From Asterias rubens (taxonomy: Eukaryota), in the NCBI RefSeq assembly GCF_902459465.1, contig NC_047069.1, positions 19,530,001-19,594,000 of the forward strand: a stretch of DNA of 64,000 nucleotides, given 5' to 3'. The stretch's first letter is position 1. Each line of letters opens with the position of its first letter. A model generated the notes under the pieces. It made no database searches and was not told the DNA's origin. It saw nothing but the letters and a program-made list of their open reading frames with translations. Of this stretch, positions 1 through 64,000 are shown one piece after another. Position numbers and translations under genes: made by a program.

Positions 1-25000: not shown

Positions 25001-28000
25001 CTCCCAGGGAGAGCAGTGTTTTTACACTGATGGGGCTACCCTGTATAAATAATACTTAATAATAAGAATAAGTATAATAATGTTGGCTTTTGTTTATTGT
25101 AAATCAGGCATGTGGCACTCCCTTAGTTAATATGCCACTGCATGTAAGATGTATCGGAAGGACCGAGACAATGTACAGTAATTATTTGTTTTGGGCTAAT
25201 CTTATCGCTGAACTAGTGTCTTTCTTATTGTATCGATAAGAGAGGAGGCAACGGTCGGCCTGAATTCCCTGAAGCTAAATTCTTCCTACCTGGGGACCAA
25301 AAGGCCAGTTCTTTCCTCGTACCACCCTTGTGCCAACGTTCATCATAATGTCATCCTTCTCTGAGTCAGTCATGCTTCGTTTTTTCTCAAACATCAGATC
25401 TAATTTGTGAAAATATTGGGGTTTATTTTGAATCACGAACGAAGAAATTCCATTTTTTAAAGGATTTTTTTTGAGCCCCTGAAAACCCCCCCCCACAAAA
25501 CCCAGAAGAGAACTTGAGTTTTGAGGTTAATTTTTATCATAATTTTGTTTATTTGCGTGAGTAACACTTGTTTTTTGCGTTAGTAATAGTTGTTTATTGC
25601 ATGAGTTATACTCGTTTATTGTGTGAGTGACAGTTGTTCCTTTCGTGAGTAACAATCGTCTTTGTGTGAGTAGCAATGTCTTATTGCGTGAGTGTCAATC
25701 GTTCCATTTAAATATACTCACAGATTTCGTCATCATTGAAGGCTGAATTGTCTTTGAAATCTTGAAAATTCAAGCAGGAACATCCAGTTGGTTGGTCAAC
25801 AGCCAGTGCATCGTGAAAGTCCTGCGTGTGGCTCTTTCGCTTTTCCAGCAGATCCGAGTCCTCGACTTGCTTTCTTTCATTTGTCACCTTTTCAAGGTGT
25901 TGCTTGATCTTTTCTTCCTTTCTACGATTGACGATAATATGTTCCTCAAGTTGTTTGCCTCTTTCGTTGCAGAATTGTTCAACTTTTTCTTTGAGTTTTT
26001 TTTCCTGTTCACGAATTTCAGCAACTTTTCTGTCTGCGTCATCGGTGATAATTTTGTGTTTCTGCTGTATCATTTGTTTGTGTTTGTTGTGTAAACTTTC
26101 AAGAAACTGACCATGATTAGCTAGGTTTTCTAGGCGGTGCCCAACATTTGTGACAAGTTCCGTAATTGCGTTCTTGCTTGATTCTATTGCCTGTGATAAA
26201 TCATGGACTATGTGGGACTGATGATCCTCAGTGCATGAAGTCTCGCAGTGGTCTCGGTCGGTGTGAACTTCACATTTTGGTGGCTTGATTGGAGCTGTTT
26301 TATGATCTTTTGTTTTCTTGCTGCGTAAGTGCGCATTGTTACAAATTTCGCAAAGATATTCTGCACACTCTTGGCAGTAGATGACAGCTTCATCTTTCTC
26401 ATCGCAGTTTCCGCAAGTTATCGTAGACATAGCGATAATTGCTTGATGCGTAAGGTTGATTAATAAAAAACTGTTTGGAAGGTCGCTGCTTCCTGCCTCA
26501 GATGAAGTCGTTGCTTTCCTGCAGATGGGAAAAATAATGTTTTTTTTTCATAGGATTGACTTTCCTCATTCCTTCAAGACATCTCTGGTAGAAGTTAATG
26601 TGGCAAGTTAAATCTTTCAATGCAGAGGTCGCACATGTAGGATATATTTTATGTATTCTGAAATTTCCATGTACCCATGTACAATTTTGTTTGTTTTCCA
26701 TCAGATTCATAACCCATAATATATATGTATTCACAGGAGGGCGTTATCACTCAAGAAAGACATTTAATGACTTGTCTAACAAAATGTCCAAATACATGTA
26801 TCTAACAATTTTAGCACAAGCAGCATTCTTTAAAAAATCTCATCAAATCCTCTATGATCAACTTAAACAATTTTGGACCAGAAGAGTACAAGTTTGTGAT
26901 GTTATACATTTGAAGAGAGCATAATCTGTGCTTTAAAGGCAGTGGACACTATTGGTAATTATCAAAATCCAGTATTCTCACTTAGTGTATCTCAACATGT
27001 ACATAAAATAACAAACTTGTGAAAATTTGGGCTTGACTGGTCTTCGGAGTTGCGAGATAACTATGAAAGAAAAAACACCCTTGTCACACGAAGTTGTTTA
27101 CTTTCAATGCTTGATTTCGAGACCTCAAGTTCTAAACTTGAGGTCTCGAAATCAAATTTGTGGAAAATTACTTCTTTCTCGAAAACTACATCACTTCAGA
27201 GGGAACCGTTTCTCACAAGGTTATGTACTATCAACCTCTCCCTATTACTAGTAACCAATTAAGGTTTTATGCTTATAATTAATTTGAGTAAATACCAATA
27301 GTGTCCACTGCCTTTAATACTGTTCAAACCCCATGTTTATACCACAGTGAAATTGTTGATAAGAATGTTCTTAAATTTGCGTTGTCTATTGATGCATTCA
27401 CTAGGAAGGAATATAAAATTAGATTTATTTTAGCATTTAAATCCTAAAACAAATATTTTTCAAAATTTCACCCGTATTAGTCAGTAATTCCGTCAAACGA
27501 CTCAATTAGCTTGATCGCATTACATACACTGATAGATTTTACCTTTCACTTGTGAAATGATCACCATGTAATAGCAGCAGTCGAGTCTAGATGAAAATGA
27601 ATTAAAACGGATCATGTACATCATCATCATACCTTTGGAAATGGGTGCGGCCGTGACGTTCAGTTTTTATCACATTCGTGGATGGTGTAAGTACATGATG
27701 TAAATGCATCAGGCCAAACAAAAGAGAAGTTGAGTTTCTCGTTACTCTACCCATCCTAGAAAACCATAACCTACAATAATTTCATGAACTTCAAATTATG
27801 AAAAAAAAACACGCAGAACTTATGGTGACACCTGAGCCCATGTTCTGTTTACGTTATGATAGTAATAGTCCAGTTTGGATCAAAAGCTACCCTACTCATT
27901 ATAATAGTATTGATAATAGTGGCTCCTTATATAGCGTGCAATCTGTCATACAGTGTGCAAGGTACGTGGAATTACGTTGAATAAAGACCCACTCCCATAT

Positions 28001-31000
28001 TTTACTTTGTGTACTTTGGCTGGCGCTTCAGTTATAGGTATTAATTACACTGTGACGTGACTAGCCCACTCCATGGTTACAATAAAGCCTCTGCAAACTC
28101 ATTATCCAGCCGCTGGGAAGGTAGAGATTTGAATTTTGCAGTATAAAGACAAGATCTAAGATTAAGTGAAAAAGAGTTCCAGATGTGTGGTGCAGCTGAA
28201 GAAAAAGACCTGTCCCCAGGATTGTCAAGACTTGGGTTCAATGAAGAAAACTATTGAAATGGATCGGAGATTCCTTGACGGAGTGTAAACTTGAAGTAGT
28301 TCTGAGATATAGTGGGGAACCTTGCTGTGGTACACTGGTACTATAAGGCAGTGCTGGGAGGGGGGGCGGTGAGGCCTTGCTTGGGGGTTAGCTTCAAAGT
28401 ATCTGTTATGAAGTACACCTCTGGCGTTCTTGCGTGTATCCCCTGTATCACGCCCTCTATAGTCCTGAGTACTCCCTCTCCCTCGTAGAGGCGGCAGGTA
28501 TGCAAGCACATGCTTCGGATTTGTTCCACTATCATAACAGCCTATAATTGTACATCGCTACGCCTACTCAGACCCCAAGACCTGATTCCAGCCTAACTCC
28601 ACCCACCATCCAGTGCGTCGTCAGCCCATCCTAATATATTGGCCAATATTAAAGAAGGAAACAAAAAATGTCATGCCGTGGACCACCCTATATTTTGGTC
28701 AGTGTAATGGGAAACACAATTTTGTTTGGGTTTGGCCAAATCCAAGGGTACTCTGATCCATCATTAGACTTGCATGACTGTAGATCATGCACCATTAAAC
28801 ACAATTCTCTTTAAAGGCAGTGGACACTATTGGTAATTACTCAAAATATTTATTAGCATAAAACCTTAATTGGTAACGAGTAATGGGGAGAGGTTGATAG
28901 TATAAACACTGAGAAACGGCTCCCTCTGAAGTAACGTAGCTTTCGAGAAAGAAGTAATTTTCCACGAATTTGATTTCAAGAGCTCAGAATTAGGTGAGGT
29001 TTCGAAATCAGCTTGCATCTGAAAGCACACAACTTCGTGTTTCAAGGTTGTTTTTTCTTTCATTATTATCTCGCAACCTCGACGACCAATTGAGCTCATA
29101 CTTTCACAGGTTTGTTGTTTTATGTATATGTTGAGATACACCAAGTGAGAAGACTGGTCTTTGACAATTACCAGTAGTGTCCACTGTCTATAAAAATGTC
29201 TGGGATCTAATTTGCATATTGATTAAGCACCTTGGTTATACCATAGAGTACTGTCCTTACTCTATGGTTATACATTGGTAGAACAATTTTTCATCAGTGA
29301 TTTTTTTTTGAACTGGTAGAAGTCGGAGTGTGTGAAAACAACCTGTATGAGTGACTTTGGTTTTAAGAGGTGAAATCTCATCTCTGCAACCCATAACCCA
29401 GTCCTGAAACTTCATGGAGGCAACAGAGGCAATTGCCTCCTCCATGCCCCCTGGTCATTGCCTTGGTGCCCTTGAAATGCTCAAGTAGAAATTTACAGTT
29501 TCTTCATAGGGTGCCCTGTAGAAAATGTCTTGGTGCCCTTGCCCTTTTGAAAACAAGGCATACAGGCCTGAATTTACCTGTTTAATTGTACACTCAGGGC
29601 TCAACTCTTACACTGGCCCACTTTCCCAAGGCTAGTGATATAATGTCAGTGTTGGGCAGGTAAGTTTAAGACTGGACATTTCAATGTAACATCTTTGTCC
29701 ACAAAAATTGAATGATGTTCAAAATGTTTAGTTTGAATCTCACAAATATCTTTTAAGCCTGCTGCGTATCACCCATAAAACAGAAGAGATAAATCTTCTC
29801 TTAGTTTGTTTTTATCAAATGAAGCGGTTATAAGATGATAATCTGTTTATTCTAGTCTCATTTCATTTTGATTCTGGTCTTTTTAATAAAATCATTTTAA
29901 TAAATGATCTACGAGTAAATACCGCTTAAGTCTGGAGCGGTTATGTCCATGCAGGAAGATTAACCAGAAATTGGACTTCACAATCTGAGAAACATTTCAT
30001 GCATGCAACATTTCTGAAATTGAAATTTGGCTGAATCTCTCTCTCTAAAACTACATTCCTTTTAATGGAATCAGTTCTCAAAATGTTATACGTTATTATC
30101 AACATCAACAGCTGCAAATTGTTATGATAATTTATTTTTTGAGTAACTAACAAAGATATCGCTTGTCACCCTAGCATTTTTCAGAAACAAAGAAATACCA
30201 CCTAAATAAAAAAGACCTCAACAAGTATTCACCAAAATATTTTAGTACTACTCTTTACATTTCATGAAAACGATTAACAATGTGTATTAAAAATTAACAA
30301 TTTGTTTTTATACTAATACCGGGTACCCCATTAAGACTTTCTTTTGAAGGCTTTCTTCCTAACACTGTAAGACTTTGTACCTTAGATTTAAACTCAAGGC
30401 TTTCGACTTATGACACTAAGACTTTCTTTTTAAGACTTTCTACCTCAGACTTAAGTCTTTCTACCTAAGACTTTCTACTTAAGACTTTAGACTTTCTACC
30501 TTAGATTTAAGATTCAAGGCTTTCGACTTAATGACATTAAGACTTTCTTTTTAAGACTTTCTACCTCAGACTTAAAGGCAGTGGACACTATTGGTAATTG
30601 TCAAAGACTAGCCTTCACAGTTGGTGTATCTCAACATAAGCATAAAATAACAAACCTGTGAAAATTTGAGCTCAATCGGTCATCGAACTTGTGACATAAT
30701 AATGAAAGAGAAAAACACCCTTGTCACACGAAGTTGGGTGCGTTTAGATGGTTGATTTCGAGACCTCAAGTTCTAAATCTGAGGTCTCTAAATCAAATTC
30801 GTGGAAAACAACTCTTTCTCTAAAACTATGGCACTTCAGAGGGAGCCGTTTCTCACAATGTTTTATACCATCAACCTCTCCCCATTACTTGTCAGCAAGT
30901 AAGGTTTTATGCCAATAATTATTTTGAGTAATTACCAATAGTGTCCACTGTCTTTAAGTCTTTCTACCTAAGACTTTTTACTTATGACTTAAGACTTTCT

Positions 31001-34000
31001 ACCTTAGATTTAAGATTCAAGGCTTTCAACTTTCCATGACATTAAGACTTTCTTTTTAAGACTTTCTACCTCAGACTTAAGTCTTTCTACCTAAGACTTT
31101 CTACTTAAGACATTAAGACTTAAGACTTTCTACTTGAGACATTAAGACTTTCTTTTCAAGACTTTATACTTTATACTTAAGACTTTCTACCTAAGACTTT
31201 CTACTTAAGACATTAAGACTTAAGACTTTCTAATTGAGACATTAAGACTTTCTTTTCAAGACTTTCTACCTCAGACTTAAGTCTTTCTACCTAAGACTTT
31301 CTACTTAAGACATTAAGACTTAAGACTTTCTACTTGAGACATTAAGACTTTCTTTTCAAGACTTTATACTTTATACTTAAGACTTTCTACTTAATTCTAC
31401 TTGAGACTTTAGACTTGGGGCTTTCTACTTAAGGCTTTATACTTAAGACATTAATACTTTCTTTTTAAGACTTTCTACCTCAGACTTAAGTCTTTCTACC
31501 TAAGACTTTCTACTTAAGACATTAAGACTTAAGACTTTCTACTTGAGACATTAAGACTTTCTTTTCAAGACTTTATACTTTATACTTAAGACTTTCTACC
31601 TAAGACTTTCTACTTAAGACATTAAGACTTAAGACTTTCTAATTGAGACATTAAGACTTTCTTTTCAAGACTTTCTACCTCAGACTTAAGTCTTTCTACC
31701 TAAGACTTTCTACTTAAGACATTAAGACTTAAGACTTTCTACTTGAGACATTAAGACTTTCTTTTCAAGACTTTATACTTTATACTTAAGACTTTCTACT
31801 TAATTCTACTTGAGACTTTAGACTTGGGGCTTTCTACTTAAGGCTTTATACTTAAGACATTAATACTTTCTTTTAAAGACTTTCTACAAAAGACTTTAAG
31901 ACTTTCTACTTTTAAGACACTAGTACTTTGGACAATCTAGAGACTTGAGTTTGTACACAATCCTTCTCGTTACTTTCAAAGCCTATCATACTTGTCCATC
32001 ACTACACTCCTACCCGAACACCACAATGATCTACTCAGTCACTTTTTGGAATATACATAACGAATTGGCACGATATCAAAGATCCTGTTCTAATGCTGCT
32101 TGTTGTTCCATATGGAACAATCTTACTCCTAATTATTTGTCATTATGTTGATACATTGAAGTCCTTGTTAGCCTTTTGTGATTGTTAATTCTTTGTTTAT
32201 GTTTGTCTATACACCATTTTACTTAGTTCCTAAAGAACAATTGCAATGAAAGTTGTTTGTAATCACTTCAGAGTTTACACACACATGTTGACCATCAGGC
32301 AGGCAATTGATCATAATGTGTGAAGTTTCAGATCAATGACCTCATCAGGGGTCTCGCGACGTGGTATTACAGGTCAACTTTTTGACGTAATGCTAATGCA
32401 AACTAAATATCATACAAAATGATTTTTGTAAAAGTGGATGGTCGGTTTTTGTTGTTGCTTGTATGCATTGTCACTCTAGGGCCATGCAAAATCAAGGTCC
32501 TCAGGAGAGTAACGGTCAAGGTGGCCAGCAGGGCCTTCATCCCATCCTACTCTGACGTCCCAGTCGTTGCTTCGCCTAATTACACCTTCACCGGGTGGGT
32601 CACCATCCTATAGAAGATTAAAATAAAGCAACAATTAGTTCTATATATTTATTGGTAATTGTAATAAGCCAAGTTCTATCCACTTTATTTCTAGAATTGC
32701 AGGCAAATTTTGTTTGCACATTTCCAGTTCTGCTGATACTTTCATTATACCAAGTAACCAACAAAAAGTAAACCCTTTTTGTGTGAATTTTAAATTGTGC
32801 TGAGGCTGCTTCTTCTGCTTGTTTTTGCTTGCTAATTTAGTAGTGATATTGAAACTTGTGTACATTTCACAGCTCTGTAAACAGAAAGTGCGGAATAAAG
32901 CAAACCTTATAAATTTCTTGGTATGTGCCTTGAGAGATGACGTAAAGAAAATAAAGTAAAACGGTGCTCATAATGACTCTTAAAGGGACGCGTTGCCTCA
33001 ATCTCGATCCTAGGGGTGATCGATCTTGCCGCGCCATTTTTTCCCAGCATGCCTTGCTCGATCATAACCCCTGGAAGTGAAACTCAACAACATCCAAATA
33101 TAAGGGATATTACAATTAGTCCTGTGGTTGATCCATTCTGTGTTGGGCGTTAGTTGCGCACACACTGGATGCGCTGTGTGTAATAAAAGTCATAAACTTG
33201 CCGTGGCGTTCAGTGTTGCATGACAACAAAAGTGATATGTACATCTTTATACGCACGCGTTTCGGCGTATAGAGCTTTTTGGAGACGCACTGTGTTTATA
33301 TGATAGCCAATCAAAGAAGTGGATCGGAGTTTCCCTCCCAGCGGTTAGAGACATATACGCAGAGCTAGCAGGTGGTACGGCCCGCTGCCCATGGTAGCGA
33401 GGTTGGCGTTGCCTTGGATCAGGCGAGTTGAAACCATTTGTTATGAAATGCGTGGTTGGAAAAATGTTTTAAAGTAGAATATAACGGTCCACACAAATAT
33501 GCCTTGCATTTAGATGCTTTCCCTTGTACGCTGTGAACTAAAACGGCATGCCATTGACTCCACAAAATGGCTGACCGTGCTAGTTTGCAAAATAAAAGGA
33601 AATCCGTGCAATTTTGAGGCATATCTGTGTGGATCATTATATTATACTTTTAAAATATCTTTCCAACTGTATACATTTCATAACAAATGGTTTCAAACGC
33701 TTTTCATAGACCAACTTGCCCTATCCAAGGCAACGTGTCCCTTTAATGACGGCAATCGACTGGAATTGACCTACGTTTTGCACTTTGCAAATGATGTTTT
33801 TAGATGATTTAATGTTCCTCAACTTAGTTTGTTCCTACCTGCGCACCCCAATGCCACTTCTTTCCTCGTACCACCCATGTGCCAACTTTCATCCCATCTG
33901 AAACCTCGGAGTCAGTCATGTTTCGTTTTTGTCCAAACATCAGATCTAATTTGAGAACAAGGGAAATGTTTGTTTTCGGTTTTTTTCTTTATTGACCGAA

Positions 34001-37000
34001 GATAATAAAAGCTTAACTTTAGAAAAAGTTAATTTTGATTATATAGCTGGCCGGTATGCTTTTTGGAATGAGAAGCCCCTTTGGTGCACAGATAAATTTT
34101 ATTGTTATAAAAAAAAATGTTCATCCATGTTCATCCATGTTTTTCTATTGAACGTTTCATCAAATGAAAGCTCAACAATCGCTCTAATTAGAGCGATTGT
34201 TGAGCCAAACAACCGAATGAGGGTGGTGTACATTGGTGTTGTAGTTTTGAACGTGTTTTGGAGGTCTCTAGGAACCACCTTGTGCACCAAAGAGCTAATT
34301 TGTTGAATATCAATTAAAAGTGTGCGTCCTTTCTAAAGGATTTTTCATTATTGGACAGATTATAAATGCTTAACTTAAAGGCACTGGACACTATTGGTAG
34401 TTGTCAAAGACTAGTATATTCTCAGTTGGTGTATCTCAATATACATGTTGTGCACAAAATAACAAACCTGTGAAAATTTGAGCTCAATTGGTCGTTGAAG
34501 TTGCGAGATAATAGTGGAAGAAAAAACACCCTTTTCACACGAAGTTGTGTGCTTTCAGATGCTTGATTTCAGGACCTCAAAGTCTGATTCTGAGGTCTCA
34601 AAATCACATTCGTGGAAAATTACTTTTTTCTCAAAAACTACGTTACTTCAGAGGGAGCTGTTTCTCACAATGTCTTATACTACCAACAGCTCCGCATTGC
34701 TCGTTACCAACAAGTAAGTTTTTATGCTAACAATTGGTTTGAGTGGTTACCAATAGTGTCCACTGCCTTTAAGACAAAGTTTACATATCATGTAGGTTTG
34801 TTAACGAGTACGCAAAATTAGCTCAAAAATGTGCACATAGTTGATCAATTTACTCACAGATTTCCTCATCAGTGAAGTCTGAACTTTCTTTGAAATCTTT
34901 AAAATTCAGGCAGACACATCCAGTTGGGTTGTCAACATCCAGTGCATCTTTTAAGTCTTGCATAAGACTCTTTTGCATTTTCAGAAGATCAATTTCCTGG
35001 ACTCCTTTCTTGTCATTGGTCACCTTTTCCAGCTGTTGCTTTATCTTTTTTTCATTTATACAGTTGCTTGCCATAATTTTTTTGAATTCTTTGCCCTTTT
35101 CATAGCAGAATCTTGTCACTTTGTCTTTAAGTTTTTGTTCCTCTTTACGGAGTTCAGCAACTTTTCTGTCTGCGTCATCAGTGATAATTTTGTGTTTTTG
35201 CTTTATCCTTTCTTGGTGTTCAGTGGATAACATGTCAAGAAGTTCTCTTTTTTTAGTAAACCTTTGTAGGCACTTCTCAACTTGTTCGACACGATCATTA
35301 ATGATGTCATTGCTTGATTCTATGGCTTGTGATAAACCAACGAGTTCGTGGTAAGGGTTTCGATGATCCTGGGTGCATGAAGCACATATCATTATGAAGC
35401 AACGTTGGCAGTAGAAAATCTTGTTCTGGTTGGGGTGTGTACCACATTTTGGTACATTCGTGAGAAGCTGAGAGTTCTTTTTGAAACTTGCTTTGCCAGA
35501 GCGTAGATGGTCGATTGAAGCTTTTTCATGGCTTTTTGTTCTTTTGCTACGTTGGTGCGCATTGTCACAAACCTCGCAAAGAAATTCCTGACAATCAAGG
35601 CAGTAGCTGACAGCTTCATCTTCCTCATCGCAATCTTGACAAATTATCTTAGTCTGAAGACGTCTGACGAGCTGCTGTTGTTCGGCAATAGTTTCCATCA
35701 AGTTAATTAAGAAAAGACTCTGGGTGAGGTCATAAATTCCTGCCTCTGGTGAAGACGTTTCTTTTCTGCAGATGGGACATATAATGTTTTCTTCCAGAGG
35801 ATGGGCTGTCCTCATTTCTTCAAGACAGTTTTGGCAGAAGTTGTGTTTACAAGTCAGAGTCTTGGGGTTGATGTACTGCGAGTAGCAAATCGGGCATTCC
35901 AGCTGCGCTTTGCTGATATTATCTAATACAGTTTGACCATTAAGACCATGATGCTCAACAAGCCGCTGTTGTTCAGCAATAGTTTCCATCAAACTAATTA
36001 ATGAAAAGCTCTTTGGGAGGTCATCAATTCCTTCCTCTGGTAAAGAGGTTTCTCTCCTGCAGACGGGACATGAAATGCTTTTTGTTGGATGGGCTTCCAT
36101 CATTTCTTCTAGACAGTTTTTGCAGAAACTGTGTTCGCAAGTCAGGGTCTTGGGGTTGATGTACTGGGAGTAGCAAATCAGGCATTGCAACTGCGTTTTT
36201 CTGATATTATCCAACACGGGTACACTGCTTACCTCATCCATTTTTATTCCAGTGTCTCACAAGTATTGCAGTAAGAATTGATAGCTGAAATGCTAACTTC
36301 TACTGCAGTTATCAATGCTGCTCAAATGATAAAATGTACAAAATACGGTTGATAGTATAAAACACTACAAGAAATAGTGTCCACTGTCTTTAAGGGCCAT
36401 ACTTGCTGTGATAAATCAGATCAGACACTTCTCCACGTCTCAGACCAGAATAATCATACCGGGGTTGAATTGGTACTGGCTGGCTCCAGAAGATGCTCAA
36501 ACAGTGTTTGAATATAAAAGAATAGATGAGTATCAACTCTGAAACAACCACTTTTTTTTACAAAATTTCTCCGTGCACATCACCTAGAATACAATTGGTA
36601 CTGATAGTGTTTGCCTACCACAAGTGAAGTATTCACTATACTGTAGAAGTAGAGTCTAGCTGAATAAGAGTGAACTATGAACAAATAATGCACACTAGCT
36701 GTGAAAATGGGTGTAACTGTGCTATTCATTTTTGTTTATGTAAACCAAGGGTATATGTCATTGTCAGACTTGCATTATTGAATTGGAAAACATGTGTCCT
36801 TGTCACAAAAAGTAATTTTGGTAATTTGGCGAATAGCTAGTGTGACTAATGTCAAAGTTGCAACTCAGTCAGCGCGCAGCCCACTGAAAAGTGCTTCCGT
36901 TTGTTTTTTACGTATGCACGTTCCGTTGGGCTGTGCATATTTAATGAGCTTGGCGACCCCTTTTTAAAAACCTTGTAACTGTCAAAGTTTTCAGTAGAAT

Positions 37001-40000
37001 TTGGAATTATTTGGAATGCAAATACAAAAATATACAAGATTTTTATCATGAACAAAATAATAGTGGTAGGGTGTACATTACGTGAGATTTTGTAGCAAAA
37101 ACATTTGCATTTTCGTGAAAAAAAAATGCACTTGTAAAAAGGCTTCAAACGTTGTCTCATCTATCCACCGTAGACATGAATTATATACGAATCTAAAGAG
37201 TAGACATTTCTTCTTACAAAAATCATGTATTCTGAGCATCAAATACCGTGAAACAGTCAGGAGCAGTCAAAATGTTCACCCTCGTTTCTCGGACTGCAAC
37301 GAACCACGAGTTTCAGCCTGCGGGTCCGATTTCAACAGAGCGCAAGTATGGTTGGTCAACGTACGTACACGGTCAGCCGTCTGCAGCCAAAAACAGCCAA
37401 TCACGTGCTGCGATACAGCACACAAGGCAGTTGGGTTAACAGACTGCATAAGCGGGAATCAACACAAAATTCGACGGCATGGAGCAACCAGACTATTATA
37501 TTTGCCTCGTACACTTTGCTGTGTGTAAACAAACCGCGACACTTGACTAACTTGAAACGCAATGAAGTGAGTATGGAAAATGTTTCTAATTATGCTTAAA
37601 ACAGACAATTCGTGACTGATTTTTCATAATGTATGTCTGCTTAATAATGTCTGATCGTTTTAAATAAGATTTTTGTTTGTAATGACTTTGAGCCAATTTT
37701 TTTGAAGAAGGGGTTGTGTAAAAAAAAAAATTAAAAAAATTAGGTATGTGTGTCAATCATTTATACATCAGTCCAGCACTCAGCAGTAACTATTAATAAT
37801 AATAAGTCATAATAAACACAGTCAAACTTCTTAAGCGATATAACAACAATTTATTTCAACAATATATATGTTTGAACTTGTAAACATCATAACAAATATG
37901 TAAACAAATTATAGCACCTTATAAAATACTTCATTTAAAAAATAAATGAGAAAAACAACTAAAAATGTATGTATGCAAAAAAAAAAAAAAGTACTAGTAC
38001 ATACACTAGGATTTCCTTCATACTGTTTGTTTGATATATCAATCTAAATTGCAAGGTCATAAAATATTGCATAGTCGAAATAAATTGCCCTTGTGTTCTA
38101 ATACAAAAACAAAGACCTGTGTAAATACCCAACTTTAGCATAATAAGAATTAACATTTGGTCTTACTTTTTATTAAAAAATGGCAGTTTATATAAACAGT
38201 TTGGCAGCTTTCGGTATTGACAAAAATACCTGTGTGTATAACTTTTTGGATATATAATATTAATAATAAAACAATACAAAGACCCGTTTAAAAACATTAA
38301 TATAATAATATTAATAATAGTACAATATAAAAAAATTAATTGACAGATGTAGGCAAGGAACTGTCCAAACAACTTATACCAGTTCAATATAGCGATGGAA
38401 TGTAACAGTTCAATCGTATATAAAATGCCCACACTTAGATTAAACACTACAACCAAAACTAAAACAATCACTATTTAAAGAAGCTGGACGCTTTACACCT
38501 AAACAAAATAGCTGTTGTAAAAAGTAGAAAAGTATTTACAAGTTGTGGATTTACACTCTAAGGTCTGTATGTATAACTTGTTGGATATACATAATACATG
38601 TTTAATACTAATAGTACACGAAAGTATTGTTTTAGTACAAAGACCCGTTTAAAAACAATACTTTAGCATAAGAATCAGCATTATTGCAATTGTCTTACTT
38701 CTTTTAAAAAAAATTGCAGTTTATATAAATAGTTTTGCAGCTGTTGGTATTGATAACTATACACAAGACCAAAATGCAAACACATGTACATGTGTAAGTC
38801 CTTTGTGTATAACTTGTTGGATATATAATAGTACATGAAAGTATTGTTAAGTACAAAGACCCGTGTAAATACATGTATCATACTTTAGCATGATAAAGAA
38901 TCAACATTATTACAACTAACTGTCTTACTTCTTTCACATTTACAAAATTTGGCAGTTTATATAAAACAGTTTGGCAGCTTTCAACATTGATAAAATACAC
39001 AAACCCAAAATGAAATATTGGATATATAATATAAACTAAAAGTACAATATAAAAATAAATAACATTACAGATGTAGGCAAGGAACTGACCTAACAATTTA
39101 TCAGTTCAACATTGCGGTGGAATGTAGAAGTTCAATCGTATCAAAAATGTCCAAACTTAGATTGAATACTACAACCAAAACATTCACTTAAGAAACTGGA
39201 CATTTTACACATAAATATCTGCTTTAGAAAATAGAAAAACATTACAAGTGGTGGATACTAAAAACGGTGGAGAACGAAATGTTGTTCTATAAAGGCAAAG
39301 AGGGATGGTCTTTATCTCATCCGTTTCATCAACAGCGAAACAAGTATTGAAAATCTCTTTAGAACATTCCACAGTGTGAGAAGAAGTTAAAGTGCACAAG
39401 TTAAAATTGGATAAGGCACATACTACTCTCTTTTTTTTACGGGATTTCTCTGGTGTGTATTCAGGATTGGTTTGTTTTTTTGTAACAGAAATTTTACAAG
39501 CCTTACAAATAAAGTCAGTGTCACTCAACTTGGAGTTTGTTTTGAACCACAGTTTAACCTGCTCATTTCTTAATGACTGCACTTGCATAAATGAAAAACA
39601 TTCTCTTCCACATCTTGCGCATTTTACCTGCCCTTGTGGAAGCGGTTTTTCTCTCTGGGCTCTTCGCTTTACCCCTGCAATGGTTGATTGTCTTTGCTGT
39701 ACTTGAATGACATTGATGAAGGTTTGCCACATGGCCAGGCAGCCAGCACCTAGAACGGAAAAATAAGTATGTAATGTAATAAATTATCTTCATTTTAAGT
39801 AGCTTTGTGCAAGAAATCTTTGTTTACAAGTCATACATACAAAAATATGTTGAAATTGTTCTCCTTTTCAAATTTTGTTTAAATAGGTGGCAGTTGGAAA
39901 TAGTTGGAAAAACATTTAGGCAACAGTGGATTCAATTTTTTTCAAAATCTAATGCCTTTACCCTTGTACTGATGACATCATGGTTTGTTTATCACGTTCC

Positions 40001-43000
40001 AGAAGAATGGAACCCCATTCATTGTGTACATGTATGTTTACGACTGTCAGAAAAGTGCCAGTAAAGTTACAGCACTTAAGGAATGTTACAAAAAAAAAAA
40101 AAAACATCATCCGTAAGGGGGCCTATTGAACTCGTGACAGTACAAAAGCTTATAGTGAATTGTTGGTTAAAAGAATCCATTGTGAAATACCTTTCGATTT
40201 TTCTTTTTCCTCTTCTTCCTTGCCTGGGCCATCCTCCGCCTCTTCTTCACTCCAGCTTTTTTACGCTGAATGTATGGCGTGGGTTGTTGTGGGGGACGGA
40301 CACATGATGACGACAGCACATGCAGCTTGTGGTGGTAAACCATCACCTTCATTGGCAGACACATAGGCTGGAAAACTGGAAGGGAGTAGGGGTCAACTGA
40401 TGGACAGGTGAATTTACACCCAACCTGCTGGAATCCATCACTGTCGACTGCAGCACTTCTCTTTTTTCCTGATGGTTGCCTTGGATGTTTTCTCGTTGCG
40501 TTCTCTTTGAGTTGTGTTTCCGGTGTTGATGGAGATGGGGGTCCGGATGAGGGCGAGGATTGGGGTTTCGAAATGGGCTCTTTCTTCCTTTTTTTCTTTC
40601 TGACAAGCAGCTGCAGTTCTTTTGGAACGAACCGATTGGTAGAGCTTGTACGAGAGCCTGGAATTACTCTGATGAGTAGGGATGTGGTGACGTCAGTGAT
40701 GACATCCGCCAACCTTCGAATGCCATAATGATTCAGATGAAGTCCATCACAAGAGAAAAGTTCTGGAGGAAAGTTCTCTGTTAGATCAATGAATATGCAG
40801 CCTACCTTCTTGCAAAGCTTAGCAAGGTGCATATTTAGAATGATGCCCTTCTCGTTGAGGATTTTGAAGTCAGAACGTGGCAAGATGGAATTTATTATGA
40901 TTTTAGCCGATGGAAACGTTTCCTTTGCCAATGAAATCAGCTGCTCAAAGTTCTGGAGGTCTTTGTGGAGAACACTCTCATCCAGATCGTTGGTACCCAC
41001 ATGTAGGACAACAACATGCGGCTTCTGTCCAGTACCATTGCGATCTGCATGTAACTTTTTCAACAACGAAACCATACGACGTACAGTGCATCCTGGCTTT
41101 GTAATAGTATCTGCCAAAAACCAAGGACTTTCAAGGTGTACGTACCTCGTCAGGGAGTCTCCCAAAATCTTCACGTTGAAGTAGGGGAGGTCATCTTGAC
41201 TGCTGGGCCTGTGATTGTCAACGGATGTAAAAAAAAAAATACAGATGAGAGGGGAAGGGTGGACTAAGTGTTTGCAAACTATTTGGCTAAGCTGCGCATA
41301 AAACTATGCAAAGAATCAATCACTCTCATGTACAATCTACAATGTAAAAACTATACATGACAATCGATTTAAAATGTCTACAGAAAGAAGGAATGGCCAT
41401 CATGTTACATGGCCATTGCCTTTGTATACAAAACACTTCACACACAAGTAGTATTTAGTTACTTAGTAATTTAAATTAAGTATATTGTTGTTTACATTTG
41501 TCAACTCTCAAGGCAAGGGAACAAAATAAGCACATTCCGGTAAGTTCTAAAGAATAAATTGAGTGAATAAAGAACAAGTTCTGTCCGTTCCTGTTTTATG
41601 ACTATTTTGCAAAACTAAATCGACAGAGAAAATACGAGCTGCCATGATTATGGCCATGACGAACGGAATGTAGTGTACTGGCTTTTGTTCTTGTACTTTG
41701 TAGAGTGTCTGCATTATTGTATTGAAATAAAATTTAATAATAATAGTATTTACTGAGTATTTATTCATATTATCAGGTTGGAAGAGCAATTTTGTTCACA
41801 CTTGCTAAAAAAAGTTGGGAATTTTATCACGAAATTGGTAATGCACGATGCAATACATCTCTTTTTCAGTTTGTTCAAGCCAAGGATTTTATCATGAAAT
41901 TGGTAATGCATGATGCACTTCTTCTCTTTTTTAGTTTAATAAAGCCCAGTATTTTACCACAAAATTGTTGATGCACGATGAAATACATCTCTATTGGCAG
42001 CCCAAGGCTAGGATTTTATCACGAAATTGGTGATGCACGATGTATAGTTGCACACGTAAAATTATTGTACGTGACGTCACACACTTCGAGAGTAAATACG
42101 CCCGAAATCGAAAAAACGGACATTTTCAAACTTAAAAAAGAGAACAAATCCCTGATCCCGTAGAAATGAAAATGGTGTGAAACAATCGCAAAACTTGCAT
42201 TGTCAACAAATACCGACATCGTTTTCGAGCCCGTTTATCGAAACAGTCAGGAGCACTTAAAATTCTGAGGTACATTTACGAAGGAGCATATTTTGAAGCA
42301 AATTTTGAAGGCATAATTTTCCGTTAAAATGTATTTAAAAAGATGAAAAAACGGGGTTTTCATAGCGTGTAATGTAATGATTGTACTTACCAATCCATCT
42401 TGGCTCAGCGAGTGACCTTAGGGGTTTCCCGTGACCCTTTTCAGGGGTAGCGCTCAACTCTCGTCTTTTCTCGCAAATTTCCAAAACGCCCGTGAACGGG
42501 TTTCACTTGCAAACAAATCTGTTGAATAGTCTCATTATATCGTAGGCTGCGCGCTGACTGAACTATAGTTTGTTTAGTCAAGTCGAGGCTACCGTTATTC
42601 AACTACCCCAATTAATTATGCCGCCTGGACTACTACAAAAATAGCTGCAACTTCCTGCTTGGTGAAGCAATTGTGTCGCTCATTAGTCACGCCAACATAA
42701 TTTACTTCAAAATACAATCATTAGTGACACAAACCTTCAATTGTTTAAGTGAGACTCTTACAATATTGCGCTGTGGCAAAAATATGCCGTAAAGCAACTT
42801 GGGAATTAAAAATAAGTTGTGACTAGTCTCAAAGTCTCAACTTTTTGAAGCGCAACTAGTCAAGTAGAGTTGCCCAGGCTTAGTCATGCGTAAAAACTGG
42901 TGATGTGCAATCAACAGAATTCTGTCAAGTGAGTGTGTTATTAGTAAGGGTTTTTCCTGATATTGGGGATCTTCTCAAAACCTCCTAGTTCAATTTTTTT

Positions 43001-46000
43001 TATTTGTGCGCGCCATTTTGTAACATTTTGGTGGCATTTTTAAAGCAGATGACTCTTGTTTTCGTTAAAGTTGTGCATAACCTCACTTGACCTCTAGTTC
43101 TGTTCGAACTCCGAAGTGTCCTTGTAATTAAAGTGGCAAAAGTTATGAAGATGCTATTAAGGCTGTTAATGTGTGGCCAGCGTCAATTTTAAGAAAATAC
43201 CAATGATGGCATAATATAAAAGAGCGCCCTCTAGTGGCAGGATGAAACTGTTAAAAATGTATCTTGAGAAGGTGTGTGTGGAAGCTTTTTGTAATCACTT
43301 GCAAAGTGATACACATGATCATCAAGTAGACACATTGTGTATGAAGTTTTATATTTATAACGTCATCAGGGGTCATGTGAAGTGTCATTTGAGTTGCACT
43401 TTTTGTCGTAAATCTCTAAAAGGATTGGTTTGATTAGGTTGAAATTTGGCAGGTCGTTAGATAATGGCAAGTTCTTGTGTCATTTGTAATGACATTATCA
43501 CACGATGTTTTTATACGATTTTAACCAGGCTTGATACGTCATAACTGTTTTTAAAACAAATTGACGTCATCATTTGTCAGGTTATATTACCTAAAGCCAA
43601 TGGACACTTTCGGTAAACAGTATTGTCCAAGGCCAGGACTTCGTGTATCACAACTTATGTATAAAATAACAAACCTGTGAAAATTTAGGCTCAATCGGTC
43701 ATCGGAGTCAGGAGAAAATAACGGGAAAACCCACTCTTGTTTCGGCATGTTTCGCCGTGTCATGACATGTGTTTTAAATAAATCCGTAATTCTCGATATC
43801 GAGAATAGATATTGTTTTAATGTTTTCTCAAAAAGTAAAGCATCTCATGGAATAATATTTAAAGAGAAGTCTTTCACCATTACCTTTACCTTCTGTAAAC
43901 CCTATAAGTTATTTTTTTTCTGTACCGAAAGTGTCCAATGGCTTTAAACGTATATTTGTACATGTTATATAGACATCGAATTTGATCTCACCAGGCATTA
44001 TTTATTTTATTATTAACTTGAATGTGTACATACTATAACACTTTCATATGAAGATGAGTAAATTGAAAATGTTATTGGAGAAACAGATATTAGCATTTTT
44101 AATAACAATAAAATCTAAATATCAATGAGGGACAGCCCCCTCCCCCCCCCCCCCCAAGTAACGAGCCAGCACAGAGTCTGTAACACCACTGAACACCCGT
44201 TTCAGAGACAGGTACGCCAGAGTCGCGTCGAATCAAATAGATAAGGAGCGACTCTAGGTAGACCCAAATCAATTTTGGTTTCATACAGGTGAACCAATAC
44301 ATAACATGTAAATTGGCTCAGTTCATGACCAGATGGACGTCTGAAACCAAGGCCCTCAAGAGTCGTTCGAAATGACTGCACGGCAGTTGATCTTTCGACT
44401 TCTAGCGCGGCAGTCATTCCTATCTGTTTCAGACGTCAGTCTTTTCAGGTACTTAATTCAGAATTTGGTTCGGCGCGACTCTGAAATGGGTGTTTTTCTT
44501 CTTGAATGGTATCATTTGGGAGGAGGAACTCCTGGACAAGGAGCCATTTTTGAGAAATGTTCTCATTCTTGTAATCCCATCCCTGTCATGGGTTTGGTGC
44601 AATCCTACTGCATACCACCCGCAGATTGCTTCAACAATGATCAGAAACCGATAGGAAAAGCATTGGGTGAGTGTCATTTTAAAGGATTAACCATTTACTG
44701 AGCAAATTTGTTAACTTGTGTCCAATTTCATAGAGCTGCTTAAGTAGAAAATTATGCTTGAAATTTCCTGCTAAACAAAAGTAAGTAGGATACCAGTCAC
44801 AAATTGTACATGTTTTTTAGTATTTTGACTGGTAACAATATTCTAGTAACCGCAAATATTATTTTGACTGATAAATGTGCTCATAATTCAGAAAAGGTAA
44901 AGGTAAAGTATACCTTTCGTTTCTGGAACCATTGGATTATTTTAATTCTATGTAAATTTAGATACAGTGTATAAAAACAATATAAAATTTCATTTAAAAG
45001 GGTTTTAGTGTTTTTAAAATAACAAGAAAATCTGGAGTGGAAATGTCTACGTGGGAAGAATAACCTGTAATTGAAATATACAATCTGAGAATGATTCATG
45101 CATGATACATTTCTTAAAGTGTTATTTTTTTGAATCCTTGTATTCAAAACCACATTTCTAGAAAGGATTTGTTTCTCAATAATTAATGTAATTGATTATC
45201 AACAGTTGCAGTGCTTCTTTCTGAGTAAGTTTTTATGATAATTAATTAGGGAATAACAGTGCGAGTACCCAGTCTTCACTGCGTGGTAATGACCGCGTTG
45301 GTGGCTGGCGCTGTTATCAAACCGAGCCGGAGGCGAGGTCCGTTAACAGTGCCAGCCACCAACCAAGGTCATTACCACGCAGTGAAGACCGGGTACTGTT
45401 ATTCCCATTAATAAATACCTCTTTTAGGGAATTAAACGGCTAAAATTTTCCAAATTTTGTGACTTTTCTCTCGAGGGGCCATATTTGAGCTTTTGATGGT
45501 TCCCATCTCTTTCGTGCGTTAATCACACTACTGATCTTTGAGACCAGTGACTCTGTGAAATAATGATCTGTTCAGCGCCTTCACTGGGGTCAAAGGAGGC
45601 AAATGATTGGACGATAGCTGTTCCTTGTGCTTTAAAATGCGCGCATGAGCTCGGCGTCAGTTTATACGCGCACACATGTTACACGAGCGCACTCAAAATT
45701 GATACATTTTCAGCGCGCGTACGCGTAAGTGTGCAAAGTTGCAATGAAACTAACATGGATATATAAGCGTGCGATACAGTGCAACGCGCAAGGTTTACAC
45801 AATGTATGCTGATTTAGTGGCCACTTATTCGCTATTTTCCAATGCCGGTCTTTATACCACCGTTAACACTCCAAAACGTGACCGGGTTTTGACCAATCAG
45901 AGACTTGAAACCGTCCAAGGTATTTATTAATTTATGATAACAACTCAATGGATACAAGTCTTTCAACTTCAGCCAGCCCAAACCAAGTCTCCGACCTAGC

Positions 46001-49000
46001 TCATCGCACCAGTCAAGTTCTGGCACCAACGCACAGTAAGGGAGGCAATCAAGATCAAGGCTCACAACACAGTTCCACAAGACATCGGATTCTTCATCAA
46101 CGACATCTGGTCACCACTTCTCAAGCAGCAGCTCACCACAACACTGACACACTCCAACGCACACACATCCAGCCATCAACCAACGCACACGCTTCACCGG
46201 ACAAGAACAGCTTTGATCCTTCCCGCCCAAAGGTGCATCCCTCCAGCCATACATAAGCTCCACCACCGCCAGTAGTCCAGCATTCTCCTTAAAAACGTTG
46301 AAACCAAATCGGCTCTTTTCAGAGCCACCACTCCTTCAAAAGAGATTTTTACTCATAGTTGTGCCCCCAAGGTTACTGTTCATATTTATATTTATAGTTA
46401 CTCTTACACTGCTGAGCTATGCAAGATCAAGAACATCAGGGTTATAACGGTCTGTGTTATCTTCATCCCAACGTACGTAAAATGCCCATTCATTTTGGGC
46501 TTCAATGATTGTACCTTCGCCAGGTGGGCTACCATCCTAGAAGATAAAAGAAAGCATCATTTAGTTTGGTATTGATTGATTGGAGACTGGGTTTGGATTG
46601 GATTGAAGACTGAGTCCCAGGTTTGACACTTGTGTCCTTACGCTAGACACTCAACCAAGATGCTTTGCCCTTCGAACTGGGATGTACATTTTTGTAAAGC
46701 TATTGGTCCCGTGTGTTGTGTAATGTACTAAAAGAACCCAGTGCACTTATCAAAAAGAGAAGGGGTTGGACCTAGTGCTCTTGATTTGATTGGTTGCATA
46801 TGTCCCGCAGAACCTTGTAAACCATAACACGCAACTTAACTGTTTCCTACCTGAGACCACCTCCAGTGCCACTTCTTTCCTCGTACCACCCTTGTGCCAA
46901 CTTTCATCATATCTAAAATCTCGGAGTCAGTCATGTTCCTCTTTTTCCCAAACATCAGATCTAATTTTAAAACAGGGAGGTTTAATTTTATTTATTGACC
47001 AAGGATTATAACAGCCTTGCTTTAGAAAAAGTTGAAGGGTCTGGGTCCTTTTTGTAGGACACGAAACACAATGTCGAATTACATTAAACTTACATGGTTT
47101 GAAGATAATGATGGTAGAAAGCTTTCCTTAAAATATTTTTTACTGAGGTGCTTTTTTTTTTTTTAAGAAATGAGTAAAACAAGTCACAAAAATAATTTTT
47201 GTCTCAGCTAGGCAAAATGTTTTTAAGCATGTACAACATATTTTGGTGACATTGTTTAAAATTAATGTAAATCTGTGGACATTGTGTTTTGTGTTACAAA
47301 AAGTACCCAAATCCTTTTATCGTTGATTATTAAGAGAGTACACACACATGGATGTAAATGTGGACATGGGTCATGTGTGAAAAGTTTTTATATGGATGTG
47401 GTTTTCATTCCAAAACTTAAAGATGACTGATCAATATACTCACAGATTTCTTCATCAGTGAAGTCAGAACTTTTTTTGAAATCTTGAAAATTCAAGCAGA
47501 CACATCCAGACACATAGGTAATAGGTTTTTTTATGTCTTGCACAACACTCTTTTGGAATTCCAGAAGATCAAAGTCATGGACTTGCTTTCTGTCATTTTT
47601 CACCTTTTCCAGCTGTATCTTTAACTCTTCTTCTTTTATACTATTGCAGGCCTTAACTAATTGAAATTGATTGCCCTTTTGGTAACAGAATCGTGTCACT
47701 TTGTCTTTAAGTTTTTGTTCCTCTCTACGGAGTTCAGCAACTTTTCTGTCTGCATCATCAGTGATAATTTTGTGTTTTTGCTTTATACTTTCTTGGTGTT
47801 CAGTGGATAACATGTCAAGAAGTTGTCTTTTATTAGAAAACTTTTGTAGGCACTCCTCTCCTTTTCTGATGTGTTCATTAATGATATTGTTGATTGATTC
47901 GGTGGCTTGTGATAAACCAAAGACTTTATGGACCGGTATTCGATGATCCTGGGTGCATGAAGCACATACCATTAGGGAACAAGTCTTGCAATAGAAATCT
48001 TGTTCTGGTTGGTGTGTTTTCCACATTTTGGTACGTTCGTGAGAAGCTGAGAGTTCTTTTTAAAACTTGCTTTGCCAGAGCGTAGATGGTCGATTGAAGC
48101 TTTTTCATGACCTTTTGTTCTTTTGCTACGTTGGTGCGCATTGTCACAAACCTCGCAAAGAAATTCCTGACAATCAAGGCAGTAGCTGACAGCTTCATCT
48201 TCCTCGTCGCAATCTTGACAATTTATCTTAGTCTGAAGACATCTGACAAGCTGCTGTTGTTCGGCAATAGTTTCTATCAAGTTAATTAAGAAAAAACTCT
48301 GGGGGAGGTCATCAATTCCTACCTCTGGTGAAGACGTTTCTTTTCTGCAGATGGGACATATAATGTTTTCTTCCAGAGGATGGGCTGTCCTCATTTCTTC
48401 AAGACAGTTTTGGCAGAAGTTGTGTTTACAAGTCAGAGTCTTGGGGTTGATGTACTGCGAGTAGCAAATCGGGCATTCCAGCTGCGCTTTGCTGATATTA
48501 TCTAATACAGTTTGACCATTAAGACCATGATGCTCAACAAGCCGCTGTTGTTCAGCAATAGTTTCCATCAAACTAATTAATGAAAAGCTCTTTGGGAGGT
48601 CAGCAATTCCTGCCTCTGGTAAAGAGGTTTCTCTCCTGCAGACGGGACATGAAATGCTTTTTGTTGGATGGGCTTCCATCATTTCTTCTAGACAGTTTTT
48701 GCAGAAACTGTGTTCGCAAGTCAGGGTCTTGGGGTTGATGTACTGGGAGTAGCAAATCAGGCATTGCAACTGCGCTTTTCTGATGTTATCCAACACGGGT
48801 ACACCGCTTACCTCTTCCATTTTTCTTGCAGTTGCTTCCAAGTATCTTGCACTGAAATTGATTTATAAAAACCTCAAAATAAACCATTATAACATAAATT
48901 AACTATGTGGATTTCGAGGTATTGCATGGTGAGGTATCAATGTGTATTTAGTTTGCGGTGACACAGTGGCCCAACTTCATAGAGCTGCTTATATAATGGC

Positions 49001-52000
49001 TGATTTTATGCTTACTGCGCGATTTCCATTTCATAGCGCTGCTTACAGTAAACACACAAAAAGGCATACTAACCTTCCGGTGCTTATTGCATGAAGATTA
49101 ATAACGTAACAGACGTAACAAACAGTGTTTGTGTGATGGATGAACGAATATATTAAGTCGAGAAGAACATTAAGTCGTGATAACTTATATTATTTATGTA
49201 AGCCAAGGCTTATGTCATTGCCAGACATGCATTGTTCCATTGGAAAACCTGTGCCCTGACAGAGAGTTATATTAGTAATGTGTATAACTGGTGATCTGCA
49301 ATCAAGTGTTTGATTACTCAGGGGTTTTCCTGATTTGGGGGATCTTCTCAAAAACCTCCCTGAGCCTTTAAAGTTTCTTGAAAGAATGGAAAGCAATCAC
49401 CAAAGGGAGAAAGAAATAGTCCACATTTTTTCCAAACCTGTTGTTCCCGATTTCTGGTGATGCACTGAGTCAGACCCGTATCCAGGAATTAATATTGTTT
49501 TGTATAATTATTATGTTTACTTTTATTTATTTATTTATGATTGCTATTTTTTCTTAGGGGGGGGCGGGCGGGTATATGAACGAAAAACGAATGTTGTCGC
49601 ATTAGCGTCGCTCGTTTAAGAATGAACTGTCTTTAAAAGTAGAAGAGTGCGTTCTTGGCTGATAAAAACAGAACTAGTAGATAGTCTAAGTTGTCTCTGT
49701 TAAAGGCACTGGACACCTAGGTAATTGTCAAGGACCAGTATTCTCACTTGATGTATCCAAAAATGTGCAGAAAATAACACTGGACAGTTTGGTAATTGTA
49801 AATAAAATAACACTGAACACCTTTGGTATTTGTCAAAGACCAGTATTCTCACTTGGTGTATTCCAACATATGCATACACGAACATATCTGTGAAAATTTG
49901 GACTCAAATTGGTCATCGAAGTTGCAGGAGAATAATGAAAGATAAAAACACCCTTTGTTGCGCTTTCAGATGCCTAATAAAAGGCTTCAGTCATGAAGTA
50001 TTTTATGGTTTGAGTGAGAAATTACCTCTTTCTTAAAAACCCTGTTACTTCAGAGGGAGCTGTTTCTCACAATGTTCTAACAATAGTTCTATACTATTAA
50101 CATCTCTCCATTGCTCAGCACCAAGTGCGTTTTTATGCTAACAATTATTTTGAGTAATTATCACTCGTGTCCAGTGCCTTTAAAATCTTATTTCATGCAT
50201 GTCTAGTGTGAAATACCTTGCTCAAGAGCACAAGTTTCAAGACTGGATATTAAACTTTAAGTTTACAGAATTATTGTCAACTCACCCAACCGGTAGTTTG
50301 TTCCAGTACCCCTTTTGTGCGGCCTACTGGGTCACCCACAACTCCTGCCGTGGCACAATCCCAAAGATGGTTTAAAAATATACAGATAAAAATGATAAAG
50401 ACACGAACAATGATGTTGATAATAAGACGCTTGGATGGAGTTGTTGGAGTGGTAGAGCGGAAAATTCCCTGTTTAGGGGAGTCCAAAAAAATATCTCAGA
50501 GTGTGATAGCTTTTTCAACTCTCAATGAAGTAGTCGTAGAACACAACTCAACACTCCACTTAGGCTAATGTGTCATGAGTATGCAGGGCTTGGTAGTACA
50601 AATACATCCTTATCTTCTGCCCAACTTGACTTTTGGAACATAACTATAGACTGGGAAGGGGTCACAAAGGTTAGAGATTCTATGGCATGCCTGATGGTGC
50701 AAACAGAGTTAACTATAAAGCCAGTATGGCATGCCTGATGGTACATGAGTACATACATTTCTCTAAACCCAGACTCAAATGGAGACAATACCAGGGCCCA
50801 TGTTCATGGCTCTGCTTCTGTAAGCAAAGAATCAGAGCTCATGGAAGGCAAGCAAGAAATGTTGTGCTTTTATAAGAGATTTTTTGCTTGTGCATATGTG
50901 CATACCCCATGTATTCTTAGCTTACACAGCTACCCCAGAATTGCGACGCTTGCCCTGTAAACGAAGAATGGTGATTTTATAAAGCTTATAAGCACAAAAA
51001 TTCACTAAGCAACAGAATAGTAAATTGCTTAGCAGAAACAGGCCACCTTTCCAAGTTACATTTTAATGTTTGCATTGTTGAGGCTGGTGGTCGACAAAAG
51101 TTTTGTTAAGCAAAGAAATTTGTAAAGCCGAATATTCTGTTTAACAGCTTCATGAAACTGGGCCATGAGCCATGAAATTTGGCCCGGAGTTTTGATCAGA
51201 TAAACTTGAATGTTCAATGAGAGCTTGAATTAAATTCTTTTTAAATCACCTTCTTGTTTCTTCTGCTACAGGTGAGTCGTGACGACCATCGTTACTTGAA
51301 GCAAGTGGAGATGCGCGAGGAAGGTGGAACGCCCTCTATTGTCGGGGCAGTGCGAGCTGGTTTGGTCTTCCAACTCAAGGAGGCCATAGGGGCAGATAAC
51401 ATCATGGCCAGGGAACATGAATTATGCAGGTTGAAAATATTATACAAATACTGTTGCATGATCAATATGACACTTTCGTTGGTAAACAATTTCTGCTAAG
51501 CAAGATTATTTGATGCATACTAAATTTTGTGCTTCATGGCTCTTTGCGTTTGGGCCTAGTTATAAAGGAGGAACATGCCCCATGAGTTTTTGTTGAAGGT
51601 TTTTTGTGTGAGTAGCATACCATCAGAGTTTGAACCATTTTGTATTTATTGTTTTTAATTTTCAGGAAAGCCCTGTCAAAATGGACAGATTGCACCAATC
51701 TCGTCCTGCTAGGCAACACAGTGGTTCCCCGTCTGCCCATTTTCTCATTTCTTATCCGCCACCCGACAACCGGTCAATTTTTGCACCACAACTTTGTCTG
51801 TGCTGTTCTGAATGATGTGTTTGGTCTACAGGCGCGAGGAGGATGTGCATGCGCTGGCCCCTATGCCCAGGTATACCTTGTTCTACATGGACTAGTTTTT
51901 TGTACTCAAGTGATATTAGAAGGGAAAACTGATGGGGTAAATTTTAACTAATGTGGGGTTGAACAAAAAACAAAACGTACAAGAGAATTGGAACTGCAAC

Positions 52001-55000
52001 TTCCAGACTAAAGGGTCTAGGTACTATTTGTAGGAAATAAAACACAATGTCCACAGGTTTACATTAAACTCACTCAGTTTGAAGATAATGATAGTAGAAA
52101 GCTTCCCTTAAAATATTACTTGCTGAGGTGCTGTAGTTTTTGAGAAATGAGTAAGCAAAGTCACAAAAATAATTGTTATCTCATGAGACAAACAATAATT
52201 TCAGCATGTAAAACATATTACCGTATTACTAATTTCTCATAAACTATAGCACCTCAGCAACTAATAATTTAAGGTAAGTTTTCTACTATCATAATCTTCA
52301 AATGGTGTAAGTTTAATGTAAATCTGTCTACATTATTTTTTGTGTTTTTTTGTGTTACAAAAAGTACCTAATCCTTTAAAGGCAGTGGACACTATTAGTA
52401 ATTGTGAAAGACTAGCCTTTACAGTTGGTGTATCTCAACATATGCATACAATAACAAACCTGTGAAAATTGGAGCTCAATCGGTTGTCAAAGCTGTGAGA
52501 TAACAATGAAAGAAAAAACACCCTTGTCACACGAAGTTGTGTGCGTTTAGATGGTTGATGAAATGAGGTCTCAAAATCAAATTCGTGGGAAATTACTTCT
52601 TTCTCGAAAACTATGTCACTTCAGAGTGAGCCGTTTCTCACAATGTTTTATACTATCAACCTCTCCCATCTACTCGTCACCAAGAAAGGTTTTATGCTAC
52701 TAAATATTTTGAGTAATTACCAATAGTGTCCACTGCCTTAAATGTGCTTGAGCTCTACCAAGTAAGCTATCTAGCCCTATGTTGGTACTCTCCCAATTTT
52801 TTTCGGGGGGGGGGGGGGGGTATCTCTAATAAGGACACCACCTACAATAGGGCTAGATGGCTCAAACGATAGAGCGCCAGGACATAATTCTTGAGGACTC
52901 GGGTTCAATTTCTGCTTCTGTCAATTTCCCTTAGTTCAACTCCAAATGACTAACTTGTTTGTTAACTTTTTATAGTCAAGATTGTTTTATATCTTCCCGA
53001 CAAAAAGCCTACAAAATGATAAATAGTTTGTGTATGCACTTTCTTTTCAAGGTCACAACTTTTTGTTGTCATCAAGTTCAATTTCCTAGTGTGTGCAGGC
53101 AATTCAATTTAAAGGTTTAAACATCTCAGTTAAACTTAAAGACACTGGACACTATTGGTAATTGTCAAAGACCAGACTTCTCACTTGGTGTATCTCAACA
53201 TATGCACAAAATAACAAACCTGTGAAAATTTGAACTCAGGTGGTTGTCAAAGTTGCGGGATAATAATGAAAGAAAACCGCCTTTTTCAAAGTTGTGTGCT
53301 CTCAGATGCTTGATTTTGCGACAACAAAATCTAAATCTGAGGTCTCGAAACCAAATTTGTGGAAAGTTACCTCTTTCTAGAAAACTAGGCACTTCAGAGG
53401 GAGCCTATCCTCACTATGTTTATACTATCAACCTCTCCTCACTACTCATTACCAAGTGAGGTCTTATGCTAATGATTATTTTGAGTTCCAGGCAATTGTG
53501 TCCACTGCCTTTTACAACATCTTCTGAAGATACTTTGGCACATTTCTTTTGTAGGATTTGCTTGGCATTAATGAGAAGCTCGCCAAAGAAATTGAGGCAG
53601 CGTTACTTGAAGATGGGTAAGATTTAAGACAAATTAAAGATGTATTTTTATTTTATTAACGACATTTGAAAGCAAGTTAACATTACTGGTTTTTGGAACA
53701 TCAGTATTAACAATTATTTATTAACCAACATACAAATAAAAAACAAAGCTAAGAAAATTGAATCTCACTCGGTCATCGCAGTTGCAATAAATTAGTTTAA
53801 AAACCTAAGTGTTTTCAAGCACTAAGTTTTTCCTTAGGTCCACAATGATCCCCTTCTGTGTTTTTGGCTATGTTTTGTTGCCTGCTTTTTAAAAAAATCA
53901 GTTTTACATTGATGTTCACAACTTCTAGTTAACATTCATGTAATATGCATTGAATTAGACTTAAACACAATCGATTTGATTTGTTTAAGGTAAGATTTAT
54001 TTCAGATAAGTCTAATTTCCCTGGATTGTACCTTATCTTTCGGCATAATTTTTTAAGTTTGCATCGTACGCAAATACCTCCTCTAGGCTGTTTGTCGAAT
54101 TTCACCAATATTGCAATTATCTTCTTTGGAGCTGATTATGCAGAAAATATTGCAAAACAACCTTCTTTCTGCAGTCAGAGATTGTACATGTGTAACATGG
54201 GCCCAATTTCATAAAGCTGTTTAGTAGAAAATACTGCTTAGCAAATTTTTTTGCTTAGCAAATAATGAGTGGGACACCATTGCAACAATGTAAACTTTTT
54301 GGAATTTTGGCTTGCAACCAGTCTCTGTTAAGCAAGATTTGTTGTGTGCTCAGCAAGTGTTTATGCTTACAGACTGTATGGAATTGGGCCATGGTTCATT
54401 TGGCTGGTATACTTACTCTGGTAAGCACAATTTTGTTGTGCTTAGCTATTTTTATTATGCTTAAGCAACTGATTCATTTCACTTGATTATGACATATTTC
54501 TTTCTCCAGTCGACTTGACAGAGTGCATCTGCGACGCTATACGGAATACTCGGAGAAAGAGATTCTCAGGTAGAGTGTTCAGTTATTTTTGACTTTTTTA
54601 AGTAAATGTAAAAAGAAAAAAAATTAAAATATATATTTAGCTGTTGCAAGAATTGCTCACCAAAAGGACCTTTGGTATAAATGCAAAAAATGGTTATCTG
54701 CCTGACGTTTCAAACCATGCATAGTCTTTCTCGAAAGCTTAAAAGTAAAATGTATTCGCCATTTGCGTGTGGAGCCTTGAATTTGGAACAACAGTAAATA
54801 GAAAACAATGTAATGACACTTACATCCAAACAGATACATTAATGCAGTATGAATGAACCATTAAGTTGTAACTCCACACACACACACACACATGGCGGAT
54901 TTTTGCAAAGGGCAAACAGTGAGACTACCAATATTAGAGCTACAATCCAAATATCTCGTTGGGCCCCCCTGCCCCCCCCTTTCAATGTCATTATTGCACG

Positions 55001-58000
55001 GTCTTCTTCTGCATTCCAGTCAACATTGGGCGAGGGGACGGGGGAGAGAATGATTATTGTCAGGGGAAGTGGACAGGGGGTGGCCCAAGCATTTTGGCCT
55101 GGATTGTAGATAACTCAGTTGGTTGAGCGACGGCACATATGTTAATTGTTGGTGTATTCAAATCAAAGTAAAGAATATCCTGGTCATTCTGTTTTAACAG
55201 TTTAACCTGCTTTCACTAAGATTTTAAGATGTGTAACTTGTGTGTACTTTTTGTTATTTTTAGATTGTTAAACATGCACCCATGAGAATGTTTCATGGAT
55301 GGACAATATATAAATGTTCATTTGTGTTAATATTTCTAGTTTGTATGATGCTGTCTTATTTTAAAAATGTACAATTTTTCTATTGGTAATATTTTGGTTC
55401 ATTTAATTTGTTACATTGTACACAACTTCATGCTGGTGTCCTTTATCATACTTGGGACTATGTTTGTTTTATCTACTCTTTATAAATAAATATAAGTAAA
55501 CGAATGCATCCACAGGAAAGGAAATGGAGGCCATTGTCTCTCTTGGCCTGGTCTTTGCCTTGGTGCCCCTTGATGCTCCCATAGACCTAAAAATGTTCCA
55601 ATGGAAGTGCCCTTTGCAAAATGAAACTTGCCTTGCCATCTTAAAGATGAAATACCAGGCCTGCATTAAGAATAGTGAAGTGCAGAAATATAAGAAACAG
55701 TCAAGGTTTTGCTCGATCTTAAATCTGCATTAGGGATAAAGAACACTATTTGGTTATACCCTAACACCGATGTGTGTACATAAGCACTGTATAATCACTA
55801 CTCAGTACAAGTAAAGGTACAGGGAATTTTGTTTTTACTCATTTTGTTTCTTCTTGTTACATCTTTGATCCAATTTCAATATAAGACCTGGTTTTGTCCG
55901 CATCAATCTGCCATATTTCATGAGCGACGACTGCGTGGACTTTGTGATTGAAGCTGTTACCATGGCAGCACAGCATGCATGGAAACTGCTCCCTCAGGTA
56001 TGAACATAAATTCTTATTTCACCCCGCTTCTGGAACTCTCTGCCTCAACATCTCAAGGACACACATGACATCTCACGATTCCAACATTCTCTCAAAACCA
56101 CTCTTTTCAGATTAGCCTATGCAGATATTGAGTGAAATTTTCTTCTTCTTTGACCAGCGCCTTTGAATGTTTTACAGATTAAGTGCGCTTTAAAAATGCT
56201 GTATTATTATTATTATTATTTAATAATACTAACATTCCTGCATTGGTGTAATTTCCGAGAGCATTTTGTTCACTTTTGTAATGTCTTTTCTGTAGCGCTT
56301 TGAGTAATTTGTTTATTAGAAAGTGCGCTTTAAAAGTTTGTATTATAATTATTATTGTTTATCAGTAGGCATCAACTCCAATTCTTTGGTTAACTTTCTT
56401 GTATATATACTTGTGTAGATATAACAAAAAATTCAATCCCTGTTCGCTTTAAAATTAAAAAAATTGTGTTTTTTTGTTTCCCCCAGTATATTTTCAATCC
56501 AGAGACAAGTGAATGGAAGCAGAGGGGACACCAAGTTTTCCAGGACAGACGATGGTTAGGATCGATCAATTATACAACGGGGAAGCTGGCTTACCCTGAA
56601 CCCAACGTGAAGAAGACTAAAGGACGGCTGCCAATAGATTATAAGGTACAATCCCGGCCAAAATACTTGGGCCACCCATTTGCAATAATAATACTAATAA
56701 TAGTAGTAATAATAAGATTAATGCGCATGTTTCCACCCTGCTGGGTGTTCAAGGCGCAGAACATGTTACAATTAACATTCCCTGTCCTCCACTTCCCTCC
56801 TGATAATAAACATTCTCTTCTCCGTCCCCTGTCCCCTCGCTCAATGTTGATGGGAGCGCCGAAAACCGTGCAATGAGAACCAACATTGAAAAGGGGGCAC
56901 AAGGGCCCAACGAAATATGGCTGGGATCGGGATTGTAACCTGTTGGCTTGTGGGATTTGGGGTTGGAGTTACTTGGTACTGCCGTAGATTTCACCAAACT
57001 CTTCCTAACTTAAGATTAATCATAGGACTTTGGACGAGTCCCAACCCTGCACTGTAGCATGCAGACCTTAAGATTAATCCGAAGTTAGGATTAGTTACTC
57101 GTCCTAACTCGAGATAGGATTGATCCTAGTGTTTCGTGAAATCAGCTGCTGCTCTACTTGGCAACTTACCAGGGCCCTATTTAATAAAGCCTGTAATAAA
57201 AAAAAACTTGCTAAGCACAGAATAGTATTGCTTAGCAAGAATTAGGTTACTAGCCAAACTTACGTTATAAGTTTGCATTGTTGTGGCTGGTACCCCTCTC
57301 AATTTTTGCTTAGCAAAGAAATTTGTCAAGCAGTATTTTCTTCTTAAACCTGCCTTTGAAACATAATGTAATTAAGACATTTTAATTGTTATTAAGATTC
57401 AGTTGTCATTAAATCTGAATTGATTGATATCGTTTCTGTTTACCAGGACTGCCTGAAGCTTGCAGAGGAAATATTTAAGAGAGCAGAAAAGGTAAACTTT
57501 TAACAGTCATGATAAATTTGTAGATTAAATACAGTGTGTGACTAATTAAGAGATTAGGGCATTGGGAGAGGCACATTGTTTTGATGTATGATGTGTCCAG
57601 TTTTCGCTGGTTAAAAAAAATTACAGGTTAATTGATTTTATTGATTTTTTTCTTTTACAGTTCTGTATTTTTTAATTTTTTTAATGTTTTTTTTTTTTGT
57701 AGGTCAGAGTCCAGTTACCAGACCAGACATTACTGTTTGACGAAAAGGCTTCAGAGCTCCGTTGGTTCATGCTGCCTAGTGAGGCTAGAGATCTCCTAGG
57801 CAGTAGTACATCACAACTACAAGGCCATGATAATACTAAAAAACTTCCTTTTGAGCCCATCAAGTACAAAGAAAGTTTCAGGGTCGATAATGTGGAGAAG
57901 AGAGGAGGTCAGATTCAGGAAGTCTCTTTGGAGGAGAGGTTTGCCGAGGAGGATCGTCTCAAGAAGTCATCGGAAGACTTGACCAGAACTTTGGGTGGTT

Positions 58001-61000
58001 CTGTCTTAGAACACACAAGAATCCTTGTAAGTGTAGAGTCAAAAGATGATTGTACATCGTCATGTGCAGAGTTGTTTCTAAAAACCGTTGAGGAAGGATT
58101 CGTTGGTGAGAGTGGCGATAGATGGCCTGAATCATCTACGATCACAAACAGAACTGACGATGGGGTTGAAGGTCATAGGGACGATACGATGGTGGATGCT
58201 GTGAGTGACCCTCGGACGGATTTGCTGCAAGAATCAGTTTGTGATCTTGACAAAGCTGCCAGTCGCAACAGCTCGTTGTGCATCGGTGACAAATCTGGAA
58301 TTGAGAGAAATTTGACAAGCGGTCAATGCAGGGTATCAAATGTTGAGGAAGACCTATCGGAAGTAAACAATCTAACCAAACTGACAAATATTGGAATTAA
58401 TGAATCACTCTCTAGGTCTGCCGTAGCGCATCCCAGACCCTCAGCTGTTAATTCTTCCATCGTTGTAACAACCCCGCAAACAGATAGCTCTGCGGGTAAC
58501 GCTGCGTTGTCTTTAGCATCAGAAAAAATCGATAACAAACCTTATGCACTAAGTCCTAAATCCAACCATTTTGTATCAAATTTGGATCAACTACAAAAAG
58601 CGGGGAGTAATCATCCAATAGAAACCCATCACTCTGTGGATAGCTCTGTTGAATCTGACGATAAAAAACCAGGAGGTTCCACTGCATTAACTTCATCCAA
58701 AGAAGAAGATACCACACAAGTTGAAAATGGATCTGTGGAACCACAAAGGACAACGACTGGTGTTCCAAAGAAAACTGAGAGCAGGAAGAGTGGAATTCCT
58801 GGAAGCAAATCAGGTTTTCAAAAACCACCAAAGAATATCTTTAAGCCGACAGTACAGGTAATGTAATATTTAGTTCTTGTGCTAATCATTGGTTTTTCCT
58901 TTTTTTGCAGAGCAACCAGATATAGTTCTAGCTGGTTTTTTTTTTCGGTTTTTTTCTTCTCAATCCTTCAGGAGGCACTGTGTTGTTTTTTTGTTTTTGT
59001 TTTTTTAATATTTTTTATTGCAACTTTTTTTTACCTACAATTTACTTGTATCTATTTTAATATCTTGCAGTTTTAATTATTTTTGTAATTGGCCTGATGT
59101 TGACCCAAGCAGAGTCTTTCTCGAGGCTTTAGCTATTTTTTATGCTTAAAAGCAGCTGGGCCCAATTTCATAGAGCTATTGCACCAGAAAATATTGCCCG
59201 ACTTAGCAGAAATAAGCAGGATTTCAATCACAAATTGAACATGTGACATAGTTTTTTGGCTGGTAACCCCATTCTGATAAGCCTAGTTTTATTGTGCTTA
59301 ACTACTTTTTGCACGTGGGCAGTTGTATAAAAGTGGGCCCGGGAAGATTAACTAAAACACCACACACTTATTGAGGGTCTTATAAGGGTGAGAAAAGTAT
59401 CGTAAGCCTCTGCATTCTATGTTCATTTAATATTATATCAAAGATAATATTAATAATAATAATAATAACAAAGTTTTATAGAGCACACATATCCACAAAA
59501 GTGCTCAGGGCGCTATTAAAACAAAAAACACAAAGAACAGATTAAATTCCAATGAATGGATCTATTGACATGAGGTGTGTTTTGAGAGATGTTTTGAAAG
59601 AGTGAATAGAAGTGGATGTTTTGATGTGAAGAGGTAGTTGATTCCAGAGACATGGTGCTGCAACAGAAAGAGATCTGTCCCCCAAGTGCGATTAGACTTG
59701 ATTTCTTGAAGAAGATATCTGTTTGCAGAACGAATGTTGCGAGGTGGTTATGTAGATGTTGAGCATGTCTAGGATGTAAGCAGGTCCTTGACCATTAAGA
59801 GACTTGAAAACAATGAGCAAGAGATTATAGATGATTCTTGAAGATATTGGGAGAAGATGGATCCTCTTTTTATTATGATTTGCCTTTTAATTCTCCTATA
59901 GGCCCTTGAGGAATACAAGATGATAGAAGATGGAGATCGCGTCTTGGTGGGTCTCTCTGGAGGCAAAGACAGTCTCTCACTTCTACATACACTCAGACAG
60001 TACCAATTCTACGCAAAAAGCAAGGTATGCACTCTGTTAAAACAAACTTTAAACCTGCCTATACACTGGTACCACAAGTCCTGTGGGTGTGGTGGCCGAG
60101 CGGTCTAGAGCGGGGGGACTCAAGTTCTGTAAAAAAAAAAGAATGTGGGTTCGAATCCTGGCCTGGTCAGTTGTGACACTTGTGACCTTGAGCAAGGCAC
60201 TTGATCAATTATTGTTTCTCTCCACCTAGAAGTACAAATGGGTACCGGTGAGAGCTGGGGAGTAATCTGGGATGGACTGGCATCTTTTCCATTGGGAATA
60301 AAAATATTCTCAATGCAATGGGGGACTTTCGGGACGCTTGGTGGCAGCAGACTTACCAGGTAAAATCCATTGTTCTCAGTAATGTGCGCATGCTCAGAAT
60401 TACGTAAACAATGGAAATTTACCTGGTAAGTCTGCTGCCACCTAGCACCTCAAAGTCTCACATTAATGCCAAGGAACAAAGAGTACATAATTTTTTTTAA
60501 TCAAATATTCTTTTTAAAATTCTGGAAGTTCAAATATGCACAAGACGAGCACAATCTGTTATCAGGAAACGCCATGGCCTGTGTACTGTGGACTTAAAGT
60601 ATATGTATTAAGTTTTTATCTTGATGTGTTTTTTCCTTAGAATTAATTTCAGATGTGTGAAATCTACAAAGGTAAAAAAATTACAGAACTGCATTGAATT
60701 GGAAAACTAACTTACTTTTTGTTGTTGCAGGGAATCTGTTTTGAGATTGGTGGGGTAACAGTTGACCCACAGACATTGGCCTATGACCCTCGACCTCTAA
60801 TACCATATTTGGCCAACCTGGGAGTGCCATACTTTTACGAGGAGCAGAGTAAGTAAGATTTGAAGAACGTCTTTTGGAGAGAGGTTGTCTCCACAGTGTG
60901 GTCACAAACTAGCCAGTTTTTATGTAGAAGAGTTTATACAACAACGTATCTGTGCACTTTAATAATAATAACCAATTCTTATATAGTGCATTTCACAATA

Positions 61001-63540
61001 ACCGTATCAGTGCGCTTTAAATTAGTGCCCTGGTAATCCCTTTTGAATGTTTCTCAGCTCACTTGGGAGTATACAACCTGAGCAAGAGTGTATATTGCTC
61101 CAAAGGCTCTTTCATTCACAATATCAACCTCTACCCTCTCGCAGGTACCCATTGATTCCCCTGGGTGGAGAGAAGCAATTATAGTACAGTATCTTGCTCA
61201 AGGACACAAGTGTCACGACCGGGATTCGAACCCACACTCCGGTGAACTCGCACCAGAACTTGAATTCAATGCTCTTAACCACTCGGCCATGACACTCTAC
61301 TCTTTACATTAGTGCCCTGGTCTTTGGGCCAATAATATTCCTTTAATCTTTCTCAGCTCCCTGAGGAGTATACAACCCCAGGCTACCATGGCGCTCCTAA
61401 GGGCTTTTTCATACACAATGTCAACATCTACTCTCGCAGGTACCCATTTATACCCCTTGGTGAAGAGTAGTCGGTAGTCTGGACACTTTGTTCTCTCCAC
61501 CAAGGGGTAAATGGGTACCTGTGAGGGCAGAAATGGTTCTTATGATTGATTTAGCTTGTTGCACGGGCTGTATACTCCCCAGTGAGCTGAGATTGTTTAA
61601 GGAATGATTTAAGGCTCAGTGACCTAAGGGGTCATAGTGTTGGAAGCACTTTAAGACGCCCCTCGGGTGTGAAAAGCCCTACAAAAAAACAGGTTATTAT
61701 TTTTTATATCATCATTACTGATGTTGAATGTTTTCTTCCAGGTATCATAGACACCGCGTCAAGTCTGGAAGGAGGTTGTGATTCCATCTGTAGCTTTTGC
61801 TCAAGGATGAAGCGAGGTCGTCTTTATGCCTGCGCTAGGAGAGAAGGGTACAACGTCCTGGCCATGGGGCAACATCTTGATGATTTAGCGGAGAGGTATA
61901 TTTTTCCTCAATGGGTATATTTGATTAGCTTTCCTGGGTCAACCCCGGCCTGTCCCCGGTACCTTCGAATAGCTTTGATGTCATTCCAGGGGCTCACCTG
62001 GGTCAGCTCGGAGTGCCCTGCTTGTGGAATGGGTCACTTTGGGGCTGGCCCCAGGTGCATGATGTCACCACGAGAGGTTGAGTGATCGTTCGATTAGCTC
62101 TTGTCAGGGGCTCACCTGAGTGAGCACCGCAAGGTCGACACGGGGAAGCTAATTGAATGCACCCAATATTAACCCTTTAGAGATCTACCTTTTTTGTATA
62201 ATCATCACCATACGGACAAACGTAATTTCTCTAAAAATAGAACTTTGGTTTCCTTTAGAAACATGGATACTTTATTAACTTGAAGAACAATGAAACATAT
62301 CAATGCAGGTCATGACCTTTACTTTGACCTTTGTAGTTGAGTTGAAATACATGAAGATCAGGGCCCAATTTCATAAAGCTGTTTAGCAGAAAACTATGCT
62401 TGGCAAATTCCTTTGCTAAGCAATAAATGAGCGTACCAGTCACAGCAACAGTAAACGTACGGTATTTTGGCTGGTAGCCTATTTTTGCTAACAATTGTTT
62501 TCTGTGCTTAGCAGGTTTTTGTTCTAACAGGCTTTTATGAAGTTTGGCCCAGATCTTGCAGCCACATCCAGATCTTGCGGCTATGGGATAGTACAAGCCA
62601 TTTGCGGCCGCTGTGGTCTATAAAGGGTTACATCTCTTAGAGGATGTTTGGGAGAAACTCTCTGAGCAGTCCCCACAAATTTTTATCTCTATATTTGTAT
62701 ATATCTGTAAATTGTAATTTTACTCTTGTTGTCTATAGAGAAGACAAATTTCATGTTTTTTATCATGACAATAAAATATTTCAATCTTTTATCTTTAATC
62801 TTTATTTGATTTTGTATTGCAGTTAACGTTGACCAAAGAAAAATTTGCTAGAGTAGGATTGAACCCACAAGGATTACCACACATATTTACTTCATATTAT
62901 GTGTTTGTCAAATGTTCATATTATAACATTTATGTGTTTGTTAAATGTTCATATACCGGTATTATAACTTGTGTTCATCAAATGCTTGTTGTTGTTTTGG
63001 GTTGTTTTTTTATGGTGGGGGGGGGGGGGGGGGTGGGTCTAGAAGATATAATATTTTTTTCTTGTATAATTCTATCTCTTTTCCCTGCTTTTTGTTGATT
63101 TCTGTTGATTTTGTTGATTGTTGTGTGCCCTTAAGACCCTCATAAAGGGTGCTCTATAAATACTTATCATTATTAAGATTATTTGTCTTCACAATTGCAG
63201 TTGTTTTGATTTTGTATTTCTCATTTAGCTGTAGGCCTATGTCTATACTGTATATATGTTCGAATTAGAAGTTGACTTTAGTAACATTTTACATGTTTTT
63301 AAATTTAGAGTTTAATTGCAATAAGTTCTTTAGTATAAACAAATAAATGCGTTTAATTTTGAAGTTAGAGAGGCTTAGAATTGTTTTACACTTTGAAGAG
63401 GGGTATTTTTTGTGAAATTACTTTCTCAAATCAAAATATCAGGCTAATTATGATTTTTAACACATTTTTTTCTTCAGCTTCCTGATGTCTGTTTTTCACA
63501 ATGGTCTTCTGCGAACTATGAAAGCCAACTATACAGTCAA
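20..63540 (+). CDS. Multi-exon host gene: SufS-like cysteine desulfurase (aminotransferase class V) fused to a TtcA-like PP-loop thiolase; 3' end lies beyond the window
   Basis: Exons 20-263, 1760-1790, 2028-2144, 3240-3357, 4074-4139, 4458-4523, 5680-5821, 6759-6798, 9916-10069, 51272-51429, 51666-51870, 53555-53616, 54510-54569, 55886-55997, 56487-56645, 57447-57491, 57703-58857, 59902-60024, 60731-60848, 61742-61895, 63478-63540. All introns are GT-AG and phases close with no stop (3392 nt, 1130 codons + 2 nt). Motifs: YCDYTASG, EHHSN, DYATA, SPHKF, RGGCACA, SGGKDS, CSFCSRMKRG, GQHLDD. Confidence 0.92.
428..730. mobile_element. Fold-back MITE / long imperfect palindrome in host intron 1
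   Basis: Arms pair over most of the length (aaccagaaaa..cggtcggatgccatcttggcttaaaa versus ttttaagccaagatggcgtccgaccg..ttttctggtt). Confidence 0.8.
3374..3598. mobile_element. MITE with ~24-bp TIR, immediately after host exon 4
   Basis: aatagacccttcccatgaaatatg .. catatttcatgggaagggtctatt. Confidence 0.8.
6890..7092. mobile_element. Palindromic MITE; half-copies at about 4670-4790, 5060-5130, 5260-5380, 19050-19190 and 55750-55810
   Basis: 36-bp perfect terminal inverted repeat ttaattttggtttttacccatacaccgatgtgtgtt. Confidence 0.8.
7930..8760. repeat. 99-bp minisatellite, ~8 copies, host intron 8
   Basis: agtgattaaagttgtccaaaa recurs at 8101, 8200 and 8299. Confidence 0.92.
9551..9899. mobile_element. 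TTAA-flanked MITE, family A (Kolobok-like termini AGGCAGTGGACAC..GTGTCCACTGCCT)
   Basis: ~25-bp TIRs, TTAA on both sides; ends 16 nt before host exon 9. Confidence 0.85.
11230..11600. repeat. 18-bp minisatellite (ttcacatccaacaagggg)n, ~20 copies
   Basis: Units start at 11521, 11539 and 11557, and degrade leftward. Confidence 0.9.
11715..17686 (-). CDS. Nested TRIM gene 1 (RING, B-box1, B-box2, coiled-coil) with a predicted microexon-encoded tail, ~447 aa
   Basis: Exon 17686-16597 has a C3HC4 RING (CSIC..CRHNFCKKC..CPAC) and two B-boxes, and ends CTT G|gtgagt in phase 1 like its paralogs. Predicted further exons: 15576-15570, 15131-15122, 14798-14751, 14419-14375, 12670-12623, 11810-11715. 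The large exon is certain; the tail is inferred. Confidence 0.7.
12748..13125. mobile_element. Family A MITE (opposite orientation); a partial copy lies at about 12280-12590
   Basis: Same TIRs and TTAA flanks. Confidence 0.85.
13607..13930 (-). mobile_element. L2/CR1-type LINE 3' fragment with a (TAA)n tail
   Basis: WGERSFQSAAPKLWNSLPDTVNLSKSLNTFKNSLKTHF is a typical ORF2 C-terminus. Confidence 0.85.
15325..15414 (-). mobile_element. tRNA-derived SINE head; further copies near 21758(+), 52750(-), 52848(+) and 55101(+)
   Basis: A-box-like cagctcagttggtagag and B-box-like ggttcaaatccc; the acceptor stem does not close. Confidence 0.7.
16147..16370 (+). mobile_element. tRNA-head SINE family 2; copies at about 14030-14310(-), 46600-46790, 60085-60300(+) and 61020-61660 (several)
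   Basis: tggcctagcagttaagagc (A box), gggttggattccc (B box) and a shared body gtgtccttaagcaagacac. Confidence 0.72.
16571..17686 (-). CDS. TRIM1 main RBCC exon/ORF (371 aa if unspliced)
   Basis: ORF-track protein with RING, B-box CELC..CCDC..LCQEC..H..H, B-box CKKH..CATC..ICTAC..DH..H and a coiled-coil. Confidence 0.95.
   Translation of the reverse strand: MADFTPEAVLDVISRGHLDCSICMERFTDPKLLKCRHNFCKKCLEDMMEAQRKALNVICCPACRQDTVIPKAGIAGLDSNFTLKALVDEVSQTEILLRRQRSRIICELCVEGKQAVSRCCDCNVNLCQECHTSHKRMKTTNAHEVVTIDDLRSGKATYVSGQRNEIPKCKKHDQQDLIFYCATCSTLICTACAAVDHRAHIVGDISAASTEFEEIISHLLKKVEEKLKKCKAAKDVALQSRNKHSKMVSEKQTAITQKADEDVARIRENERRLKDQLLEISAKKEKQIADHLTQLEENTRHTKATLDRVKNDTFKIIPFDLLKMKDSILHDLEVAEGWSIPDPVRCMTSEDFKQSGTLSQADLGESSLYFD
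18888..18912. repeat. (GT)n microsatellite
   Basis: About 12 GT units. Confidence 0.9.
19791..21013. mobile_element. Nested TTAA elements: outer MITE interrupted by an 840-bp element (19844-20683) carrying a THAP-domain relic
   Basis: Inner TIR agtcacctggaa..ttccaggtgact with TTAA on both sides. Relic ORF 20211..20405(-) HCIAAGCSKTTKDGVSL..LCSKHFELSCF is THAP-like. Outer termini are aggaacaatacagaattgg and ccagttctgtcatggtcct. Confidence 0.78.
22431..22809. mobile_element. Family A MITE; a degenerate copy lies at about 23300-23620
   Basis: Same TIRs and internal sequence. Confidence 0.85.
24615..26430 (-). CDS. Nested TRIM gene 2: RING-less B-box, coiled-coil, MIB/HERC2-like protein (~312 aa), possibly a decaying paralog
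   Basis: Exons 26430-25722 (phase 1), 25399-25290 (..MMNVGTRVVRGKNWPFGPQ) and 24734-24615 (DGIPPREGEIVGISSTKEVSVRWDAGETHHYYPRFLELA*). Canonical splice sites and phases close. B-box2 is internally deleted. Confidence 0.8.
26431..26650 (-). pseudogene. Degenerate RING relic upstream of TRIM2
   Basis: LTCHINFYQRCLEGMRKVNPMKK / IIFPICRKATTSSEAGSSDLPNSFLLINL aligns to paralog LTCKHNFCQNCLEEMRTAHPLEENIICPICRKETSSPEAGIYDLTQSLFLINL. Zinc ligands are lost and there is a frameshift in a T run near 26540-26549. Confidence 0.75.
26937..27313. mobile_element. Family A MITE
   Basis: TIRs and TTAA flanks. Confidence 0.85.
28130..28345 (-). mobile_element. L2/CR1-type LINE fragment
   Basis: PHYISELLQVYTPSRNLRS then, after a frameshift, GDRSFSSAAPHIWNS. 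Confidence 0.8.
28815..29189. mobile_element. Family A MITE (opposite orientation)
   Basis: TIRs; left TTAA intact. Confidence 0.82.
30330..31915. repeat. AAGACTT-based satellite with a 409-bp higher-order repeat
   Basis: gtctttctacctaagac at 31081, 31281, 31490 and 31690 (spacings 200/209/200). Confidence 0.92.
30576..30953. mobile_element. Family A MITE inserted into the satellite with a duplicated TTAA
   Basis: The empty site ctcagacttaagtctttctacc occurs elsewhere in the array; the filled site reads cagacttaa[MITE]ttaagtctttctacc. Confidence 0.92.
32476..36241 (-). CDS. Nested TRIM gene 3: RING-RING-B-box1-B-box2-coiled-coil-MIB/HERC2-like (~540 aa), intact
   Basis: Exons 36241-34858, 33945-33839 (YLMFGQKRNMTDSEVSDGMKVGTWVVRGKKWHWGAQ) and 32607-32476 (DGDPPGEGVIRRSNDWDVRVGWDEG..*). 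Two complete C3HC4 RINGs; phases close. Confidence 0.9.
32984..33742. mobile_element. Composite TTAA element family C (AGGGAC(G/A)CGTTGCC termini) in TRIM3 intron 2; related partial copy near 14485-14680
   Basis: ttaa|agggacgcgttgcct..aggcaacgtgtccct|ttaa. Confidence 0.75.
34379..34768. mobile_element. Family A MITE in TRIM3 intron 1
   Basis: TIRs and TTAA flanks. Confidence 0.85.
38050..39260. repeat. Imperfect AT-rich internal duplications within the TIR element
   Basis: Blocks such as gtaggcaaggaactg (about 38349 and 39073) and ggcagtttatataaa..gtttggcagc recur 2-3 times. Boundaries approximate. Confidence 0.7.
39205..39732 (-). CDS. Cys-rich putative zinc-binding ORF (175 aa) in the TIR element, probably a truncated element protein
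   Basis: CARCGREC..ICKAC..CALSNFNLC..C..C..IPLC; the sequence after it degrades into AT-rich repeats. Confidence 0.5.
   Translation of the reverse strand: MWQTFINVIQVQQRQSTIAGVKRRAQREKPLPQGQVKCARCGRECFSFMQVQSLRNEQVKLWFKTNSKLSDTDFICKACKISVTKKQTNPEYTPEKSRKKKRVVCALSNFNLCTLTSSHTVECSKEIFNTCFAVDETDEIKTIPLCLYRTTFRSPPFLVSTTCNVFLFSKADIYV
39669..42398 (-). CDS. Spliced SGNH/GDSL hydrolase gene with a basic C-terminal tail, inside the TIR element
   Basis: gccaagATG GAT TG|gtaagt (42398-42391) joins the acceptor before 41208 in phase 2, giving MDWPSSQDDLPYFNVKILGDS. SGNH blocks GDS, PG, GTND and DGLH are all present. Ends either at stop 40167 or by splicing 40191 to exon 39749-39669. Confidence 0.78.
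43222..43240 (-). promoter_or_regulatory. CTCF-like motif
   Basis: Reverse strand CTGCCACTAGAGGGCGCTC resembles the CTCF core consensus CCACCAGGGGGCGC. Confidence 0.4.
43595..43943. mobile_element. TTAA MITE family B (AGCCAATGGACAC termini); second copy at about 6276-6609
   Basis: agccaatggacactttcggta..taccgaaagtgtccaatggct followed by ttaa. Internal sequence is shared with the 6276 copy. Confidence 0.82.
44193..44493. mobile_element. Fold-back MITE
   Basis: agagtcgcgtcgaatcaaat / atttggttcggcgcgactctg, plus inner inverted pairs gacgtctgaaac/gtttcagacgtc. Confidence 0.72.
45249..45406. repeat. ~158-bp near-perfect hairpin, probable small MITE
   Basis: gggaataacagt..agtacccagtcttcactgcgtggtaatgacc pairs with ggtcattaccacgcagtgaagaccgggtactgttattccc. 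Confidence 0.8.
45940..46130 (+). mobile_element. Penelope-like element GIY-YIG C-terminal fragment
   Basis: KFWHQRTVREAIKIKAHNTVPQDIGFFINDIWSPLLK matches the W..R..KEAI.I..D.G..W..LL pattern. Confidence 0.7.
46417..48820 (-). pseudogene. Nested TRIM gene 4: double-RING TRIM-MIB/HERC2 paralog with a 1-nt deletion (pseudogene, null allele or assembly error)
   Basis: ATG at 48820. Exon to 47444 is 1377 nt but the phase needs 1378. It reads atagaaatcttg at 47991 versus gtagaaaatcttg in TRIM3. Downstream exons 46960-46851 and 46536-46417 (DGSPPGEGTIIEAQNEWAFYVRWDED..*) are intact. Confidence 0.8.
49704..50179. mobile_element. Family A MITE with a duplicated left end
   Basis: The ggacac..ggtaattgt segment is repeated three times at the left end; TTAA flanks. 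Confidence 0.78.
51272..57491 (+). CDS. Host exons 10-16: C-terminal half of the cysteine desulfurase domain
   Basis: VSRDDHRYLKQVEMREEGGTPSIVG, LHHNFVCAVLNDVFGLQARGGCACAGPYAQ (the second Cys aligns with the SufS RxGHHC catalytic Cys) and RPGFVRINLPYF. Joins exon 9 in phase 0. Confidence 0.92.
52380..52738. mobile_element. Family A MITE
   Basis: TIRs; TTAA at the left end. Confidence 0.85.
53140..53510. mobile_element. Family A MITE (diverged)
   Basis: Diverged TIRs with family-A internal sequence. Confidence 0.8.
54199..54389. mobile_element. ~190-bp MITE family with GGCCCAATTTCAT termini; other copies near 24265, 44720, 48970, 51040-51165, 57170-57350, 59160-59340 and 62362-62549
   Basis: gggcccaatttcataaagctg..tggaattgggcc, recurring across the window. 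Confidence 0.75.
56020..56222 (+). mobile_element. L2-type LINE 3' end with a (TAT)n tail
   Basis: FWNSLPQHLKDTHDISRFQHSLKTTLF followed by tattattatt. Confidence 0.75.
57703..58857 (+). CDS. Host exon 17 (1155 nt): Ser/Thr/Glu/Asp-rich linker between the two catalytic domains
   Basis: Long polyT acceptor ending tgtag at 57702 and donor gtaatg at 58858. 385 open codons in phase 0-0; overlaps ORF 57769..58866. Confidence 0.88.
59450..59880 (-). mobile_element. Degenerate L2-type LINE 3' fragment
   Basis: Resembles the 13607 copy (gagtgaatag..gattccagag..gtgctgc..gatctgtccccc) and has a (TAA)n tail at 59452-59470. Confidence 0.6.
59902..63540 (+). CDS. Host exons 18-21: TtcA-like (tRNA 2-thiocytidine synthase family) PP-loop ATPase domain, incomplete
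   Basis: MIEDGDRVLVGLSGGKDSLSLL (PP-loop), ICSFCSRMKRGRLY (CxxC; compare TtcA CSLCSRLRRG), LAMGQHLDDLAES and FLMSVFHNGLLRTM. Confidence 0.9.
61924..62158. mobile_element. GC-rich MITE-like insert just after host exon 20
   Basis: Imperfect terminal inverted repeats attagctttcctgggtcaacc / ggtcgacacggggaagctaat; internal aggggctcacctg occurs twice. Confidence 0.55.
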
Positions 63541-64000
63541 GTAAGTAGAAATCCACTGAAACTTTGTAACTTTCAGAACATATCGAGTGTTCAATTTTTG
63601 TTTTCCCAAACACGAAGATTTTCAGGAGTAAATGTTACATATCAGGTACTAATGTCAGACGAAACTCATGTAGTTTTCTCAGTCTAATTTTGATTGACTA
63701 ATTAAAAAATGTAATAAATTAATTTAACTTTCTTGAAGTCAAGTGCAGATTTTAAATTTTAGCAAATATTATTAGAAAACATTTGTAGAAACTTGAGTAT
63801 GTTTGAAGCTTTGCATGTTTTGGACAAAATATACGTAGTAAATTTGTTGGTACACCATGTATAAAACTCTTGTGGGAGAAGTGTTTACAAGAGCTTACTG
63901 TACGGCGCCATGAGCAATGATTGTTGGAATATGGCGCTATACAGATGTTACAATTGATTGAACTCCGCCCCTACACTCCTCCAAAACAACCTTAATACAA

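What the first reader, a model, noticed from the sequence alone, without database searches (positions are those of the whole stretch)
32476..33945. Non-canonical TRIM C-terminus: a MIB/HERC2-like domain split over two small exons in three paralogs
Seen: TRIM2, 3 and 4 each splice to two exons missed by the ORF track, giving VGT(R/W)VVRGK.W...Q|DG.PPGEG.I..V.WD..Y. Established: this matches the Mib_herc2 signature GxRVVRGPDWxWGxQDGG..GTV..WD, a substrate-binding module of Mind bomb and HERC2. It is not among the usual TRIM C-terminal classes (PRY-SPRY, COS/FN3, PHD-BROMO, filamin/NHL, MATH, ARF, TM). The residues between the core motifs differ strongly among paralogs (KNWPFGP / KKWHWGA / KKWHWRWS). 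Inference: a diversifying recognition domain playing the role SPRY plays in vertebrate restriction TRIMs.
Basis: partly seen in the sequence, partly recalled or inferred. Interest (0 to 1): 0.76.

Follow-up and report, generated by a model that had tools for sequence, protein, structure and literature searches.

The report
Starfish TRIM ligases with MIB/HERC2 tail
Three neighbouring starfish genes for TRIM-type protein-tagging enzymes really do end in a small Mind-bomb/HERC2-type binding domain split over two short exons, a tail absent from the textbook TRIM classes but shared with other starfish and with acorn worms, and not shown to be an immune-style diversifying sensor.

Summary
Observation confirmed. 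The window is Asterias rubens. On the minus strand, TRIM2, TRIM3 and TRIM4 each join a large RBCC exon (donor GTGAGT, phase 1) to two small exons with canonical AG/GT sites. RNA contigs from three runs join 34858|33945 and 33839|32607 in TRIM3. The RefSeq model of TRIM2 and the A. amurensis models of all three syntenic orthologs use the same junctions.

The tail is a real but shortened MIB/HERC2 domain:
- TRIM2 scores 36.0 bits on Pfam PF06701 (cutoff 33.5) and matches MIB1 at E 3.7e-10.
- An HMM built without Asterias sequences gives 43-58 bits for the three spliced tails; the best of 1000 shuffles gives 10.5.
- AlphaFold models match the HECTD1 MIB/HERC2 domain (TM 0.86 and 0.76).

The architecture is not unique to this locus. 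RING + B-box + MIB_HERC2 genes with the same intron at Q|DG occur in Patiria and in the hemichordate Glandiceps. The same domain combination occurs in Acanthaster, Ptychodera and many unnamed eukaryotic assemblies. I found no paper describing it.

The "diversifying SPRY-like sensor" reading is not shown. Omega in the MIB domain is about 1 for TRIM3 and TRIM4 (not significant) and 0.10 for TRIM2. TRIM4 carries a 1-nt frameshift, and TRIM2 has lost its RING.

The scan had not noted MIB/HERC2 tails elsewhere in this genome.

The parts
34858..36241 (-). TRIM3 exon 1: two tandem RINGs, B-box1, B-box2, coiled coil. Ends at donor T|GTGAGT, phase 1.
   Evidence: ORF. Pfam finds RING x2 and B-box x2. 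Donor located. RNA contigs end this exon at 34858.
33839..33945 (-). TRIM3 exon 2: conserved linker (YLMFGQKRNMTDSEVSDGMK) plus the first third of the MIB/HERC2 domain (VGTWVVRGKKWHWGAQ).
   Evidence: Translation and AG/GT sites. Joined to both neighbouring exons in RNA contigs X1, X2 and X8.
32476..32607 (-). TRIM3 exon 3: the rest of the MIB/HERC2 domain (DGDPPGEGVIRR...VRVGWDE...RYSPEDLDFAWP) and the stop codon. The 3'UTR continues below 32400.
   Evidence: The spliced tail scores 42.9 bits on an HMM built without Asterias sequences.
25722..26430 (-). TRIM2 exon 1: B-box1, a partly deleted B-box2 and the coiled coil. No RING.
   Evidence: Identical to residues 1-236 of P0005.
25290..25399 (-). 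TRIM2 exon 2: linker plus the start of the MIB/HERC2 domain (VGTRVVRGKNWPFGPQ).
   Evidence: Pfam MIB_HERC2 profile positions 1-15. Part of P0005.
24615..24734 (-). TRIM2 exon 3: the rest of the MIB/HERC2 domain and the stop codon.
   Evidence: Pfam MIB_HERC2 profile positions 16-52. Whole protein scores 36.0 bits against a 33.5 cutoff. AF2 pLDDT 92 and TM 0.86 to 3dkm.
47444..48820 (-). TRIM4 exon 1: two RINGs, B-box1, B-box2, coiled coil. Interrupted by a 1-nt deletion in a T-run near 47996.
   Evidence: Two overlapping ORFs. Alignment to TRIM3. The A. amurensis ortholog P0002 is intact.
46851..46960 (-). TRIM4 exon 2: linker plus the start of the MIB/HERC2 domain (VGTRVVRGKKWHWRWSQ).
46417..46536 (-). 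TRIM4 exon 3: the rest of the MIB/HERC2 domain and the stop codon.
   Evidence: The spliced tail scores 50.2 bits on the HMM built without Asterias sequences.
16571..17686 (-). TRIM1 large exon: the fourth cluster member. It is the closest to Patiria's TRIM-MIB gene (46% identity), but its tail carries no MIB/HERC2 domain.
   Evidence: P0029 and P0175 have no PF06701 hit.

Best explanation
These are members of a tandem cluster of Asterias rubens TRIM-type (RING, B-box, coiled-coil) E3 ubiquitin-ligase genes. They belong to an old ambulacrarian subfamily whose C-terminal substrate-binding module is a single compact MIB/HERC2 domain.

Shown here:
- The domain is encoded by the last two exons, with a phase-0 intron at ...Q|DG....
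- The exons are spliced in RNA.
- The sequence and the predicted fold are those of the MIB/HERC2 SH3-like barrel.
- Relative to the Valvatida (Patiria, Acanthaster) tails, the Asterias tails are about 7 residues shorter before the last strand.
- The same gene structure exists in another starfish order and in a hemichordate.

Inferred:
- The coiled coil dimerises the protein and the RING(s) recruit a charged E2.
- The MIB/HERC2 barrel docks a short linear peptide motif of the substrate, as the MIB/HERC2-ZZ-MIB/HERC2 unit of Mind bomb 1 does with the N-box of Notch ligands.

Within the cluster the copies have taken different paths:
- TRIM2 lost its RING and part of B-box2 but is under strong purifying selection. 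It is probably a RING-less adaptor or a partner of the other copies.
- TRIM3 and TRIM4 have a duplicated RING that gene conversion keeps alike, and they change fast in the coiled coil and the MIB tail.
- TRIM1 has replaced the MIB tail altogether.
For: Exons, splice sites and phases.

RNA contigs spanning both junctions of TRIM3 in three runs.

TRIM2 equals database protein P0005.

Sequence homology to MIB/HERC2:
- Pfam MIB_HERC2 gives 36.0 bits (cutoff 33.5) for TRIM2, and 19.0 and 23.1 bits for the A. amurensis orthologs of TRIM3 and TRIM4.
- TRIM2's tail matches MIB1 (4xi6, E 3.7e-10) and HECTD1 (2dk3, E 6.6e-7).
- An HMM built only from non-Asterias MIB/HERC2 domains scores the spliced tails at 42.9 (TRIM3), 50.2 (TRIM4) and 58.1 (TRIM2) bits. 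The maximum over 1000 shuffles of each tail is 10.5.

Predicted fold:
- TRIM2 tail: pLDDT 92, best PDB matches HECTD1 3dkm (TM 0.86, rmsd 1.7) and 2dk3, then MIB1 4xi6.
- TRIM3-ortholog tail: pLDDT 80, TM 0.76 to 2dk3.

RING and B-box hits.

Same architecture elsewhere:
- Patiria P0004 (MIB_HERC2 63.9 bits) and Acanthaster P0013.
- Glandiceps P0103, P0140 and P0099.
- Ptychodera P0117 and P0132.

Identical intron positions and phases in Patiria and Glandiceps.

Syntenic three-gene cluster in A. amurensis.

Selection: TRIM2 omega is 0.13 overall and 0.10 in the MIB domain.

MZM of Mib1 binds the N-box peptide of JAG1/Delta: PMC11887331.
Against: No binding or ligase activity has been tested. 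The substrate-recognition role is carried over from MIB1.

The TRIM3 and TRIM4 tails fall below Pfam's gathering score in the orthologs that could be scanned, and their separate exon halves give no Pfam hit at all.

Omega of about 1 in these two tails is also what a decaying domain would show.

TRIM4 is frameshifted in this assembly.

The A. rubens TRIM3 protein itself did not appear among database proteins, so its coding status rests on the open frame, on the RNA contigs and on the A. amurensis ortholog.

The coiled coil was not tested with a dedicated predictor.
Confidence: 0.8

Rival explanations
1. The MIB tail of TRIM3 and TRIM4 is under positive, diversifying selection as a pathogen- or parasite-recognition surface. 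This would make the cluster an innate-immune analogue of the vertebrate PRY-SPRY restriction TRIMs.
For: - Orthologs from two congeneric starfish are only about 85-89% identical.
- MIB-domain dN between TRIM4 orthologs is 0.23 against 0.067 for the rest of the protein (Fisher p = 2e-6 on nonsynonymous sites).
- Omega at sites that vary in non-Asterias MIB domains is about 1.5 in both pairs, while the fold-defining W, Q, G and W residues stay fixed.
- The constant N-terminal module is homogenised by gene conversion, with RING dS of 0.017 between the paralogs.
- Other notes of this scan describe fast-changing TRIM-NHL clusters in the same genome (these are leads only).
Against: - No contrast reaches omega significantly above 1. 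The within-MIB tests give p = 1.0 and 0.64, and the pooled MIB-versus-rest N/S comparison gives p = 0.22.
- dS is also raised in the TRIM4 tail (0.28 against 0.145).
- TRIM4 is frameshifted in A. rubens.
- TRIM2's tail is nearly invariant between the species, with omega 0.10.
- Only six sequences were available, so no site model could be run.
- There are no expression or infection data.
Confidence: 0.2
2. The TRIM3 and TRIM4 tails are relaxed or decaying relics. Only TRIM2 keeps a working MIB/HERC2 domain, and the two double-RING copies are drifting towards pseudogenes or towards functions that do not need the tail.
For: - Omega is about 0.8-1.25 in their MIB domains.
- Pfam scores are below threshold at 19-23 bits.
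- TRIM4 has a frameshift near 47996.
- TRIM1 shows that the tail can be lost in this cluster.
Against: - All three exons are open, with canonical splice sites, in both species for TRIM3, and in A. amurensis for TRIM4.
- The invariant residues of the family are all retained.
- The linker exon is strongly conserved, with omega 0.1-0.2.
- TRIM3 transcripts are spliced.
- The scores on the HMM built without Asterias sequences are high.
- The predicted fold is retained.
Confidence: 0.2
3. The match to MIB/HERC2 is a chance motif resemblance, or the two small exons are not really part of the TRIM transcripts.
For: The separate exon halves of TRIM3 and TRIM4 give no Pfam hit.
Against: Every direct test went the other way.
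Confidence: 0.01

Closest known systems
Mind bomb 1/2 (MIB1, MIB2), MZM module
   Same: A RING-type E3 ligase that uses MIB/HERC2 barrels to recognise its substrate. TRIM2's tail aligns to the first MIB/HERC2 domain of MIB1 (4xi6, E 3.7e-10). MZM binds the short N-box motif of Notch ligands (PMC11887331).
   Different: MIB proteins have two MIB/HERC2 domains flanking a ZZ finger, then REP domains, ankyrin repeats and C-terminal RINGs. They have no B-box or coiled coil. Here a single shortened domain sits at the extreme C-terminus, behind an N-terminal RBCC module.
HECTD1 MIB/HERC2 (CPH) domain, PDB 3dkm and 2dk3
   Same: These are the best structural matches (TM 0.86 and 0.84 for TRIM2's tail, 0.74-0.76 for the TRIM3 ortholog) and they also match by sequence (E 6.6e-7). 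As here, there is a single domain inside an E3 ligase.
   Different: HECTD1 is a HECT ligase and its domain is internal. Relative to the Valvatida TRIM-MIB tails, the Asterias tails lack about 7 residues of the YRxGxxGxYDL segment.
'TRIM56-like' and 'TRIM33-like' gene models of Patiria miniata, Acanthaster planci, Glandiceps talaboti and Ptychodera flava
   Same: True relatives with RING, B-box(es), coiled coil and a C-terminal MIB_HERC2 domain. Patiria and Glandiceps share the three-exon structure, with the phase-1 intron before the linker and the phase-0 intron at Q|DG. Patiria's gene also lies next to an Aminotran_5 gene, as the A. amurensis cluster does.
   Different: They carry full-length MIB/HERC2 domains (60-72 bits in the best cases) and a single RING. 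The Asterias copies have a shortened domain, a duplicated RING (TRIM3, TRIM4) or no RING (TRIM2). The database names are automatic. Real TRIM56 and TRIM33 have other C-termini.
Vertebrate PRY-SPRY TRIMs such as TRIM5alpha
   Same: An RBCC scaffold with a small beta-rich C-terminal recognition domain. The genes are tandemly duplicated, and the tails change faster than the RING/B-box part.
   Different: The fold is unrelated. Positive selection, which defines the restriction-factor TRIMs, was not demonstrated here.

Membership tests
MIB/HERC2 domain (Pfam PF06701) | Score at or above Pfam's gathering threshold (33.5 bits) | tested here: met
   TRIM2 (P0005) scores 36.0 bits, E 6.5e-9. It is not met by the A. 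amurensis orthologs of TRIM3 (19.0 bits) and TRIM4 (23.1 bits). The spliced A. rubens TRIM3 and TRIM4 proteins could not be handed to Pfam by reference.
MIB/HERC2 domain (Pfam PF06701) | Homology of all three window tails to independent family members | tested here: met
   An HMM built from 18 non-Asterias domains gives 42.9 (TRIM3), 50.2 (TRIM4) and 58.1 (TRIM2) bits. The best of 1000 shuffles of each tail is 10.5 bits.
MIB/HERC2 domain (Pfam PF06701) | Signature residues: VG.RV.RG.DW.W..QDG ... G.V ... V.V.WD ... YR.G..G.YDL | tested here: met
   The invariant W, Q, G and W and the nearly invariant G, V, R, D, V and Y are all present in the three tails. The YRxGxxGxYDL segment is reduced to Y.P..L(D/E)L, which is about 7 residues shorter than in Patiria and Acanthaster.
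MIB/HERC2 domain (Pfam PF06701) | SH3-like five-stranded barrel fold | tested here: met
   These are predicted models only. The TRIM2 tail has pLDDT 92 and TM 0.86 to HECTD1 3dkm. The TRIM3-ortholog tail has pLDDT 80 and TM 0.76 to 2dk3.
MIB/HERC2 domain (Pfam PF06701) | Binds a peptide motif of a ligase substrate | not testable with these tools
   This is known for MIB1's MZM module (PMC11887331). There are no data for these proteins.
TRIM / RBCC E3 ligases | N-terminal RING finger | tested here: met
   TRIM3 and TRIM4 each have two RINGs. TRIM2 has only out-of-frame RING remnants at 26452-26617, so TRIM2 fails this feature.
TRIM / RBCC E3 ligases | One or two B-boxes after the RING | tested here: met
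   zf-B_box and ANCHR-like_BBOX hits occur in all copies. B-box2 of TRIM2 is partly deleted.
TRIM / RBCC E3 ligases | Coiled coil after the B-boxes | not tested
   No coiled-coil predictor was run. The roughly 160-residue K/E-rich stretch lies where the coiled coil is expected, and it aligns with that of other TRIMs.
Positively selected recognition TRIMs (TRIM5-like) | Omega above 1 concentrated in the recognition domain | tested here: inconclusive
   MIB-domain omega is 1.25 (TRIM3), 0.81 (TRIM4) and 0.10 (TRIM2). Sites outside the conserved core give about 1.5 in TRIM3 and TRIM4. None of these is significant.

The most novel reading that the evidence does not exclude
RBCC-MIB/HERC2 is an undescribed and ancient class of TRIM ligases, dating from before the echinoderm-hemichordate split. 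A parallel RING-B-box-Filamin-MIB branch has expanded in other eukaryotes. In asteriid starfish its MIB barrel has become a fast-diversifying recognition surface of an innate-immune or genetic-conflict system, and the conserved RING-less TRIM2 acts as a regulator of the double-RING copies.
Probability: 0.15. Interest if true: 0.65.

Novelty: new variant of a known kind. Interest (0 to 1): 0.42.

Why it matters
TRIM ligases are classified by their C-terminal recognition domain, and the standard scheme comes from vertebrates. This locus shows that deuterostome invertebrates keep a further class. In it, the recognition module is the same small barrel that Mind bomb, HERC2 and HECTD1 use.

That makes two things possible:
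- It gives a compact, single-domain system for asking what MIB/HERC2 barrels recognise. The tail is only 55-60 residues and sits at a free C-terminus.
- It gives a natural series for studying how TRIM clusters evolve: a conserved RING-less copy, two fast double-RING copies kept alike by gene conversion, and a copy that lost the tail.

The gene models and the Pfam hit are already in public databases. The gain is therefore in description and evolution, not a new mechanism.

Tried and rejected
- **Pfam on single exons.** Only TRIM2's halves gave weak hits, so this was not decisive. It was replaced by whole-protein scans and by an HMM built without Asterias sequences.
- **Literature.** No paper links MIB/HERC2 with TRIM or B-box proteins. 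McMillan 2015 is not held, so the variable positions could not be mapped onto the peptide-binding site of MIB1.
- **ESM Atlas look-ups.** They returned only generic TRIM clusters and said nothing about the tail.
- **Organisms of the unnamed assemblies.** Look-ups for P0124, P0182 and P0105 returned only accession codes. The other unnamed relatives (P0122, and P0193 onward) were not looked up.
- **A MIB relic in TRIM1.** Its last exon ends KRVGRRVIGGGGPLQGY, which resembles the start of the domain, but the HMM scan found nothing there or downstream. I left it as a remark.
- **Rfam on the TRIM3 region.** No match.
- **The spliced TRIM3 and TRIM4 proteins of the window.** They have no reference, so they were never handed to Pfam, to the PDB search or to structure prediction. 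Their A. amurensis orthologs and local scripts stood in for them.
Full report
**What is there**

The window is 37.7% G+C with no N runs. It comes from the starfish Asterias rubens: TRIM1 of the window equals XP_033631578.1, 'E3 ubiquitin-protein ligase TRIM56-like isoform X2 [Asterias rubens]'.

Four TRIM-like genes lie on the minus strand:
- TRIM1 has its large exon at 16571-17686.
- TRIM2 has its large exon at 25722-26430.
- TRIM3 has its large exon at 34858-36241.
- TRIM4 has its large exon at 47444-48820.

TRIM3 and TRIM4 each carry two tandem RINGs, two B-boxes and a long K/E-rich stretch where the coiled coil is expected. TRIM2 starts at B-box1.

**The observation**

All six small exons exist at the stated coordinates. 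Each exon 2 follows an AG and ends ...CAG|GTAGG. Each exon 3 follows an AG, begins GATGG and runs to a stop codon. The three large exons end with the same donor, GAAATCT|GTGAGT. That leaves one base, which joins the first two bases (AT) of exon 2 to make a tyrosine codon. The junction therefore reads ...EEI-Y-LMFG....

A six-frame scan with a MIB-domain HMM finds these three exon pairs and nothing else in the 64 kb.

**Splicing**

I laid contigs from four public runs on 32400-36300.
- In run X1 a single 1561-nt contig covers 35341-34858, then 33945-33838, then 32606-32400, and runs on into the 3'UTR.
- X2 has a contig that joins 34858 to 33945.
- X8 has a contig that joins 33838 to 32606.
- The one-base offset at the second junction is the G shared by the intron start and the start of exon 3.

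For TRIM2, the spliced translation is identical to a database protein from A. rubens (P0005, 312 aa).

In Asterias amurensis the three orthologs lie in the same order and orientation. Their annotated proteins are reproduced exactly by the same three-exon structure.

The refutation test 'the exons are not spliced' therefore fails.

**Is the tail a MIB/HERC2 domain?**

- The two exon halves of TRIM2 hit contiguous parts of Pfam PF06701, positions 1-15 and 16-52.
- The whole TRIM2 protein scores 36.0 bits against a gathering score of 33.5.
- The A. amurensis orthologs of TRIM3 and TRIM4 score only 19.0 and 23.1 bits.
- TRIM2's tail finds MIB1 (4xi6, E 3.7e-10) and the HECTD1 MIB/HERC2 domain (2dk3, E 6.6e-7) among solved structures.
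- To test the diverged copies without circularity, I built an HMM from 18 non-Asterias domains. These came from TRIM-MIB proteins of other taxa, MIB2, an SRCR-MIB protein and a Kipferlia repeat protein.
- That HMM scores the spliced window tails at 42.9 (TRIM3), 50.2 (TRIM4) and 58.1 (TRIM2) bits. The best of 1000 shuffles of each tail reaches 10.5.
- AlphaFold2 models give a helix for the linker followed by five strands. The TRIM2 tail has pLDDT 92, and the TRIM3-ortholog tail has pLDDT 80.
- Foldseek ranks the HECTD1 MIB/HERC2 domain first for both models (TM 0.86 and 0.76). MIB1's MZM follows at rank 4 for the TRIM2 tail and rank 3 for the TRIM3-ortholog tail.
- Relative to the Patiria and Acanthaster tails, the Asterias tails lack about 7 residues of the YRxGxxGxYDL segment but keep the last strand, L(D/E)(L/F)A. 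This explains why the Pfam alignments stop early.

**How widespread it is**

- The nearest non-Asterias relatives are Patiria miniata P0004 (RING, two B-boxes, MIB_HERC2 at 63.9 bits) and Acanthaster planci P0013.
- I ran a profile search of 1.8 billion representatives, then a local HMM screen and Pfam scans.
- This added hemichordate proteins from Glandiceps talaboti (P0103, P0140, P0099) and Ptychodera flava (P0117, P0132).
- It also added a crinoid protein with a weak match to my local MIB-domain HMM (20.1 bits; it had no Pfam MIB_HERC2 hit at E 0.001), an entry from a Filamoeba transcriptome, and unnamed assemblies.
- A further search found more than twenty clusters of intronless RING-B-box-(Filamin)-MIB_HERC2 proteins in unnamed ENA assemblies.
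- In Patiria and Glandiceps the gene has the same structure as in Asterias: a large RBCC exon ending in phase 1, a small exon ending ...Q|, and a last exon starting DG.
- Patiria's gene lies next to an Aminotran_5 gene. The A. amurensis cluster lies inside a gene model that carries the same domain.

The split MIB tail is therefore an inherited feature of a family older than the echinoderm-hemichordate split. It is not an invention of these paralogs.

I found no paper that pairs MIB/HERC2 with TRIM or B-box proteins. Marin's 2012 survey of TRIM evolution does not mention the domain.

**Is it diversifying?**

I built codon alignments of the three A. rubens genes and their A. amurensis orthologs and computed Nei-Gojobori estimates by segment. 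The TRIM4 frameshift codon was masked.

| Gene pair | Omega, whole gene | Omega, MIB domain | MIB N / S differences |
|---|---|---|---|
| TRIM2 | 0.13 | 0.10 | 1 / 3 |
| TRIM3 | 0.49 | 1.25 | 10.5 / 2.5 |
| TRIM4 | 0.51 | 0.81 | 25.8 / 8.2 |

- Pooled over TRIM3 and TRIM4, pN/pS is 0.95 in the MIB domain and 0.47 elsewhere. The N/S contrast is not significant (Fisher p = 0.22).
- Neither tail differs from omega = 1.
- Sites outside the core, with the core defined from non-Asterias sequences, give about 1.5 in both pairs. These counts are too small to test.
- The fold-defining residues are intact in all six sequences.
- The linker before the domain is strongly conserved, with omega 0.1-0.2.

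The data fit either a mix of constraint and positive selection or plain relaxation. They do not show the SPRY-like arms-race pattern, and for TRIM2 they contradict it.

**Other features of the cluster**

- The RING region of TRIM3 and TRIM4 is nearly identical within A. rubens (dS 0.017), but it differs from both orthologs (dS 0.13-0.17). From B-box2 onward the genes group by orthology. This is the signature of recent gene conversion over the 5' part.
- TRIM4 has a 1-nt deletion in a T-run near 47996, which breaks B-box2 in this assembly. Its ortholog is intact. I could not check this against reads.
- TRIM2 keeps only out-of-frame RING remnants and a partly deleted B-box2.
- TRIM1 is the closest copy to Patiria's gene (46% identity), yet it ends in a different, repeat-rich tail with no MIB domain.

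**Mechanism**

Shown: the gene structure, the splicing, the domain identity, the predicted fold, the conservation pattern and the phylogenetic spread.

Inferred from established knowledge of TRIM ligases and of Mind bomb: the coiled coil dimerises, the RINGs recruit the E2, and the C-terminal barrel binds a short peptide motif of the substrate. The model for the last step is the MZM unit of Mib1, which binds the N-box of Notch ligands (PMC11887331).

TRIM2 has no RING but is under strong constraint. It is most simply read as an adaptor or regulator that still uses the barrel.

**Verdict**

The domain assignment is correct. The 'non-canonical TRIM class' statement holds against the published classifications, but the class is old, widespread and already present in automatic annotation. 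The diversifying-sensor idea remains an untested possibility.

Noticed in passing
window 35650-36241 and 48230-48820: Concerted evolution. The double-RING region of TRIM3 and TRIM4 has dS 0.017 within A. rubens, against 0.13-0.17 to either A. amurensis ortholog. From B-box2 onward the genes group by orthology.
   Followed up: partly
window ~47996: TRIM4 has a 1-nt deletion in a T-run (AAGATTTTC in TRIM3, AAGATTTC here). It splits the large exon into two frames inside B-box2. The A. amurensis ortholog is intact. It is not known whether this is real, polymorphic or an assembly error.
   Followed up: partly
window 26452-26617 and 25722-26430: TRIM2 keeps only out-of-frame remnants of a RING and has a partly deleted B-box2. 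Even so, the RING-less gene is conserved between the two Asterias species at omega 0.13.
   Followed up: partly
window 34375-34773; also 12744-13129, 22424-22813, 26933-27320, 28811-29193, 30570-30958, 49811-50183, 52376-52742, 53133-53512, 9547-9903: A MITE-like element of about 400 bp with inverted ends of about 26 nt has at least ten copies in this window. One copy lies in intron 1 of TRIM3. Summed contig depth over it reaches about 1.15 million in RNA runs. It has no Rfam match.
   Followed up: partly
window ~11715-11810: The last exon of TRIM1 ends KRVGRRVIGGGGPLQGY*, which resembles the first strand of the MIB/HERC2 domain (MKVGTRVVRG). It may be a relic of a lost tail, but the HMM scan gives no support.
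   Followed up: partly
window 33884-33945, 25335-25399, 46899-46960: The linker before the domain (YLMF..KR.MTDSE...) is more conserved than the domain itself, with omega 0.1-0.2 between orthologs and paralogs. It is predicted to be a helix. Its function is unknown.
   Followed up: no
L001, L002 (A. amurensis) and L006 (Patiria miniata): The TRIM-MIB genes are tied to an opposite-strand gene carrying an Aminotran_5 domain. The gene model is 1226 aa and also has ATP_bind_3 in A. amurensis, and it is a neighbouring gene in Patiria. This microsynteny is conserved across two starfish orders.
   Followed up: no
L003, L004, L005 and proteins P0151, P0193-P0218: Unnamed ENA assemblies hold more than twenty clusters of intronless RING-B-box-(Filamin)-MIB_HERC2 proteins, some of them next to each other on one contig. 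The host organism is unknown.
   Followed up: partly
proteins P0012, P0059, P0067, P0129: MIB/HERC2 domains also occur in quite different contexts. They are found between SRCR domains in a fish 'SSC5D-like' protein, and as 8-10 tandem repeats in Kipferlia and in a clam 'mucin-5AC-like' protein.
   Followed up: no

Follow-up and report, generated by a model that had tools for sequence, protein, structure and literature searches.

Positions 36866-42560 of the window (the whole 64,000-nucleotide stretch of Asterias rubens DNA that was analysed) are a DNA transposon of 5,695 bp. It is bounded by perfect 16-nt terminal inverted repeats (TIRs), with CAGTCAGCGCGCAGCC at 36866-36881 and the exact reverse complement at 42545-42560, and it is flanked by a 4-bp target-site duplication (TSD), AACT. 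Between its ends lie a spliced minus-strand gene for an SGNH esterase and the remnant of a transposase gene, as follows.

36862-36865, no strand: left TSD, AACT (same 4-mer at 42561-42564; GTTG and TGTG in other copies)
36866-36884, plus strand: left TIR, perfect over 16 nt, one mismatch over 19 nt
36885-39298, minus strand: AT-rich 3' non-coding arm, common to all three copies; in the parent it follows the transposase ORF
37250-37273, plus strand: subterminal direct repeat, copy 1 (core GAAACAGTCAGGAGCA)
39298-39299, no strand: deletion junction of the window copy; transposase missing from about codon 145 to just beyond the ORF end
39299-39732, minus strand: transposase ORF remnant, -1 frame against the esterase ORF; has an ATG and the N-terminal CxxC...CxxC finger region
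39669-39680, minus strand: overlap site TTG CAG GGG TAA (esterase end ...LQG*; crossing -1 frame ..AGV..)
39669-39749, minus strand: esterase exon 3, 26 codons and a TAA stop (acceptor ttctag/GTG, phase 0)
39750-40190, minus strand: intron 2, GT...AG
40191-41208, minus strand: esterase exon 2, with SGNH domain (Pfam PF13472), Pro/Ser-rich linker and two Lys/Arg clusters
41209-42390, minus strand: intron 1
42240-42263, plus strand: subterminal direct repeat, copy 2
42391-42398, minus strand: esterase exon 1, coding part ATGGATTG (donor GTAAGTAC; counterpart in family 2)
42542-42560, minus strand: right TIR
42561-42564, no strand: right TSD, AACT

Both the perfect TIRs and the AACT duplication had been proposed in a preliminary description of this DNA, and they are borne out by their exact positions and by copies elsewhere in the genome. 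The same description noted that the TIR core recurs internally near 37251 and 42241, and this proves to be a genuine 24-nt direct repeat (22 of 24 nucleotides identical), the exact 16-mer core of which occurs genome-wide only in copies of the element. Dispersed internal repeats are also found in the 3' arm at about 38100-39200.

The esterase gene encodes 368 aa in three coding exons. It starts with an ATG at 42398, which lies 162 nt in from the right end, and the 8-nt coding part of exon 1 is in phase with exon 2, whose acceptor (cacag/G) is at 41208. Intron 1 holds a 65-bp tandem repeat of 3.5 copies at 41821-42042. The preliminary description had thus correctly placed a minus-strand gene about 160 bp inside the right TIR, together with its 8-nt exon and phase, but it overlooked the third coding exon. 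A RefSeq model lying on another copy of the element (LOC117293625, on copy L008) has the same exon 2-3 junction and the same ...LQG end, and a diverged sister family (family 2) has the same 8-nt first exon, ATGGCGTG followed by GTAAGTAC, 161 nt inside its own end. The one run that may be RNA yielded four short pieces, all of them unspliced.

All four SGNH blocks had been described as intact, and a motif map and the Pfam score agree: GDSL (residues 19-22), KPGCT (40-44), GTND (74-77) and DGLH (157-160) occur in order, supplying the catalytic-type residues Ser21, the Gly of KPGCT, Asn76, Asp157 and His160, and Lipase_GDSL_2 matches with E 3.8e-12 and 47.5 bits against a cut-off of 32.9. These catalytic blocks are retained in four diverged families or samples. 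The Lys/Arg-rich tail of the earlier account is likewise present, as basic clusters at residues 206-212 and 324-342. Among the solved structures of the PDB, to which the comparison of closest relatives was confined, the best match is 4c1b, the ORF1p esterase of the zebrafish LINE ZfL2-1 (E 3.1e-12 over 165 residues), and the second best is a putative PAF acetylhydrolase (4e-5). Among these structures, the esterase is closer to a LINE ORF1p esterase than to cellular SGNH enzymes.

Esterases are also encoded in ORF1 of CR1, L2 and RTEX LINEs. With ZfL2-1, the catalytic Ser, Gly, Asn and Asp-x-x-His align, both proteins are basic, and in the family studied here, as in LINEs, a mobile element carries the esterase as its first ORF, ahead of an enzyme ORF. 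However, the esterase resides in a DNA transposon, which has no RNA intermediate that would need packaging; no coiled coil is seen ahead of the domain, which is followed by a long Pro/Ser/Lys/Arg tail, and the gene is spliced. The ZfL2-1 esterase has been shown to bind acidic phospholipids (PMC3905857).

This similarity to a LINE protein is the one observation that would suggest an SGNH ORF belonging to a LINE or Ngaro element nested in an unrelated TIR element, an origin that the preliminary description had listed among the findings that would overturn its view. The setting is not that of a LINE: the element contains no reverse-transcriptase or endonuclease ORF and no internal retroelement boundaries, and it is instead bounded by TIRs, with a transposase ORF following the esterase. 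The gene also has spliceosomal introns, and in two diverged families its first exon keeps a fixed place relative to the TIR, with the start about 161 nt inside the terminus. Nesting is therefore hardly credible.

The genome-wide distribution of the ends is equally informative. With up to one mismatch, the TIR 16-mer occurs at seven sites in the 417.6-Mb genome, and its reversed control occurs at none, so a chance origin of the TIRs can be dismissed. The seven sites form three convergent pairs on contig C8, spaced 5.7-6.1 kb apart, and one lone end on C98, where the element is interrupted by the contig start. The window copy is thereby joined by two further full copies (L008 and L009) and a partial one, found by the kind of genome-wide TIR search that the preliminary description had proposed; the flanks of the other two pairs differ, and their duplications are GTTG and TGTG. 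Outside 39266-39700, the three copies are 99.2-99.9% identical in pairwise megablast with gaps counted, and the 3' arm (36885-39298) is, on the same basis, 99.5% identical to that of L008 and 99.2% to that of L009.

Near-identical copies lying within 3.7 Mb of one contig might conceivably have spread by segmental duplication rather than by transposition, but their homology ends exactly at the TIR tips, their flanks are unrelated, each has its own 4-bp direct duplication, and one of the three is inverted. Moreover, the element has different flanks in another sample (X6 records 22 and 27). Local hopping is known for cut-and-paste elements and fits the clustering on one chromosome, and segmental duplication can be given almost no weight.

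Each of the three copies has lost a different part of the transposase ORF through a single deletion, and these deletions are not nested. When mapped on the Acanthaster homologue P0021 (by tblastn) and by pairwise megablast of the three copies, the window copy was found to retain homologue residues 12-122, L008 residues 12-84 and 1915-1941, and L009 residues 1803-1941. The three copies are therefore independent descendants of a parent that was longer and very recent, and the window copy is a non-autonomous internal-deletion derivative that has a transposase remnant and the same ends as its relatives. Its remnant is 39% identical to P0021 over the retained residues (E 2.6e-15, tblastn) and is also homologous to the start of the long frame of family 2 described below. 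About 145 N-terminal codons are left; in the -1 frame they run across the esterase stop, and the open frame continues without homology to a stop at 39205. The preliminary statement that no transposase was visible is consequently true of a working transposase in this copy, and only because the copy is an internal-deletion derivative. As for longer autonomous copies, relatives of 10.9 kb exist in the sister family, but none with exactly the ends of the window element is found in the Asterias rubens assembly.

Family 2 comprises elements of 10,885, 12,215, 10,846 and 10,417 bp, as well as deleted elements of 4,751 and 2,404 bp. Their CAGTCAG-type ends, CAATCAGTCCGCAGTGCG and CAGTCAGTCCGCACTGCA, open with the same CA(A/G)TCAG..CGCA as the window element, and 4-bp TSDs match in all five pairs tested (AACT, ACAA, CAAG, ATGG and TAAA). 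The order of parts is the 8-nt first exon, the SGNH exon and then an open frame of 2,010 aa. In this frame and its homologues Pfam recognizes OTU and DUF6589 domains, and in the long frame a CXC domain as well; the long frame also has a Zn finger. The window family's own ORF2 is lost, and the transposase and nuclease folds were accordingly modelled on relatives, namely a Patiria homologue (P0019) and family 2. An OTU fold is indicated by comparison of structures (best E 4.3e-4 in Foldseek; VIA Z 12.0). The model of P0019 has an RNase-H-like transposase fold, a putative DDE core; it matches P element transposase 6p5a with Z 12.4 over 326 residues, followed by Hermes (Z 9.3), Tn5 (Z 7.5) and integrase cores (Z 6-8). 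For the C-terminal 701 aa of family 2, AlphaFold gives pLDDT >90 over the nuclease domain, and Foldseek matches XRN1 (2.3e-6), FEN1 (1.7e-3), T5 FEN (2.3e-3) and EXO1 (4.3e-3), which points to a FEN/XPG-like nuclease fused to the transposase; Pfam XPG models give no match to the long frame at E < 0.05.

The same gene, 8-nt first exon, distance to the end and ...LQG* stop overlapping ORF2 thus recur in diverged families, full-length members included. It is true that the window copy has no working transposase and that its sole intact gene is not a recombinase, much as expected if a non-autonomous element had captured a host gene or gene fragment in the manner of Pack-MULEs. Yet such a capture is very improbable given this conservation, and the matches examined within the genome all lie in transposon copies, while a LINE ORF1p esterase is the closest relative of solved structure. 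The preliminary description, which saw the hydrolase as an accessory gene, was right that it belongs to a transposon family, but it is the regular first ORF and not an occasional cargo.

The Academ superfamily and its AcademX lineage reportedly go back to Kapitonov and Jurka in 2010 and Kojima in 2020. As published, AcademX elements encode a nuclease and have TSDs of 3-4 bp (PMC10045372). Compared with this published description, the group to which the window element belongs fits AcademX by its architecture, folds and TSD length. It consists of TIR-bounded cut-and-paste elements of echinoderms, its 4-bp TSDs (in the three copies of the window family and five elements of family 2) are within the AcademX range, and in the relatives a single very long protein appears to combine a transposase fold, an XPG/FEN-type nuclease fold and a Cys-rich domain. 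The group differs from AcademX in its conserved ORF1, a LINE-type SGNH esterase, and in the OTU domain inside ORF2, neither of which was linked to Academ in the literature searched; the window copy itself also lacks a transposase. The early proposal of a little-described cut-and-paste family, possibly Academ, is supported by the copies, the TSDs and the transposase and nuclease folds of the relatives.

The best structural matches of the transposase core are P element transposase and then Hermes, and Pfam knows this core only as DUF6589. One might argue from this for a separate, unnamed superfamily with P/hAT-like transposase kin, resembling AcademX only in TSD length and a fused nuclease. We know of no other described superfamily that combines a long transposase-nuclease protein, 3-4-bp TSDs and occurrence in echinoderms. 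These very features, with the nuclease of XPG/FEN type, match AcademX (PMC10045372) and make a separate superfamily unlikely.

At a probability of roughly 85%, then, the favoured reading is that the window element derives by internal deletion from an AcademX-type cut-and-paste transposon and is no longer autonomous. Its parent, judged by the sister family, was probably 10-11 kb long and would have carried a single spliced transcription unit containing two reading frames that overlap. ORF1 would be the 368-aa SGNH esterase of LINE-ORF1p type with its basic tail. ORF2, in the -1 frame, would encode a protein of about 2,000 aa with an N-terminal Cys finger, an OTU protease domain, an RNase-H-like core (DUF6589), a FEN/XPG-like 5' nuclease and CXC. 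The transposase would act on the CAGTCAG... inverted ends to generate 4-bp target duplications. The window copy has lost ORF2 from about codon 145 by a single deletion (junction 39299/39298), perhaps through interrupted gap repair after excision, by analogy with P and Ac/Ds elements, while both ends and the whole of ORF1, up to its natural stop, were kept. It may be mobilised in trans, and its esterase may be expressed and active and may enter the nucleus by means of the basic tail.

The window element resembles Ds elements derived from Ac, and KP and other deleted P elements, in these points: the ends are intact, a single internal deletion removes transposase coding sequence, several independent deletions stem from one young parent, and the copies cluster on one chromosome. 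Unlike those elements, the window derivative still has one complete parental gene, and its parent was not found in the Asterias rubens assembly.

At the overlap of the two reading frames, the same nucleotides and frame relation occur in three diverged families: the conserved site CAG GGG TRA comes with an ORF2 in the -1 frame. In two of these families ORF2 lacks its own upstream AUG. It is possible, if doubtful, that a -1 shift at TTG CAG GGG TRA (39680-39669) links the esterase ORF1 with the transposase, which would yield an esterase-transposase fusion at a gag-pol-like ratio, perhaps processed by the OTU protease. As in retroviral gag-pol and the orfA-orfB of the IS3 family, ORF2 is in the -1 frame, and its open frame begins at a conserved G-run where ORF1 also stops. 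In contrast to those systems, CAG GGG TRA is no canonical X XXY YYZ heptamer. A hairpin lies 11-13 nt downstream of the overlap in two of the three families, and with z-scores of -1.8, -0.7 and +0.4 the folds are not better than shuffles. If the shift does occur, a DNA transposon of the cut-and-paste kind would have taken over from retroelements not only their first gene but also the logic of their expression, and the window copy, in which the site is kept, would make mostly free esterase and some fusion of esterase to the Zn-finger remnant.

Taken alone, the window copy is an ordinary dead-end derivative. Together with its two sisters, it documents a DNA transposon family in a model echinoderm that was very recently active, since the three derive independently from one parent, each with a deletion of its own. 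For Academ-type transposases, about which little is known, the relatives provide a domain map (Zn finger, OTU, RNase-H-like core, FEN-like nuclease and CXC). Translational recoding in a eukaryotic DNA transposon may likewise be tested here, with the conserved overlap of ORF1 and ORF2 as the candidate site. The role of SGNH esterases in LINE retrotransposition is still unclear. The present family shows that such an esterase is also the conserved first gene of a DNA transposon without an RNA intermediate, which argues against a function limited to RNP assembly; candidate jobs common to both kinds of element would be passage through membranes or the nuclear envelope, or the removal of acyl or acetyl marks.

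The preliminary description had given the element (36866-42560) perfect 16-bp terminal inverted repeats and an AACT target-site duplication, and both are present: region reading and a repeat scan show that CAGTCAGCGCGCAGCC at 36866-36881 is matched by an exact reverse complement at 42545-42560, with AACT on either side, and the inverted repeat extends to 19 nt if one mismatch is allowed. A search of the 417.6-Mb assembly for the 16-mer end, allowing at most one mismatch, found seven sites, against none for the reversed control. Six of them are arranged as convergent pairs on contig C8, and the seventh is a single end on contig C98. One pair bounds the window copy and the others bound two further full copies:

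C8, 17,129,895-17,135,927: copy bounded by a convergent end pair (the 17.13-Mb copy)
C8, 20,782,993-20,789,073: copy bounded by a convergent end pair (the 20.78-Mb copy)

The flanks of these two copies are unrelated, each has its own 4-bp duplication (GTTG and TGTG), and one of them is inverted, which rules out segmental duplication as the origin of the copies. The C98 copy is truncated where its contig begins; the remaining end is 99.9% identical over 702 nt, and its flank is unique. Given the different flanks and the separate 4-bp duplications, the boundaries, target-site duplication and mobility of the element are established. Neither a TIR pattern search nor a protein search found a full-length autonomous copy of this exact family in the assembly; the unoccupied target, sought there as a 31-nt reconstruction with up to two mismatches, was likewise absent, and in sequencing runs X1-X3 and X6 no read bridges the two flanks without the element.

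The internal recurrence previously likened to the TIR core proved to be a true 24-nt direct repeat (22/24 identical), preceded in both arms by CAAATACCG, and a genome-wide search showed its exact core to be restricted to copies of the window element. As the repeat is direct rather than inverted, there is no obvious symmetric role for it in transposase binding. All one-mismatch variants of the motif together gave 32 matches genome-wide versus 6 for the reversed control; one of them, GAAACAGTTAGGAGCA, occurs about 17 times on many contigs and probably belongs to an unrelated repeat family.

The three copies are nearly the same outside 39266-39700, with just a few substitutions and small indels between them (99.2-99.9% identity, gaps counted); inside this interval they are separated by large indels. 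The element had been said to have no visible transposase, which holds insofar as the transposase frame is largely lost, but an N-terminal remnant has survived. This is a 175-aa ORF at 39732-39205, read in -1 to the esterase frame and beginning MWQ..IAGVK..CARCGREC..FICKACK, for which Pfam and NCBIfam gave no useful match. Its homology is to the N-terminal end of a 2,010-aa frame located at other places in the genome, as well as to full-length homologues from other echinoderms. Measured against a 1,994-aa Acanthaster homologue, the copies keep the following parts of the long frame:

Window copy: residues 12-122
17.13-Mb copy: residues 12-84 and 1915-1941
20.78-Mb copy: residues 1803-1941

Pairwise megablast revealed a single clean junction in each copy, that of the window lying between 39299 and 39298. 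Further deletion cannot turn any of the three into another, and they therefore represent three separate descents from a longer, very recently active parent. The deletions may have arisen through interrupted gap repair following excision, a process known for P and Ac/Ds elements. That the copies lie no more than 3.7 Mb apart on one chromosome is consistent with local hopping. The natural esterase stop is retained in the window and 17.13-Mb copies; in the 20.78-Mb copy the deletion takes it out, and the ORF is joined in frame to the CXC tail to give 569 aa. The window element is, in short, an ordinary non-autonomous derivative.

Near-identical element sequence was also encountered in sequencing runs under three organism labels, from five studies. 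Runs X1-X3 yielded contigs across the window's own element junctions, and run X6 holds the element with other flanks, approximately 1% divergence and frame-breaking indels in the esterase exon. A 6.3-kb contig from X6 runs 3.5 kb beyond the window's deletion junction, suggesting a longer copy in that sample. At the deletion junction (window 39282-39296), contigs of X2 and X3 carry 142 other letters in place of the window's 13, a sign that the element has a fourth allele or deletion variant.

Full-length organization can be read from family 2, a diverged sister family. At several loci, protein searches of the genome located the SGNH exon with the 2,010-aa frame following ~0.4 kb downstream. Family 2 copies share one start point, CA(A/G)TCAGTCCGCA(G/C)TGCG, and pairing of ends by pattern search delimited elements of 10,885, 12,215, 10,846 and 10,417 bp, along with deleted ones of 4,751 and 2,404 bp; the 4-bp flanks match in 5/5 pairs tested, and CAGTCAG and CGCA are common to the family 2 termini and the window TIR. 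A degenerate family on contig C4, with the end CAGTCAGAGCGCAAAC, includes four degenerate, locally clustered SGNH copies that are 43-48% identical (L037, L038, L043 and L051, at C4:7691807-7714572). This TIR-like end stands before two of the clustered copies, one copy has 13 in-frame stops, and the first exon is lost.

Several side observations concern other loci and samples. A repeat of >3.1 kb, present at 98-99.5% identity at ten or more loci on different contigs (L053-L062, e.g., C20:3415982-3419113), has a related SGNH exon, 62% identical to that of the window, but breaks off after the first ~42 codons, and its ends lie outside the loci; the repeat is probably a short derivative that has been amplified and that comes from another family in the same transposon group. 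Within C24:604957-609999 (locus L065), a 575-aa open frame at 4958-6682 of the locus fuses the first ~80 residues of an SGNH domain of family 3 (a third family, represented by locus L036) directly to transposase sequence, and is thus another deletion derivative, while an adjoining 918-aa open frame (7247-10000) has no Pfam match and may be the gag-like region of a nested retroelement. The same type of deletion fusion arises in other genomes, as seen in a predicted protein of 520 aa (P0004), encoded in the ENA assembly of a different sample, which is 71% identical to family 2 and in which an SGNH domain is in frame with the FEN-like nuclease and CXC part. Finally, about 1.2 kb upstream of a family 2 element there are two adjoining plus-strand ORFs of 162 and 318 aa (L063:2626-4144; C24:638625-640143) with a Walker-A motif. 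Their Pfam matches, to the papillomavirus E1 (E 6e-5) and parvovirus NS1 (E 5e-3) SF3 helicases, are weak and below threshold; the ORFs may be the remnant of a Rep/NS1-like gene from a virus or other mobile element.

The esterase gene itself, with a 65-bp tandem repeat inside intron 1, is composed of three exons:

42398-42391, minus strand: coding part of exon 1, ATGGATTG, donor GTAAGTAC
41208-40191, minus strand: exon 2, starting with G after cacag and ending AAAG before GTATTT, phase 0
39749 (start, after ttctag), minus strand: exon 3, 26 codons, TAA at 39671-39669

Joined and translated, these give a product of 368 aa; the joined translation served for frame and stop, and single exons were the queries in database searches. 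The 8-nt first coding exon, already proposed for this minus-strand gene, gains support from its conservation in the sister family, where the DNA can no longer be aligned to the window and yet ATGGCGTG is directly followed by GTAAGTAC 161 nt inside the end, versus 162 nt in the window. Independent support for exon 3 comes from the RefSeq "uncharacterized protein LOC117293625 [Asterias rubens]", which was retrieved by a word search of public proteins and carries both substitutions of the 17.13-Mb copy; its model begins at an internal Met, shares the exon 2-3 junction of the window gene, and has the C-terminus ...NRK followed across the junction by VLAAWPCGKPSSMSFKYSKDNQPLQG. None of the runs found to contain the sequence is recorded as RNA. 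Of the four runs examined, X1, guessed to be RNA, gave four unspliced pieces of ~150 nt each at low depth, and the other three (X2, X3 and X6) behave as genomic DNA, with no spliced joints.

Exon 2 matches Pfam Lipase_GDSL_2 over the gathering score (E 3.8e-12). As first described, all four SGNH blocks are intact, namely GDS (Ser21), the block II Gly, GTND (Asn76) and DGLH (Asp157/His160), and the Lys/Arg-rich tail is present, a Pro/Ser-rich stretch after the domain being accompanied by two basic clusters at residues 206-212 and 324-342. The best solved-structure match is 4c1b (E 3.1e-12; 165 residues aligned, catalytic residues in register), with the runner-up at 4e-5. 4c1b is the esterase domain of the ORF1 protein of the zebrafish LINE ZfL2-1, for which acidic phospholipid binding was shown and a membrane-related role proposed (PMC3905857). 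The catalytic blocks are retained in the window family, family 2, the C4 family and proteins from other samples, and are degenerate in some dead copies; a VIPG..P(K/H)EL..LV motif followed by a basic run is likewise conserved. The esterase gene is thus a regular part of the transposon that is under selection, its ORF1, rather than captured cargo or a piece of a nested LINE.

How the transposase frame (ORF2) is reached from ORF1 can be considered from their overlap. In the window family, family 2 and family 3, the esterase ORF ends ...LQG and a stop on TTG CAG GGG TRA, and over the same G-run the -1 transposase frame reads (I/F)AGV(K/N). The transposase frame of families 2 and 3 opens just 3-4 codons ahead of the G-run and has no ATG upstream of the conserved Zn finger, the first Met of family 2 being 103 codons in; intron 2 is absent from family 3. 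A hairpin lies 11-13 nt downstream of the overlap in both of these families, and RNA folding downstream of the site was no better than in shuffles. The arrangement is what a recoding site would look like, and the overlap is a tentative candidate for -1 frameshifting, a rather doubtful one, in which tRNA-Gly would slip by -1 on G GGG with the stop in the A site. Alternatively, the polymerase rather than the ribosome could slip on the G-run, or the transposase frame could begin at a non-AUG codon. The window family has an ATG 18 codons upstream in this frame, at 39732, and homologues in other species appear to begin with their own Met.

Pfam recognizes OTU, DUF6589 and Tesmin/TSO1 CXC domains in the long protein. 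Because a PDB sequence search with the nuclease half gave no match, folds were used instead. For the C-terminal 701 aa, modelled with AlphaFold (pLDDT >90 over residues ~140-520), the matches are XRN1/XRN2/Rat1 (best E 2.3e-6), FEN1, T5 flap endonuclease and EXO1, proteins that have the FEN/XPG 5'-nuclease fold in common; a protein-atlas lead gave a weak indication in the same direction. The model of a 1,197-aa Patiria homologue (pLDDT 81) resembles OTU deubiquitinases (Foldseek best E 4.3e-4; VIA Z 12.0), matches to which swamped Foldseek, and the transposase fold emerged with the VIA wide search, which does not depend on Foldseek: P element transposase (Z 12.4 over 326 residues), Hermes (Z 9.3), and also Tn5, ISCth4, a RAG-like transposase and retroviral integrase cores. 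Homologues of 1,700-2,000 aa occur in Patiria, Acanthaster, Asterias amurensis, Lytechinus, Strongylocentrotus, Diadema and Amphiura, and in the annelid Owenia, and none of those listed has an SGNH domain in the same predicted protein.

AcademX elements have been described as having 3-4-bp target-site duplications and as encoding one giant protein in which a transposase is combined with an XPG-type nuclease (PMC10045372). The present group shares with that description the single giant protein, with transposase and FEN/XPG-like nuclease folds, and the 4-bp duplications, and is on these grounds filed as AcademX-like, by match to the published description and not by alignment to reference Academ transposases; that the group is instead a separate superfamily seems quite improbable. 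No paper linking Academ with an esterase was found in the literature searched, though absence there is no proof. Filed as AcademX-like, the family of the window element is unusual within a superfamily about which little is known.
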